Positions 1-64,000 of a stretch of DNA of 64,000 bases are shown here, one piece after another (position 1 is the first letter of the stretch; each line of letters begins with the position of its first letter). The notes under the pieces were generated by a model. That model did no database searches, had not been told where the DNA came from, and worked only from the letters and a program-made list of their open reading frames with translations. The position numbers and the translations under genes are program-made. Source of the DNA: Candidatus Poribacteria bacterium (GTDB lineage: Bacteria > Poribacteria > WGA-4E > WGA-3G); assembly GCA_965214095.1 (NCBI GenBank), contig OZ243938.1, positions 768,001 to 832,000 of the forward strand. The letters run 5' to 3'.

Positions 1-16
1 TTCACGAATAGGCTAT

Positions 17-1336
17 ATGTTAGTTGATGAAATAAAGACATTCTTCAAAGCACCTGCAACCCTAATTGAATCAGGGGAATTTGGAAATGTCGTGTGGGCT
101 CTCATAATTGACTCACGTGAGGATGTACACGCTCACGGTTTCCACTTGATGTCAACTGCCTATGAGGCATATAAAAACCCAGAGGATTCAACAAATACTC
201 TGACGGAAATTACAGAATATCCTGCTAAAAAACAAACGTCTTCTTCAGATGTTCAAGATGTCCAACAGTTGTATACGAACCAATTAGACCAGAACCTTTC
301 TGAACTTCATGAAAAACACATAGAAATAGAAAGACTTGGGAACGTAATAGATGAAATAAAAGCACAACAAGGAGCACTTCAAAAAAAGAATAAACGGTTG
401 GAACAACATTGCAAATTCCTGGTTGAAGAGAACGACAGATTGAAAAATAGAATTTCTACTTTTCAAGAAAAAGAAGAAAGACTTGTTATATTGCAAAAAG
501 AAAATGAAAGCCTAAAGCAAGTTACGGATCAATATGCTCAAACATCTACAAATCTTGAAAAATTAGATGCTGAACATCAAAATCTATTAACAAAACACGA
601 AGAAATTACTGCGCAACTCCACGAACTTGATCAATTCAAAGCATCTACCGAGTCATTCATGGTTGAATTGAAGTTAGTTGAAGAAGCAATATTCAAGGAA
701 AACAATGTACTAACACAATTAAAGTCCGATATACAAAACCATTTTGAGCTGATAGACAAATCGCAAGAGGAATCAAGGGTTGCCCTAAACAAAATTAGAA
801 TGACAGTTAAACATATTGAAATTCCTGATATGGAATCAACTCATGAAACTAATAAGAATACAACTCATGAACGGGTAGGGGTTTTTGTGGATGTACAAAA
901 TATGTTCTACGCTGCAAAAGACCGTTTTGAGCGAAGAGTTGATTACATCAAACTTCTTGACCTGATCGTCGGTCCGCGCCAACTCCTCTGTGCTTATGCA
1001 TATATCGTACAAATTCCAGAAATAAAACAAGGCAATTTCATTTCTCTGTTAGAACACAATGGATACACAATACGCAGTAAAGACTTGCGATTACGAGGGG
1101 ACGGTTCCGCAAAAGGTGATTGGGATGTCGGAATTGCTGTTGATGTTGTTTCAATGCTCAGATCATTAGATGTTGTAATTTTGGCAAGTGGAGACGGGGA
1201 TTTCTGTCCTTTGGCTGAACTCATTAAACAACAACAAAAAAGAATAGAGGTCGTGGCATTTGAGCATAACACATCAATGGACTTGCAAGCAATGGCTGAC
1301 CAATTCTTCCCAATCGGTGAAGAATTATTGATGTAG
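17..1336 (+). CDS. NYN (LabA/DUF88, PIN-like) domain protein with long N-terminal coiled coil; true start may lie upstream of the window
   Basis: C-terminal VFVDVQN...KGDWDVGIAVD...LASGDGDF motifs typical of NYN domains; central region is Q/E/K/L-rich and heptad-like. Confidence 0.85.
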   Translation: MLVDEIKTFFKAPATLIESGEFGNVVWALIIDSREDVHAHGFHLMSTAYEAYKNPEDSTNTLTEITEYPAKKQTSSSDVQDVQQLYTNQLDQNLSELHEKHIEIERLGNVIDEIKAQQGALQKKNKRLEQHCKFLVEENDRLKNRISTFQEKEERLVILQKENESLKQVTDQYAQTSTNLEKLDAEHQNLLTKHEEITAQLHELDQFKASTESFMVELKLVEEAIFKENNVLTQLKSDIQNHFELIDKSQEESRVALNKIRMTVKHIEIPDMESTHETNKNTTHERVGVFVDVQNMFYAAKDRFERRVDYIKLLDLIVGPRQLLCAYAYIVQIPEIKQGNFISLLEHNGYTIRSKDLRLRGDGSAKGDWDVGIAVDVVSMLRSLDVVILASGDGDFCPLAELIKQQQKRIEVVAFEHNTSMDLQAMADQFFPIGEELLM

Positions 1337-1420
1337 TACCATATCTGAAATATAATAGTTGATTAAGAAATTAAACCGTTTGTAATCGCGCAATTTATTC
1401 CGCCCTTATACTCTTCATCT

Positions 1421-1558
1421 TATAGTGAAATGTAAAAATCCGTGCACACTCCCCGGTAGATGCGGTTTCCTAACCGCATCTATGAGACTGAACAAACACC
1501 GGTTCGGTTAGGAAACCGAACCTACCGTAGTGTGTAAATAATTATGGTTTTTACTATA
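1421..1558 (+). mobile_element. 138-bp MITE-like element (family A) containing an inverted REP doublet
   Basis: Termini TATAGTGAAA...TTTTACTATA; internal GTAGATGCGGTTTCCTAACCGCATC (1456-1480) and inverted GGTTCGGTTAGGAAACCGAACCTAC (1501-1525); near-identical copies at 6807-6943 and 60730-60867. Confidence 0.85.
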
Positions 1559-1611
1559 ATGTTAACCTATAATTCCACAAAGAAGTCTTATTTTTCTGGA
1601 CTGTTATTATT

Positions 1612-3036
1612 ATGTATCCCAGAATCAATATAGTCAATGTAACTTCATCGCGAATAATATATCGAAATATCATTCCTTTTTTCTGCATGCTTCTATCTAT
1701 AGTACCCTATACTGGTTACACAGAATGGAAACATACTGAAAACCTACCAATATGCACAGCTGAAAGCGAACAATATTTCCCTACAATTACAACTGACGGA
1801 AGAGATGGTGCCATTATCACTTGGCGCGATGGACGAAATGGCAGTTATGATATTTATGCACAACGAGTTGACAGCAATGGTGACATTGTTTGGGAAGAGA
1901 ACGGTATCCCAATATGTACGCATAAAGCATCTCAAAGTAACCCAGTAATCGTCTCTGACCTAAACGGTGGGGCAATCATTGTTTGGGGAGATACAAGAAA
2001 CGGATCCCAAGACAGCTATGCACAACGTATCAATACACAAGGAGAAAAACTGTGGAAACAGGACGGTGTCTCAATCTGCATAGAACCTAACTTACAAGAC
2101 GATTTTACTGCGATATCCGATGGAAAAGGTGGCGTTATTATTGTCTGGGAAGATTGGCGTTCAGGTAATCAAGATATCTATGCACAGAAATTGGCTACGG
2201 ATGGCTCCATAGTTTGGGAACAGAACGGGATTGCCGTGTTTAAAGGGAATGGAGACCAATACGATCCTGCTATAATCAGCGATGGTGATGGCGGAGCATT
2301 CATTGTATGGTGGGACATCAGCACTCCTGATTGGAATATATTTGCACAACGGATTGATAGCAAAGGTAATGAAGCATGGGATTCTCCTATTGCTGTATGC
2401 TCAGCACAAGGTAACCAAGGTGCTCCTGCGATTGTAACGGATGGCAACGGTGGTGTGTTCTGTGTCTGGGCAGACTATCGCAATGATCCTAATTTTCTAA
2501 CCTCCGCACAACTGTATGCACAACATCTAACTGCTGATGGACAAACCCTATGGATTAAAGACGGAATACCTATCGGTGAAGTCACTGCTAATCAACAACA
2601 ACACAATTGCGTCAGTGATGGAGATGGCGGGTTTATCGTGGCGTGGTGGGACGATCGGGATATTTTTCCAGACATATACGCACAACGCATTAATGTTGAT
2701 GGAAAGATACTTTGGGATAAAGAAGGCATCCCAATTTGCACTGAAGGAGGAGTCCAGCAAAATCCCATGCTTGTTACTGATGGGGTCGGTGGTGCAATCG
2801 CCTATTGGGTTGACTTTAGAGAAGATATCGGTAACGCTACTGAGGATGCAATATATGCCCAACGTATTGGTTCTGATGGAAATGTGCTTTGGCAGGAAAA
2901 CGGTGTACCAGTATCTGCTGCTGAAAAAGAGCAGATCTCACCACGGGCAATTTCTGTCGGCACTGGCAGTGCAATCGTTGTATGGAGTGATGCCCGTGGA
3001 AAAGACCATGACATCTATATCCATCGTGTTCAATAA
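1612..3036 (+). CDS. Probably secreted beta-propeller-like repeat protein (start codon uncertain)
   Basis: About seven repeats of Q-x-x-P...DG-x-GGAII-x-W-x-D-x-R...DIYAQR; hydrophobic N-terminal stretch. Confidence 0.75.
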   Translation: MYPRINIVNVTSSRIIYRNIIPFFCMLLSIVPYTGYTEWKHTENLPICTAESEQYFPTITTDGRDGAIITWRDGRNGSYDIYAQRVDSNGDIVWEENGIPICTHKASQSNPVIVSDLNGGAIIVWGDTRNGSQDSYAQRINTQGEKLWKQDGVSICIEPNLQDDFTAISDGKGGVIIVWEDWRSGNQDIYAQKLATDGSIVWEQNGIAVFKGNGDQYDPAIISDGDGGAFIVWWDISTPDWNIFAQRIDSKGNEAWDSPIAVCSAQGNQGAPAIVTDGNGGVFCVWADYRNDPNFLTSAQLYAQHLTADGQTLWIKDGIPIGEVTANQQQHNCVSDGDGGFIVAWWDDRDIFPDIYAQRINVDGKILWDKEGIPICTEGGVQQNPMLVTDGVGGAIAYWVDFREDIGNATEDAIYAQRIGSDGNVLWQENGVPVSAAEKEQISPRAISVGTGSAIVVWSDARGKDHDIYIHRVQ

Positions 3037-3074
3037 TCAGCGACAGAAACGCACTACTTATACAAGGACATTAT

Positions 3075-5006
3075 TCATTCTAATTCTGCTAATCTTGATA
3101 GATGCCAATTTGGATCTTCTAATGCTTCGTAGACTACACCACCCTCTACATTTGCAGGCATCGGAAGACCTAAAAGATAACAGAGCGTCGGTGCAACATC
3201 TACCACACGCACTTGTCGTTCTAACGCAATCCCCTGACGAACACCAGCACCAGAAAGGATAAACGTTGAATGTTGTCCACCGATCCCAAAACTTACCGAT
3301 GGCAACTGCTTTCCGTGTGCTCCATCAAACTCAGGACGAAGTGCATAGACAACATCCCCCACAAGATTACCATGTAGATTCAACATCTCAGCATCCTCCC
3401 GAGTTACAGCCAATGAAAAAGGATGCTTACCTGTTTCTGGATCACGGTATGCGTGGAGTGCTGCGATTATCTCACGTTGTGTTGCTTCGTAATCTTCCGC
3501 TGCAACAATTCCATTGGGTTCGCGTCCCTTAAGGTTTATGAAGATATGTACCAAACCGACATTAAGTGCACGCGTTCTCGTCCAGTCAATATCACCCCTA
3601 TCTTGCCTGACAATAAATCCTGTCTCCTCCAACACTTTTTCAATATCAACTGCACGGAATTGATTCGGTGTGCCGCCATGATCAGCGCAAATTAACACAA
3701 CCGTTTCGTCATCAGCAAGTTCTGCTATCTGTCCAATCATTCGGTCTACAGATTCATAAGTACGGCGCAGCCCCTCGCGACACCGATGGACTGTCTCTTC
3801 CGATGCCCCACTAATTTCATCTGCTTGACTTAAGAAAAAATGACTTGCGTAGTCCGGCGCATGTGTCTCAACCATGAGTACATCCCAATCATTTTCGGAT
3901 GCAAGATAAGTTGCCACATCAGCCAAACGTTGATGGTGATAGTCTAACAATTCAAAATACGTATCATCATCCACCTGACCAAGTGCATCGCGAGCCGGAT
4001 TCTGAAGGAATGATCCAACATGCTTGTCAATTGATGTTGCGACATCAGGTGGAACCGTATAATCAGCACGGGGCCATATCTGTGGCACGAAAAGTTCAAA
4101 GGAATCCGCAGTTGATGTCAATGTGACGAGTTTCATGCGGACGTATCCTTCAACGGTATCTCCATCAATCTCAAAAGAATCAAGCCACCACTCACTCCAA
4201 TCTCCGACACCGAGATCAGCAACAGCATCATCACCTGAACGACTGCTATATACTTTTATCCTATCATACCCATTATCATTAGTTGCAAGAATAAGTCCAT
4301 AGAAAGGTTTAGGGACACCGGTTTTGCCACGGTTCATATTCTCTCTTCCGCGTGCTAAAGGATGTATCGTAAGTTCTACTTCAAGCACAGGTTTGTTAGA
4401 CTTAGGTAATGTTCCTTGCCATTTTTTCTCATCTACAGGGTTGATTGTTACCGAATCGATGTGTTTAATCTTCTGCAATGCACTTGGATCAAGTGATTCA
4501 GGGTCGCGTTGTCCTCCTATCGGACGTGGTGCCCATTTCCCTGAAACAAATAGATGATAACCTGCAACTTGATGATGATTAGATACACCTGGACCTGTAC
4601 CCTCAACTTGTATACCTGTTTTCACAGTTGGCGGCCATGACATCTCCCATTTGACTAAAATCGGTTTTCCACCTATTCGTTCAACAAGGTTCCAGATATA
4701 TTCCGATTTGCACAATCCTGTATTGATTCCCCACACGGTTTCATCAAGTTCCTGCCCAACTGCACGAATGTTAAAATCCATTACTCTATGCGTCCCAGGC
4801 CATGAACCTGTTGAGAGTGCTGTCCAACCCGGCGGGGTTAAAGTTGGAAAAACTCCGATCATTGGACGATACACACCCTTTTCGCGTAACTCCCGCATAT
4901 TAGGGGCGTGTCCCCAATCAATCATATTGTTAACAAGTTCCATGCTTGCACCATCCATACCAATGATGATAGCACGTTTCGCGGGAGAATGTAGACTGCG
5001 TTTCAC
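3075..5006 (-). CDS. Alkaline phosphatase superfamily protein (nucleotide pyrophosphatase/phosphodiesterase type)
   Basis: IIGMDGAS, PTLTPPGWTALSTG, ADHG and DVAPTL motifs; GTG at 5006 preceded by AAAGGAG (ORF track starts at TTG 5021). Confidence 0.85.
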   Translation of the reverse strand: MKRSLHSPAKRAIIIGMDGASMELVNNMIDWGHAPNMRELREKGVYRPMIGVFPTLTPPGWTALSTGSWPGTHRVMDFNIRAVGQELDETVWGINTGLCKSEYIWNLVERIGGKPILVKWEMSWPPTVKTGIQVEGTGPGVSNHHQVAGYHLFVSGKWAPRPIGGQRDPESLDPSALQKIKHIDSVTINPVDEKKWQGTLPKSNKPVLEVELTIHPLARGRENMNRGKTGVPKPFYGLILATNDNGYDRIKVYSSRSGDDAVADLGVGDWSEWWLDSFEIDGDTVEGYVRMKLVTLTSTADSFELFVPQIWPRADYTVPPDVATSIDKHVGSFLQNPARDALGQVDDDTYFELLDYHHQRLADVATYLASENDWDVLMVETHAPDYASHFFLSQADEISGASEETVHRCREGLRRTYESVDRMIGQIAELADDETVVLICADHGGTPNQFRAVDIEKVLEETGFIVRQDRGDIDWTRTRALNVGLVHIFINLKGREPNGIVAAEDYEATQREIIAALHAYRDPETGKHPFSLAVTREDAEMLNLHGNLVGDVVYALRPEFDGAHGKQLPSVSFGIGGQHSTFILSGAGVRQGIALERQVRVVDVAPTLCYLLGLPMPANVEGGVVYEALEDPNWHLSRLAELE

Positions 5007-5017
5007 AATCGCTCCTT

Positions 5018-6775
5018 TCAACTAACTTCGTTGTGTAGAATCTGAAGTAGATCCTCTAACGGATAAGTATTGATAACATCGTCTTTTGTCAATCCACTAC
5101 GTCGCGCAACATTCACGCCATACCTATATCGTTCAGATTCTGGTAGTGAATGCGCATCGGTATTTACTGCAATCAACACGCCTGCATCTTTGGCTTTTCG
5201 CACATATTCAGGACCTAAATCTAAACGACTCGGTGAACCATTTATCTCCAAAACTGTTTTGTTCTCTGCCGCCGCAGCAATTACTTCGTCAAGATTAATT
5301 GGATATCCTTTCCTTCTACCAAGCAATCGTCCAGTTGGATGACCGATAATCATGACATACGGATTCTCAATTGCACGAATCACTCGTTTCGTCATTTCTG
5401 TTTCCGATAGTGTAAAAAGACTATGCACACTTGCAACGACGATATCAAGTTGGACAAGAATTTCATCAGAAAAATCAAGCGACCCATCTCTACGGATATC
5501 CACCTCTGAACCCGCTAATAGTTTTATTCCATCTGTTTCCTCATCTAATCTATGCACATATTCTATCTGTTTCAATAACCGTTCTTGATCCAATCCATTT
5601 GCAACGGATGACGAAACAGAATGATCCGTAATCGCATAGTACTCTAATTGGCGTTTGATGGCAGCTGCAACCATGTCTTCCATAATATGTGCACCATCAC
5701 TCCAGTCAGTGTGCGTATGTAAATCTCCTCGTAGGTCATTATAGTCTATCAATACAGGTAATTCGTCATCACATGCTAAGGCAACAGAATCAGGATATTT
5801 CCGCAGCTCCGGTGGTATAAATGACATCCCTAAATTATCAAATATTTCAGATTCTGTTTTATTCCGTGAAGCAATTAAGAAATCTGAACTTTCACTTTGT
5901 CCACTTACATTAGGGTATTCAGCAAGATGTTCATTCGTTGGTGTTGTCAGGAATAGGAGTGACTCAAAATCTTCTGCCTTGCACAAATAGACAGTAACAG
6001 GAAAACCGTTGTCAACGAGGAGATGTATTTTCTCTAATGAGTCTGATGGGGGAATTTTATCTTTATAGTTCTTGTCTTTGCTGATTTCAGGCTGAAGTGG
6101 TTGTTTATGTGTCAAAAATGTCTCAATTAGTGCACTTTGGACTTCACCAATGCTATCTTGGCATTCCACTACGATTTCAATACAACGACAGACCTCTTCA
6201 AGTCTACGTACATCACCTGTAAATTCAAATCGTTCAACTGAATCACATGCATTAATGATTTCAGATAAATGTGCTGACAAATCTAAGCATCTTGCAAGAA
6301 TACGAGTCCCTTTATGGGTGTTGAGAAACTCAAGACTTTCCGAAATAGTTACCAGTGTCTTTTTTCCAATACCTTTTATCTCCTGAAGTTTTCCAGATTC
6401 AAGCATATCAGAGAGTTGATTTAGGTTATTGATACCAAAATCATTATAGAGTAGGCTTGCTGTCTTGCCGCCGATCCCTTTCAATTCCAATAGATCCAGC
6501 ACTTCAACTCCCATTTCTGCTATAAGTTTTTCATAGGCTTGACATGTGCCTGTTTCCAAAATCTCTTTAGACTTTTCCTCTATCGTCTTTCCAATACCAG
6601 AAATGTTCTGGAATTTGCCCTCCTCAATCAATATACTAACATCTTCAGCCAAATCACTGATAATATCTGATGCTTTCTCATAAGACCTTATTCGGAATGA
6701 TGGTTCACCTTTTATTGTCAGGAATTTAGCAATATTCTTAAAGATAATACTTATTTCAATGTTTTTCATTATCAA
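5018..6775 (-). CDS. polX: DNA polymerase X / PHP-domain exonuclease
   Basis: HhH motifs (GIGKT, GIGGKT, GIGKKT), FIPPELR, PHP motifs DLHTHTDWSDG, ITDHS, GHPTGR, NTDAH. Confidence 0.92.
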   Translation of the reverse strand: MIMKNIEISIIFKNIAKFLTIKGEPSFRIRSYEKASDIISDLAEDVSILIEEGKFQNISGIGKTIEEKSKEILETGTCQAYEKLIAEMGVEVLDLLELKGIGGKTASLLYNDFGINNLNQLSDMLESGKLQEIKGIGKKTLVTISESLEFLNTHKGTRILARCLDLSAHLSEIINACDSVERFEFTGDVRRLEEVCRCIEIVVECQDSIGEVQSALIETFLTHKQPLQPEISKDKNYKDKIPPSDSLEKIHLLVDNGFPVTVYLCKAEDFESLLFLTTPTNEHLAEYPNVSGQSESSDFLIASRNKTESEIFDNLGMSFIPPELRKYPDSVALACDDELPVLIDYNDLRGDLHTHTDWSDGAHIMEDMVAAAIKRQLEYYAITDHSVSSSVANGLDQERLLKQIEYVHRLDEETDGIKLLAGSEVDIRRDGSLDFSDEILVQLDIVVASVHSLFTLSETEMTKRVIRAIENPYVMIIGHPTGRLLGRRKGYPINLDEVIAAAAENKTVLEINGSPSRLDLGPEYVRKAKDAGVLIAVNTDAHSLPESERYRYGVNVARRSGLTKDDVINTYPLEDLLQILHNEVS

Positions 6776-6806
6776 GGGATGTCCTAAACTGTATATTGAA
6801 TTCAGT

Positions 6807-6943
6807 TATTGTAAAACCATAATTATTTACACACGACGGTAGGTTCGGTTTCCTAACCGAACCGGTCTTTGTTCAGTGTCATAGATGCGGTTAGGAAACC
6901 GAACCTACCGGGGAGTGTGCACATATTTTTACATTTCATTATA
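6807..6943 (-). mobile_element. MITE-like element family A (inverted copy)
   Basis: Reverse-complement match to 1421-1558, including both REP hairpins. Confidence 0.85.
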
Positions 6944-6992
6944 AATAGTGATATATCGTGAGATCAGTATAATTATAACCTGCCTATGCAGC

Positions 6993-7859
6993 TTACCTGT
7001 TTTTATAGGTCTTTGCATACTTACGAAATGCGGAAAAACCAGAAAAAACACCAATAATCACACCTGTAACCACAATCGCAATTAGTTGATAATATGGAAG
7101 GAATTCAAGAACACCGATTTGGAAAGTAAAAATGCAGTAAAGCAAATAGAAACAGGCTATACCTAACAGAGGACCGAAAAATCCCAGAACGAATCCTTGA
7201 ATGAGGAAAGGAAAACGAATATATCCGCGAGTTCCACCGATAATGTTAATTAGGTGTATTTCATCATCTCGCGTTTGACCTGTTTTCAATACTGCAGCGC
7301 GTATCAATATAAATGAGATGAGAACTGTAAAGACAATACATGCGATTGTCATACGACTCGTTTGACGATAAAAATCTGTCAAGATACCGTGTCCTGTAAA
7401 AACTACATCATCAATTGTGTCATAGGCTTCTATATCAAAAGCAATATCTTCCAACGTTCTTCGTGATAAATTATCAGAGTTAACATAAATCTCTAATGAT
7501 GCTGGGAAAGGATTACTGCCGGAAAAACCATTCTTTATCAATTTACCGAGAGGTCCAAACTGCTTCTCTGCACGGTTCAAGTTTTCTTCTTTTGAAATAA
7601 AATCTATATATAAAATCTTTTCATTTTTCTGAATCTGATTAGCAAATACCCTTGCATCATCTTCAACGACTGTATCATTGGCAAATGCTACAAGTGGAGC
7701 TTCAGTCTCTTTCAATGATAGTTCCTTATATATGGAACTGTAATTGAATAGAAATGTATTCATTATTAAGATGAAAAAAGTAAGCGCAAGAAGGCATAAG
7801 ATGTTATTTGATTTTGTCAGTCCTAAATGCAGCAGTGCGTTTTGAATCAGGTGTCGCAT
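6993..7859 (-). CDS. ftsX: Cell-division permease FtsX
   Basis: N-terminal TM, FISKEE...NPFPAS periplasmic motif, EI..I..IGGT..YIRFPF..QG, further TMs; directly downstream of ftsE. Confidence 0.85.
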   Translation of the reverse strand: MRHLIQNALLHLGLTKSNNILCLLALTFFILIMNTFLFNYSSIYKELSLKETEAPLVAFANDTVVEDDARVFANQIQKNEKILYIDFISKEENLNRAEKQFGPLGKLIKNGFSGSNPFPASLEIYVNSDNLSRRTLEDIAFDIEAYDTIDDVVFTGHGILTDFYRQTSRMTIACIVFTVLISFILIRAAVLKTGQTRDDEIHLINIIGGTRGYIRFPFLIQGFVLGFFGPLLGIACFYLLYCIFTFQIGVLEFLPYYQLIAIVVTGVIIGVFSGFSAFRKYAKTYKNR

Positions 7860-7964
7860 TATATATTTGAAATTATCTATTGTAGGTTATGAGTTATAAT
7901 ACAAAATGTATCAGTCTTTATTTGCGTGTGTATGTACGTGTATTAGTTGTAATTGTTCGGTAAG

Positions 7965-8648
7965 TTATGTTGATATATGTCCATCTTTTAGTGTAAATAC
8001 CCGTTTGGGTGTGGCGTTTTGGGCACGTATATATCTTTCAGGGAGTTCAGGGTCCGTGGTAGAAACCAATACTGTAGTGCCTTGAAAATTCAGTGCATCA
8101 AAAAGCGCGAGCATTTCATGTGTAAGTGATGGATCAAGTGTATCCGTTGGTTGGTCAGCAATGAGTAACAATGGACTATTAATAATCGCTCTTGCAATTG
8201 CAAGTCGCTGACGTTCATTGTTGGATATTTGACTTGGAAATGCTCGTTTATGGTGAACCAATCCCATTTGGTGTAATAGATTATTAACATTTTCACGCAA
8301 AATCTGTATTTTTGTTTTGACTAATTTCTGAGGAATAGCAAGATTCTGTTCTACAGTTTTGTACTCAATAAGATTGCGGTCTTGAAAGACCACACCGATT
8401 TTGCGTCTGAAGTAGGGCAGTGTAGATGGCGTGAGATCAGCAAGGGATTGACCAAGAACATTTACAGAACCAGATGTTGGTGTTAAGGCTCCATATAAGA
8501 GTTTAAGCAGCGTCGTTTTCCCAGATCCGCTTCCACCTACGAGGAACCCGAACTCCCCAGGTTCAAGCCGAAAACTGGCTCGTTCCAACACACTGAGGTC
8601 ACGATAACTAAAATTAACTTGATGTAGTTGAATCATATTACATCTCAA
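7965..8648 (-). CDS. ftsE: Cell-division ABC ATPase FtsE (degenerate catalytic motifs)
   Basis: GGSGSGKTT Walker A, PYFRRKIGVVFQD typical of FtsE, adjacent to ftsX. Confidence 0.85.
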   Translation of the reverse strand: MRCNMIQLHQVNFSYRDLSVLERASFRLEPGEFGFLVGGSGSGKTTLLKLLYGALTPTSGSVNVLGQSLADLTPSTLPYFRRKIGVVFQDRNLIEYKTVEQNLAIPQKLVKTKIQILRENVNNLLHQMGLVHHKRAFPSQISNNERQRLAIARAIINSPLLLIADQPTDTLDPSLTHEMLALFDALNFQGTTVLVSTTDPELPERYIRAQNATPKRVFTLKDGHIST

Positions 8649-8677
8649 GTGAAAAAATCAAACTTGTGAATGTCCGA

Positions 8678-10957
8678 CTATTCTGCTATTGCTTTTGTAA
8701 AATTACATTCTTTTGAAGCACAGGTGTGAATCGGATCACTATCTTTTGGTGTTTTCTCTACAATATAGGGAGCATCACATTCTGGACAAGGTTCTGCAAT
8801 CGGTTTATCCCAACTGGCAAAACCACAAGTTGGGTAGTTACTACAACCATAGAAGATTCTGCCGCGTTTACTGCGACGTTCTCCTAAATAACCATCACAA
8901 TCGGATTCTGGACAATCAACACCCATTGGTATCGGTTTTGCATTCTTACACTTTGGATAGTCACTACATGACATGAATTTTGCCCCAGCACGACTCTGTT
9001 TGATCACCATCTTCTCACCGCACTTATCACAAAGTTTATCTGTCTTTTCAGGTTCTGCGGCTGCAGTATCATCACCATTGAGTCGTTTGATGTTTTCACA
9101 TTCAGGATAATTGGAACATCCGAGGAAACGTCCATATTTCCCCCATTTTATAATCATGTTTCCACCGCACTTTTCACACTCCTCACCCGATTCCTCCTCC
9201 ATTGCTTTTCGTGCTTCGTACATCTTATCGGGTGCGTCCTTCAAAGCTTCTTCAAATGATGGATAAAATTCTCCAAGTGTCTCCACCCATGCAGTCTTCC
9301 CTTCTGCAATAGTATCAAGTTTCTGCTCCATCTCCTTAGTAAATTCAACATCAACAATATCAGGAAAACCGTGAATCAGAAGTTTATTCACAAGTTTCCC
9401 AACATCAGTAGGTAAGAGGCGGCGTTGTTCTTTCTCGATGTATCCACGATCCTGAATCGTAGAGAGAATTGTTGCATAAGTGCTTGGTCTACCTATACCA
9501 TTGGCTTCCAATGCTTTGACAAGTGTTGCTTCGTTATATCTCGGAGGCGGTTGCGTATAGTGTTGTTTTTCATCCAACTTACGTAAATCAAGTGTCTCAC
9601 CTTCCTTAACATCAGGCAGATTTACGTTCTCATCACTATCTCCATTCCCCTCACTCGTAACATCGTCTTGTCCTTCCATATATATACGTCTGAACCCATC
9701 AAACTTGATAACAGAACCAGTAGCGCGATATATATATTTCCCAGCCTTAATATCAATTGTTGTCGCATCAAGAATAGCGGGATTCATCTGACACGCAATA
9801 AATCGCTTCCATATCAGTTCATAGAGACGGAACTGGTCTTTGCTCAAAAATGATTTGATGGATTCAGGTGTACGCAATTGTAAAGTGGGACGAATCGCCT
9901 CATGAGCATCTTGTGCATCTTTTTTGCTCTTATAATTAATAACACGACCAGGTAAGTAATCAGAACCGTATTTAGTCTTGATATACTTTCGGACTGCAGT
10001 CAACGCATCTTGTGCAATACGGGTTGAATCAGTACGCATATAAGTGATTAGACCAACACTACCTTCATCTCCGATTGTCAAACCTTCATATAGCTGCTGT
10101 GCGATCATCATAGTTCTTTTTGCTGTAAAACGGAGTTTTCTGGACGCTTCTTGCTGGAGAGTACTCGTAATAAATGGGGGAACAGGTCTCTGTTTGCGTT
10201 CACGCTTTTGAACTTTCTCAACAACAAAGGTTTGTTCTTTTGCATCAGCAGATAATTCCTTTGCCCGTTCTTCATCTATACGAAATCCGTAATTATTTAT
10301 TTCACCTTTCTTCGTACCAATCTTATGTAGTTTTGCTGGAAAGAGATGTTCCTTTGGAGTAGGTGTGAGTGTTGCTGTTAATGTCCAATATTCTACTGGT
10401 TTGAAGGCTTCTATTTCCGCTTCACGTTCACAGATAAGTCGTACTGCAACAGATTGCACACGACCTGCACTCAACCCAGGTTTAATGCTTCTCCACAAAA
10501 TTGGACTGATCTTCCATCCAATAAGTCTATCTAAAACACGTCGTGCTTGCTGCGCATCCACAAGTGCTTGATCTATTGTTCCAGGATTTTCAATCGCTTC
10601 TAAAATTGCACTCTGCGTCACCTCATTATATATAATGCGGTAGATGGGTTTTTTCGATTTTTTCAACTCTGTCGCGAGATGCCAACAAATCGCTTCACCT
10701 TCTCTATCCGGGTCTGCTGCGAGATAGATACAATCCACCTTTTTTGCTTTTTCCTGGATTGCCTTAACGACGGGTCCTTTTCCACGAATAAGTACGTATT
10801 TTGGTGAGAAGTTATTATCAACATCAACCCCCAGTTCTTTTTTCGGAAGGTCTCGAATATGTCCAACTGAGGAATCAACTATATAGTCTTTTCCTAAAAT
10901 CTTCTCAATTGTTCTCGCTTTTGCTGGAGATTCTACAACTACTAATGATTTCGGCAT
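8678..10957 (-). CDS. topA: DNA topoisomerase I
   Basis: LVVVESPAKA, GHIRDLP, DPDREGEAI, SAGRVQS, ITYMRTDS, C-terminal C4 zinc ribbons. Confidence 0.97.
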   Translation of the reverse strand: MPKSLVVVESPAKARTIEKILGKDYIVDSSVGHIRDLPKKELGVDVDNNFSPKYVLIRGKGPVVKAIQEKAKKVDCIYLAADPDREGEAICWHLATELKKSKKPIYRIIYNEVTQSAILEAIENPGTIDQALVDAQQARRVLDRLIGWKISPILWRSIKPGLSAGRVQSVAVRLICEREAEIEAFKPVEYWTLTATLTPTPKEHLFPAKLHKIGTKKGEINNYGFRIDEERAKELSADAKEQTFVVEKVQKRERKQRPVPPFITSTLQQEASRKLRFTAKRTMMIAQQLYEGLTIGDEGSVGLITYMRTDSTRIAQDALTAVRKYIKTKYGSDYLPGRVINYKSKKDAQDAHEAIRPTLQLRTPESIKSFLSKDQFRLYELIWKRFIACQMNPAILDATTIDIKAGKYIYRATGSVIKFDGFRRIYMEGQDDVTSEGNGDSDENVNLPDVKEGETLDLRKLDEKQHYTQPPPRYNEATLVKALEANGIGRPSTYATILSTIQDRGYIEKEQRRLLPTDVGKLVNKLLIHGFPDIVDVEFTKEMEQKLDTIAEGKTAWVETLGEFYPSFEEALKDAPDKMYEARKAMEEESGEECEKCGGNMIIKWGKYGRFLGCSNYPECENIKRLNGDDTAAAEPEKTDKLCDKCGEKMVIKQSRAGAKFMSCSDYPKCKNAKPIPMGVDCPESDCDGYLGERRSKRGRIFYGCSNYPTCGFASWDKPIAEPCPECDAPYIVEKTPKDSDPIHTCASKECNFTKAIAE

Positions 10958-11338
10958 TTTTTACTTCAATTGTCCTTATATGATAGATATTATTTTAAAA
11001 GTGGAATATAATCACTCGTCTACATATTGTAATGCTTTTTCATATATCATAAGTTCTTCAGCTGCTTTTATTTAAAACGTCAGAATTCTAATATAGTGAC
11101 AGAAAAAGGCGTGATTTCACAATTCATCCACTATTGTATTCTTTTAAGAAGGAGCAAAACGCTATTCTACTGTTTGACGATGAATCTACACAATAGTTGG
11201 ATTCTGCGATAATATATCTCAAGTTTCATATCACAGAAGGTGGAAACGAGGAGCTATTTAAACAGATATTTCTATAGATAGAGTCGCATTCAATGAATGT
11301 AAATGAAAAGGGGTTAGTGAACCACATTTCAATCTGGA

Positions 11339-12112
11339 TCACTCAACGAATGAGAGCAGATCAATGAGTAACTTTCTCATTCCTGTGCGGTGAACTATAT
11401 GGTCAATAAATCCATGCGCGACCAATGACTCAGCTTTTTGGAAGTTTTCTGGTAATTCTTCTTGTAAACTCGCAACAGCCAAGGGACCTGCAAACCCGAT
11501 ACGAGCACCAGGCTCAGCAACTATAATGTCACCAAGTGATGTATAACTTGCAGTTGCTCCTCCAAACGTAGGATCTGTGACGATGGAGATATAGAAACCA
11601 CCATTTTTAGCGAATTCAGCACATGCAGCCGCTGTCTTTGCCATCTGCATTAACGCTAATGTGCCTTCTTGCATCCGCATCCCGCCACTCACAGAGACAA
11701 TAACGAGAGGTAAATTATTTTTACCGGCATACTCAATACAACGGGTAACTTTCTCACCAATGACAGCACCACAGGTTCCTCCGATAAAACCGACATCACC
11801 AATCGCAATCGCAGTCGTATTCCCACCGACTTCTGCTATTCCTGAAAGCATCTCGGATCTGAGTCCAGTTTTAGCAATGTCTCGTTCAAGTTTATCAGGG
11901 TATTCAGGGAATTCTAACGCATCTATAGAGTACAAGTTTACGTCTGTTTCTTGGAAACTGTCTTTATCAACAAGTAGGTCCAACCGTTCATGTGCACTCA
12001 TAGGGTAATGTGCATCACATTCAGGGCAAACCTTTAGGTTCTTGGTAAATGCCTTTACTTTGATATCTGCATCGCAATGTCTGCATGTGAAGGATTCGGG
12101 GGTCTTGTCCAT
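11339..12112 (-). CDS. accD: Acetyl-CoA carboxylase carboxyltransferase beta subunit
   Basis: N-terminal CxxC...CxxC zinc finger, SGGMRMQEG, LMQMAKT, AEPGARIGFAG. Confidence 0.9.
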   Translation of the reverse strand: MDKTPESFTCRHCDADIKVKAFTKNLKVCPECDAHYPMSAHERLDLLVDKDSFQETDVNLYSIDALEFPEYPDKLERDIAKTGLRSEMLSGIAEVGGNTTAIAIGDVGFIGGTCGAVIGEKVTRCIEYAGKNNLPLVIVSVSGGMRMQEGTLALMQMAKTAAACAEFAKNGGFYISIVTDPTFGGATASYTSLGDIIVAEPGARIGFAGPLAVASLQEELPENFQKAESLVAHGFIDHIVHRTGMRKLLIDLLSFVE

Positions 12113-12151
12113 GTTATACGCCTAATGATGGTATACAATTCATTCCTTTTA

Positions 12152-12180
12152 ATGATACTCTCAACAGTCGGGTTTGTCAA
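12152..12180 (-). promoter_or_regulatory. sigma70-type promoter of accD
   Basis: Minus strand TTGACA (12180-12175), 17 nt, TATCAT (12157-12152). Confidence 0.6.
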
Positions 12181-12266
12181 CCTAAATATCCCCTTATCCA
12201 ACATCAGAAGTCTGGACAAGAGGATATGAGATAGAAAGAATACCTTAAATTATTCACTTTGTAGAA

Positions 12267-13028
12267 TTATTGAGCAGAAATAGAACCTTTAATTTGTCCC
12301 CACCGTGTAGCAAGTTTCCCTTCAGCCTCTACTGACAAAAACGCATCAAAACCATCACCTAATGCGTTGATCTCATCCTCATTGAGTGCTCGTGAAAGAA
12401 TTACAGCATCATCTATTGCACCACCATATCCTTCACCACCTTCACCACCGAGACGGTAGGTTGTATTAGCACCGCGGGTTTCTTGAAAGTCTGTTTCTTT
12501 CGCCAACTTGCCATTAACATATATCCTGTATTTCTTACCATCACTTTGAACGACAGCATGACTCCACTCACCTTGTTTGATGTCACCACCATCGGTTTGG
12601 CATAGGATAGTCCAACCCCCGACTTGTCCTCGCCATGACAATAGACCTTGTACGGAGTTAACAAAGAGAGTATTATGACCTGCGTCACCCGGTAGACTTC
12701 GCCAGATTTGTTGCCATTCTCCACCCTCAAATGTCGGATTGATCCATACAGAAAGAGTAAATGGGTCTGTCTTGAATAGATCCCCATGCAATGTTTCAGA
12801 TACCGTCATCTCAACGTGTGTACCGACATCAAGATGAATTGCTTCTTTAAATTCTCCATTATCCCAATTTGAACCACCTTTAATCACGCCATGGTTTTCG
12901 TTTCCTGATGAATCTTCTGCATCACCATCAAATGAATAGTATGCGACTAAAGCATCTTCTGCTGAAACACCAGTAATCAAGCACATAAGAAAAGCAGAAC
13001 ATGCCAATACAAATAACGTTCTTTTCAT
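12267..13028 (-). CDS. Secreted LamG/concanavalin A-like domain protein; its RBS is displaced by an IS605-type insertion
   Basis: Signal peptide, LVAYYSFDG...DSSGN, WSHAV, IYVNG, GAIDD, RAL...EI; C-terminal VEAEGKLATRWGQIK. Confidence 0.85.
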   Translation of the reverse strand: MKRTLFVLACSAFLMCLITGVSAEDALVAYYSFDGDAEDSSGNENHGVIKGGSNWDNGEFKEAIHLDVGTHVEMTVSETLHGDLFKTDPFTLSVWINPTFEGGEWQQIWRSLPGDAGHNTLFVNSVQGLLSWRGQVGGWTILCQTDGGDIKQGEWSHAVVQSDGKKYRIYVNGKLAKETDFQETRGANTTYRLGGEGGEGYGGAIDDAVILSRALNEDEINALGDGFDAFLSVEAEGKLATRWGQIKGSISAQ

Positions 13029-13434
13029 CTAATCTTCGGGCAGGAGACCCAATCCTTTAGGTTTGGGAGGAATGCCCGCTCCTATGTTTTTCTTGACAAT
13101 AAATGTCAAACTTGCTAAAATATATTCGGAAAGTTCAATCACACGTAGTCGTGTGTGAGGTTGTCCGCAGTCTTTGGTGCTATATGTTGCGGAGCATAAA
13201 ACTGAAAAACATATACGCTCTCACTACCATAGACACATAACAATTGAGTGGTAGGGACATGGGAGGTAAAAAACCCAGTCCGAAAAACACACTCTCAAAT
13301 AATAAGTTGCTCTTTTAGAGCAAGTGAGGTTGCTTAGAACCCACTGTGGAGACGAAATAAGACGGATGATCCTTTTGGTGAAACGCAACGTCTATGAAGC
13401 ACAAGCCCAACCCTTTAGGTTTGGGTACTATGAC
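13029..13434 (+). mobile_element. Non-autonomous IS200/IS605-family element (no TnpA/TnpB ORF)
   Basis: Left hairpin CCCAATCCTTTAGGTTTGGG (13048-13067) and right hairpin CCCAACCCTTTAGGTTTGGG (13406-13425); guide GAGA at +16..+19 fits left cleavage site TCAT; guide CAAG fits right end TGAC; no target duplication. Confidence 0.85.
13093..13121 (+). promoter_or_regulatory. Near-consensus sigma70 promoter inside the IS605-type element
   Basis: TTGACA (13093-13098), 17 nt, TAAAAT (13116-13121) with extended -10 TG; palindrome TTGACA-N5-TGTCAA overlaps the -35. Confidence 0.7.
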
Positions 13435-13454
13435 CGTATACACTCCTTTTTGAT
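13128..13454 (+). ncRNA. Putative TnpB-type omega-RNA (reRNA) with 3' guide from flanking DNA; boundaries approximate
   Basis: Downstream of promoter; hairpins at 13140-13155, 13164-13193, 13307-13323; 3' signature CTGTGGAGACG...CGTCTATGAAGC + right-end hairpin resembles TnpB element ends; no ORF of 60 aa or more. Confidence 0.55.
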
Positions 13455-13660
13455 CTCATTTTCAATATATTCTGTGAATTTTCGACACTATAGAAACAAT
13501 TAGACACTTTGTGCAAGTTTTTTTCTTTTAGCAATACTATCACACATAAGAAATAATGTCAATTTTGGCAGGTGTCTTCAAATTTTAAGGATTCGTAAAT
13601 ATAGAGGTTAACTTTCTGTTAAGTCCCTGAATCGGTTCATCACTGAATTTATTGGATATA

Positions 13661-13712
13661 TTGATTCTTGTCTGAACCAAGATTTTCAGGATTAGTAGAT
13701 TTATAGGATTAT
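13661..13712 (+). repeat. Dispersed repeat TTGTCTGAAC..GATTTTCAGGATT (family C)
   Basis: Shares TTGATTCTTGTCTGAAC...GATTTTCAGGATTA with 47560-47594 and matches inverted copy at 47688-47713. Confidence 0.7.
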
Positions 13713-13749
13713 GCTTCTGATGTTACAAGGTGGTATTTGAAGATAGACA

Positions 13750-13771
13750 GCACGCGGAGCGTGCCTACTAC
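13750..13771 (-). repeat. GTAG-type REP hairpin
   Basis: Minus strand GTAGTAG-GCACGC-TCC-GCGTGC, just downstream of the hydantoinase gene. Confidence 0.55.
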
Positions 13772-13804
13772 TATGAATGTAAGGTTTACTAAATTTACTA
13801 AAGA

Positions 13805-15877
13805 TTATTGTTGTTGCTGTAATATCAGATTCTCATACGAATCAACATAAGCAGAAAAATTGGGGGGAACGACCGAAGTAGCACTAAATTCGACGATGAC
13901 GGCAGGTCCTGCAATCCGATTGCCGGGTCGCAGTGACTCACGTTGATAAAAATTGGTCGAATATGTTTCACCTTCAAAATCCATGGGGTGTGTAGCAATT
14001 GGTGCATCAGAAAGTTCAACATCTGTCAGTGTATTCGACTTGATTTCTGGTTTATCCGTTTCACCGATTGCTGATAGACGGAGATTCACCACCTCCACCG
14101 ATGCTTCAGGACGCGCATAACTAAATCGCTGTTCGTGTAAGGAATGAAATTGGTTTACAAAATCGGAGTTTTCATTTTCATAACTAACATTTAACTCATA
14201 AGATTGACCTTCATAACGTATATCAAGTGAACGTTTGATTATGAGTTGAGAGAATTCAATATCCTCCATATCCATATCAACTTCGGCAAGTGCAACTAAT
14301 GTTTCAAAACCTTTCTCCAATTGTGTATGTATATCTATGTTGTCAACAGCAATTTTCAATAACACCGTCTGTGAATAATCTTTGACAACATCAGCATATA
14401 ACATGCCGTAAGCAGAAAGAAGACCACCATTCGGTGGTATCAACACATTTTGCATACCGAGGTTTTCCGCAAGAAACGCTGCATGCAAACCACCTGCACC
14501 ACCAAACGAAATGAGTGTAAAATCGCGAGTATCATACCCCCGTTCAACAGAAATCACTTTAATTGCACGTTCCATCGTTGCATTTGCGATTTTCAATATG
14601 CCATCAGCAGTATCACGTGGAGATAATCCCAGGTTTTCAGAAAACTCATGTATATACTGACGCGTCATATCAGATTCAAGCGACATCCTTCCACCTAAAA
14701 ATAGTGTCGGTAAAATACGACCTAAGAATAAATTCGCATCCGTAACAGTTATGTCTTTTCCGTTGTTTCCATAACATATCGGTCCAGGGTCAGCACCGGC
14801 ACTTTCAGGACCAACACGCAACGCACCACCAGAATCTACATAAGCAATTGAACCACCACCAGCACCCACCGTATGAATATCAATAAGAGGTACTTTGATA
14901 GGCAACCCACTGATATTACTTTCGGTTGTCATCGAGATATCACCATCACATAAACTCACATCAGTTGATGTTCCACCCATATCAAAAGTGATAATCTTTT
15001 CATACCCTGCAGTTTTAGCAATATGATATGCACCCATCACGCCTCCTGCAGGACCTGAAAGCACAGTTTGAATTCCAGCAGATTCAAAATTATTCGTTGA
15101 AATACATCCACCATTGGATAGCATCAATTGGAAAAATTGGGGAAAATCATCGGAATTCCTTAGTGTAGAAAGATGTTTTTCTAATGTCGGACGAATATAC
15201 GCGTTGGCAACAGTGGTACTAAATCGCGCATACTCACGATATTCGGGTAAAATTTGGTGAGAACATGAAATCGGTATATTCAAACGATTAGTTAGATATT
15301 CCGAGACAACCAACTCATTAGTAGGATTGATATAGGAAAAGAGAAAACAAATCGCAATTGCATCTAAGTCTAAAGATAAAAGCCGTTTAACCAGATCTTC
15401 AAGATCGGATGTCTTTATTTCAGTCTGAATCTCACCAGTGTGTAATGTCCGTTCAATAATACCGAATCGCAGATCTACAGGCACGAGCGGAGGTGGACGT
15501 TGAACATTTATATCATATAGATGAGGACGCGCCTGTCTACCTATTTCTAAAATATCTTCAAAACCCATTGTCGTAACAACTGCGATCCGTGCACCTCTAC
15601 GTTCCAGCAATGCATTTGTAGCAACGGTAGAACCGTGAACGATATCCACATCTTGATATGAATTGATATTATGCTGACTTAGGATTTCGCTAACACCCTT
15701 AATAACAGCAAGAGCAGGATTTTGAGGTGTCGACAAAACCTTATGTGTGAAGAGATTCTGATTCACAGACATCACAATATCTGTGAAAGTGCCACCGGTA
15801 TCAACACCTATTTTTCTAATTCCATTCTTTTCTTGCATGTGTTGGCTTTTCATTTGGAAGGGGTTGCATACAATCAT
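13805..15877 (-). CDS. Hydantoinase A / 5-oxoprolinase alpha-type subunit
   Basis: GVDTGGTFTD, HGSTVATNALLE, SGPAGG, DMGGTSTD, GAGGGS, VGPESAGADPGP, FGGAGGLH. Confidence 0.92.
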   Translation of the reverse strand: MIVCNPFQMKSQHMQEKNGIRKIGVDTGGTFTDIVMSVNQNLFTHKVLSTPQNPALAVIKGVSEILSQHNINSYQDVDIVHGSTVATNALLERRGARIAVVTTMGFEDILEIGRQARPHLYDINVQRPPPLVPVDLRFGIIERTLHTGEIQTEIKTSDLEDLVKRLLSLDLDAIAICFLFSYINPTNELVVSEYLTNRLNIPISCSHQILPEYREYARFSTTVANAYIRPTLEKHLSTLRNSDDFPQFFQLMLSNGGCISTNNFESAGIQTVLSGPAGGVMGAYHIAKTAGYEKIITFDMGGTSTDVSLCDGDISMTTESNISGLPIKVPLIDIHTVGAGGGSIAYVDSGGALRVGPESAGADPGPICYGNNGKDITVTDANLFLGRILPTLFLGGRMSLESDMTRQYIHEFSENLGLSPRDTADGILKIANATMERAIKVISVERGYDTRDFTLISFGGAGGLHAAFLAENLGMQNVLIPPNGGLLSAYGMLYADVVKDYSQTVLLKIAVDNIDIHTQLEKGFETLVALAEVDMDMEDIEFSQLIIKRSLDIRYEGQSYELNVSYENENSDFVNQFHSLHEQRFSYARPEASVEVVNLRLSAIGETDKPEIKSNTLTDVELSDAPIATHPMDFEGETYSTNFYQRESLRPGNRIAGPAVIVEFSATSVVPPNFSAYVDSYENLILQQQQ

Positions 15878-16833
15878 ACAACCACATTTTGTGGATTACC
15901 GTTTAAGAATGCGATGATATTGTCAACTGCACCTTCATTAAGCAAATCAACGCCTTCAGGAGTCATATCTGCACAATGGGGTGTCAAAATTACCTGTTCA
16001 CAGGATAGCAGTGGATGGTCTTTTGGAATCGGTTCTTGATCATAGACATCAATTGCTGCCCCACCAAGATGTCCATTATTTAATGATTGGATTAATGCGT
16101 CTGTATCTAAAACTTGTCCGCGTGCTACATTAATTAGGAGAGCATTTGGTTTCATCATTGTAAATTCACGTTCACCGATAAGATGATAACTTTCTTCTGT
16201 CAATTTAACATGAAGACTCACAACATCAGATAAACGTAGCAGATCATCAAAGGATACATATTTTACACTGAGTTGATTTGCACGTTCTGAGGAAGGATTG
16301 TATGTCCACGCAATGACGTTCATTCCAATTGCATTCGCAAGCCGTGCCATTTCAGAACCGATATGTCCGGTACCGATAATCCCCAAAGTTTTACCTTGCA
16401 GATACACATTATCCATTCTTGGCCAGTCACCAGTTTTCAACGCAGATGTCATGAACGCAGCACGTTTCGCAAGTGCGAACATCAAACCGAAACCATGTTC
16501 TGCAACGACAGGGGCAGTTCGACCCGGTTGATTGCAAACGACAACCCCTCGCTCTTTTGTTACTTCAAGATCAATCATATCTGTCCCAATTGAGCAGAGT
16601 GAAATCATCTTGAGTTTTGGCAAATGAGGCAAGACATCTGCATGCCATTTTACCATCCCTCGTGAGTTGATAAGAATATCTGCTTCAGATGCACGACTAA
16701 TCTTTTCTACAACAGTTTCTGGTCGATCCTTATACAGTACAATATCGCCATAAGGTTGGAGACGATTTAAATGTGGAGATCCTTGAATCTGGGGCGGTGA
16801 GTCACCAGGAACTACAATCTTGAGTCTATCCAA
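15874..16833 (-). CDS. D-isomer-specific 2-hydroxyacid dehydrogenase
   Basis: GIIGTGHIG, SDVVSLH, LINVARG, AAIDVYDQEP, LTPH. Confidence 0.92.
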   Translation of the reverse strand: MDRLKIVVPGDSPPQIQGSPHLNRLQPYGDIVLYKDRPETVVEKISRASEADILINSRGMVKWHADVLPHLPKLKMISLCSIGTDMIDLEVTKERGVVVCNQPGRTAPVVAEHGFGLMFALAKRAAFMTSALKTGDWPRMDNVYLQGKTLGIIGTGHIGSEMARLANAIGMNVIAWTYNPSSERANQLSVKYVSFDDLLRLSDVVSLHVKLTEESYHLIGEREFTMMKPNALLINVARGQVLDTDALIQSLNNGHLGGAAIDVYDQEPIPKDHPLLSCEQVILTPHCADMTPEGVDLLNEGAVDNIIAFLNGNPQNVVV

Positions 16834-16845
16834 AAATTCTATTCC

Positions 16846-17850
16846 TTACTTTTCGTCAGATTTCGTTTGTGAACGTAAATGTGGGACCGTAATTCCACCT
16901 TTTACAATTTTCTTCTTGAATTCCTCAACCTTATTGAGTATTTCCGCAGACAACAGTGATTTATTGTCTTTATCTACAATGTATTCTATTCCACCCTCTT
17001 TTAGACCGTAGTTTTTCATACCACCGGTAAAAGTATCAGATACAACATGTTCAATCATCTGATAAACTGACAGTTCCACGCCTTTAATTATACTGGTGAG
17101 CACTTGACCTGGAAGTAAACCGTTTCCATTGGAATCTACCCATATAATATATTTCTTCGTCTCTTTCGCAGCTTCAAGCACACCTAATCCACTCGCGCCA
17201 GCAGCAGCGATAATTATATCAGCACCTTTTTTATATTGGGCAAGAGCCAATTCTTTTCCTTTAGCAGGATCATCAAATGCCTGCGGTGTTACTCCTACAT
17301 AATTCACAAGGAGTTCGATTTCTGGATCTGTTGCTTTGATACCAGCAGCAAAACCAATTTCAAATGCTTCAACAAGAGGAATTTTCATTCCACCTACAAA
17401 CCCAACTTTTTTCGTTTCTGTTTTCATCGCTGCGATAACACCTGCGAGAAATGTCCCTTCGTGTGCTTTATATATCAACGAAGCAACGTTTTCAGGTTTA
17501 GCAACAGCATCAATCAATGCAAAGTTGACATCAGGGAAATCAGGCGCGACTCGTTCCATCGGTTCTCGAAAAAGAAAACCGACCCCAATGATCAGATCAT
17601 ATTTTAATTTTGCAAGTCGGCGAACAGCCATTTCCGTATCGGTGTTCTGTACAGGATTTATTTCGGTCAGTTTGATATCCCATTTTTCTTCAGCCTTTTT
17701 TGCACCAGCATACGCGGCATCACAAAAAGACAGGTCACCACGTCCGCGCACATCATAGATAAGTCCAACTTTAATCTTTGCAAATAATGATTGACTGATT
17801 ACAAGCACACTGATACATAAACATAAGATTAGTAAGAAATTTTTCCTCAA
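16846..17850 (-). CDS. BMP/PnrA-family ABC substrate-binding protein (purine nucleoside type)
   Basis: GRGDLSF, IIGVGF, EGTFLAG, GFVGGM, FDDPAKGKELA, GASGLGV. Confidence 0.88.
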   Translation of the reverse strand: MRKNFLLILCLCISVLVISQSLFAKIKVGLIYDVRGRGDLSFCDAAYAGAKKAEEKWDIKLTEINPVQNTDTEMAVRRLAKLKYDLIIGVGFLFREPMERVAPDFPDVNFALIDAVAKPENVASLIYKAHEGTFLAGVIAAMKTETKKVGFVGGMKIPLVEAFEIGFAAGIKATDPEIELLVNYVGVTPQAFDDPAKGKELALAQYKKGADIIIAAAGASGLGVLEAAKETKKYIIWVDSNGNGLLPGQVLTSIIKGVELSVYQMIEHVVSDTFTGGMKNYGLKEGGIEYIVDKDNKSLLSAEILNKVEEFKKKIVKGGITVPHLRSQTKSDEK

Positions 17851-18580
17851 GACTATCCCTCCTGAAATAAAATGAAAAGGTTTCTTTGATGAGATACAAT
17901 ATTGGAAATATGAAAGATTATATAATTAGAATACACCATTGAGAATACGAATGCAAGATATTTCCAATTTGAATACAACATGAAGGAGATGTGGCAAAAG
18001 CTAAATGTTACTACTATAACAATTGTAAAAATAAGTTTAAATTCGTTCACTTTTGACACAGAAAAAATAGTGTTAGATAATTACACTTATACAACACTAT
18101 CCTAAATTAGGATATGTTAATCTTGTTAACATTGATAAGAGCCGATTTTTCATACCATACGCACCTCATTAACAAATCTGTTATAGTTCATCAAACCATT
18201 GACGTTGATAGCATTGCGTGGTAAAATAAATGAAATAATTCTTGAACTAACCATATCGTATAGTATCAGAACATCCAAATACAATTACCAAATCTGCTAT
18301 ATTCACACTAAATCCGGTGTTTTATACGAAAGCAGTTAAAAAACTGAGTATAGACAGAATATCCATAGATAAATTTTTAGCCAAAATTTGAAACTTTACT
18401 TTATTCGCATATTTCAGTGTTTTTGTGTGTATTATATATGACAAGTAACAAAAAATGCGTTGTACGCCAACGTGAGCATTAAAATTTCAAGTGATTTTCT
18501 AAGGTTTTTCTCATACATACAATTTTCCTGTTTTGTTGTTTAATTTAAAATTCTCTCCCAATCATTATCATTTGACTCCT

Positions 18581-18823
18581 ATGCAAAATAATTTTCCTAT
18601 TATTTTTCTCATTTTGTCTGCAATACTATTTTCAATCGGACCAGAAATTGGTAGAACACAAAAACCTCCTGTGATTCATGATAGTGTGAAGTTCACAGAT
18701 ATTACAAAAGAAGCTGGTGTCCAATTTCGTGACGAAAATGGGGAAAGTGGAAAGAAATATTTTATTGAAGCAATCAAGAGTTGGTTTGTTCGAATGCATT
18801 GTGATAAAAAACTTAGAAAATAA
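18581..18823 (+). pseudogene. Truncated N-terminus of a CRTAC1/ASPIC-UnbV (FG-GAP repeat)-type secreted protein
   Basis: Signal peptide then VKFTDITKEAGVQF.DENGESGKKYFIE, the typical start of that family, then divergence and early stop. Confidence 0.6.
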
Positions 18824-18973
18824 CATTGAAGGTTATCGTTACTTTTTTAGTTTGACTTTTTTACACATAAAGCGTAAGTTATAAGCGGGATTCCTAATAT
18901 GTGTTGTGTGTATGATCCTTGAAAAGTGTCAAGAAAAGAAAACATAAAATCAAGAAATGAAGTTGCGTTTAGA

Positions 18974-19651
18974 ATGATGACAATTAAATTACGTAGATTA
19001 ATACTCATCTGTTTATGCATGCTCTTGTCTTTAATTGCATCTCAACTATTGTACGCTGGTTCCATATTTTGGGATTTTGATAATGTTGCTAAGGACTGGA
19101 AAGTTGTTAACGGGAATTGGGAAGTAAAGGATGGGGTATATCAAGTCACCAGAGATTTTGATATTGAATATTCACTTGTAGGTGATGAAGATTGGAATGA
19201 TTATACTATTGAAGCAAGAATTCGAATTGATGAGAACAATTGGGCAGGAATTGTTTTTCGGGCAAAAAGCAATATGGAGTATTACGTTTATTACCTGAGT
19301 GTGCTTGATAATAGAACTGAACTTTGGAAACACACTGCAGGAGCATGGGTAAACCGTGAAAAAATAGCACAGATACCTACAGTTGATGGAGTTCAACTAA
19401 AGAATGGTGAATGGTATGAAATGAGACTGGACATCAAAGACGACATCTTTTCGTATTATATTAATGGAAAATGGCAAATGGATAATAGTGACCCTGACTA
19501 CAGTAAAGGTAAAATCGGAGTTTGGGCATGGAAAACTACAGCAAGTGTAGACTATTTTTCTGTAGAGGGAGACAAGATTAAGAACACACAAGATGTTAAT
19601 CCTGCGTCTAAGGTGGCAACTACCTGGGGAACTCTCAAGCGCGTATTCTAA
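18974..19651 (+). CDS. Secreted DUF1080-like / concanavalin-fold protein
   Basis: Signal peptide, W...GNWEVKDG, W.DYTIEA, AGIVFR, GKIG; C-terminal VNPASKVATTWGTLK; start uncertain (ORF open from 18926). Confidence 0.75.
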   Translation: MMTIKLRRLILICLCMLLSLIASQLLYAGSIFWDFDNVAKDWKVVNGNWEVKDGVYQVTRDFDIEYSLVGDEDWNDYTIEARIRIDENNWAGIVFRAKSNMEYYVYYLSVLDNRTELWKHTAGAWVNREKIAQIPTVDGVQLKNGEWYEMRLDIKDDIFSYYINGKWQMDNSDPDYSKGKIGVWAWKTTASVDYFSVEGDKIKNTQDVNPASKVATTWGTLKRVF

Positions 19652-19839
19652 TACCACTACATATATACGCGTTAATTTGCTTCAGAAAAGGGGATTATAA
19701 AACAGCCGAAACATCAATTCGAAAAGTTATTACACTTGATTCAACGAACACAAATTATCAAGAAGGATTGAAACAAATCCAAAAGATAAAGTCTCAACAA
19801 TAATAAAGATGTACGCATAATTAAAGTTTAGAGGTGAAC

Positions 19840-21285
19840 ATGGCATATTCCAGTCTCAGAGAATTTGTAAAAGCACTTGAACGTGCGGATGAACTCAAAC
19901 GCATAAAAACAGAGGTCTCACCGGACCTTGAAATTGCCGAGATTACTGACCGTGTTAGTAAAGCAGAAGGGCCTGCACTGCTATTTGAAAACGTTGAAGG
20001 CAGTGATATGCCGCTGCTGATTAATGCCTTCGGTTCGTATTCACGAATGGCGATGGCACTCGGTGTGGACGACCTATCCAGAATTGCCTATGAAATTGAA
20101 GGGATGATCAAGATCGGACCGCCTGAGTCACTGCTGGACAAGGTAAAAATGCTACGTATCCTATCTCAACTTACTAACTTCCCACCCAAAACAGTCAAAC
20201 GTGGTGTATCTCAAGAGGTAGTTTTAACAGGTGAAAATGCTTCGTTAGACAGACTACCATTGATCAAGTGTTGGCCAATGGATGCTGATAAATATATCAC
20301 TTTACCACAAGTATTCACCCACAGTCTAAAAACTGGACAACGCAATGTCGGCACATATCGCCTACAGAAACTAAACCCACACGCATTAGCCATGCACTGG
20401 CAGATACATCATGACGGAGCAGCACATCATCGAGAATACAGACAGGCGGGAGAACAGATGCCAGTCGCAATCGCAATCGGGGGAGATCCGATTATGTCAT
20501 ATATCGGCACAGCACCCCTGCCTTCAGGTATTGACGAACTCCTATTCGCAGGCTTCCTACGAAAAGCAAATGTTGAGATGGTAGAAGCAAAAACGATAGA
20601 TATGAAGGTTCCCGCAGAGGCTGATATTGTGATTGAAGGATTTATCGAACCCGATGAAACTTGTATTGAAGGACCTTTCGGCGACCACACAGGCTTCTAT
20701 TCTATGCCAGATGAATACCCAGTTTTCCGTATCACAGCCATCACGCACCGAAAAGACCCGATCTATCAAACCATCATCGTAGGTAAGCCTCCGATGGAAG
20801 ATTGCTACATGGGCAAAGCAACCGAACGCATTTTTATGCCCTTGATAAAAACACAACTCCCTGAACTTGTTGATATGAATCTGCCTTTATTCGGTGTATT
20901 CCACAACTTTGCCTTGATTTCAATAGACAAACGCTATCCATACCAAGCCAAAAAGATGATGCATAGTTTCTGGGGACTTGGTCAACTCATGTTTAGTAAA
21001 TTCATTATCATTGTTGATAAGGATGTAGATGTTCAAAACGTTGAGGAAGTCCTATTTTATGTCGGTAGCAATGTTGACCCAAAACGGGATGTGACAATCG
21101 TTGAAGGTCCCGTTGATGTGCTTGACCACGCCGCACCCCTGCTCGGTGCCGGTTCCAAGATGGGTATTGATGCCACAACAAAATGGCCTGAAGAAGGATA
21201 CCACCGTGATTGGCCCCCAGAAATTCAGATGTCCGATGAAATCATTGAACTCGTCAATGAACGTTGGAAGAAATACGGTCTGTGA
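19840..21285 (+). CDS. UbiD-family (menaquinone-pathway type) prFMN decarboxylase
   Basis: LEIAEITDR, GPALLFENV, RNVGTYR, EGPFGDHTG, GKPPMED, LDHA...GSKMGIDAT. Confidence 0.92.
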   Translation: MAYSSLREFVKALERADELKRIKTEVSPDLEIAEITDRVSKAEGPALLFENVEGSDMPLLINAFGSYSRMAMALGVDDLSRIAYEIEGMIKIGPPESLLDKVKMLRILSQLTNFPPKTVKRGVSQEVVLTGENASLDRLPLIKCWPMDADKYITLPQVFTHSLKTGQRNVGTYRLQKLNPHALAMHWQIHHDGAAHHREYRQAGEQMPVAIAIGGDPIMSYIGTAPLPSGIDELLFAGFLRKANVEMVEAKTIDMKVPAEADIVIEGFIEPDETCIEGPFGDHTGFYSMPDEYPVFRITAITHRKDPIYQTIIVGKPPMEDCYMGKATERIFMPLIKTQLPELVDMNLPLFGVFHNFALISIDKRYPYQAKKMMHSFWGLGQLMFSKFIIIVDKDVDVQNVEEVLFYVGSNVDPKRDVTIVEGPVDVLDHAAPLLGAGSKMGIDATTKWPEEGYHRDWPPEIQMSDEIIELVNERWKKYGL

Positions 21286-21299
21286 TTGCTATCCTATCC

Positions 21300-21400
21300 G
21301 AATGACATATATATGATACCACATTACTTGAATAAAATTAAGGCTTTTGGCAGTGTTTCATCCCAAGTCTAAAGACTTGGGCTTCACACCGCAACGTTTG
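21300..21400 (-). mobile_element. Solo left end of an IS200/IS605-family element (remnant; distal boundary approximate)
   Basis: Minus strand TTAC|CAAACGTTGCGGTGT-GAAG-CCCAAGTCTTTAGACTTGGG: cleavage site, 15 nt, guide, hairpin as in IS608 left end. Confidence 0.7.
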
Positions 21401-21474
21401 GTAAACATTTTAATTGTTTCTGTAGTTATATCATCCACATATTCGTTTATATTTAATACATTGGAGTAAAAAAA

Positions 21475-22548
21475 ATGGCAGAAACAATTTACGATGTTGC
21501 TGTGATTGGTGCTGGTCCAGCTGGAACGCAAGCAGCAGTATCTGCAAGTCATCAGATGCGGCATGTGTTAGTGCTACATTCAGGTAAAGTTAGTTTCAGT
21601 CGTGGTAGAGCATATTGGTCTAAGTCGGTTGAAATTGAAGATGCCCCTGTCTTTCCCGGCATAATCGGCCCACATTTCGCTAAAGAACTCATGAAGTGGA
21701 TGGAAAGCAGACCGGTAATGGATTTTATGCTCGGAGAAGAACATCGGAAGACAGGAATTGATGTCAGAGACGGCATGGTTACCTGTCTAACACAAAACAA
21801 CGGTATCTTTGAATTAGAGGCATCAACAAAAACCATAAAGAAAGACAACTCGCTACAAATTGAACATTTCAAATCTCGTACCGTCGTCGTTGCATCCGGT
21901 TTTGATGACAAATGGCCCGATATAGAATTCCAAGCAGATGCTGAACGATTATATAAGCAGTATGCTACCGTGTTCCGTTATGCTGGAAATCGTAAAGGAT
22001 GGCACGTCTGTATCCGATGCGATGGACACCTGCATGTTAATGAACATTTAGCACTACTCGGAGTTGGCGACTATATCTATGAAGCAGCGATTGGCGCACA
22101 GGATTTCACCGACAAAATCACTATCCTTACCAATGGACGACCCCATGGGATGTCTCCCCCAATTCTAAATCAAATTAAAGAGAGAAACATCCAAATCATT
22201 GAAACAAAGATAAAGCAGCATATCGGAGAAAAAACCGATCTACTCGGTTTTGAAATGGATGATGGATCAGAGTTATTCTTCCACGGATTTCTCGTTGATG
22301 AAGGCTTAATACCAAATACAAAGTTCTTGGATGGATGGGTTTACCAAAAGGACGAGGAAGGTTTGATCATCGCAAATGAAGATATGCAAATGTTGGACAC
22401 AGATGGAGAACCAATTCCTGGTCTCTTTGCTGCAGGCGATATAATCTCTGGTGAACGAAATCTGATAGCAACTGCCTTCGCACTCGGTCAAGAAGCAGGT
22501 TTATCCGCATCCGACTCACTCCGAAAATGGCATTACCCCAAAGACTGA
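21475..22548 (+). CDS. Thioredoxin reductase-like FAD-dependent oxidoreductase
   Basis: VIGAGPAG, VVASG, CIRCD redox motif, GLFAAGD. Confidence 0.85.
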   Translation: MAETIYDVAVIGAGPAGTQAAVSASHQMRHVLVLHSGKVSFSRGRAYWSKSVEIEDAPVFPGIIGPHFAKELMKWMESRPVMDFMLGEEHRKTGIDVRDGMVTCLTQNNGIFELEASTKTIKKDNSLQIEHFKSRTVVVASGFDDKWPDIEFQADAERLYKQYATVFRYAGNRKGWHVCIRCDGHLHVNEHLALLGVGDYIYEAAIGAQDFTDKITILTNGRPHGMSPPILNQIKERNIQIIETKIKQHIGEKTDLLGFEMDDGSELFFHGFLVDEGLIPNTKFLDGWVYQKDEEGLIIANEDMQMLDTDGEPIPGLFAAGDIISGERNLIATAFALGQEAGLSASDSLRKWHYPKD

Positions 22549-22610
22549 TTATAATGGCGTAGATGCGTTAGTTAACAACATCTATCGCAAATTTCTATAA
22601 GGAATACTCT

Positions 22611-25439
22611 ATGATACCAAACGACAGTTCAAAGACCCTCTATATTATAGACACACTCGCTGAAGTATTTCGTTCATTTTACGCAATCCAAACCCGTTTA
22701 GTAAGCGGTGTAACAGGTGAACCCACCAACGCAATCTACGGGTTTATGACAAGTGTCATGAAGCTGCTGACTGACTACAAAGCAGAATATATTATCGCTG
22801 CAATTGATATGCCCGGCGACACCTTCCGTAATGAGATGTATGAAGAATACAAAGGGCATCGCAGAACCCCACCTGATGACCTTGTTACACAGATTCCTCG
22901 TATCCAACAGGTGCTTGAAACACTGCAAATCCCCGTTATAGGAAAACCGGAACTTGAGGCAGACGATATCATCGCCTCTGTTACCCAATACATTTTGGAT
23001 TCACCTGACACACAAGATGTGCATGTGAGTATTATCTCTAAGGACAAAGACCTTGAACAATTGTTATGTGACCAAGTGACAATGTTAGACTTACGTAAGG
23101 ACGTAACGATTGATGTAGCAGCATTATGGGAAAACAAAGGTATCACACCTGACCAAGTTATTGACACACTTGCACTAATGGGTGATACTTCTGACAACAT
23201 ACCGGGTGTTGAAGGGATCGGATTGAAAACTGCTGCGAAGTTAATCCAAGAGTTTGGCTCTATTGAGAATATCTATGCCAATATTGATCAGATAAAGGGA
23301 AAACGAAGAGAGAATTTAGAGAAAGCACAAGAATATATTTCTCTATCACAACAACTTGTTACACTAAAACGTGATGCTGATTTAGGTTTTTCTATGGAAC
23401 AAGCACGATTCAAAAAACCTGACCTTAGCAAAATCAACCCTTTGTTAGAACAACTTGAACTCAAAAGGTTTTACAATCCGCTTGCCGAACTTGCATCAGG
23501 CAGCACTGTATCAGACCAAGTTAAAACTGAAGTGAAAACTACCCGAAAAGAACGATTAGAGGCAATGGAAAAAGAAAAAGACGCTATCATAGAAGAGGGA
23601 AAATTCACGACCGCAGCATCCGGGGACTACACTGCAATTACGACTGAATCGGAATTGGACGCACTCGCAGAAACACTGACAACGCAACCAATCATCGCTG
23701 TTGATACAGAAACTGATGGACTGTATCGAAATTCAGCACTGTGTGGGATAAGTTTCTCTTGGAAACCGCAGCAGGGTGTCTATGTACCCATCCGTTCCTC
23801 CAATCCTGAAAACCATTTAGATGAAGAAACTGTGATTGCCAAACTCAAACCGATATTAGAAAATCCTGAATTGCCTAAATGTGGACACAATCTGAAGTTT
23901 GATGCAAGCATCTTCATTCGCCACGGTGTTCAATTGCAAGGGGTTGTTTTTGATACGATGTTGGCAAGCCAACTTGTTGACCCACGTCAACCTTCACACA
24001 ATCTGGACAATCTTGCACTGCTACACTTAAATCATAAAATGATTCCACTATCAGACTTGATTGGGAAGGAGGGAGACTCTACATCCATTGACAAAGTACC
24101 TTTTGAAGATGTCACAAGATACGCTTCGGAGGATACAGATGTAGTTCTCCAACTCTATCACTATTTTAAGCCGAAACTTGAGGAAACCGAAACGACTGAA
24201 TTAGTAAGAGAAATAGAGTCACCTCTCGCCCCAATTCTAGCACTCATGGAGTTCAACGGAGTCGTATGTGACACAGAGGAATTGGAGAAGCAGGCCAATG
24301 TAGTGCGACAACTCGTTGTTGAACGCCAAAAAGAAATCCACGATTTAGTCGGCTACGAATTCAATATAGATTCACCATCACGATTGGCTGATATATTGTT
24401 TGATGACATTGGCTTTAAACCTGTTAGACGCACAAAAACTGGGAAGAATTCTACCGATGTAAATGTTCTTGAAGCACTCGCAGCACAAGAGGACATAAAC
24501 AACCCAAAAACATCTGTTCCACGACTGATTATTGAATATCGTCAATACAGAAATCTACAGAGCACCTATCTTGGCAATTTACGACATTCAGTAAATAATG
24601 ATACGAAACGCATTCATACGCATCTCTATCAACTCACGACTGCGACCGGACGACTGAAATCCGATAGTCCAAATCTACAGAATATCCCTATCCGATCAGA
24701 GATAGGTAGACAATTACGAAAGGTATTCATAGCACCGGATGGACATAAACTGATTTGTGCCGACTATTCGCAGATTGAACTTCGTGTTCTGGCACACTTC
24801 AGTTCTGATCCTAAATTGATGGAAATCTTCACTAATGATATGGATATCCATACATCCGTTGCAGCAGAAGTATTCAAGATTGAACCCGATAATATATCAA
24901 AAGAGATGAGAGACAAAGCCAAGATCGTGAATTTCGGTATCATCTACGGCGTTTCACCATCTGGATTAGCACGAAGAATTCAGGGAATGAATGTCAATGA
25001 AGCGAGAGAGTTGATCACTGACTATAAAGCACGTTTTCCGGGTATCAACACATTTTTCCAAAATTGCGTCCAACAAGCATTAGATCAAGGCTATGTGTCA
25101 ACGTTAACAGGTAGACGCCGGGCTATTCCTGAACTCTTTGAACATTCCCAAAGCAGGCAAAATCTCGGAGAACGGTTGGCAATCAATACCGTAATTCAAG
25201 GGACAGCAGCAGACCTCATTAAAGCAGCAATGGTCAAAGTTCAACACAGAATTGATCGTGATCAGTTAGAAATGAAATTACTACTGCAGATACACGACGA
25301 ACTCGTGCTTGAATCCCCCATAGATTTAGTAGAAGAACACGCTGTCATCGTCTCAGAAGAGATGGAAAATGCCTTGAAACTCAATGTACCACTCCGTACT
25401 GAAACAGGTATCGGGGATAACTGGATGGATGCGAAATAA
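22611..25439 (+). CDS. polA: DNA polymerase I
   Basis: 5'-3' exo (EADD, DKD, GDTSDNIPGV), 3'-5' exo (DTET, GHNLKFD), polymerase motifs ADYSQIELR, AKIVNFGIIYG, QIHDEL. Confidence 0.97.
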   Translation: MIPNDSSKTLYIIDTLAEVFRSFYAIQTRLVSGVTGEPTNAIYGFMTSVMKLLTDYKAEYIIAAIDMPGDTFRNEMYEEYKGHRRTPPDDLVTQIPRIQQVLETLQIPVIGKPELEADDIIASVTQYILDSPDTQDVHVSIISKDKDLEQLLCDQVTMLDLRKDVTIDVAALWENKGITPDQVIDTLALMGDTSDNIPGVEGIGLKTAAKLIQEFGSIENIYANIDQIKGKRRENLEKAQEYISLSQQLVTLKRDADLGFSMEQARFKKPDLSKINPLLEQLELKRFYNPLAELASGSTVSDQVKTEVKTTRKERLEAMEKEKDAIIEEGKFTTAASGDYTAITTESELDALAETLTTQPIIAVDTETDGLYRNSALCGISFSWKPQQGVYVPIRSSNPENHLDEETVIAKLKPILENPELPKCGHNLKFDASIFIRHGVQLQGVVFDTMLASQLVDPRQPSHNLDNLALLHLNHKMIPLSDLIGKEGDSTSIDKVPFEDVTRYASEDTDVVLQLYHYFKPKLEETETTELVREIESPLAPILALMEFNGVVCDTEELEKQANVVRQLVVERQKEIHDLVGYEFNIDSPSRLADILFDDIGFKPVRRTKTGKNSTDVNVLEALAAQEDINNPKTSVPRLIIEYRQYRNLQSTYLGNLRHSVNNDTKRIHTHLYQLTTATGRLKSDSPNLQNIPIRSEIGRQLRKVFIAPDGHKLICADYSQIELRVLAHFSSDPKLMEIFTNDMDIHTSVAAEVFKIEPDNISKEMRDKAKIVNFGIIYGVSPSGLARRIQGMNVNEARELITDYKARFPGINTFFQNCVQQALDQGYVSTLTGRRRAIPELFEHSQSRQNLGERLAINTVIQGTAADLIKAAMVKVQHRIDRDQLEMKLLLQIHDELVLESPIDLVEEHAVIVSEEMENALKLNVPLRTETGIGDNWMDAK

Positions 25440-25556
25440 TGGGAAGGAAAAAGAAAATAAAAGGACATCCTTAATTCAATTAGCGAAGATTATCTAACAT
25501 CGTTTATTATTAATGAGTACGTTTTTATACATTACCTAATTTGTAATAAATCAAAT

Positions 25557-25585
25557 TTGACAAATTTGCTAATTTATAGTATACT
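25557..25585 (+). promoter_or_regulatory. sigma70-type promoter upstream of RRM gene
   Basis: TTGACA (25557-25562), 17 nt, TATACT (25580-25585). Confidence 0.6.
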
Positions 25586-25837
25586 GTTTATGTTTATGAC
25601 AAAGTTTGGGAAATGTGACGGTGTCTGCGAAACACGTTATGCGTAGTATTTTGACAGTTTTACGATTGGAACCAGAAGCATTCTTGATGATTGTGCGGCT
25701 TCCGAATAAGATTGATGAGAATCCCGAGTTCATTTTTACCAATCTTAGCACTGCCAAACGCCTGCCTATAGAACATGCTGACAGTACTCAGTTTTCTCAC
25801 ATTCCCGTTTATTTACAATTTCAAAAGGAGAAACGAG

Positions 25838-26137
25838 ATGAACATCTACGTTGGCAATGTGCCCTATGCAGCCACAGAAACAGACTTGGAAGAAATGTTT
25901 GAGCCGCATGGACCACTGGCATCTGTAACAATTATCCGTGACCGCTATGATGGTCGTTCAAAAGGGTATGGATTTGTTGAGATGGAAAACCAAGAAGACG
26001 GTGAACGCGCGATTGAAGCTCTTGACGGCCAAGAAGTAATGGGTCGTCCATTGAAAGTCAATCCAGCACGTCCACGCGAACGTCGCTCAGAACCCCGATA
26101 CCAAAACCAAAACCGAAGCCGCTACGAAGAAGAGTAA
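25838..26137 (+). CDS. RRM-domain RNA-binding protein
   Basis: RNP2 IYVGNV and RNP1 KGYGFVEM; AAGGAG RBS before ATG 25838. Confidence 0.93.
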   Translation: MNIYVGNVPYAATETDLEEMFEPHGPLASVTIIRDRYDGRSKGYGFVEMENQEDGERAIEALDGQEVMGRPLKVNPARPRERRSEPRYQNQNRSRYEEE

Positions 26138-26190
26138 TCAAACACGGTGAGGAATTCCTCACTACATTTTAGATAACACTTCTCGAAGTT

Positions 26191-26228
26191 ATTATGCTCC
26201 TGTTGTTGTAAAACAACAGGAGCATAAT
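26191..26228. terminator. Hairpin between convergent genes
   Basis: ATTATGCTCCTGTTGTT / AACAACAGGAGCATAAT perfect stem. Confidence 0.75.
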
Positions 26229-26296
26229 GCCTTAAACAGTTGTGGATTCCTTCCTCTTTCCTTCATTCTTCCTAATCACCATTCACCACTACAATA

Positions 26297-28147
26297 TCAC
26301 GCACTCAAACCAAGTTCCTTACTCAGTTCCATCAAGCGATTATTTATCTTTGTCTTGTCTATCTTGTTATCTTCAACGAACTCTTGGTATGGACGTGGGA
26401 GTCTGTCCGGTATCATAGCACGAGAATTTGCCTCTTGTAGTGCTAACAAAGACATAAACATCTGCATCTCAGCAGAATGATCAGGCATATAATCCGCTAC
26501 AACCTGACGCAAATCCTCTTCTATAAAGGTATTGCGATTCTTGCGTTTAGCTAAATTATGACTACGGTTCGCTATCTGCGCAAGATCACCGACACTCACA
26601 CCGCGTAACTTCTGATCTCTTGCTATCTCTTGGAAATTCATCTCTTCGCGTGTGTGAAGTCTGCAAAAGAACTGTAGAATACCTGCGCGACTCTCACGCA
26701 TAGGTGGAAGAAGTACCAATTTATGGTTAAATATCTCTGGTTTCCGAAAAATCGGCGGCATCAAATCGGGACGACTGCATGTACCAACCCATATTACTTT
26801 TCCGTGTAAAGAAGCATCACTGATTGCATTTGTTAACAGAATAGGGAAACCGTGTTCCCTACTGCCTTGCTGCATTCCTGTATGGGGAGATGCACTTTCA
26901 ACTTCATCCATAAAAACTACTACAGGAGCAAGTCCCCTTATAAAATTGATGGCAGAATTCAAATTTCTTTCGTAACTATTCCCATTCTCACTAATAGTGA
27001 GTGTTACTTCGCTTACTTGACTTGCATAACGGAGTTGAACAAACGCCATGTTTGTCTGTCCAGCAAGCATTCGTGCCGCAAACAGGTTCCCGTTTCCTGT
27101 TGGACCAAGCATCAGAATCCCACGCGGCACACGTTTCATATCATTCTCTTTTAATCCTTCGGCAACGTCTTCAATCACTCGTGTGATATGACTTGACCAA
27201 TGTTGTTTCGGTTCCATTAAGGGTTCATTCACCTCAATTATTCCGTGGCTAAATGTCCTGACGCTTTGCCTTCGATAGTTGACGAGTAGAGGTCCTTCTA
27301 CTTTCTGTTTTATGGATGCAGCGTGCCGAACCAAATCATGTATACCAAAGAGATTCAGACCGGAAGTATCTCGGGCTAATGTTTGTCTATCCCGATCATT
27401 ACCCAGATTTAAGTTCACTTGAACTTTTTGGTCTGGATTATCTTGGTGTGAAATCTCCTGAGGTATTTGAGCCAAGTGATTAATAAACTTCAAACGTTCA
27501 TCATAGTCTGGAAAAGGAATTTCAACAATAGGTATTTCCTGATTCACAAGAAAATGTGGATGAATGTCGTAGGTATTCTGTGTGAGAAGTAAGATGATGT
27601 GTTTCTTTCTACGAATTTCCAGGTCTGCTGCCCAATTCTGTAATTGAAATAGGAAATATTGTTGATTGTCTTTTGCTGCACCTTCAAAAACGGGATCACT
27701 CGGGGCAATTTGCTCCAAGTGATTGATAACTAAACCTACTCTTACCCTATCCTGTTTCAGGAGTTCATGCATCTTATTTGCTAAATCTTTCGTCGGTATC
27801 GGATCACTTTTGTAAAATGGATCCTCATGTAGTTTATTGAGTGCAAGCGTGCTGTTTATTCGCTTTCTATGTTCTGTCTCATCGGGGACTGCCTGTTCTT
27901 TTGGAATGAGTCCTAATATTTTCTGAGTATCTACCCACCGACCCGTCCCTGGCCACATAAACCCTTGCGTAGCATTATAGCCGAGAACTAAACGACACCC
28001 GAGAACATTCATCTGTTCCATCAAGTAGTCCAGCGCGGGCAAATAACCGAAATGTTCGTCAAATTGCAAATCGCCAACATTAAAATGTAGCAAGAATTGA
28101 TGTGCTGCAGCAACCTTATATTGTGATTCTATCTTCTCCCAAAACAT
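26297..28147 (-). CDS. AAA+ ATPase-family protein with two AAA-like modules, degenerate Walker A
   Basis: PRGILMLGPTGNGN, APVVVFMDEVE, SRPDLM, PFPDYDERL. Confidence 0.75.
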   Translation of the reverse strand: MFWEKIESQYKVAAAHQFLLHFNVGDLQFDEHFGYLPALDYLMEQMNVLGCRLVLGYNATQGFMWPGTGRWVDTQKILGLIPKEQAVPDETEHRKRINSTLALNKLHEDPFYKSDPIPTKDLANKMHELLKQDRVRVGLVINHLEQIAPSDPVFEGAAKDNQQYFLFQLQNWAADLEIRRKKHIILLLTQNTYDIHPHFLVNQEIPIVEIPFPDYDERLKFINHLAQIPQEISHQDNPDQKVQVNLNLGNDRDRQTLARDTSGLNLFGIHDLVRHAASIKQKVEGPLLVNYRRQSVRTFSHGIIEVNEPLMEPKQHWSSHITRVIEDVAEGLKENDMKRVPRGILMLGPTGNGNLFAARMLAGQTNMAFVQLRYASQVSEVTLTISENGNSYERNLNSAINFIRGLAPVVVFMDEVESASPHTGMQQGSREHGFPILLTNAISDASLHGKVIWVGTCSRPDLMPPIFRKPEIFNHKLVLLPPMRESRAGILQFFCRLHTREEMNFQEIARDQKLRGVSVGDLAQIANRSHNLAKRKNRNTFIEEDLRQVVADYMPDHSAEMQMFMSLLALQEANSRAMIPDRLPRPYQEFVEDNKIDKTKINNRLMELSKELGLSA

Positions 28148-28331
28148 GCTAACTCTCCAAGTAATACCAAAGTTTAATAGGATAATAACCGATACTGAAT
28201 GTCATGCCTCTGTCAAATAGAATACCACATGAACCATTACAAAGTCAAACGATTCAGATTGACAATAAAGCCGAAAAATGATACGTTATACCTGCTATAC
28301 AATAATCTATAATTTGGAACACACATAAATA

Positions 28332-28979
28332 ATGACAAAAGAGGAAACATATAAACCGATTATCATTGGAATTATGGGTGGGTCAGCATCGGGCAAAACT
28401 ACCTTCGCCACTGCCTTGTCAGAACAACTTTCTGAGTATTCACCTATTACATTACACCAAGACTTATATTTTAGAGATTGGTCAGAATTCTCATCTGAAG
28501 AACGAGAAAAGGTGGTAACAGCCAATCATCCAGATGCTGTCCGTTGGGATGTATTAATTTCGGATGTAGAAAAGTTACGAGCATATAATCCTATTGAGAC
28601 ACCGGCACCCGGCACACGTGCTGCAAGTCGTGGTGATGAAATGAAAACAACACAACCCTCTCCAGTGGTGATTGTTGAAGGACACCTAATCTATTGGAAT
28701 GAACAACTTCGAGATCTAATTGATATGAAGTTATTTCTTGATGTAGATGCACATGAACGTGTGCTCAGACGTTTGCTCCGTGATGTTGGTACACGCAGCG
28801 CAAACCTTGAAAGTGCAATCAGTTGGTACCGACGTGACGTACTCCCTAATTTCCCCATATACACAGAACCTTGCAAGCAATACGCCGACTTGATTATCCC
28901 CTTCCTCAACGATAATCCTATAGCACTACAGACAGTTGTCGCAGGTATACGTGCAATACTTTCTGATAGAAAACAATAG
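28332..28979 (+). CDS. udk: Uridine kinase family protein
   Basis: IIGIMGGSASGKTT, NHPDA, VIVEG, RLLRD, PCKQYADLIIP. Confidence 0.85.
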   Translation: MTKEETYKPIIIGIMGGSASGKTTFATALSEQLSEYSPITLHQDLYFRDWSEFSSEEREKVVTANHPDAVRWDVLISDVEKLRAYNPIETPAPGTRAASRGDEMKTTQPSPVVIVEGHLIYWNEQLRDLIDMKLFLDVDAHERVLRRLLRDVGTRSANLESAISWYRRDVLPNFPIYTEPCKQYADLIIPFLNDNPIALQTVVAGIRAILSDRKQ

Positions 28980-29020
28980 ATCGCATCATATCATACCTAC
29001 TCATTATCAAATAGGTGTTT

Positions 29021-29045
29021 GTAGTCGCACAATTCATTGCGCCTC
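29021..29045 (+). repeat. GTAG REP family B
   Basis: GTAGTCGCACAATTCATTGCGCCTC; upstream flank also matches reverse complement of 50401-50422. Confidence 0.75.
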
Positions 29046-29283
29046 TTCAGAAACTTAGATGATAACGACACTCAATACGATAGATTTTAAACACCTTCTC
29101 AATATGCCTGTTTGACACATACCCTATATCATTATGACATAGATTGTCATTGTGGCAGATAGGCACTTCTCTCATTACACATCAACATTTCGGATTATCC
29201 ACCAAGAATTACATTTGAAGAACCTTTGTGTTTGTCTATTGTTACTGCTACTGATAGATATATGTAGAGATTCATTTTGTGTT

Positions 29284-29352
29284 TTGGCATTATATTTGCT
29301 TATATACAAAATAGTTAGAACTTACTGAGCAAATGTTGGCATAGAAATTGCC
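29284..29352 (+). promoter_or_regulatory. Two tandem sigma54 (-24/-12) promoter-like sites upstream of hsp20
   Basis: TTGGCATTATATTTGCT (29284-29300) and TTGGCATAGAAATTGCC (29336-29352), both GG-N10-GC. Confidence 0.65.
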
Positions 29353-29393
29353 TATTGTATTACAGAAACAAATCAATAAAAAAGGAGAAAAAA

Positions 29394-29849
29394 ATGACTT
29401 ATTTAACCTTACGCAGACCGGTAGCAACCCCTTTCAGATTTTTCAACGCACCTTTCACCTTTCATCGTCCATTCGCAGTGACAGGTGAATATAAATGGAA
29501 TCCCTCGGCAGATATAACCGAGACGGATGATACCTATGAAGTTCGTGCTGAACTCCCCGGTGTTTCAAAAGACAATGTCCAAATCTCTGTCAAGGACGGT
29601 CTCTTATCTATTAAGGGTGAAAAGCGACAGGAAAATATGGACGACGGAAAGAATTACAAACGGATTGAAAGACAATACGGCACTTTTGAACGGAACTTCA
29701 CACTCCCACCAAAAGTTGTAGCAGACAATATCAATGCAAAATTCAACGATGGGGTGTTGACCGTTTCTATCCCAAAACCGGAAGAAGTAAAACCGAAAGA
29801 AATTCCGATCAGTACTGAAACGGTTGTGGATGCATCTGAAGAAAAGTAA
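29394..29849 (+). CDS. Hsp20/alpha-crystallin small heat-shock protein
   Basis: P.ADITET, AELPGV, ERQYG.FERNFTLP, DGVLTV.IPK; AAGGAG RBS. Confidence 0.93.
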   Translation: MTYLTLRRPVATPFRFFNAPFTFHRPFAVTGEYKWNPSADITETDDTYEVRAELPGVSKDNVQISVKDGLLSIKGEKRQENMDDGKNYKRIERQYGTFERNFTLPPKVVADNINAKFNDGVLTVSIPKPEEVKPKEIPISTETVVDASEEK

Positions 29850-29860
29850 TCATCAGTTTA

Positions 29861-29910
29861 GTAACAGGAACAGGTTGGCATAATCAGTTATGTCAACCTG
29901 TTCCTGTTAC
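29861..29910. terminator. Long hairpin between the two hsp20 genes (terminator or mRNA-stabilising stem)
   Basis: GTAACAGGAACAGGTTGGCATAA / TTATGTCAACCTGTTCCTGTTAC. Confidence 0.65.
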
Positions 29911-29985
29911 AACATATATCACGAACAAATTACAATTTCAGTAGTCTTATCAAGTGAAAGAAAACTAAAATTAAGGAGAATTATT

Positions 29986-30615
29986 TTGAGAAGATCACAA
30001 CAGAATAGACCAAGAGGAGAATTTCAAGGACAACGTCCTAACAATCACAGAAAAGGACGCGGTAGAAGACATCCTGAAGGAGAACGACAAGGTCCTCCAC
30101 ATCAGAAAAGACGAAACCGTAGAAGGAACCCCCAAGCAGGTCATAGAAACCGAGACAATCGTCCACCGAGAAGAAGAAATCGACAACGTTCAGCAGAACA
30201 TCCAATCAGAGAACACTTTCCACATCATAATAGAATGCAAGAAGGTTTTGGTGGAGAAGTGCCATTTCAACGGAGAAGAGGTAGATTTAGACCTATTGCC
30301 GGTTTTACCGCTTATGATGACAGGTTTGAGATTGAAGTTGAACTTCCCGGCGTTAAAGAAAAGGATATTAGTGTTGCCGTTGCAGGTAAAAGGTTGATAG
30401 TAAAAGGTAAAAAGCATCGGAAGCAATCTGACGAAAATCATAACATCCGTAGATCAGAATTAAAGTATGGTAGATTTCAACGTGCATTTCCACTACTACC
30501 AATGGCTAATACTGAAGGTATTAAGGCTGATTTTAAGGATGGTATTCTAACGATAGTCATACCGAAGAAGGAAGAAGCAAAACCGAAAGAAATACCTATC
30601 AATGCGGATACCTAA
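29986..30615 (+). CDS. Hsp20 protein with Arg-rich low-complexity N-terminal extension
   Basis: TTG start after TAAGGAG; about 100 aa R/N/Q/H/P-rich segment, then ELPGV...ELKYGRFQRAF.L...DGILTI.IPK. Confidence 0.85.
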   Translation: MRRSQQNRPRGEFQGQRPNNHRKGRGRRHPEGERQGPPHQKRRNRRRNPQAGHRNRDNRPPRRRNRQRSAEHPIREHFPHHNRMQEGFGGEVPFQRRRGRFRPIAGFTAYDDRFEIEVELPGVKEKDISVAVAGKRLIVKGKKHRKQSDENHNIRRSELKYGRFQRAFPLLPMANTEGIKADFKDGILTIVIPKKEEAKPKEIPINADT

Positions 30616-30732
30616 ATCTTACCTAATTGTTGGGATGGTCTCTGTGCCATTTACGCTTTATACCTATAAAACCTCATACGACACAAAGACCCATCCTACA
30701 ATGGTCAAGGAAATGTTCGGTCAATAACTCCC

Positions 30733-31407
30733 TCAACTATCCTTGCCTTCTGCCATCCCAAGATAGAGTAATGCGGCAAGTACTGCACCAACACATGGAC
30801 CAACAAAGTACAACCATAAATCAGCATAATTGTTTGCAGCGATCGCAGGTCCCAATGTCCGTGCTGGATTAAAAGATGCACGTGTCAAAGGTCCACCCAT
30901 TAGGATACAAGCGATCAATGATAACCCGATTGCAATTCCTGCGAAATTCCCTGCTTTTCCACTAACTGCAGTATTGAAAATAGTAGTGACAAGAAAGAAT
31001 GTCAGTATGATTTCAACAACGAGACCTTGTATTACAGATACATTCTCTGCCAAAATGGTAACCCCTAAATCTCCATCTATAGGTAGCAATCCTTTCAGCA
31101 CCAATGCCCCAGCAATTCCACCAGAGAACTGAACAATCCAATACCCAATAGCAGTAACTAAGCGGATCTCACCAGCCACCAAGAAACCAAGTGTTACAGC
31201 AGGATTAATATGTGTCCCTGATATATGTCCATAAGCATACACAAAAGCAATGACGACAAACCCATGAGCAAGTGCTACCCCTAATAGATTTTCAAGTCCA
31301 TAAGAGTGTCCATCTAAGTTATTACCAGTGATTGCTAATGCACCCGCACCAATAAAGATCAATGCAAAGGTGCCAATAAATTCTGCAACATATTTCCCAG
31401 TATCCAT
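30733..31407 (-). CDS. MIP-family aquaporin
   Basis: AEFIGT, SGTHINPAVT and SFNPART (two NPA motifs). Confidence 0.95.
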   Translation of the reverse strand: MDTGKYVAEFIGTFALIFIGAGALAITGNNLDGHSYGLENLLGVALAHGFVVIAFVYAYGHISGTHINPAVTLGFLVAGEIRLVTAIGYWIVQFSGGIAGALVLKGLLPIDGDLGVTILAENVSVIQGLVVEIILTFFLVTTIFNTAVSGKAGNFAGIAIGLSLIACILMGGPLTRASFNPARTLGPAIAANNYADLWLYFVGPCVGAVLAALLYLGMAEGKDS

Positions 31408-31500
31408 AACGTATTATCTTCTTTCTACACTACAGCAGAACCTTCCTATTATAGTGAATTATAATATTATGTGAACATTTGCTTAAGAACTACGGTGTTC

Positions 31501-31525
31501 GTAGTCGCGCAATTCATTGCGCCTC
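31501..31525 (+). repeat. GTAG REP family B
   Basis: GTAGTCGCGCAATTCATTGCGCCTC. Confidence 0.75.
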
Positions 31526-31571
31526 TTACATTCCAGTAATAAGAATAATCATCTATAAGAATAACACTGTA

Positions 31572-32930
31572 TCAAAGTGGCCAACGGTTCTGAAATTGCT
31601 CAACCATTGCATCAGGTCCACCATGTTGACCTAAGAACGCTAAGAATGCTTGGTATAGCCTACGTGCTTCGTCATTGTCCGACTCAAATCGATTATGCAT
31701 CTGGTCTGGATCAGATGAAAGATGGAACAGACTTTTCGGTGCACCTTGATTTTCCAACAACAACGACCATTCACCATCCGTAATACTCCCATGTGGACTT
31801 CCACCATCAGGACTCCAACCGCCACCCCACGCACCGTGTGTGATCGCATAATCCCTACACTTATCTGTATCACCAAGGACAGTAGGCAGTAAACTAATAC
31901 CCTCAACCTGTTTTCCTCGTTCTGCACCAAAGACATCAATCACAGTCGCAGGTATGTCAATAATACTGGCAATGGCATCTGTCCGTCGCGGTGTAACTTC
32001 AGGATAATATATCAATAGCGGTATATGCACAATCTCCTCAAACATACTGAGATTCTTAGCAATGAGACCGTGTTCTCCCAGCAGAAATCCGTGGTCTGCC
32101 ATAAAGATAATCATCGTGTTTTCCATCAAACCCATATAGTCAATCTTACTCAGCAATTTGCCAATCCAATGGTCAACGAGAGATGCTTCTGCCCTATAGA
32201 GAGCATTGAGTCGTTGTGTCGTCCGTTCATCCATCTGATTGACACCATAAGTTGGATAGATGGGTTCTGGACCATCGTAATCATCTGGATCAAACCTTCT
32301 GATATACCAGTCAGGCACATCCCACGGTTCGTGTGGATCGAAGGTATCAACCATCAGATAGAAACTCTCATGTTGATAGTTGTGTTCCAACCAATCACAT
32401 GCGGTTTGCACCGTCTGTGCTACAAAGGTATCCCCTTCGTTCTTACGATATTCGCTATTTTTCAGATGATTCCCAAGACCAGGTGGCAATCTATCTGGAT
32501 GTGGTCTAGTGTGTTCACGATAACGCAATGCTATTTCAGTTCCAAAGTCGTAAGGTTGAGTTTCCAATAGATCGGATTCCTGACCCCGTATCCATTTCCA
32601 TCCAGTGAACCCTCTATTATACAAGAATCCATTATTAAGATGGTGTGGTGTATCCGCAATCATCATGCTTACTACACCTGCTTTTGTGAGATCGTTGGCA
32701 ATCACCGGAACGTTGCGTTGGAGCGGCTCCCATCCACGTCTACATATACCTAATTCACCGGTGACCAAATCACCACGTATCGGAACAGTCGGATAACTGC
32801 TAACATAGGCTTTGTCAAAGACAACGCATTTTTCAGCGAAAGCATTGAGTGCAGGACTATATCCTTTACCACCGTAAACTTCTAAATTGTCACGCCTAAA
32901 TGTATCTGAAATGATATGTATTATATTCAT
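31572..32930 (-). CDS. Sulfatase-like hydrolase
   Basis: NII.IISDTFRRD, PTVPIR, FDPHEPW, ADHG..LGEHG, HIPLLI; ATG 32930 after AGAGGGA. Confidence 0.88.
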   Translation of the reverse strand: MNIIHIISDTFRRDNLEVYGGKGYSPALNAFAEKCVVFDKAYVSSYPTVPIRGDLVTGELGICRRGWEPLQRNVPVIANDLTKAGVVSMMIADTPHHLNNGFLYNRGFTGWKWIRGQESDLLETQPYDFGTEIALRYREHTRPHPDRLPPGLGNHLKNSEYRKNEGDTFVAQTVQTACDWLEHNYQHESFYLMVDTFDPHEPWDVPDWYIRRFDPDDYDGPEPIYPTYGVNQMDERTTQRLNALYRAEASLVDHWIGKLLSKIDYMGLMENTMIIFMADHGFLLGEHGLIAKNLSMFEEIVHIPLLIYYPEVTPRRTDAIASIIDIPATVIDVFGAERGKQVEGISLLPTVLGDTDKCRDYAITHGAWGGGWSPDGGSPHGSITDGEWSLLLENQGAPKSLFHLSSDPDQMHNRFESDNDEARRLYQAFLAFLGQHGGPDAMVEQFQNRWPL

Positions 32931-32982
32931 AATTCCCTCTATGATCTGAAAGATAGAATCCAACTAAATTATAGTCTTAAAA

Positions 32983-34395
32983 TTATACATGAATTTCACT
33001 TTCTTGTGTCATCTTTTCCTTTTCCCTTTCAGCAATCTGTACCACAGCCGGCAATAACCCATAGATACACCAGAACGGAACACCGATTGCATCTCCATTC
33101 AATAGATTATTCACAACGAAATGCACCATCAATGATATTTCTACAGACATCAGACCTACAATAATAGAACGGTAGAAGCTATCTTCAATTCTTTTGAGGG
33201 CACGAAAACCGTAATGTAAAAAAGCAAGATTGAGCCAAATCCATACCACTAACCCTATTGTACCAAGTTCTGCCATCACCTGTAGATATTCACTATGTGC
33301 ACCTAACTGATACTGTGCAACATAACTACCTACGAGCGAAACATCCTCCTCATAGAGCATTGCAAACGCTCCATACCCCTTACCTAAGATAGGACTGTCC
33401 AGAAACATTGTGATAGCTTGTCCCCATCGCATGATGCGTGCCCGGTTAGAGGCATAATTCAAATCTACAGTTGTTGAAATCCGTTCCATTAGAGCACTAT
33501 AGACACCCGGTAAACTCAAACATGCTAATAAGACAAGACAGGCAGCACCAACAAACAGTATCTTCTTATGTGTAACACCTTTTCCTAATTGCAAAAGCAT
33601 AAACCCCACCGCAACGATAACAGATAACCAAACCCCGCGCGAAAAACACATTATGAGACCTATCCCAAAACAGATAATCCACCCAAACCACATTACACGG
33701 TCATATTGATGATTATCAAACATCAGACGGCTTAAACATATTAAAAAGAAAATTGCTGTGAATGCTCCGTAAACAGAATAGTTCGTGAATGGTGAACTCC
33801 GAAACGCACTTGTCCACTGCCACTGATCGATATTGACAATCAACACGATAATCGTCCAGAAAACTGCAATTGCTGCACTCGGGAATGATGCAACGAATAA
33901 CCGCTTCAAATCTTGACGGTGTTGAATTATATCATACACAACTAAACTGAGCAGGACGTATGTTGTATATCTGATTGCACCTTTCAAAGTACCAAATAGA
34001 TCAGGGGTATTGATTGCAGAAATAAAAGTAACGCATATAAACAAACAAAGAGGTAATAGGAATGGGAATGCGGGTCTGTTCTGCTGCCTACCGAGCGCAA
34101 AGTCCAATATCTTCTTTAGCAGATAAACAGCACACAGCATACCCAACAACGGTTCAGTAGGGGTTTGAATCTCAAGCAGTTGAGGGATAATATATCGAAA
34201 TGAAAATGGCAGGCAAATGAATAGGAGATAGAGTGCCAACTCCATTCCTATAAATACAAATAATCCTGTTGCAAACAATAGACAAAGAACAGCAAGCGGT
34301 GATTCTGAATAGAGTCCAACTATTATCCCAAATACGATGCAAACTATAAATGGAAGGATACGGTTTGCGTGTTTCAAGGACCTGCCTGTTATCAA
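32983..34395 (-). CDS. O-antigen ligase (Wzy_C)-family membrane protein
   Basis: Multiple TMs, FSRGVW, R...W..A..MF.DSPILGKGYG.F, AHSEYLQ..AELG. Confidence 0.85.
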   Translation of the reverse strand: MITGRSLKHANRILPFIVCIVFGIIVGLYSESPLAVLCLLFATGLFVFIGMELALYLLFICLPFSFRYIIPQLLEIQTPTEPLLGMLCAVYLLKKILDFALGRQQNRPAFPFLLPLCLFICVTFISAINTPDLFGTLKGAIRYTTYVLLSLVVYDIIQHRQDLKRLFVASFPSAAIAVFWTIIVLIVNIDQWQWTSAFRSSPFTNYSVYGAFTAIFFLICLSRLMFDNHQYDRVMWFGWIICFGIGLIMCFSRGVWLSVIVAVGFMLLQLGKGVTHKKILFVGAACLVLLACLSLPGVYSALMERISTTVDLNYASNRARIMRWGQAITMFLDSPILGKGYGAFAMLYEEDVSLVGSYVAQYQLGAHSEYLQVMAELGTIGLVVWIWLNLAFLHYGFRALKRIEDSFYRSIIVGLMSVEISLMVHFVVNNLLNGDAIGVPFWCIYGLLPAVVQIAEREKEKMTQESEIHV

Positions 34396-35108
34396 AACTG
34401 CGTGCTGACTCCAAATCCAATCGCAGTTCCATCTAATATTATGTTAATAGGAGGAGTTCCTGTAGTTTCAACAGATTTTAGTAACCGCTTCAATTCAAAA
34501 GTAATGGCAGCGTTATTCCCAATAGATGCTCGTGTATTTGAAGAAGTTTGCCACTGAAACAACTCTAAACCAACAAGAACATAACCAGTTGTACTTGTCC
34601 CACCATTTGACAGCATGATTCCCTGTTCTGCCAGCAAATCTATCATGTTTCCTTCAAAATTTGCACTTAACAGTCCAACTCCTGCCCCAAAATATATTGG
34701 TAGGTATTCATAGAGAAATACTGGACGATAGATGAGTTGGTAGGAGATCGGTACAAGTGTTGTTGTAATAAAGAGTGAATTAGGTCCAGGTGTTTGAAGT
34801 TCTGTTCGCCAATATCCAATTTCAAGACGAGAATCAAGTTCTGACATGTGCTGGAAAACAATAGAGAGTGTCGGCATCATGGCTACAGGTGTTTTGGTTA
34901 TACCTACAGACTGAAGAACATTGTTCAAATCACCTAATTTCGGTTTATATGAATAGATTGCAAACTGGAGTGATGAAGTCTTGATGTGCCGGTTGAAAAA
35001 ACTCTGTAGTCGTGGAGAAGGGTATGCCTCCTGTTCCTCAACTGGATGCGCTATTGAAAGATTAGAACAAAGGAAGAAGAGAAATAGAACAACAAACAAA
35101 TATCTCAT
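34392..35108 (-). CDS. Putative outer-membrane beta-barrel protein
   Basis: Signal peptide, amphipathic strands (PIYFGAGVG), C-terminal Phe. Confidence 0.55.
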   Translation of the reverse strand: MRYLFVVLFLFFLCSNLSIAHPVEEQEAYPSPRLQSFFNRHIKTSSLQFAIYSYKPKLGDLNNVLQSVGITKTPVAMMPTLSIVFQHMSELDSRLEIGYWRTELQTPGPNSLFITTTLVPISYQLIYRPVFLYEYLPIYFGAGVGLLSANFEGNMIDLLAEQGIMLSNGGTSTTGYVLVGLELFQWQTSSNTRASIGNNAAITFELKRLLKSVETTGTPPINIILDGTAIGFGVSTQF

Positions 35109-35184
35109 ATTGTAGGACGGACTCTGTGCCCTGTAGTTGATGGTTAATTAGATATTAGGGCAAAACTCTACACGCTCATAAAAA

Positions 35185-35218
35185 GTTAGGATGTCCTAAT
35201 ATACGAGGACATCCTAAC
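35185..35218 (-). terminator. Intrinsic terminator after OmpA-family gene
   Basis: GTTAGGATGTCCT / AGGACATCCTAAC stem followed by a T-run on the minus strand. Confidence 0.65.
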
Positions 35219-35264
35219 AACACTTGACGAAAAATCGTGGGGTAACTAATGTATGAAAATCACA

Positions 35265-36137
35265 TTACATCGAACCAGTTGGGTTGAGAATAATCTCTAC
35301 CCGACGATTCATGGCTCTGCCAGCTGTTGTGTTCTGTGGTCCGACTGGGTCTGTGTGTGCCCTTCCAACAGACTTGACTCTTGCTGCGTCTACACCTTTA
35401 TCTTTTAGGTATTTTGCCGCGGCATTTGCACGTGCTTGTGACAGATCCCAATTACTTTGATATCCACCACGCAATACGGGGGTACCATCGGCATGTCCAA
35501 CGACAAGTACTTCTGCCTCTGGATTTTCCATAATCTGTCCAACTACACCGTCAATCATCTCTTTTGCTTTGGCAGACAATCTTGTTTGTCCACTGGAAAA
35601 GTTGACTGTAACCAAGAGTGATGGTTTAGATGCAATATCAGCTTTAACTATACCCAATTCCTCTATAATAGAGGCAATTTGTGATAGTGCTTTCTTTATG
35701 TCCATACCTTGCGTATTTACAGTTTTTACAAGGTCGGATAATTCTTTCTTGACCTTTGCGTCTTCTGCTTTTGCAAAATCATTCGACTTCTTGCCTGCCA
35801 TATCAAGGTCCTTTGAATGTTCTGCACGAAGTTTTGCGATTTCTTCTTTAGTATTTTGCTTTGCGGCAGCGATTGTGTCAGCATCTCCTTGTTGGGACGC
35901 GGCAATAGCCTCATCCTTCGCTTGAGAGATCGCCTCCATATTATCCTTATTGTTCTGATCAACTTTACCTTCGAGTTTTGTAATATCGGCTTTAATTTCA
36001 CTCGTGGATTGTTCTATCTGAGCAACATGCTCATTCTTCCACATGTCAAACTCTTCTTGGTTTAGCTTGCCGCACCCAATGACAGCAATACTCAGAACTA
36101 ATAGAGCTGCAACAAAAAATGTTCCTCTGGTTTTCAT
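35265..36137 (-). CDS. OmpA/MotB-family lipoprotein with coiled coil
   Basis: Lipobox AVIGC; VGHADG...NWDLSQARA...NRRVEI peptidoglycan-binding domain. Confidence 0.9.
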   Translation of the reverse strand: MKTRGTFFVAALLVLSIAVIGCGKLNQEEFDMWKNEHVAQIEQSTSEIKADITKLEGKVDQNNKDNMEAISQAKDEAIAASQQGDADTIAAAKQNTKEEIAKLRAEHSKDLDMAGKKSNDFAKAEDAKVKKELSDLVKTVNTQGMDIKKALSQIASIIEELGIVKADIASKPSLLVTVNFSSGQTRLSAKAKEMIDGVVGQIMENPEAEVLVVGHADGTPVLRGGYQSNWDLSQARANAAAKYLKDKGVDAARVKSVGRAHTDPVGPQNTTAGRAMNRRVEIILNPTGSM

Positions 36138-36316
36138 GGAATTCCTCCAAAATATGATACGTAAACTGAGTAATTTATTTAGTCCACAATAGATGTGTCA
36201 TAATAGTTTACCACAATTTAGCATTTAATTCAAAAAAAATTGTTATGTGTCTCTATTTCTGGCTGAACGATGTCTGATTACTTGAAATTTTATGCAAAAT
36301 ACTGTAAACTAAAGAT

Positions 36317-37681
36317 ATGGGTCAATTGAGTATAATCTTTATTATAGGCTTCCTATGTCTATTTAGTTATGAACTGCCAGATAGCGTTGAAAGAATAAGC
36401 ATAGTACCGAGGCTTTTCTGGCACATTATACTTACATTTAGTCCCGTCTTAATCGCTTATCTAATTTCCTCTGTTGTCCCTCGCTTCCTAAATTCCGAAA
36501 AACCTATAGGAAAATTCTTTGAATCACGTTTTGGCACAATTCGTTTACTACTTGAAGTGCTTTGTTTAGGTGCTTTCTTGTATAATCTATATCTATTAGA
36601 TTTACTTGAATTTATTAATATACATTTTAGATTTTTTCCCTTTTTTGAACTACGTCAAAGCATCGCATTGCTCCCATTAATGATAAGTTTAATCGGTGTT
36701 AAGTTGGTTTTTCACAGTATGAGTCAAGGAGATGATGTTCGCTATGGTGAATTGTTGTCATTCCACATAAAATTTTTACTCATTCCACTTATACCATTGC
36801 TGATATATCTCACAACTCTAGATATTTTAGTTCGCCTACCCGAAGATGTTTTGGAATTTCTTGTTAAATATCCATATCTATTCATTGGACTTCTATTACC
36901 AGTACTTGCAGGAGCATATATATTTGCCCCATTGTTGATGCGGTTAATGTGGAAGACAAAAGCACTCACAGATATGGTATTAAAGGAGAGATTGGAAGAA
37001 TTGACGAAGAAAAGTCAGACGAAATATAAGGATATCGTCGTTTGGCAAACAGGCTCGTTATTAATTGCAAATGCTGCAGTGGCTGGCACCCTTCATTGGA
37101 ATAGACGTATTTTTATTACGGATACACTTCTAAAGTATTTTACAGATGACCAAATTGAAACAATTGTTGCACATGAACTTGGTCATATACGGTTTAAACA
37201 CATTCCAACCTATGTTTTATTTTCTTGTCTCTATTTAGTCAGTTATCCACTCTTTTTGATATTCATAGAACAACCGATACTCAATGTATTACCTACACTA
37301 CTGTTAGAAAATTATCCAATAATATCTTCAACCGGTTCAATAATGTTTTTCATTTTATATTTTGTCTTTGGATTCCGATACATATCGCGTCGTTTTGAAT
37401 ACCAAGCAGACCTATATGCAGCCTCACTTACAAATAAACCGGAAGCATTCATTTCCGCTTTAGAACGTTTAGCTTTGTTCAATAATATTCCAAGATACGT
37501 TAGACGCATCGTAGAATCTTTCAATACACATCCTTCAATTCATCGTCGTATTGAATTTGTTAATCGGTTTATTAAAGGTGATGTTGGAATAAAACGGTTC
37601 TATGGCTATCTGCTTGAGACGAAAATACTATTGATATTATTACCGATATTTCTTACTGTTTTACTGATACTTATATTTTAG
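36317..37681 (+). CDS. M48-family membrane zinc metalloprotease
   Basis: ANAA, AHELGH, EYQADLYA, THPS...RI; multiple TMs. Confidence 0.9.
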   Translation: MGQLSIIFIIGFLCLFSYELPDSVERISIVPRLFWHIILTFSPVLIAYLISSVVPRFLNSEKPIGKFFESRFGTIRLLLEVLCLGAFLYNLYLLDLLEFINIHFRFFPFFELRQSIALLPLMISLIGVKLVFHSMSQGDDVRYGELLSFHIKFLLIPLIPLLIYLTTLDILVRLPEDVLEFLVKYPYLFIGLLLPVLAGAYIFAPLLMRLMWKTKALTDMVLKERLEELTKKSQTKYKDIVVWQTGSLLIANAAVAGTLHWNRRIFITDTLLKYFTDDQIETIVAHELGHIRFKHIPTYVLFSCLYLVSYPLFLIFIEQPILNVLPTLLLENYPIISSTGSIMFFILYFVFGFRYISRRFEYQADLYAASLTNKPEAFISALERLALFNNIPRYVRRIVESFNTHPSIHRRIEFVNRFIKGDVGIKRFYGYLLETKILLILLPIFLTVLLILIF

Positions 37682-37695
37682 TTGCCGATTGACTG

Positions 37696-38037
37696 TTACT
37701 CAGGTTCAAGCACGAACTTCAGTTTGTCAATAGCACGGTTAATAGGTAATTCATAGAACTTTTGTAACTCGCGTAATTCGTTTGCTATATCAAAAGCAAC
37801 AAGCATAGGTATCCGTGATTCATCGTAGCGTTTTTTGGCATAACTATCTACTCTGCTCTTAACATAAGAAATAAGGACATCTATATCTTCAGCACTCAAT
37901 TCTTCGGATGGTTTTATAGAATATGGGATTCCCAATACTACAAATCGGATTGCTTGAACATCCTGCGTAGATTGCTGATCTTCTTCTTCTTCTTGCGGTT
38001 GTTCCTCAACTTGTTCTTCTTGCTGTTCGTCTAGCAT
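37696..38037 (-). CDS. zapA: Cell-division protein ZapA-like
   Basis: F.VLG..YSIK, YV..RV, LVAFDIANEL pattern; acidic N-terminal extension. Confidence 0.7.
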   Translation of the reverse strand: MLDEQQEEQVEEQPQEEEEDQQSTQDVQAIRFVVLGIPYSIKPSEELSAEDIDVLISYVKSRVDSYAKKRYDESRIPMLVAFDIANELRELQKFYELPINRAIDKLKFVLEPE

Positions 38038-38126
38038 ATCTGTTCCTTCCAGAATAAGTTCATATTAATGTTGATGCGTTTGTATTATATTGTAGAAAAA
38101 TAGAATTTGTCTAAATATATTCACAT

Positions 38127-39047
38127 CTAAGTAAGTGCCTTTCGCATCGTATCAACACAAGGTTCAACACCTGTCCACCTTTGAAAAGAAATTGCACCTT
38201 GATGAACCAACATACCGATGCCACCAACAATTCTACATTTCTTTTCTGCTGCTATTAATAACGATGTCATCGGTGGAGTGTATACAATATCACATACAGT
38301 TGCATTCAGTTGAAGCCAATCCGGATTAATTAGAAGCGGAATTGTGGAATCCATGCTTGATGAAGAAGTATTGACAATTAATGCACTTCCATTCACAGCA
38401 TCAGGTAAACGTGAATCCTGCAACCCCATGCCTATCAATTCTGTCCGATGTATTGTTGAGGCGTCAATAGCGGTTTCAGAAACCGTTGTGTTATCTTCCT
38501 TCTTCTTTTTTCCGAATATTTTATCTGTTAGTTCTTCAGCCAATGCAACTGCCTTTGAAACCGTCCTATTAGCAATGACAATTGAACGGACACCAGCAAG
38601 TGCTAAAGCGACTACAATTGCCCGCGCTGATCCTCCTGCGCCAAGAACAACGACATTTTCACCCACTGGCACAACAGCACCTGCTTCCTCCAAAGAACGT
38701 AAAAATCCGGGGGCATCCGTGTTTTCACCGTGTATCTGTCCATCGGTAAATGTAAGTGTATTAACTGCTCCGATGAGTTCTGCTTCGCGTGAGATTGTCG
38801 CAAGATACGGTATGACAGATTGTTTATGCGGAAGTGTAACATTTATCCCTACAACGTTGAGTGCTATAAATCCGTGTAATGCTTCGGCTACCGCTTCTGC
38901 AGCAACATGAAATGGCACATAAACATAGTCAAGTCCCGCTTCAGCGAGGGCTGCGTTATGCATCTGTGGTGAACGACTATGCGATACTGGTTCCCCTATA
39001 ACACCAATGATTCGAGTGTTACCAGTGATTGAATGTGGTGTGTCCAT
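38127..39047 (-). CDS. aroE: Shikimate dehydrogenase
   Basis: HSRSPQMHN, NVTLPHK, GAVNT, NTD, GAGGSAR, DIVY, GMLVHQG. Confidence 0.95.
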   Translation of the reverse strand: MDTPHSITGNTRIIGVIGEPVSHSRSPQMHNAALAEAGLDYVYVPFHVAAEAVAEALHGFIALNVVGINVTLPHKQSVIPYLATISREAELIGAVNTLTFTDGQIHGENTDAPGFLRSLEEAGAVVPVGENVVVLGAGGSARAIVVALALAGVRSIVIANRTVSKAVALAEELTDKIFGKKKKEDNTTVSETAIDASTIHRTELIGMGLQDSRLPDAVNGSALIVNTSSSSMDSTIPLLINPDWLQLNATVCDIVYTPPMTSLLIAAEKKCRIVGGIGMLVHQGAISFQRWTGVEPCVDTMRKALT

Positions 39048-39096
39048 TGATTTATGATTACTTTATACGAATGTTGTTAACGAACCTACTATGTTG

Positions 39097-42000
39097 TCAA
39101 TTGTTATCAGGTGTTTGAATTTCAGTTTGCTGCTTAGAAAGTAAATCTTCCACTAATTGTTTGGCTGCATCCATAGATGGATAACGAATTTCACGATATC
39201 CACGAACGGTTTCAACGCACTCCATTGCTTGAACATGTTTGTCATAGTCCACATCACTGTCTGAAGAGAATGTATCTATAACTTCACGGATATACCATTC
39301 TCGGAACTCACGTTCTTTTGCGTGCCATTTTGATAACCATCTACGTAGAAACTTCATCCGTTTCATTGTGTGTAACATCCAATTCCGTGTATCAATATCA
39401 CGTTCAATATCAAACCCCATTACAGTGAAATGTGGACGATTGAGATGGAGATACTTAATCTTATCACCGTTCTTCTCATCAACATTATATCTTATCTTAT
39501 CACGAGCGAACTTCTCTTTACTGGTCAACAGATGAGAAACATAGACTTCATCCTTAATCAACATTACTTTGTGTAGATACTTTATTGTTGCTTTAGTGGC
39601 ACGATAACCGTCATTGTCGTTTTCGTGGACTTGTTCAACCTTTTCAATATATGTCCGCGCATATTCAATGTTTTCAAACTGAATCAGGTCATATATATAA
39701 ATGGCAAGAGACCTATTTGTGTTCTCATCAAGGTTCAGTTTCTCAACGATTCCCTCTACTGATTGAACATAAGATGCAGCAATATGTTTTCCACTACGTT
39801 TTTCGGATAGTATTTTCCGCTTCTCTTCCAATGTTACTTCATAACTTTCTGTAGTAGATTCAGTTATATGTTGCGATATAGTGTTTTGAGTCCTCTCATT
39901 GACTGCCAGGTATCTGCCAATTTCAAAAGCGTTGAGATTCTGTTGTAAATCGGATCTGCGAACCATCTGTTTCAAAGCGATCCTGATAGGTTCAAGTTCA
40001 AGCGGCATCACACCACGTTGGAATGTAACACCTAACAGCATTATATTCGCGTATAATTTTGTTCCGAATAATTGTTCGGATACATCAAACAGATTTAATC
40101 CGAAGTAAGTTTTTGAATTTTCCTGAATAGTTGATTCCAAATCGGCAGTCTCAAAACTATCCTCACCGATGAGCATTCTGATAGTTTCTGTTTTAGCAGT
40201 ATTGACAACTGCATCTGTCCGTTGAGACGATGCGACACGAAAAACCGACTCTCCTGTTATGCCACGAACAGCTTCCAATATGTCAAGACCCATTACAAGA
40301 TCCGCTTTTCCATACGGAATAATCGGTGAAATTTTAGTATCACTATTTGTATAGGTGACGTGCGTATAGACACCACCATTCCGTATTGCTAAACCTTTTC
40401 TATCACAGAAATGGACATCAAACCCTTGCAAATATCCTGCAACAACAAGGATTTTGGACATGGTTCCGATACCCATTCCACCAACTCCGGCAGCATACGC
40501 ACTCCAAACGTTCTTGAATGGTTGCGGTGGTGGCGGTGGTAAAGGATGTCCACCATCCATACCTATTTGCATCAGTAAATCCGCGAGACCTGTTTCATCC
40601 CATATCTTATCTGTATCTTGACTATTCTCTTCAGTTTTTTCGATTTGCTGCAGTTTCTGTTTCCGAGGTGGACGTTTACGAGTGATGACGACTTCTTCAA
40701 AAGAGGGACATGCCCATTTAATTCGTGCACAAGCACCATCGGTGACACAATTAGATTTATCAATCGCTATTTTGTTACCATAATCTGTATCTTCAATCTT
40801 TAGGGCAGGACATCCAGTTGATTTGGTACATTCCAAACAAAATTCACATACTTCATGTGTAATGTTTATATGTTTCTCTACTTTTAGGAAGCCTTTTTTC
40901 TCTTTGACTGCTTGTTGTTCACGTCTTAGTCGTCTGTGTAGTGTTATTGCACATTCTTTATCCGCAATGATTATTTTTACACCGGATTTCAGAAATGCTT
41001 TCTCAAGATATTTCTTATAGTTTAATCGGTCTTCAGGATTTACTCGGACGATAGTAATTTCAGAATCCCCTGCTAATCCTTGAACAACTTTTTCTATGTC
41101 TTGAGCAAATGTAGGATTACCAAGGATATCCAGTTCGTCTGCTGGTGTCGGTTGGTGTCCTGTCATCGCTGTTGTCTGATTGTCTAATATGATGTAGGTT
41201 AAATCTTGGTTATTCTTGATAGAATCAGAAATAGCAGACATACCACCGTGAAAGAAGGTTGAGTCCCCCATAAACACGACCTGCTTATTGATGATGAAGG
41301 GATCGATTCCTGCACCTGTTCCGCCTCCAAGTGTCATTGCAGAGAGATTGTGCATCAGTCGTGGAAATGGTTCGTATTTCAGCATTGAATAACACCCAAT
41401 ATCCCCGTGAAAGACAAGATCAACAGGTGGTGAATCGTGGTGTTTTTTCATGTAATCGGGATCCATAAATTGTTTAGTAATATCAAGTAAAACACTTGAG
41501 GAATCCCTATGTGGACATCCTGGGCAGAATGTTGGCGTGCGTTTTGGTAGGTCAACTTTGATATCTGATACCTGCTGCTGTAACTCTGCAACTGATGAAA
41601 AATGGTCAGCATCTACTGAAATATGAGATGCATATTCTTTCACATTTCCATTTTCTGCGAAAAGTGGAATTAAACGTTGAATTAGGATGGATGCATCTAA
41701 TCCAGCTGCGACAGGAATTCCTGTCAAGCCGTTCGGAAACTGTTTACCCCAGACCTTTACATACCTTTCAAGTTTACCTTCCTGATAGATTTGTGCTAAA
41801 AACGCCTTGATTTCGTTTTCCAAGATAGGACGTTTCTCTTCAATGACAATTATTTCATCAACGTTCTTGGTGAATTCTTGAATTATATCTGTATCTATCG
41901 GGTGGGTCATTCCGAGTTTGAGTATGGGAATGGTATCACTGATGTTCAGTTCAGTTAGGGCATGTTCTAAGTAGCAATAACTGAAACCTGATGTAATGAA

Positions 42001-42795
42001 GCCAATCCTATGACGCGATTGATTAGAAAAAGATTCTCCATTCTCAGGAGGATAGATAATTTTGTTAAGACCTAAATGTCGTGCTGTTTCAAGCGCGGTG
42101 GGAAAACGTTCACTAAGTAATTCAACTTCAACTCGGATAGTGTCAGGTGGAAGTAGGACGCGTTCATCTGTAGAAATCAAAGAAGTGTCTATTTCTGTCG
42201 GTGCAATTTTACTTATTTCCGGATAATGATTGGGATGTAGTTCAACATTTCCACCGCCATCAGCTTGATTCTGTGTCGTTAAATAGCATGTATAGAGGTT
42301 TGAAGCTGTAGAAATCTCAAATGCATATTTGACCCAATCTTTCATCTCCTGCCAAGTTGAAGGTTCTAATAGTGGCATATAGAGGTGTCGTGCGAGTACA
42401 CGGGAATCGGCTGGTACTTGCGTACTATACGACCACGTGTCATCACCTACGACGACAACAGCACCACCGCTTGTGCCAGCAAGATTGCTTATGGCAAGAC
42501 TATCAGATGCGACGTGCATGCCGACACTCTTCATAAAGGCAATAGCACGCATTTCAGCCATTTGTGATCCATTCAACCTTGCCACACTCAACGCTTCATT
42601 GTTGGCAATTTGTGCAACGATACCATTTGTTTTGAGTAGTTCAGAATTGCGCTGCAGGACATCAAACACCTCAGAAATTGGTGAACCCGGATAACCCGTC
42701 AGCAAACTCACGCCGCTCTCTAAAGACCCCTTTACAAGCAGTTCACAGCCGGTATAGACATTTGTGCCGTTTGATTGAGAAAACCTTTCATCCAT
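39097..42795 (-). CDS. Indolepyruvate:ferredoxin oxidoreductase family, fused alpha/beta
   Basis: GYPGSP, FCPGCPH, GDIGC, GDSTFFH, TAMTGHQ, ferredoxin Cys cluster, GVGGMG, KDEVYV. Confidence 0.9.
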   Translation of the reverse strand: MDERFSQSNGTNVYTGCELLVKGSLESGVSLLTGYPGSPISEVFDVLQRNSELLKTNGIVAQIANNEALSVARLNGSQMAEMRAIAFMKSVGMHVASDSLAISNLAGTSGGAVVVVGDDTWSYSTQVPADSRVLARHLYMPLLEPSTWQEMKDWVKYAFEISTASNLYTCYLTTQNQADGGGNVELHPNHYPEISKIAPTEIDTSLISTDERVLLPPDTIRVEVELLSERFPTALETARHLGLNKIIYPPENGESFSNQSRHRIGFITSGFSYCYLEHALTELNISDTIPILKLGMTHPIDTDIIQEFTKNVDEIIVIEEKRPILENEIKAFLAQIYQEGKLERYVKVWGKQFPNGLTGIPVAAGLDASILIQRLIPLFAENGNVKEYASHISVDADHFSSVAELQQQVSDIKVDLPKRTPTFCPGCPHRDSSSVLLDITKQFMDPDYMKKHHDSPPVDLVFHGDIGCYSMLKYEPFPRLMHNLSAMTLGGGTGAGIDPFIINKQVVFMGDSTFFHGGMSAISDSIKNNQDLTYIILDNQTTAMTGHQPTPADELDILGNPTFAQDIEKVVQGLAGDSEITIVRVNPEDRLNYKKYLEKAFLKSGVKIIIADKECAITLHRRLRREQQAVKEKKGFLKVEKHINITHEVCEFCLECTKSTGCPALKIEDTDYGNKIAIDKSNCVTDGACARIKWACPSFEEVVITRKRPPRKQKLQQIEKTEENSQDTDKIWDETGLADLLMQIGMDGGHPLPPPPPQPFKNVWSAYAAGVGGMGIGTMSKILVVAGYLQGFDVHFCDRKGLAIRNGGVYTHVTYTNSDTKISPIIPYGKADLVMGLDILEAVRGITGESVFRVASSQRTDAVVNTAKTETIRMLIGEDSFETADLESTIQENSKTYFGLNLFDVSEQLFGTKLYANIMLLGVTFQRGVMPLELEPIRIALKQMVRRSDLQQNLNAFEIGRYLAVNERTQNTISQHITESTTESYEVTLEEKRKILSEKRSGKHIAASYVQSVEGIVEKLNLDENTNRSLAIYIYDLIQFENIEYARTYIEKVEQVHENDNDGYRATKATIKYLHKVMLIKDEVYVSHLLTSKEKFARDKIRYNVDEKNGDKIKYLHLNRPHFTVMGFDIERDIDTRNWMLHTMKRMKFLRRWLSKWHAKEREFREWYIREVIDTFSSDSDVDYDKHVQAMECVETVRGYREIRYPSMDAAKQLVEDLLSKQQTEIQTPDNN

Positions 42796-42801
42796 TGTAT
42801 A

Positions 42802-44526
42802 TTATCCTTTGAATGTTTTTGTATTCAATAACTCACGGGCATGAGCGAGACCCACTTCAGTCTCGTTGCCGCCGTGCATACGCGCAATTTCTGTCACACG
42901 TTCAGCATCTGAAAGTGGTTTCGCAGTAATCAGAGTTCGTTCGCCTACTACATCTTTCTCAACAAGAAAATGTCTGTCAGCAAATCGTGCAATCTGTGGT
43001 AAATGTGTAATACAGATAACCTGAGCAGACTCCGATAATTCCTTCAATTTTTTTCCAACTACATCTGCAATTTTTCCACCTATGCCACTATCAATCTCAT
43101 CAAAAAGCAGCGTGGGAATGCTATCAACTTGAACTAATACGGTCTTTAATGCAAGCATGACACGGGATATCTCTCCGCCAGAAGCGATCCTTGCCAATGG
43201 ACGTAAATCTGAACCCACATTCGGAGCAATCAAGAACTCCACTTTATCCATCCCGTGCTCTCGATACACATACCGTTTCCCATCTATCCTAAGTACTCCA
43301 TTTTCATCTTCCTGAGGCTCCACAGATGTATGAAATTCTGCTTTTTCCATACCCAATTCTTGTAGCTCTTTTTCAACTAACTTTGATAGTTTTTCTGCAA
43401 CTTTTTTTCGTCTGTGAGATAATGCAACACACAAATCTGCTGCAATCAGTTGCATTTCCTTGATCTGTATTTGTAAATCATCTATCTTTTCTGAACCGAG
43501 TTCTAAGTTCTCTAACTTCTGCTCTGCATCCGACTGATACTCTATCATCTCAGCAACTGTATCACCATAACGACGTTTGAATTTTGAAATTAGATCCAAT
43601 CGATCTGTAACTTCGGTAAGTCGTGTAGGATTGAACTCTATGTTTTCCGCATACTCACGAATTTGTGATGCGATATCTTCAAGTTCATACAATGATGACT
43701 CTAACCGTTCACTCAATTCTGATAAACTTCCATCCATTTCAGATAATTTTGTGAATGTCTTGGCAGCATCCCTCAAGTTTTGTGTCACTGAGAGATTACC
43801 ACCTAAATCTGATCCACTATATCCACCTTGAGCATCACCATCAAGTTGTTCAAAAACGAGGTTAGCAGATTCATACAATTCCTCGGCATTGTTGAGTATA
43901 GATAACTCCTCAGTGAGTTTTTCCTCTTCTCCTTCCTGCAGTCCTGATGAAGCAAGTTCCTTAACCTCAAATTGAAGTAATTCCTTTTCGCGTTCTGATG
44001 TTTTCAAAGTATGTAAAAGAGAATCCACTTCTCTCTGCAAATCCAGCAAATGATGGTAATTTTTACTAACTTGTTGACGTTCTGTCTCTGTCTCCCCAAA
44101 ATCGTCCAACAATTCAAGATGAGTTTCCGTTCTAAATAAGGATTGATGTTCATGCTGTCCATGAATATCAACTAATATTGTTCCCAATTCTTCAAGTTGC
44201 TTTAAATTTGCTAATTTTCCGTTGATACGACACCGACTTCTACCATTTGAACTAATCTGTCTGGAAAGTACCAATGTATCATCATCTGTTTCCCCAATTG
44301 ATGGAAGCGGCATAGTAGGAGAAACGCCTATTTCCACTGATGCTGCATCAGTTCCCTCACGCACTATATCTGCGGATGTGCGTTCACCTAAAACCAATCC
44401 AACAGATTTGAGGATAACCGATTTTCCCGCGCCTGTTTCACCTGTAAAGATATTCAGTCCAGGTGATAATTCAAGTTGAAGTTCGTCAATAAGGGCAATA
44501 TTGCGGATAGAGATTACTTCTATCAC
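42802..44526 (-). CDS. recN: DNA repair protein RecN
   Basis: TGETGAGKS, DIHGQHE, ASGGEISR, FDEIDSG, CITHLPQIA; GTG start after AAGGA. Confidence 0.96.
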   Translation of the reverse strand: MIEVISIRNIALIDELQLELSPGLNIFTGETGAGKSVILKSVGLVLGERTSADIVREGTDAASVEIGVSPTMPLPSIGETDDDTLVLSRQISSNGRSRCRINGKLANLKQLEELGTILVDIHGQHEHQSLFRTETHLELLDDFGETETERQQVSKNYHHLLDLQREVDSLLHTLKTSEREKELLQFEVKELASSGLQEGEEEKLTEELSILNNAEELYESANLVFEQLDGDAQGGYSGSDLGGNLSVTQNLRDAAKTFTKLSEMDGSLSELSERLESSLYELEDIASQIREYAENIEFNPTRLTEVTDRLDLISKFKRRYGDTVAEMIEYQSDAEQKLENLELGSEKIDDLQIQIKEMQLIAADLCVALSHRRKKVAEKLSKLVEKELQELGMEKAEFHTSVEPQEDENGVLRIDGKRYVYREHGMDKVEFLIAPNVGSDLRPLARIASGGEISRVMLALKTVLVQVDSIPTLLFDEIDSGIGGKIADVVGKKLKELSESAQVICITHLPQIARFADRHFLVEKDVVGERTLITAKPLSDAERVTEIARMHGGNETEVGLAHARELLNTKTFKG

Positions 44527-44619
44527 TGGTTTTTCCTTGTTGCTTGTGCTGCACAATCCTACTTACAAGGTGTAACAATGTTTCCAACCATAGGATAGTA
44601 AATTAGTATCACTCTCAAC

Positions 44620-45483
44620 TTATTTGAACCTTTCTCCCAACATGAGTTTCTCACGCAATGCTTTATAGTAACTATGACTTTGTGATCGTATAAGTTGTAT
44701 AGTTCGATTTGCCTTTTGAACTTTTATTTCTGCTTGTCTTGTAAGTGTGTGTGTTTCGCGTTGTCCATCAATAAAGAGGTCCAAACTTTCATAAGTGGAA
44801 TGCATTTCTACCTTTATCTCGGCATCACCGTTGGCAATAAACGGACGCACTGTAAGACTATGCGGTGCAATAGGTGTTAACAATATCGCTTCCAACTGGG
44901 GGGCAACAATCGTACCACCACATGCCAGCGAATACCCGGTTGAACCACTCGGTGTAGCAATGATCAATCCATCTGCATTATACGGAATAAAGAGTTCACC
45001 ATCAATATAAACGTCCAATTCTATTAGTCGTGTGTAGTGCCTTATGACAACATCATTCAAAGCATAAGCATGAAACGGATGAGGACTCTGACTGTTCACA
45101 AAAACTTCCAGCATCATCCGATGCTCTATGCGATAGTCCCCTCGCAATGTAGCCTGTAAAGCCGGTTTCAGTTCATCCAAGGAAGCATCTGTCAAAAAAC
45201 CTAAGTTTCCTATGTTAATAGCAAGGATCGGAACATTCTCAATCTTCGGCGTATGTGCTGCACTAAGAAGTGTGCCATCTCCGCCAAGTACAAGCATCAA
45301 ATCAACTATTTCAACCATCTCTGTTGTGTCAATTCCATTTCGTGGAATGCCAAGTGCATGTGCTTGTTCATCAGGAACTATCGGTTCAACACCTGCTTTT
45401 TTGAGCAATTCCGACACTTCAGAAACAACTTGTTGGGCATGTTCCTTACCGGTATGGACAAAAAATCCGACCTTTTTCGTCAT
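44620..45483 (-). CDS. nadK: NAD(+) kinase
   Basis: LGGDGTLL, GNLGFL, ALND, ADGLIIATPSGSTGYSL; ATGA overlap with upstream gene. Confidence 0.95.
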   Translation of the reverse strand: MTKKVGFFVHTGKEHAQQVVSEVSELLKKAGVEPIVPDEQAHALGIPRNGIDTTEMVEIVDLMLVLGGDGTLLSAAHTPKIENVPILAINIGNLGFLTDASLDELKPALQATLRGDYRIEHRMMLEVFVNSQSPHPFHAYALNDVVIRHYTRLIELDVYIDGELFIPYNADGLIIATPSGSTGYSLACGGTIVAPQLEAILLTPIAPHSLTVRPFIANGDAEIKVEMHSTYESLDLFIDGQRETHTLTRQAEIKVQKANRTIQLIRSQSHSYYKALREKLMLGERFK

Positions 45484-46478
45484 CCAGCCTCCTTCTCTAA
45501 TCGGGAAAACCCCAAAATAATAGCACACCCAACCGAAAAGACACATACAGTGATAGTTAAATTCATATCAAGTTGAGGAAGAATATGTGCAGTATCATAA
45601 CGTTTGTCCCCAACCATCAGATAATCCCGAAACGGCCACAAACCATATAATGAACCGAACATCAGACCAATAAGAAACGAAATTGTAAGATTACGATATC
45701 GTTCTAATAGAAACTTGAGCAACCTTGTGAATACCAAAATCCCGAATATGCAACCAAATGCAAAGAATGTGAGAATTAACAGTTGACTCAGAAATAGTTG
45801 TGTAATTTCTCCCGACAATAATGTTGGTATACCATCAATAAAATCCTTAATCAAACCTAAGAGCGGAAAATAGAAACCGAATGCAAGTAATAAAAACGAT
45901 CCGCTGACACCGGGAAGAATCATCGCTGAAATAGCAATTGCACCACATGCAAAAAATGTGAGAATCGTAAGAATCGAAAGTTCTACAACTTCGTCTGCCT
46001 CCGAAGTCACAATCGCAGCATCCTTTTTCAACTCTTCTATGAAAACAATAAAAGTCCCTGCAACCAACAATATGATCAGTTCACGCCAACTGAATCCGCG
46101 TAACATACGCAGTGGTATGATTATGGACGTTAGCACCAACCCAAAAAAGAATCCATAAGTTGCATCATGTTGTGAATCCAATAGGTAGACTATCAACTTT
46201 GTTGATACCAACACCGCTGCAACAGCACCAACACCTAAAACCATCAGAAATCCAAAATCAATGCGGCTTAGTTCTGTCCGTAATTTGTCAACAGCACTTT
46301 TTTGAAATGTCAATACTCTCAACAAACTTGTTACTGTTTGAAGTCCAATGTTTCGTAACGCAGTGATCAATCGTTCATAAATGCCTAAAACGAGGGCAAG
46401 TGTTCCTCCACTCATACCCGGAATAATGTTCGCAATACCAATCAAGAAGCCATTTACAAATAGGCGAATTATGTTCAT
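45480..46478 (-). CDS. DUF368 membrane protein (undecaprenyl-phosphate translocase family)
   Basis: Duplicated IPGMSGGT / MILPGVSGS motifs, many TMs. Confidence 0.88.
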   Translation of the reverse strand: MNIIRLFVNGFLIGIANIIPGMSGGTLALVLGIYERLITALRNIGLQTVTSLLRVLTFQKSAVDKLRTELSRIDFGFLMVLGVGAVAAVLVSTKLIVYLLDSQHDATYGFFFGLVLTSIIIPLRMLRGFSWRELIILLVAGTFIVFIEELKKDAAIVTSEADEVVELSILTILTFFACGAIAISAMILPGVSGSFLLLAFGFYFPLLGLIKDFIDGIPTLLSGEITQLFLSQLLILTFFAFGCIFGILVFTRLLKFLLERYRNLTISFLIGLMFGSLYGLWPFRDYLMVGDKRYDTAHILPQLDMNLTITVCVFSVGCAIILGFSRLEKEAG

Positions 46479-46577
46479 ATATTAAGTTGAACTATCTACA
46501 ATTTGGAATATACACTATTGTGCCTTGTCAAAAATTATACTACAAAACCATATCTATGTCAACCGTTTATGAAACTG

Positions 46578-46710
46578 TGGGTGTGTAAAGTTCTTGGCAA
46601 AATGGACACAGACATCCTGTAAGAGGGATCTCCGAATCGTGAACTGTCGGGAATCGGAGTTCCCTCGGACAATGAATTTGGCGGTTAATGTCGAAAACTT
46701 TACATACCCA
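46578..46710. mobile_element. TIR-bounded miniature element enclosing an inverted REP-like pair
   Basis: TGGGTGTGTAAAGTT / AACTTTACATACCCA (14/15); internal GAGGGATCTCCGA...TCGGAGTTCCCTC within 46619-46670. Confidence 0.55.
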
Positions 46711-46989
46711 TTTGGAACAGTATCTGAAATTATTGTTGCGTATGTCATGAATGTTTGCATTAATTGCATTAATTACTGCTATAATTTGGATTTATTTATA
46801 AAAAAACCTTCGCGAAAAAATAGAGTTAGATTCAGTCATAATAAGAGATTATCAATGAGCTGGGTGTACTTCTGCGAGTTATACCAAATTAATCCGATTT
46901 GTAGTGCATGGAAAATAATTGATGCGAACATTTCTGAGTATTTGAGGAAATAAAAACGCAAGACTTGCCAATGTGTACTGTCAGTTTAC

Positions 46990-47155
46990 TATATTAACCC
47001 AAGTTGCTACCTATAAGTTTTTAGACATGTGGATACCGTATTTTTCAATAATAAGGCATTATTCTAGAAATTTTGTAGCGTCCACTGCTAGTTTGCATAT
47101 TCACAGGCACAATCTAGCAGATTATGCTACATAGGTGGCAACTTGGGGTAATATA
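46990..47155. mobile_element. 166-bp MITE-like element with TA-flanked 25-bp TIRs
   Basis: TATATTAACCCAAGTTGCTACCTAT / ATAGGTGGCAACTTGGGGTAATATA (23/25); similar end at 49201-49219. Confidence 0.7.
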
Positions 47156-47566
47156 ATACCAATTTTTCAGTATATCTATAAAACCTGAAGATACTACCAC
47201 CACGCATTTGCATGGCTTCTGATCTGGATAAGCGTGTCTGGCCGATTTCGTTAGCATATTTGAGTAGTAGTTCTTGAACTGCGGATCGTTCAGACAAAAT
47301 CGTTTCCAAATGTCAATTAAGGTTTTAGTCCATAATTTTATAAAGTTAAGACAAGTTTTGTTCAAATTCAAAATAAATAAAGCAATAGTAAATTAATATT
47401 ATACATGAGAATGATACTTAATATCAACAACAACTAAAGATACTGAATCTCAATATCATAATATATTACTAATGTAATACAAATGTTTTCTATTCGTGAC
47501 TTATTATCATTACGTTAAATTATCAGGCAGTCATCATATTTGAGTCATAAAATTCACAATTGATTC

Positions 47567-47713
47567 TTGTCTGAACTTAGGATTTTCAGGATTATGAGTT
47601 TAGCTCTGCAAAGTTCCTATTCCCAGCTTGACGTTTATGCTCTGACTAGCACCCTGACGTTTCAGACTCTTATCCTGGAAATCTGTCAATCCTGAAAATC
47701 CTGGTTCAGACAA
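47567..47713. repeat. Inverted pair of family C repeats
   Basis: TTGTCTGAACTTAGGATTTTCAGGATT ... AATCCTGAAAATCCTGGTTCAGACAA. Confidence 0.7.
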
Positions 47714-47878
47714 ATAGGAATACAAACCCAAAATTAATTTAACGCTTGTGAACAATATTGACCAAAATACCTAAAACGAAATAACCCACGGAAAAACACA
47801 TTTATATTGACTTATGCCTATAATATTATGATAAAATAGATCACTATCTAAATTCATAACATAAGGGCAATAGAACTG

Positions 47879-48796
47879 ATGAAATACCCAATTCTATCTG
47901 AATCAAGACGTATAGAGATGCTGCAACCGCCACAAGGTCGTGTCAGAATGGTTCTTGACACAGATACATATAATGAAATTGACGATCAATTTGCTGTCGT
48001 TCACGCCATTCTATCACCAAAAGAACTAAACCTTGAAGCAATCTATGCTACACCATTTCACAACAACCGTTCAACAGGACCTGAAGATGGTATGGAAAAG
48101 AGTTATGACGAGATTCTAAGACTGTTAGATTTCCTTCAGGTCAAATCCGAAAACTTTGTATATAAGGGTTCACGAGGCTTCCTGACTGATGGTGAAACCC
48201 CATTACAGAGTGAAACAGCAAGTGATATGGTTGAACGCGCTATGGATGGTTCAGATGAACCTCTATATGTTGTTGCAGTTGGCGCAATAACGAATGTGGC
48301 ATCAGCGATAATGCTCGAACCTGAAATTATCAATAATATAGTTGTAGTATGGCTTGGAGGCAACCCACATTATTGGTCTCATACACGAGAATTTAACCTT
48401 GCACAGGACGTACACGCTGCACGGGTTGTGCTTGATAGCGGCGTGCCATTTGTCCATTTACCTGCGCGCGGGGTTGTTTCACATCTGTTAACTACTGTGT
48501 CTGAGATGGAACGTTATGTCCAAGGACAAGGGAAAATTGGTGATTACCTGGTACAAATATTCAAAGATTATCATAAAGACCACTTCGGTTGGTCAAAAGT
48601 GATATGGGATATATCTGCAACAGCGTATCTTGTCAATAGTAGTTGGGTACCAACGGACATAGTTCATAGTCCGATTCTGACTGATGTTGTAACGTGGAGT
48701 TTTGACAACAGCCGACACCTCATGCGTGTTGCTACAAGTGTTAATCGTGATGCAATCTTCAGAGACTTATTCCAAAAGTTACAACAAGCGGAATAG
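47879..48796 (+). CDS. Nucleoside hydrolase (IUNH family)
   Basis: LDTDTYNEIDDQFA, GAITNVA, EFNL.QD..AA, IWD. Confidence 0.9.
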   Translation: MKYPILSESRRIEMLQPPQGRVRMVLDTDTYNEIDDQFAVVHAILSPKELNLEAIYATPFHNNRSTGPEDGMEKSYDEILRLLDFLQVKSENFVYKGSRGFLTDGETPLQSETASDMVERAMDGSDEPLYVVAVGAITNVASAIMLEPEIINNIVVVWLGGNPHYWSHTREFNLAQDVHAARVVLDSGVPFVHLPARGVVSHLLTTVSEMERYVQGQGKIGDYLVQIFKDYHKDHFGWSKVIWDISATAYLVNSSWVPTDIVHSPILTDVVTWSFDNSRHLMRVATSVNRDAIFRDLFQKLQQAE

Positions 48797-49410
48797 TCGA
48801 GTCAGATTAGAAGGGTAGATGCCATTCGTCTCCGTAAATAATCTCTTCTCGGGAAATGCCTTCTTATGACTACCGGTTTTAACTGAAGATAACCTTGTTG
48901 GTGCGGATGGTCGTATTTCAATACAAACATACATATCAATATATCTTGAAACAGAAAAACCACCAAACTGTGATGTCTGGTGGCAATTTCTGCGGTTGCG
49001 TAGTTTTTTTCAACTACACGGTGTTAGTCCCAAAAGATTGAGTAGCCAACCTCGGGACGTGTGATATTCCGCAGGATTCTGAAATGGGAATAGGAATCCT
49101 CTATATCATGCTGGATTATCTCAATCTCATCTCCTATTTTTACGGTAACCTCCCCGTTCGCATCAAAAAATGGACGGTACATCTGTGTCAAAAATCTTGT
49201 AAGTTGCAACTTGGATTAAGAGACATTGTAATAAGTAATCATATAAAAGTCAATACAATTGTATGTTGTATTATACTATTATATTAGTTTAACATGACTT
49301 TTATTGTAAAATGGGATATATTGAATGTTCTGGTTGTCAACATGTTCGCCAGTTAGGGAAAACCTTCAATATTATGGTAAATTATTGAATTAATTCTACA
49401 CATTGATCAG

Positions 49411-49477
49411 GCGAGGTTAGGAAACCTCACCTACTGTTGATAGAAAGTGTAGATATAATTATATGCTTCACCATATA
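49411..49477 (+). repeat. Diverged right half of family A element with one REP
   Basis: GCGAGGTTAGGAAACCTCACCTAC then ...ATAATTAT...TTCACCATATA. Confidence 0.55.
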
Positions 49478-49512
49478 TAGCATAAAATCTGATATTCAAA
49501 AGGATAAACAAA

Positions 49513-50022
49513 ATGAAAACAGAAAAATATATAACACTGATCTTATTGCTCACCTGTCTTGCCGTCAATAACACAATCGCTCAAAACGAACTTACTGATA
49601 TACAATCTCAAGCAAAAACTGATGCACTTTGGGACTTAGATGCTCAAAAATGGTTCCAAATTGGGATGTGCTTTTCTTCTGTCGGTATCTCATCTGGCTG
49701 CGTTGTTTCGATGTTGACCGCGACTGATAGTGGCAGTTCGGGTGGTTTGGACTTTGGAATTCCTGAACCAAACCTGATCGGATTCGCTGTAACTGCTCTG
49801 GGGGTTGCTGCCTTATCAAATTTAGGCGTTGCTGGTGCTAGTGCATCTGTGCCACCTGAACGGTTATTAGGTCTGCCTGCATCAGATATAGAAACATACT
49901 CAAAAACATATATAGATACCGTCAATGATAAACGTATAAAATACTCGTTATATGGCACTGGTGCTACGTGCTTGGGTGTGAGTGTTATTTCAATGATAAT
50001 TGCACTTTCGAGTTATCAATAG
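49513..50022 (+). CDS. Hypothetical membrane/secreted protein, paralog of 56898-57419
   Basis: Signal peptide, AK.DA..D, W...G, PPERLLG...Y..TY. Confidence 0.7.
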   Translation: MKTEKYITLILLLTCLAVNNTIAQNELTDIQSQAKTDALWDLDAQKWFQIGMCFSSVGISSGCVVSMLTATDSGSSGGLDFGIPEPNLIGFAVTALGVAALSNLGVAGASASVPPERLLGLPASDIETYSKTYIDTVNDKRIKYSLYGTGATCLGVSVISMIIALSSYQ

Positions 50023-50309
50023 AAAAATAGTGTCGTCAATCAAGCTCTGTCGTGTCGTCAACGAAGTTGGCTCACGGCTCTTTGTTTTAATCGGTTGAGT
50101 GTGGTATTCATCTAAAATCTCTGTATCGACAAAACATATTTACATATTTTCTTACACATTTATGGATATAATATATTTTTGTCGGTAAGTTTCTGGTGTT
50201 TAATATGGGTTACTCTCACGGATCTATTAGTCATAATCAACGAAATAAGGGCGGGTCTGCACCTCAACTGAAAAGGGGTAAAGATTTGATACTTGATACA
50301 ACAGAAGTA

Positions 50310-50445
50310 ATACCAATTCTAATAGATAAGGTATCATTGTGCATTTGTAGGTTTATCTTCAATTGCTGAATGTCCGAGGCGCAATGAATTGCGCGACTAC
50401 ATACACCTATTTTGATAATGAGAAGTTTTTATTTAGAATTGGTAT
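50310..50445. mobile_element. MITE-like element containing a family B REP
   Basis: TIRs ATACCAATTCTAA / TTAGAATTGGTAT; internal GAGGCGCAATGAATTGCGCGACTAC (50376-50400). Confidence 0.7.
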
Positions 50446-50503
50446 AAGCAATATTAAATAATAATCTTCCGATTTTTTTTCGGCAGATGATGCCACCGAG
50501 TTC

Positions 50504-50597
50504 GTAGGGGCGCGGGTTCCCCGCCCGCTATCAATGGACAATGTGCAAATTTAATATTGAAACTTGCTTAGTGAAATGTAAAACCCGTGCACACTCC
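50504..50597 (+). repeat. GTAG REP-like unit (50504-50526) and left-end fragment of family A element (50569-50597)
   Basis: GTAGGGGCGCGGGTTCCCCGCCC; TAGTGAAATGTAAAACCCGTGCACACTCC closely matches 1423-1452. Confidence 0.6.
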
Positions 50598-50796
50598 AGC
50601 ATCACGTCCTAAAATAACACCAACCTACGCGAAAACACTCGTATCCGCTTAATCAGAGATTCTGAAGTCTGCACATTAGATAAAGAACTTGAAAAAGAAC
50701 CTTCCCACCTGCTAAAATATACATTATCAACAAACTGTCACAGAAATAAAAAACACCAATATCCATACCACTGTATTTTTCAAAAGAAAACAAATA

Positions 50797-51432
50797 ATGC
50801 TCACAGAAAATCAACAAACTGTCTATGATTGGATAAACGATGAACTTGAACTACCGGTATATGCAGAAGCATATAAAGGAGCAATAGAGCAGCTAAACAA
50901 CAAATCATCTGGTTACATTACTTTTGTATCACACACTGGAAGGGATATTATGAATGGACTTGTTCCAGCTTCGCAACACAATAAGCGGGAGCAGGTTCAG
51001 TACGTCCAACTCGTGGACGAGTTCAATGACGATTGGAAAGATGAGTGGGGAGGAGATGGATTTCATCCACCAGATAACTTTCCAAAAACACATTCAATCC
51101 CTAATGAAATCTGTCAAAAAATAAAACAACTGGTTGATGACCACAAAGAAGGTCGTCTCAGAGCTGAAAAAATAGACAGTTCTTTCTTCACTACTTTTTT
51201 GAATTATGAAAATAAAGAAAGTATTCCAATGGACTTATCCCAGGAATGGCAGCGCGCAAGACTCTGGTTTATAGATCATGCACATCTATTGAATAGGGAT
51301 TTTGAGGAACAGGAAATTGATGAAGTCGAAGAGTACTTTCAATACCTTAATAATCTTTTACATAAAGCTGCAGAAAGTCTTATTGAACAGCTAAGGAGTA
51401 TAGATGAAATCTTGGACAGAGCCAACCGATGA
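50797..51432 (+). CDS. Hypothetical helical protein, possibly HEPN-like
   Basis: 211-aa ORF; AY.GA..L...SH..RDI.N and W......WF...AH patterns. Confidence 0.7.
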   Translation: MLTENQQTVYDWINDELELPVYAEAYKGAIEQLNNKSSGYITFVSHTGRDIMNGLVPASQHNKREQVQYVQLVDEFNDDWKDEWGGDGFHPPDNFPKTHSIPNEICQKIKQLVDDHKEGRLRAEKIDSSFFTTFLNYENKESIPMDLSQEWQRARLWFIDHAHLLNRDFEEQEIDEVEEYFQYLNNLLHKAAESLIEQLRSIDEILDRANR

Positions 51433-54331
51433 AATGGTAAAAGAAGCCTTAGATTCAATTAAGCAAGTAACTACTCGTAAGTATTTTTTCTCTCGTTTGG
51501 AAAATCCTAAGTGGCTCAAACCGCTTGCAGAAAGGAACTGTTTTGTATCACCACCAAAAACCCAACGGTTTGATGATGGAAACATTATATACCCATACTG
51601 GCACGAACTCACATATCTCAAAAACGTGTGCAATGAGAAACCCAATGAAGTTATCAATGTGGTGTTGGATCTTCCTGATACTGATAATCCTGCTATCTAT
51701 GACGGTATATTAGATATTGCCTTGGAACTTCCGGTAGAATACTCCATCAAACTAAAAGACAAAATACTTCACTATGCTGGGATGGAGCAACAATACCAAA
51801 CACATAGATTTGCGGATCTATTGGAGCATTGGATAAAAGAAAATCAAACTAATGCCGCTTATGAACTTGCGAAGATTCTCATTGCCTTTCAACCAGACCC
51901 GAGATCAGAAGAAAAACGGAATCAGCGTGACAATGCTAAAGATTGGCAGGATTTGGGAGGGACATCACTTTATCCTAAATCTAAATACAGACATTGGGAC
52001 TACTCAAACACAATGTCTAAAGGAATTCGTCCTTTTGCTGAAAGGGAACCTTTTAAAGTTGCCTGCCTCCTTTTTGATACTACAAAGGAAATGATTCTAC
52101 TTCGGATGCATCAGAATGAGCATGATAAAGAAGTAGATCATTCTGATGTTTGGTGTCCACGTCTTTATACACAGGATTATCACCACGAAGATCCTGAGAA
52201 AATACTGATTCATACACTGACTTATGCATGTGAGAAAGTATTTGAAAAATCACCCGATAACATTGAAGTTCTAGACCAAATGTTGCGAAAGAGACCTTGG
52301 ACAATTTTCAAACGCATTCGTCAGCATCTTTATGCCAAATACCCAAACGAACAGACTAGGGAGTGGATACGAGAACAAATCTTGACGCACGAGGGATATG
52401 GATCGTGGGAACACCGCTTTGAATTCCAACAGATGATACGATGTGCTTGTGAACATTTCAAAGAAACTTTACTAACGAAGGAAAAACTCACCGATATTCT
52501 TGATAAGATCCTTGATGGTCCATCAAAAGAAAATTATCGTCATTGGGTAGAAAAATGGGTAGGTCAGGAGTTCACCAAAGAGAGATACCAAGAACGTCAG
52601 CAACAATTCCATTGGATTCAACTAAAACCATTTGAATCTGTGCTATTCGGGGAATATGAAACTCGTTTCAATGAACTCCAGGTTAAATTCAACAAACCAA
52701 TCTCTGACGATGACTATCCCCTTTTTAAAGATAAATTTAAGACTGAAGAAGAATCTGAAAACAGACGACACAAACCAGAAGACCTTTCTAATCTCCCAGA
52801 TGAGGAAATACTTGAATTCATAAATGGGTGGGAAAAGAGTGAAGAATATAGTGGACAGAACTCTAATGAAGAAATTACCATTGAAAAACTTGCCGATGCT
52901 TTTCAAGCCGTCTTCAAAGATACCATCATGCCTGACCCTAACAGATTAAAGTTTTGGATGACAAACCGTGAACAGATTGAGAGACCTATCTACGTGCGTA
53001 TGATGATTTATGCAATGGAAGCACAGGTAAAAGAAAGGAACTTCAAACAACTCAAACAGTGGTTCACATTCTGCGAATGGGTGCTTTCACATCCAGACCA
53101 ACCGCACGAGACAGACTATTATCAAGGTGATGAATCTCAACAGGATAAGAACTGGTCTAACGCTCAACGTGCTGCTGGCGACTTTATCGGTGTATGTTTG
53201 ACAAAGGATGTTGATGTTCCTATTTCCGCAAGAAAAAAGTTAGCCAAACTACTGGATATGCTTTGCACCCAATATGACTGGAACCTGGATAACAACCTTT
53301 CAAGTAGATTAGACCGTAATGATCCGCTTATAGAAGGCATCAATAATACGCGAAGCAAAGCACTGGAAAGTCTTTTCAGATTTGGTATTTGGCTACAAAG
53401 ACATGAACCCGATTGTGAAGTTCCCGAAATAACAACGATTCTTGAAAAACGTTTCTCATCTGAATGTGCCTTCCCTTTGACATTGCCAGAGTATGCTATT
53501 TTGGGCAAGTATTATCCTACGATTTACAATTTCAATAAGAAATGGACAAAAAAACATAAATCAGATTTCTTTCCACAAAACAAACACGCAGAATGGGTTG
53601 CGGCATTTAGCAGTTTTTTCCTATGTAATGGTGTATATAAACCAATCTTTGAGATTTTAAATGACGACTTTATTATTGCCTTACAATATTTGTCAGATTT
53701 CAAAAAACATGACATGATATCACGGCACCCAGTTGATGTTTTCGGTGAACGCCTTTTTCACTATTATTTATTGGGAATGTTCCCACTTAAAGGACCAGAA
53801 AGTCTACTTGAACAGTTTTACTTGAATACTGAAAATGAGCCAGAACATCAGGCGAATGTGTTCAAGATAATCGGTGATCGCTTGGTGAGCACTGGAAAAG
53901 ATTTAGACCCAAAGATGAAAGACAAGGTAAAGTCATTCTTTAAATGGCGGCTTAGACAGTCAGAACCATCAGAACTCAAATATTTTACTGTTTGGTTAAG
54001 AGCGAAGTGTTTGGGAACTAAATGGAAACTGAAGTCGTATTCCAAAGTCATAGATGTTTGCGATGGTGATATAGACAATTGGGAAATATATCTAAGAGAG
54101 TTATGTGAAATGCTTCCAAACCACACCGCCAAGGTCGTTGAATGCTTTGCAAAACTTACCGATGGTATTCCTAATAGCAACATCTACATTCCACCAGAAG
54201 AAGCAAAGGCTATTCTAAAAGCGGGTTGTAACAGCACTGATACAGCCGTTATTGAGAATGCTAATCGTGCTGTTAAAAACCTACTCCTAGCTGATAAAAT
54301 GGAATTTATGGAGTTTGTGATGGTAACCTAA
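51404..54331 (+). CDS. Large hypothetical alpha-helical protein (975 aa)
   Basis: Own RBS AAGGAG 5 nt before ATG; YFFSRLENPKWLKPL N-terminal motif; no recognisable Walker motif. Confidence 0.85.
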   Translation: MKSWTEPTDEMVKEALDSIKQVTTRKYFFSRLENPKWLKPLAERNCFVSPPKTQRFDDGNIIYPYWHELTYLKNVCNEKPNEVINVVLDLPDTDNPAIYDGILDIALELPVEYSIKLKDKILHYAGMEQQYQTHRFADLLEHWIKENQTNAAYELAKILIAFQPDPRSEEKRNQRDNAKDWQDLGGTSLYPKSKYRHWDYSNTMSKGIRPFAEREPFKVACLLFDTTKEMILLRMHQNEHDKEVDHSDVWCPRLYTQDYHHEDPEKILIHTLTYACEKVFEKSPDNIEVLDQMLRKRPWTIFKRIRQHLYAKYPNEQTREWIREQILTHEGYGSWEHRFEFQQMIRCACEHFKETLLTKEKLTDILDKILDGPSKENYRHWVEKWVGQEFTKERYQERQQQFHWIQLKPFESVLFGEYETRFNELQVKFNKPISDDDYPLFKDKFKTEEESENRRHKPEDLSNLPDEEILEFINGWEKSEEYSGQNSNEEITIEKLADAFQAVFKDTIMPDPNRLKFWMTNREQIERPIYVRMMIYAMEAQVKERNFKQLKQWFTFCEWVLSHPDQPHETDYYQGDESQQDKNWSNAQRAAGDFIGVCLTKDVDVPISARKKLAKLLDMLCTQYDWNLDNNLSSRLDRNDPLIEGINNTRSKALESLFRFGIWLQRHEPDCEVPEITTILEKRFSSECAFPLTLPEYAILGKYYPTIYNFNKKWTKKHKSDFFPQNKHAEWVAAFSSFFLCNGVYKPIFEILNDDFIIALQYLSDFKKHDMISRHPVDVFGERLFHYYLLGMFPLKGPESLLEQFYLNTENEPEHQANVFKIIGDRLVSTGKDLDPKMKDKVKSFFKWRLRQSEPSELKYFTVWLRAKCLGTKWKLKSYSKVIDVCDGDIDNWEIYLRELCEMLPNHTAKVVECFAKLTDGIPNSNIYIPPEEAKAILKAGCNSTDTAVIENANRAVKNLLLADKMEFMEFVMVT

Positions 54332-54387
54332 TCAATAAAGCATCTTTATACTCCAAATCTTCAAGAACTGAACATGAGGAATTAAAA

Positions 54388-54537
54388 ATGCCATACTGTT
54401 ACGTCTGTAGGCAATTTACTGATTATGAATATGATATTGCACTTTCCAACGGGGATTTTCTACATACCTCCTGTCTAATCAAGCTGCAAATCCGTGAAGA
54501 TGAGATTGAATCTATATTAAAGGTGCTTGACTATTGA
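54388..54537 (+). CDS. 49-aa CxxC...HxxC zinc-finger-like protein (or truncated gene)
   Basis: GAGGA RBS; MPYCYVCRQFTDYEYDIALSNGDFLHTSCLIKLQIREDEIESILKVLDY; below ORF-track cutoff. Confidence 0.55.
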   Translation: MPYCYVCRQFTDYEYDIALSNGDFLHTSCLIKLQIREDEIESILKVLDY

Positions 54538-54630
54538 TCGTGTGTTATAGGATTTAAACGCCACTTCACTCACTGTGGAAACTGTCAATTAACCAATTTA
54601 CCATAGGAATTATAGGTTGAAAGAAACAAA

Positions 54631-56232
54631 ATGAGACGATTTGGAACACAAGGTCCAGTTTATCCAGAAAAGCACTATGTCGTCAGTCGCAAGACAGAAC
54701 TAGATGATTTCATTGCGCGTATCAAAGATGGCAGGTATATCGTCATCTTTGCACCACGACAGACCGGAAAGACAACATTTTTTCGCAACGCACTTGAAGA
54801 AATAGCTGACAATGAACCAACTTATTTCCCAATATCCTTGAATTTTGAGGTATATAGGGACTGTTCTATCTCTGTTTTCTACGAAAATCTTCATCTTGAT
54901 ATATGTGAGGAAGTTGAATCCGTTTTGGAAAAAAGAGATGATTCAACCACAGATACACTTCGTCAATTTATGGATGATACAACTATAACTGACAACCTGA
55001 CAATGCAAAGATTCTTTAGGAAATTGGGAGAATATCTGAACACTGAATTTAATGTAAAGAGGGTTGTTCTGATTATTGACGAGTTTGATGGTATTCCAAA
55101 AGAAGTAGTAAAAGCATTTCTACATTCACTCCGTAGGATTTATCTTTCTAATCCAACAGATAGATGTCCCTACAGCGTTGGGATTGTCGGTGTAAAAAAC
55201 ATCGTGCAACTCAACTATGATCGCTCTATCTCTCCATTCAATGTTCAAGACGAATTTTATATTCCAAATTTCTCACTTGAACAAGTGCACGAATTGCTTG
55301 AACAGTACACAGAAGAAGTTGGACAAGAATTTGAATCAGAAGTAATAGAATCTATACATAAGCAAAGCGCGGGGCAACCTTTTCTTGTCAACCGATTAGC
55401 ACAAATATTGACGGATGAATTAGATATACCAAAAACCAAACCAATCACCATGGCTCATTTCACGCAAGCACATAATAAGCTGCTACATGAACGGAATACG
55501 AACATTGACCATCTGACAACAAACATCCGCAGAAATCCCCGTTTTGAAAGCCTCCTCATGAGAATAACTGCTTTTGATGATGGTTTACCTTTCAACCTAC
55601 GTGATGACCAAATCAGCGAACTTGCGACTTTTGGGGTAATAAAGCAAGGCAAAGATGGCATGTGTGAAATCGCAAATCCAATCTATTTCTATTGTATTAT
55701 ACAAACATTCAAACCGACTATAAATGGATTAGAACAGGAATATCTCCCAGAGGACACCCGAGATGGATTTCGGGATTACTTATCTGAGAACGGGAATATA
55801 AACATGCATGAATTGCTTGATAACTTCCGCGATTTCATTGCGCGTGTCGGATTTAGAGTTTTACAGGTACCAGACACGCCTCAAGAATCAGTTGGTCGTC
55901 ATCTACTCCTTGCTTATCTTGAGCAATTCGTTCTACTCGTGGGTGGATTCATGCACATTGAGGTACAAACCGGTCGCGGTAGAATGGATATTTTAATTAC
56001 ACATAATAGGAGAAAATATGTCGTTGAAACCAAAGTGTGGCGGGGTGAAGTAAGTTTTCAAAAAGGTAAACGCCAACTTGCATCATATCTCAGATCTGAA
56101 GGTGCCAATGAAGGATATTATGTAGTTTTTGATCATCGCACAAAACCAGTACATATTACCGAAAACAGCACTGTAGAAGGATTTGACATTAGAAGTTATG
56201 TAATACCTGTGATTCAACAAAAGCATACTTGA
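54631..56232 (+). CDS. AAA-like ATPase with C-terminal PD-(D/E)XK nuclease domain
   Basis: APRQTGKTT, LIIDEFD, SPFN, GQPFLVN; C-terminal E...GRGRMDI...VVETK...QL..Y. Confidence 0.88.
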   Translation: MRRFGTQGPVYPEKHYVVSRKTELDDFIARIKDGRYIVIFAPRQTGKTTFFRNALEEIADNEPTYFPISLNFEVYRDCSISVFYENLHLDICEEVESVLEKRDDSTTDTLRQFMDDTTITDNLTMQRFFRKLGEYLNTEFNVKRVVLIIDEFDGIPKEVVKAFLHSLRRIYLSNPTDRCPYSVGIVGVKNIVQLNYDRSISPFNVQDEFYIPNFSLEQVHELLEQYTEEVGQEFESEVIESIHKQSAGQPFLVNRLAQILTDELDIPKTKPITMAHFTQAHNKLLHERNTNIDHLTTNIRRNPRFESLLMRITAFDDGLPFNLRDDQISELATFGVIKQGKDGMCEIANPIYFYCIIQTFKPTINGLEQEYLPEDTRDGFRDYLSENGNINMHELLDNFRDFIARVGFRVLQVPDTPQESVGRHLLLAYLEQFVLLVGGFMHIEVQTGRGRMDILITHNRRKYVVETKVWRGEVSFQKGKRQLASYLRSEGANEGYYVVFDHRTKPVHITENSTVEGFDIRSYVIPVIQQKHT

Positions 56233-56379
56233 AGAAACGCTTATATTTACCATTGTTGGAGAGGTTTCTAACCCCGACTCCTATGACTTCATATATGTGT
56301 GAGAGATTATTGTAGTATTCTTTTAAATTTCCATGCAAAGAAATATACGAAAAAATCAAATCTCAGTACATAAATATAA

Positions 56380-56408
56380 TTGACTTTCATACCACATTTC
56401 GTTATAAT
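56380..56408 (+). promoter_or_regulatory. sigma70-type promoter of TPR gene
   Basis: TTGACT, 17 nt, TATAAT. Confidence 0.6.
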
Positions 56409-56435
56409 CAATTCAAAATCTGTTAGGAAGAGAAT

Positions 56436-56768
56436 ATGCAAACAAAAGAAGAACTATACGACATTGCTTTAACACATTTCGCAGATAATGATCTTGACGC
56501 AGCAGTCAAGACATTTGAAGAACTCATTGAGACATATCCTGACTACATTGAGGGTTATCTCGGATTAGGGCATGCCTATGAGCGACTCAGCAAGTACGAT
56601 GAAGCTATTGAAGCGGTGCAAAAAGCGATTGAAATCAACCCGAATGATCCACTCGCATATACAAGTTTATCCATCTGTTTCCAACGCAAAGGCATGATTC
56701 AGGAAGCTGAAGATGCAATGGCAAAATCGCAAGAGATTCAAATGAAAACAAATGATGAAGTGCCTTAG
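56436..56768 (+). CDS. Small TPR protein
   Basis: TPR repeats (YLGLGHAY...EAIEA.QKAIEINP). Confidence 0.9.
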   Translation: MQTKEELYDIALTHFADNDLDAAVKTFEELIETYPDYIEGYLGLGHAYERLSKYDEAIEAVQKAIEINPNDPLAYTSLSICFQRKGMIQEAEDAMAKSQEIQMKTNDEVP

Positions 56769-56896
56769 TTAACAATCTCACTGCTTTAGTTGTGGTGTTC
56801 GGTCAAACAGGTGGCAATAAAGTGGATGTGGATGGCGATGGCGTTGTCAATATCAAAGATCTCGTCTTGGTAGCCGCTGCGTTTGGGAGGAGTTAG
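56768..56896 (+). pseudogene. Dockerin type I (EF-hand-like) repeat remnant
   Basis: Translates as ...FGQTGGNKVDVDGDGVVNIKDLVLVAAAFGRS*; no convincing start or RBS. Confidence 0.65.
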
Positions 56897-56897
56897 T

Positions 56898-57419
56898 ATG
56901 AGAATTAATTTATTGTCCCGCACATTGTCTATCGTGCTTCTAATCACGATAATAACATTTGTCCGACATAGTGCCGCACTCGCTCAACAACAGACCTCTG
57001 ACAGTGCTCTGGCGGTGTTAGATGCTCAACGAGATGCTAAAGATGATGTGAATATTACGTTATGGGCAATTGTTGGTTTAATAAGTGCTCCCAGTTGCAC
57101 ATTAGTGGGCATCATCACTGGATTAAGTATCGGTATTCCACCACCTTCACAATCCCATGATGATGAGGGGATGCATCTTCCCGTAGACAAAGTAATAAAA
57201 GGGGCATGCATTGGTTCAATAGTTGGTTGGTCAGTTCCACTCATCCCAATATCCACGTATAAGTTAGGTCCAGCACCCCAACGCCTCATCGGAAAGTCCC
57301 CTGAATATGTCTACAGGTACACGAAAACTTACAAGTCAAAGCTTAGACAACTTAGAATTAAATCGGCAGCAAGTGGGGCTTGTGCTGGATGTTTCCTTTT
57401 GACCGTATTTACACGGTAG
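56898..57419 (+). CDS. Hypothetical membrane/secreted protein, paralog of 49513-50022
   Basis: GGGAGGAG RBS, signal peptide, AQRDAKDD, PQRLIGKSPEYV..YTKTY. Confidence 0.75.
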   Translation: MRINLLSRTLSIVLLITIITFVRHSAALAQQQTSDSALAVLDAQRDAKDDVNITLWAIVGLISAPSCTLVGIITGLSIGIPPPSQSHDDEGMHLPVDKVIKGACIGSIVGWSVPLIPISTYKLGPAPQRLIGKSPEYVYRYTKTYKSKLRQLRIKSAASGACAGCFLLTVFTR

Positions 57420-57463
57420 CTCATTTAAGTAAATGATAAGGATGTCGTAAAATAGGATTGACT

Positions 57464-57991
57464 ATGGAAAATTATACCTTATTAAATCCCACTTCTCAAG
57501 GCGAGACAGCAGAGAAATTCCTCGCACCACGTCTTGAGAATCTTGACGGTAAAGTAATGGGATTACTTGACATAACAAAAAACGGAAGCGATGTATTCCT
57601 TGACCGTGTCGAAGAATTGATACGTGAACGTTTTAATATTACTGATGTCGTACGTGTCAAGAAACCTACATTCTCTCGTCCCGCTCCGACTGAATTACTG
57701 ATTAACCTTGCGGAACAAGTTGATTTCGTTGTTGAAGGTCTTGCTGACTGAGGGTCCTGCATTTCGTGCAGTATGCACGATGGTAGTGTTTTAGAGGAAC
57801 GCGGTGTCCCAAGTGTAGCGGTGTGTACAGAGGTGTTTTTCTCTGCTGGAAAAGTTCAGGCACGCGTACTTGGCTATAGTGACTTAGAACCGCTCACCGT
57901 TGAACATCCAATTCAAAGTCTTACAAAGGAGCAAATTCGCATTCGTGCTGATGGCATTGTTGACAAAATAGTAGATCGGTTAACGCAATAG
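57464..57991 (+). CDS. UGSC-family selenoprotein (Sec at TGA 57749-57751)
   Basis: ORFs 57458-57751 and 57773-57991 are in frame; readthrough gives GLAD-U-GSCISCSMHD; SECIS-like hairpin follows. Confidence 0.88.
57760..57782 (+). promoter_or_regulatory. Putative bacterial SECIS element
   Basis: CA(UU)UCGUGCA-GUA-UGCACGA-UG; apical loop starts with G, 19 nt after the UGA. Confidence 0.7.
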
Positions 57992-58004
57992 CGTTTTGAG
58001 AATC

Positions 58005-58044
58005 TCAGACACATTCAGGCAAACAGAATTCTGAATGTGTCTGA
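58005..58044. terminator. Hairpin between convergent selenoprotein gene and clpB
   Basis: TCAGACACATTCAG / CTGAATGTGTCTGA. Confidence 0.65.
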
Positions 58045-58054
58045 AATTGGAAAG

Positions 58055-60643
58055 TCATTCATTTTCTATACTGAAGACAAACACATCATCTGCGTAATCC
58101 ACGACAATTGCATCACCATCGTGAAACTTACCTTCAAGCATATCGATTGCTAATGGGTTTAGAATATCGCGCTGAATTGTGCGGCGAAGTGGTCTGGCAC
58201 CATAGACAGAATCAAAACCACGATTCACCAATTCTGCTTTCGCTGAATCTGTAAGCGTGAGTGTCATATCCTTTTCAGCGAATCGGACACTCAGTTTAGA
58301 AAGTTCCAATGACACAATCTCTTTCAATTCTTCAACACCAAGGCGATCAAAGATAATCAAGTCATCCACACGATTGAGGAATTCAGGTGGAAAATGTGTT
58401 TGCAGAGCATCCATTACCTTACTACGGATTTCTTCTTTTGTCAGATGAGTATCACTAATCCACTGACTTCCGATGTTTGATGTCATAATGACAACCGTAT
58501 TCTTGAAGTCTACATTTCGTCCCTGTCCATCAGTCATTCTGCCATCATCAAGCATCTGAAGAAGCACATTAAAAACTTCAGGATGTGCTTTCTCAACTTC
58601 ATCAAGAAGGATAACACAATATGGATGTCGTCTAACCGCTTCAGTTAACTGTCCACCTTCATCATATCCAACATAACCGGGTGGGGCACCAATGAGTCTT
58701 GATACAGTGTGCTTCTCCATATATTCACTCATGTCTATACGAATCAAGGCATTGACATCATCAAATAGAAACTCCGCAAGAGACTTTGCAAGATGTGTTT
58801 TTCCAACTCCCGTAGGTCCCATAAATAGAAATGAACCGAGAGGACGATCCGGATCTCCAAGCCCCACTCGTGATCTTCGAATTGCATTGGATACTGCCGA
58901 AACAGGTTCATCTTGACCTATCACCTGTTCTCGCAACCTTTCCTCCATCTGTAGTAATTTCTGTGTCTCACCTTCCATCAGTCTGTAGACAGGAATACCT
59001 GTCCATTTAGCGACAATCTCCGCTATATCCTCCGCACTTACCCGTTCCTTTAACAAGTGTGTACCGTTTCCATTCGCTTCTAATTCTTCTCGCAGAGAAT
59101 TGAGTTGTGCTTCAAGTTCAGGTATTTTACCGTATTCAATTTCGGAAGCAGTCGCAAGATTACCAGTACGTTTGGCTTGTTCTGATTCAATACGAAGTGA
59201 CTCCATCTGTTCCATGAACTCACGCATCTGCATCAGATCTGCTTTTTCGTTCTGCCATCCAGCTTTAAGTGCATTGACCTTTTCTTTTAACTCAGCAAGT
59301 TCAAGATTTAACTTTTCTAATCGTTGTTTTGAAACGTCATCATCCTCTTTTTCCAACGCTTGTTGTTCAATCTGAAGTTGGATGATACGGCGTTCAACTT
59401 CATCAATCACCTCTGGCACACTATCTATCTCAATTCTCAAACGTGATGCAGCTTCATCAACCAAATCAACTGCTTTATCCGGAAGGAAACGGTCTGAGAT
59501 ATAACGTTTTGACAAAGTTGCAGCAGCCACTATAGCATTGTCCTGAATCTGAACACCGTGGTGTGTTTCATATCGTTCCTTCAATCCACGAAGAATGGCA
59601 ATTGTATCCTCCACTGAAGGTTCGTGGACTTGAATAGGTTGGAAACGTCTCTCAAGTGCAGCATCTTTTTCAATATGTTTTCGGTATTCATCAAGTGTAG
59701 TTGCTCCTATACACCTTAATTCACCGCGTGCTAACGCAGGTTTGAGCATATTGGATGCATCCACTGCTCCTTCTGCAGCACCCGCTCCGACAATGGTATG
59801 CAGTTCATCAATAAACAGCACGACTTCACCTGCAGCCTGCTCCACATCAGCGAGTACAGCCTTGAGCCTGTCCTCAAATTCACCACGATATTTGCTGCCT
59901 GCAATAAGTGCACCTATATCAAGTGCGATGAGTCGCTTATGACGTAGACTTTCTGGTACATCACCATCAGCAATACGTTGTGCTAATCCTTCAACAATAG
60001 CGGTTTTCCCAACACCTGGTTCTCCAATAAGTACTGGATTATTTTTCCTTCGTCGTGACAATACTTGCATGACACGTCTGATTTCATCATCCCGTCCAAT
60101 AACCGGATCAAGTTTACCAGACATTGCATCTTGTGTCAGTTCTCTGCCAAATCGTGTCAGTGCTTGGTACTTATCCTCTGGATTTTGATCGGTTATACGC
60201 TGCGTGCCGCGAATATCAACAAGAACCTTAAGTATTTTCTCTTTTGTTGCACCTACATCACGTAGTATTTTACCAACATCGCTTTGCTTTGTTTCTGCAC
60301 AAGAAATCAGTAAATGTTCAGTGCTTACATATTCATCTTTTAAAGTAGAGGCTTCTTTCTGTGCCATCTCAAGTACTGACTGAAGTGCCGATGAGATATG
60401 AATGTCTGTGCTTGCCCCTTGCACTTTTGGCGATTTCTGGATTATTTGCAATAGTGATGAAGTTATTCCTTGAATATCTACACCTAATTTTTGCAATATC
60501 GGTGTAACGATACCATCTGTCTGTTTAATCAAAACAATCAACAGGTGTTCAACACTGAGTTCAGGATTCTGTTGTTCACTCGCTAAGGTTTGTGCCGATT
60601 GTAATGCTTCTTGAACTTTTATTGTAAATCTATCAAGTCTCAT
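58055..60643 (-). CDS. clpB: Chaperone ClpB
   Basis: [17 protein letters not shown], long M-domain coiled coil, [16 protein letters not shown]; AAGGAG before ATG 60643. Confidence 0.97.
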
Positions 60644-60680
60644 TTTTTTCTCCTTGAACACATCATTTTTAAATACAATC

Positions 60681-60698
60681 AAGCAATAACTGTGCCAA
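60681..60698 (-). promoter_or_regulatory. sigma54 promoter of clpB
   Basis: Minus strand TTGGCACAGTTATTGCTT = TGGCAC-N5-TTGC consensus. Confidence 0.7.
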
Positions 60699-60729
60699 TC
60701 ATATTTGCTGATTCTGGAAAAATTGACAT

Positions 60730-60867
60730 TATAGTGATATGTAAAAATACGTGCACATTCCGCGGTAGATGCGGTTTCCTAACCGCATCTATGAGACAGA
60801 ACAAACACCGGTTCGGTTAGGAAACCGAACCTACCGTCGTGTGTAAATAATTATGGTTTTCACTATA
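60730..60867 (+). mobile_element. MITE-like element family A (third full copy)
   Basis: 138 bp, TATAGTGA...TCACTATA, both REP hairpins identical to the 1421-1558 copy. Confidence 0.85.
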
Positions 60868-60967
60868 TTAGATGACAGATGATATAAAAATCCGATTTGT
60901 ATAAGACATTTGTGTCCGATATTCTGCCAAATTGACATTGTTATTATAGATGATTTTCAAAAAATAA

Positions 60968-60996
60968 AAGCACGGTAGCAAGAAACTACCGTGCTT
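60968..60996 (-). terminator. Intrinsic terminator after LamG gene
   Basis: AAGCACGGTAG / CTACCGTGCTT stem followed by a T-rich run on the minus strand. Confidence 0.7.
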
Positions 60997-61043
60997 AAAG
61001 ATTGTACTTAGATAAGTTAAGTATCTCAATGTCTAAGTGTTAT

Positions 61044-61874
61044 TTACTTAGAAATACGTTGTGACTTAAGTGCACCCCATGTCGTTGTAAATTTATCTTG
61101 GGGTTCAACGCTTGTGGCTTCTTTGATAATATCTGCATATTCAGCAAAATCATCTGCATCAAATGCCGAATTATAGACAATTACTTCATCAATTATGCCA
61201 CCAAAGTAATGGATGTTGGTACCACCACCATCGTCATCATGGAAAACTGCATTTGCATTTGTATGCGCAATACCTGTATCATCACCGTGTGCGAAAAGTT
61301 GTCCACCTGGTTCACTTGCGATCATTTCACCATCAAGCCACATCTCAAACTTATTGTCCTGTACTTCATTGATTGTATCACGTAGTACTAGGGCAACATG
61401 ATACCATCTATCAGACTCAACTTCTGCTGAGGGCCATGCTCCTGCCCATTGGTATTCAGCACGATTCCATGCACCAACATAGACATCTCCATCAAAGACA
61501 TTGATGACAAAACCACGAGTCCGTCCGCCTTCTTCAATAATTGTTTGTTTTTGATCAGTAACATTTACGTCAGTACACTTGAAGAATGCTGCGATTGTGC
61601 GGTTCATGAAAGGTCCGCCAGTGTTCAATCCGTTTGAATCTGGAAGTTTTACACCATCGTCAACACCATCAAACATTAATGCCTTACCAACAATACCATC
61701 AACAACTTCAGGTTCTCCTGCGAGTGTTCCGTTCACACCGTGTTCAGAGGAATCGGCGGCATCACCCTCATCAAAAGTCCAAATAGCTCTTGCGGTTGCT
61801 TCGTCTCTTGCAGCAAATGCTGGTATTGCTATCAATACAAGTAGAATTGTCAAAATTGAGACAAACTTTGTCAT
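61044..61874 (-). CDS. Secreted LamG-domain protein
   Basis: Signal peptide, WTFDEG, GKALMFDG, WYHVA, GIIDEV; C-terminal VEPQDKFTTTWGALK. Confidence 0.88.
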   Translation of the reverse strand: MTKFVSILTILLVLIAIPAFAARDEATARAIWTFDEGDAADSSEHGVNGTLAGEPEVVDGIVGKALMFDGVDDGVKLPDSNGLNTGGPFMNRTIAAFFKCTDVNVTDQKQTIIEEGGRTRGFVINVFDGDVYVGAWNRAEYQWAGAWPSAEVESDRWYHVALVLRDTINEVQDNKFEMWLDGEMIASEPGGQLFAHGDDTGIAHTNANAVFHDDDGGGTNIHYFGGIIDEVIVYNSAFDADDFAEYADIIKEATSVEPQDKFTTTWGALKSQRISK

Positions 61875-61917
61875 TATAGTATACTCCTTTTAAAATAAGT
61901 TTATGGTATATCACAAT

Positions 61918-62763
61918 TTATCTTGATTTAAGTTTTCCCCACACTGTTGTCAGTTTTCCTTGTGGGGCAACATCTAACGCCTGTACTAATTCATTGATGT
62001 CTGCTTTAGTAAACGATGAACTGTAGACAATAACTTCATCAATCATTCCGCCAAACCAATCAATGAGCGTGCCACCACCACCATCATCGTGGTAGACAGC
62101 ATTTTGATGAACATAACCGATTCCATTATTGTCTCCATGTGCATGAAGCTGCCCGCCATCTGCTGTGTCTATAAGTTTACCATCTACCCACAATTCAAAT
62201 TTGTCTTTTTCTACCTTACCAGCAGCATCTCTAATTACCACAGCAACATGATACCATGTTTTTGATTTAATGTCAGTAGACAACCACGCACCTTGCCAAT
62301 TATACTCTGCTCGGTTCCAAGCACCACCGTAGATTTTGCCATCAAACACATAGATAACTAATCCCCGTGTTCTTCCTCCTTCTTCAAATATTATCTGCTT
62401 TTGTCCTTTGTTAACATCATCGCAGTTGAAGAATGCAGCCACGGTTCTCTTAGGAAAAGGACCACCTGTATTGATTCTGGCTGAATCCAGAATATTGATC
62501 CCATCTCCTTCTCCATTGAATCTCAATGCATCATTTACAATACCTTTCACTGATTCAGGTTTACCAACAAGAATACCATCATGATTCTGATTTGAACTAT
62601 CTTTTGCAGTCCCATCGTCAAATGTCCAGATTCCTGCTACGGTTCCTTCATCCCTTTGTGCATCAACATCTACACAAAATACAAAGGACATTGCCAACAT
62701 AGTAATGCAATAGAATATGTATGAAGATATGATGCAGATCTTATTTTTAAGTATAAGGTTCAT
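61918..62763 (-). CDS. Secreted LamG-domain protein, tandem paralog of 61044-61874
   Basis: Shares EEGGRTRG, WNRAEY.W.GAW, GGQL.AHGD; C-terminal VAPQGKLTTVWGKLK. Confidence 0.88.
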   Translation of the reverse strand: MNLILKNKICIISSYIFYCITMLAMSFVFCVDVDAQRDEGTVAGIWTFDDGTAKDSSNQNHDGILVGKPESVKGIVNDALRFNGEGDGINILDSARINTGGPFPKRTVAAFFNCDDVNKGQKQIIFEEGGRTRGLVIYVFDGKIYGGAWNRAEYNWQGAWLSTDIKSKTWYHVAVVIRDAAGKVEKDKFELWVDGKLIDTADGGQLHAHGDNNGIGYVHQNAVYHDDGGGGTLIDWFGGMIDEVIVYSSSFTKADINELVQALDVAPQGKLTTVWGKLKSR

Positions 62764-62972
62764 TATACAGCCTCCGTTGATATAGTTTGACTATGCTTTA
62801 ATTTTCCTCAATTCTATTGATTTTAATCTACTAATATTCTTTTGCACATTATGCCAATTTAGTTATTATTTGTCAACAGATTTAGAGTATCTTTTGTTCC
62901 CATTTCAACTTTAGAATTCCAAACAGATATCTAATAGAGTATAACTGAGCAGGACAATACATGTTGAAGGTA

Positions 62973-63926
62973 TTAACCAATATTCGATTTGGCATTTCCT
63001 TCCTGATCATTTTCAAAAGATTCGCACAATTCACGAGCCAAAATGACTTCTTCTTCATCACCGTGTATTATATCTATAACCTTTAAGACATCTGATTTAA
63101 TCTGTGGAATTATATCATTCCATTCAATGTCACCTGATCCGGGTGGATGATACATATCAAGGTCTTTTAGGTCATGTAATGAAACTCCTATCAAATGATC
63201 TCCATAGGCTTCAAACCATTCATGTGACCAACGTAGTCCAAGTTTTTCCTGAAGTGCTGCATGACCAACATTGTGCCAATATCGCATAGGACTACCGTAG
63301 AATTCATTGAATAACAAACCAACTTCATCATAATTTGGAATTTGAATGTAGTGTGGTGGAGTCTCAATAGCAATACAGATTTCCATTTTTAATGCACGTT
63401 CATTCAGTTCGTCAAGGCTTCGCATAACCGCATCATGATGTTTTGCTTCTTTCCGCTTACGCCATTCAGTTGCTTCAGAGACCTTATTGCTAAATGCCTC
63501 AAATTCACGTTCACCATATTCGTAGAGTTCCCGCATCAGATAGGAACGATCATAAGTATCTACTTTACCAAGTCGTATAATTACAATTGGTGTTTCCATT
63601 TCAATTGCAAGTTCCATGGTTTGAATAGTTCTACGAATCGCTTCTTTCCGTTCATCGCCATTAAGACTTGAGAGATGTATAATATCGTTATCGGCATCAT
63701 CTTGCGAAGTGCCGGGAAGAATAGGACAATAATTCTGGATACAACAAGGCGAGGTTTGTCCAATTTCACAGAACGAAGGTTTAAGTTGTTCCAATTGTTC
63801 AGGGGTAAGATGTCTACTTAATGCTATACTATCAAAACCGAGGTTTCTTAATTCATCAATTAGTGCCGCACCATCCGGTTGTTTCAGGGCATTCCACATG
63901 GTTGAAATTGCTAACATCATATTCAT
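62973..63926 (-). CDS. Sugar-phosphate isomerase/epimerase (xylose isomerase-like TIM barrel)
   Basis: LSS...ERKEAI, IAIE, YWHNVGHA, SLHD, H.PPGSGDIEW. Confidence 0.8.
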   Translation of the reverse strand: MNMMLAISTMWNALKQPDGAALIDELRNLGFDSIALSRHLTPEQLEQLKPSFCEIGQTSPCCIQNYCPILPGTSQDDADNDIIHLSSLNGDERKEAIRRTIQTMELAIEMETPIVIIRLGKVDTYDRSYLMRELYEYGEREFEAFSNKVSEATEWRKRKEAKHHDAVMRSLDELNERALKMEICIAIETPPHYIQIPNYDEVGLLFNEFYGSPMRYWHNVGHAALQEKLGLRWSHEWFEAYGDHLIGVSLHDLKDLDMYHPPGSGDIEWNDIIPQIKSDVLKVIDIIHGDEEEVILARELCESFENDQEGNAKSNIG

Positions 63927-64000
63927 ATATTGGAAAATTTTGGTTTTAGGTAAGAACCTTTAAGACATTGATGTCTTATTAATCAGTATGTGTGTTTATG

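What the first reader, a model, noticed from the sequence alone, without database searches (positions are those of the whole stretch)
13025..13454. Protein-free IS605-type element inserted exactly between a gene's RBS and its ATG; inferred target motif is the start codon
Seen: deleting 13029-13434 gives, on the minus strand, AAAAAGGAG-TGTATACG-ATGAAA, a strong SD with 8-nt spacing, similar to AAAAGGAGTATACTATAATG at the LamG gene starting at 61874. With the insertion the ATG has no evident SD. The ends obey IS608 guide rules: left guide GAGA at +16..+19 specifies TCxT (TCAT observed) and right guide CAAG specifies TGxC (TGAC observed). Known: TnpA(Y1) excises such elements scarlessly. Inference: since TCAT is the reverse complement of ATGA, insertions at ATG-A starts separate RBS from start codon. 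The element could act as a reversible translational off switch for a surface protein, mobilised in trans.
Basis: partly seen in the sequence, partly recalled or inferred. Interest (0 to 1): 0.8.

Follow-up and report, generated by a model that had tools for sequence, protein, structure and literature searches.

The report
Mini transposon parked on start codon
A 406-base protein-free jumping element sits exactly between a gene's ribosome-binding site and its ATG, and across related sponge-symbiont genomes about half of this element family's insertions sit at start codons in the same way.

Summary
Window 13029-13434 is a 406-bp non-autonomous IS200/IS605-type element (PATE-like). It lies without scar between TTCAT, the complement of ATGAA of a LamG gene, and the gene's AAGGAG. 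The exact empty site occurs in the closest relative and in a contig of another population.

All 4 full copies in this genome split a Shine-Dalgarno motif from the ATG of a long ORF. Of 74 distinct TCAT-type insertions with both ends found in related Ca. Poribacteria genomes, 42 start an ORF of at least 98 aa at the junction ATG. Start-like sites make up 2.7-4.7% of all TCAT sites and 18-28% of non-genic ones.

The guide rule holds and covaries: GAGA or GAAA with TCAT, GAAG with TCAC.

The element is not empty. It carries a conserved promoter and a roughly 300-nt structured RNA, whose 3' part matches the RNA region at tnpB 3' ends. IS608-like TnpA, intact TnpB and IsrB elements are present.

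The N|ATGA target is already in print (PMC4810608). I did not find the start-codon bias in print. A regulated "switch" is not shown.

The parts
13024..13028 (+). Target motif TTCAT (TCAT at 13025-13028). It is the complement of ATGAA, the LamG start codon plus two bases.
   Evidence: YTCAT precedes 4 of 4 full copies. In relatives 96 of 117 left ends follow TCAT.
13029..13434 (+). 406-bp non-autonomous IS200/IS605-type mini element (PATE-like), with its top strand on the + strand.
   Evidence: 4 copies in the genome. Exact empty sites in G021 and in an X5 contig. No ORF above 59 aa. No Rfam match.
13038..13077 (+). Left-end fold-back. Outer stem is 13038-13042 with 13073-13077. Guide GAGA (13044-13047) lies in an internal loop. 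Inner hairpin is 13048-13067.
   Evidence: Guide and target covary in 117 left ends. Copies A3 and A4 carry palindrome-perfecting changes here.
13093..13121 (+). Promoter-like site TTGACA, 17 nt, TAAAAT with TG before the second hexamer. It reads towards the right end.
   Evidence: 11 of 12 matches. Both hexamers are readable in 6 of the 7 related mini elements and poor in G006.
13126..13450 (+). Structured RNA of about 300 nt (omega-RNA-like). Its presumed guide is the 16 or so flank bases 13435-13450, which are complementary to the host RBS region.
   Evidence: 58 predicted pairs, 26 with changes on both sides, 0 of 500 shuffles as high. Many G-U pairs on this strand. The last ~115 nt align with the 3' end of tnpB elements. 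The transcript, its ends and the guide are inferred.
13402..13434 (+). Right end. Guide CAAG is 13402-13405, hairpin 13406-13425, cleavage motif TGAC 13431-13434.
   Evidence: CAAG goes with TGAC in this family, and CAAT goes with TGAA in the B and autonomous families.
13443..13448 (-). Shine-Dalgarno AAGGAG of the LamG gene, now 414 nt from its ATG (8 nt in the empty site).
12267..13028 (-). Interrupted-at-start gene: 253-aa Laminin_G_3 protein with a signal-peptide-like N-terminus. The ORF is intact.
13534..13562 (-). Promoter-like site upstream of the LamG gene (TTGACA, 17 nt, TAGTAT), possibly the native promoter.
   Evidence: 10 of 12. A consensus match only.
13307..13323 (-). Terminator-like hairpin plus T-run on the host gene's sense strand, inside the element. 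It is the complement of a covarying hairpin of the RNA.
   Evidence: Function is inferred.

Best explanation
Identity. Window 13029-13434 is a recent copy of a non-autonomous IS200/IS605-family mini element (PATE-like) in a Ca. Poribacteria genome.

Mobilisation (inferred from family knowledge). It is moved in trans by an IS608-like Y1 transposase, TnpA, which has 4 copies in the genome. TnpA binds the two subterminal hairpins.

Target choice. The 4 bases 5' of the left hairpin (GAGA) select TCAT, preferably YTCAT, as target. The 4 bases 5' of the right hairpin (CAAG) select the right cleavage site TGAC.

Why start codons. TCAT is the complement of ATGA, so a large share of tolerated targets are start codons read from the other strand. 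The element then lands exactly between RBS and ATG, antisense to the gene. Insertions inside genes are mostly purged. A further 2- to 3.6-fold excess at start codons remains unexplained.

Cargo. The element carries its own promoter and a ~300-nt structured RNA that runs out through the right end. By analogy with TnpB omega-RNAs, its guide would be the host's RBS region. A TnpB supplied in trans would then cut the empty site (TTCAT plus RBS region) after excision and favour retention. This step is inferred.

Effect on the host gene (inferred). The Shine-Dalgarno motif is moved 406 nt away. A stable fold-back lies 9 nt before the AUG. A terminator-like hairpin and convergent antisense transcription lie in between. 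The LamG gene is therefore most likely silenced but intact, and excision would restore it without scar. Nothing shows that this is used as a regulated switch.
For: Anatomy and copies.

Empty sites: G021; X5 contig skips 13029-13434; G051 for copy A3.

Guide and target in 117 left ends from 81 genomes:
- GAGA with TCAT: 74
- GAAA with TCAT: 15
- GAAG with TCAC: 13
- AAAG with TCAC: 2
- other pairs: 13
The right-end pairs are CAAG with TGAC and CAAT with TGAA.

Proteins in trans:
- TnpA of 138 aa matches IS608 TnpA at E 3e-34, with the H-x-H motif and the C-terminal Y aligned.
- TnpB of 373 aa matches ISDra2 TnpB at E 4e-38, with the D, E and D motif positions kept.

Start-codon bias:
- 4 of 4 own copies.
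- 53 of 94 distinct TCAT sites have an ORF of at least 100 aa from the junction ATG.
- Of 74 sites with both ends, 42 are start-like, 24 intergenic or unclear and 8 intragenic.
- An SD-like motif is present in 27 of 42 start-like sites against 2 of 32 others. The null values are 69% at gene starts and 9% at intergenic sites.
- Null expectations are 2.7% and 17.6%, about 20% after weighting for flank preference, and 4.7% and 27.6% with the same operational rule. The p values run from 1.6e-7 to 6e-28.

RNA.

Folding: the occupied 5' region gives -24.6 kcal/mol. The empty homologue gives a centroid of -3.4.
Against: - No read-level data: no excision, circle junction, transcript or translation measurement. 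Run X1 shows only the occupied form, as contigs.
- The autonomous tnpA element's own ends have guide GAAG and target TCAC, not TCAT. Mobilisation of the TCAT-type ends by it is inferred from hairpin likeness only.
- Only the last ~107-115 nt of the RNA are homologous to tnpB-linked sequence. The 5' two thirds are unrelated to tnpB. Use by TnpB is therefore unproven.
- The null rests on my crude gene calls in one genome. With longer T-rich targets the selection-only expectation rises to 34% (TTTCAT) or 45% (TTTTCAT). Part of the excess could be target preference that I under-estimated from 40 non-start sites.
- 13 of 117 guide-target pairs do not fit the rule.
- Related genomes are not independent, even though I counted distinct sites.
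Confidence: 0.8

Rival explanations
1. Adaptive reversible off switch. The host population uses TnpA-driven insertion and scarless excision at start codons as a form of phase variation of surface or secreted proteins.
For: Excision in this family is scarless (established knowledge; the empty sites are exact). The interrupted ORFs are intact. Three of the four genes hit in this genome have signal or membrane-anchor-like N-termini (LamG, VIT-vWA, WD40). The same start codon is occupied in a sister species by another family member.
Against: No mixed occupied and empty state was seen in one population (contigs only). There is no excess of signal-like N-termini over other ATGA-start genes (21 of 54 against 482 of 1498). 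One hit gene is an ECF sigma-factor fusion. Element-level explanations suffice.
Confidence: 0.12
2. Motif plus purifying selection only. The whole start-codon excess is due to the YTCAT (perhaps TTTCAT-like) target and the loss of intragenic insertions. The residual excess is an artefact of my null.
For: Intragenic sites are 85% of TCAT sites but only 8 of 74 insertions. T is enriched at -5 and -6. The expectation reaches 34-45% for TTTCAT or TTTTCAT. The gene calls are crude.
Against: Weighting by the flank preferences of non-start insertions gives only ~20%. Observed values are 42 of 66, or 36 of 60, with p from 1.6e-7 down to 1.4e-16. An insertion that parts SD from ATG should itself be costly, so selection alone should not favour it over other intergenic sites.
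Confidence: 0.3
3. Element-level selection for a place at the end of a 5' UTR. IsrB/IscB members need outside transcription for their guide RNA, and the ATGA target puts them sense-oriented behind a host promoter. TnpB and mini members share the ends and the target. They may gain a guide that lies in a conserved, hard-to-mutate RBS.
For: The 1266-bp family encodes an IsrB-like protein (RRXRR, E 1.5e-34; IsrB 8DMB, E 3.7e-38) on the bottom strand. It reads from the right end towards the left end, co-oriented with the host gene. 14 of 23 elements of that size class sit at starts. The Meers preprint reports that IscB elements match the orientation of the upstream gene, and that an IscB element has TAM TTCAT (passages read).
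Against: Mini elements (11 of 14) and TnpB-type elements (14 of 32) have an internal promoter and read antisense, yet are also enriched. No expression data are available.
Confidence: 0.25
4. Insertion bias from single-strand accessibility. Start regions are selected for weak structure, so their TCAT is easier for the transposase complex to capture.
For: Null gene starts fold less stably than intergenic sites (mean -9.6 against -11.8 kcal/mol over 80 nt).
Against: The predicted unpaired probability of the 5-nt target is almost the same at starts and at intergenic sites (0.56 against 0.55, p 0.42). The test used RNA parameters and is crude.
Confidence: 0.12
5. Inert decay product. The mini element is only a deletion remnant, with no function beyond its ends.
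For: There is no protein gene. The middle 220 nt have no likeness to tnpB.
Against: Seven homologues of 387-406 bp from seven species are 61% alike on average. Six keep the promoter hexamers, and they keep 58 base pairs, 26 of them with compensatory changes.
Confidence: 0.07

Closest known systems
IS608 of Helicobacter pylori (IS200/IS605 family; TnpA structures 2VHG, 2A6M)
   Same: Y1 HUH transposase (E 3e-34). Subterminal imperfect hairpins, no terminal inverted repeats, no target duplication. Insertion is 3' of a 4-5-nt motif. The 4-nt DNA guides 5' of each hairpin specify the left target and the right cleavage site. The pairing rule as I recall it for IS608 fits every subfamily here.
   Different: The target is TCAT, not TTAC. 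This copy has no tnpA or tnpB. The left guide lies in an internal loop of a longer fold-back.
ISC / IS605B transposons with target N|ATGA (ISC1-1_MA and IS605B-1_MA of Microcystis, Halomonas, Marinobacter; Kapitonov, Makarova, Koonin 2016, PMC4810608, passages read)
   Same: The same target read on the other strand. The terminus 5'-GTCA equals the complement of TGAC here. IscB-type genes lie on the strand opposite to tnpB. Ends are shared between IscB-type and TnpB-type elements. No target duplication.
   Different: That paper's main text has no occurrence of 'start codon', 'initiation codon' or 'translation'. Its supplementary figures could not be seen. Here the link to real start codons is counted, and the members are IsrB, TnpB and protein-free elements of Poribacteria.
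PATEs, including those of Geobacillus stearothermophilus said to encode omega-RNAs used in trans (Meers et al. 2023 preprint, PMC10055086, passages read; term from Dyall-Smith 2011, listing only)
   Same: Protein-free IS200/IS605 derivative with both ends, presumed trans mobilisation, and an omega-RNA-like RNA that would need TnpB in trans.
   Different: It has its own conserved promoter. The RNA's 5' two thirds are unrelated to tnpB coding sequence. The position bias at start codons is not described in the passages read.
ISGst5 (IscB element of G. stearothermophilus, TAM TTCAT; Meers et al. 2023 preprint, passages read)
   Same: The same pentanucleotide serves as transposon-adjacent motif. 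IscB elements there are co-oriented with the upstream gene.
   Different: Different phylum. The nuclease there is IscB with an HNH domain. No start-codon statement appears in the passages read.
IStrons (IS605-like element fused to a group I intron; recalled, plus the listing of PMC3984707)
   Same: An IS200/IS605-type element that lands in genes at a short motif and limits the harm to the host.
   Different: IStrons splice themselves out of the mRNA. Here nothing suggests splicing, and the ORF is spared only because the element lands just before it.

Membership tests
IS200/IS605 family (non-autonomous member) | Subterminal imperfect hairpins at both ends, no terminal inverted repeats | tested here: met
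   Hairpins at 13048-13067 and 13406-13425. They are kept with compensatory changes in relatives.
IS200/IS605 family (non-autonomous member) | Insertion 3' of a fixed 4-5-nt motif without target duplication; exact empty site | tested here: met
   YTCAT precedes 4 of 4 copies. Empty sites.
IS200/IS605 family (non-autonomous member) | DNA guides 5' of the hairpins match the left target and the right cleavage site | tested here: met
   Fits all subfamilies. 104 of 117 left ends obey the rule, with covariation A/T against G/C at position 4. The rule itself is recalled from the IS608 work.
IS200/IS605 family (non-autonomous member) | A Y1 (HUH) TnpA able to act on the ends | tested here: inconclusive
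   Four intact IS608-like tnpA genes are present, with hairpins of the same style. Action on these ends was not tested.
IS200/IS605 family (non-autonomous member) | Single-strand excision as a circle with a right-left junction | not testable with these tools
   Only contigs were on hand. No circle junction was reported there.
PATE (palindrome-associated transposable element) | Both IS200/IS605 ends, no protein-coding gene | tested here: met
   Longest ORF is 59 aa. tblastn with 15 TnpB proteins found nothing better than E 0.29.
TnpB omega-RNA | RNA on the top strand that ends in the flank beyond the right end, homologous to the 3' end region of tnpB elements | tested here: met
   Element positions 300-406 are 77-83% identical to the region from about 30 nt before the tnpB stop codon to the right end in 5 tnpB elements. 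The alignment extends this to about 115 nt. The G-U pairs point to the top strand.
TnpB omega-RNA | Conserved secondary structure | tested here: met
   92.8% of cells paired against 80.5% in shuffles. 26 pairs have changes on both sides, with 0 of 500 shuffles as high. Slid controls give 27-47%. Only 7 sequences were used, and the structure was derived from them.
TnpB omega-RNA | Binds TnpB and guides cleavage of TAM plus flank | not testable with these tools
   A TnpB with the RuvC motif positions kept is present. No assay was possible.
Phase-variation switch | Both states coexist and interconvert in one population, with an expression difference | tested here: inconclusive
   X1 shows only the occupied form. 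The empty form is in another population (X5). Contigs drop rare variants.

The most novel reading that the evidence does not exclude
The TTCAT/ATGA target of this IS605/ISC lineage is an adaptation for landing on translation starts.

IsrB/IscB members thereby capture a host promoter and 5' UTR, which transcribe their guide RNA. The guide is the host's own RBS region.

The TnpB and mini omega-RNA members use the same address. Every member then acts as a gene-specific, scarless, reversible silencer that leaves the ORF intact.

In sponge symbionts this would give a transposon-run, start-codon-addressed on/off layer over hundreds of genes.
Probability: 0.2. Interest if true: 0.85.

Novelty: new member of a known kind. 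Interest (0 to 1): 0.62.

Why it matters
The element type, its guide rule and the N|ATGA target are already known. What is added is a count showing that the target is, in practice, the start codon. About half of the distinct insertions of this family in Poribacteria part an RBS from its ATG while leaving the ORF whole. That is 10-20 times the share of such sites among all TCAT sites, and 2-3.6 times what loss of intragenic insertions would explain.

This bears on three things:
- Why OMEGA transposons carry the adjacent motifs (TAMs) that they do.
- How IsrB/IscB elements obtain outside transcription.
- How much gene silencing these elements cause in symbiont genomes.

It also makes a clean test possible, because the same analysis can be run on the published ATGA/TTCAT families of Microcystis and Geobacillus. 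Finally, it warns annotators that an intact gene with such an element at its ATG may be silent.

Tried and rejected
- Rfam scan of 12000-15000 at E up to 1: no match.
- Coding remnant of tnpB inside the element: none. The best tblastn E was 0.29.
- Extended 3' target. Right flanks of the 32 non-start insertions show no C-rich or other preference. Their SD-like motif rate of 2 of 32 equals the intergenic null of 9%. So the CTCC of the RBS is not itself a target signal.
- Single-strand accessibility. The unpaired probability of the target was 0.54 for start insertions, 0.65 for non-start insertions, 0.56 for null starts and 0.55 for null intergenic sites. This does not explain the excess. RNA parameters were used because DNA parameters were not found.
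- Replication orientation. The cumulative GC skew of the 5.2-Mb contig is noisy, with no clear origin or terminus, so the lagging-strand rule could not be tested.
- TCAC-type relatives as a control. 4 of 18 have an ORF of at least 100 aa from GTG, against a null of 12.2% (p 0.17). This is uninformative.
- Signal or membrane-anchor bias of the hit genes: none.
- Reads. All four runs were held as contigs. X1 gave no empty joint. The RNA run X18 has a 100-nt contig on 13247-13291 and one on the LamG gene from a diverged strain. Neither shows transcription of this copy, so I draw nothing from them.
- The ECF-sigma gene start looked like a recurrent hot spot across genera (cluster). One search shows a multi-copy paralogous family. 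Only 2 of the best 30 loci are occupied, so I keep only the G000/G058 pair as noteworthy.
- Papers. Searches found no paper that describes start-codon-biased IS200/IS605 insertion.
Full report
**What is there**

On the + strand, TTCAT ends at 13028. A 406-bp repeat follows at 13029-13434. Then comes CGTATACACTCCTTTTT. On the minus strand a 253-aa Laminin_G_3 ORF starts at the ATG whose complement is 13026-13028.

The genome holds 4 full copies of the repeat (405-406 bp, 97.4-99.3% alike), one truncated left end, and many diverged ends.

The closest relative, G021, has a LamG gene 94% identical. It reads TTCAT followed directly by the same right flank. In run X5 one 3321-nt contig joins 13028 to 13435. 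The boundaries are therefore exact and there is no target duplication. Related records are titled Candidatus Poribacteria, and the runs are sponge-associated.

**Anatomy**

- Left end: 19 nt, then the hairpin at 13048-13067. GAGA lies directly 5' of it. The guide sits in an internal loop of a longer fold-back (13038-13077).
- Right end: CAAG, then the hairpin at 13406-13425, then 9 nt ending in TGAC.

As I recall the IS608 rule, target base 1 pairs with guide base 2, target base 2 with guide base 1, and target base 4 with guide base 4. The rule fits here and in every other subfamily of the genome:
- a 335-bp mini family with GAAG and TCAC, and CAAT and TGAA;
- the autonomous tnpA-tnpB element with the same pairs;
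- a 1266-bp family with GAGA and TCAT (or TCCT), and CAAG and TGAC.

Across 117 left ends from 81 related genomes the guide-target pairs were:

| Guide | Target | Count |
|---|---|---|
| GAGA | TCAT | 74 |
| GAAA | TCAT | 15 |
| GAAG | TCAC | 13 |
| AAAG | TCAC | 2 |
| other pairs | | 13 |

**Proteins in trans**

- Four intact TnpA genes match IS608 TnpA (E 3e-34), with the H-x-H motif and the C-terminal tyrosine aligned.
- There are 22 TnpB zinc-ribbon matches. The TnpB of the 1386-bp relative matches ISDra2 TnpB (E 4e-38), with D, E and D kept in the three RuvC motif stretches. Residue roles are recalled.
- The 1266-bp family encodes an IsrB-like protein (RRXRR E 1.5e-34; IsrB 8DMB E 3.7e-38) on the bottom strand, reading towards the left end.

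**The element is not empty**

A promoter-like site (TTGACA, 17 nt, TAAAAT, with TG before the second hexamer) at 13093-13121 points to the right end. Six of seven mini elements of 387-406 bp from seven species keep readable hexamers, at a mean column identity of 61% over the nine sequences aligned.

From the presumed start to the right end, RNAalifold predicts 58 pairs, 26 of them with changes on both sides. On my count 92.8% of cells pair, against 80.5% in shuffles. None of 500 shuffles reaches the observed covariation, and slid controls give 27-47%. Two caveats apply: there are only seven sequences, and the structure was derived from them.

Many G-U pairs place the RNA on the top strand. Its last ~115 nt align with tnpB elements from about 40 nt before the tnpB stop codon to the right end. 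The rest has no likeness to tnpB.

I read this as an omega-RNA-like RNA whose guide would be the flank 13435 onwards, that is the complement of the host RBS region. This matches the statement in the Meers preprint that PATEs often encode omega-RNAs used in trans (passages read).

**Start codons, own genome**

All 4 full copies precede the ATG of long ORFs, with an SD-like motif 6-8 nt upstream once the flanks are rejoined:

| Copy | Interrupted gene | ORF length |
|---|---|---|
| A1 | LamG | 253 aa |
| A2 | VIT-vWA | 735 aa |
| A3 | ECF sigma fusion | 996 aa |
| A4 | WD40 | 704 aa |

The Pfam domains begin near the N-termini. Of the 11 TCAT-type insertions in this genome, 7 are start-like: A1-A4, the 1386-bp element, C1 and C5.

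**Start codons, relatives**

A 100-nt left-end query matched 82 of 112 genomes of the family. The call listed 150 matches and left 285 unlisted. Of the listed matches:
- 6 were the genome's own;
- 27 lay near a contig's start and were dropped before their flanks were seen;
- 117 were fetched.

These 117 give 115 distinct left flanks. 94 are TCAT-type, and 53 of those open an ORF of at least 100 aa at the junction ATG. ORF lengths are bimodal: 45 aa or less, or 98 aa or more, with one at 67 aa.

Right ends were found for 90 of the 117. Of the 74 distinct TCAT sites with both ends:
- 42 are start-like. Of these, 36 have fewer than 40 open codons upstream and 27 have an SD-like motif.
- 24 are intergenic or unclear.
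- 8 are intragenic.

By size class:

| Class | Start-like |
|---|---|
| Mini (<700 bp) | 11 of 14 |
| IsrB-type (1250-1299 bp) | 14 of 23 |
| TnpB-type (1350-1500 bp) | 14 of 32 |
| Other | 3 of 5 |

The 12 loci (9 of 12 start-like) overlap this sample in part.

**Nulls**

All nulls come from this genome, with crude gene calls (3945 ORFs, 87% coding).

| Null definition | Start share |
|---|---|
| All 55,051 TCAT sites | 1,498 = 2.7% |
| Sites outside genes | 17.6% |
| TTCAT only, outside genes | 25.8% |
| TTTCAT only, outside genes | 34% |
| TTTTCAT only, outside genes | 45% |
| Weighted by flank preferences of the 40 non-start insertions | about 20% |
| Same operational rule as for the insertions, all sites | 4.7% |
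| Same operational rule, non-genic sites | 27.6% |

Observed values are 36 of 74 (p 6e-28) and 36 of 60 (p 1.6e-7), or 42 of 66 against 17.6-25.8% (p 1e-16 to 1e-10).

Most of the enrichment therefore follows from the target being the complement of ATGA, plus the loss of intragenic insertions. A 2- to 3.6-fold excess remains. Neither a 3' flank preference nor predicted accessibility explains it.

**Effect on the gene (inferred)**

- The SD motif is 414 nt from the ATG.
- The occupied 5' region folds at -24.6 kcal/mol, with the left-end fold-back 9 nt before the AUG. The empty homologue is nearly unstructured, with a centroid of -3.4.
- A terminator-like hairpin faces the putative native promoter.
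- The element's promoter fires antisense to the gene.

No measurement exists for any of this.

**What is known**

The target N|ATGA, the shared ends of IscB-type and TnpB-type elements, and their opposite gene strands were described for Microcystis, Halomonas and Marinobacter (PMC4810608, passages read). Its main text has no 'start codon', 'initiation codon' or 'translation', and its supplements were not seen. TTCAT is the TAM of an IscB element of Geobacillus, where IscB elements also follow the orientation of the upstream gene. Five searches found no description of a start-codon bias.

**Verdict**

This is a real, recent, well-defined PATE-like member of the ATGA-targeting IS605/ISC group. 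The regulated-switch reading is open and unlikely to be needed. The cause of the residual excess is unsettled.

Noticed in passing
G000:C1:3279134-3279539 and 959174-959579 (copies A3, A4); also L053 and L135: In the left-end fold-back, one arm of the internal loop has been rewritten to the exact complement of the other. A3's 3' arm became TCTCCT. A4's 5' arm became ATTCCT, which destroys the guide GAGA. This looks like template-switch 'correction' of a quasi-palindrome, and it should immobilise A4's left end.
   Followed up: partly
L057 / L172 (G058) against G000:C1:3279134-3279539: The orthologous start codon of the ECF-sigma fusion gene (gene 95% identical) holds a 1386-bp TnpB element in G058 but the 406-bp mini element here. 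At copy A4's site G058 has the mini element at 97.3% identity, while the flanks are 85-94% identical. This is either recurrent occupation of the same start codons or turnover of the elements.
   Followed up: partly
G000:C1:172740-174005 and three more copies (L025 293-1558): A 1266-bp family with the same style of ends encodes an IsrB-like protein (RRXRR; PDB 8DMB E 3.7e-38). Copy C1 sits between an SD motif and the ATG of a 286-aa ORF, co-oriented with it. The host promoter would therefore transcribe its guide RNA.
   Followed up: partly
G000:C1:1931295 (copy C4): This copy follows TCCT instead of TCAT, which still fits the guide's TCxT. It has CTCCT on both sides, 5 nt before an ATG, so the insertion lies inside an SD-like run.
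   Followed up: no
window 13583-13713: A ~130-bp repeat lies between the LamG and hydantoinase genes. It has 86-88% matches elsewhere in the genome and many short matches in relatives. There is a very high summed contig depth at 13640-13706 in all four runs. It is probably another abundant MITE-like repeat.
   Followed up: no
G000 contig C2 (32,066 bases): Its G+C is 64%, against 41% for the main contig. It may be foreign to this genome bin.
   Followed up: no
G000:C1:915518-915852 and four more copies (family B): A second protein-free mini family of 332-335 bp has guide GAAG and target TCAC, and right end CAAT with TGAA. These are the same pairs as the autonomous tnpA-tnpB element, and the family is not at real gene starts.
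   Followed up: partly
G000:C1:3255813-3280039: The ECF-sigma fusion gene hit by copy A3 belongs to a tandem paralogous family. This genome has at least 4 copies within 25 kb, and most relatives have several copies.
   Followed up: no
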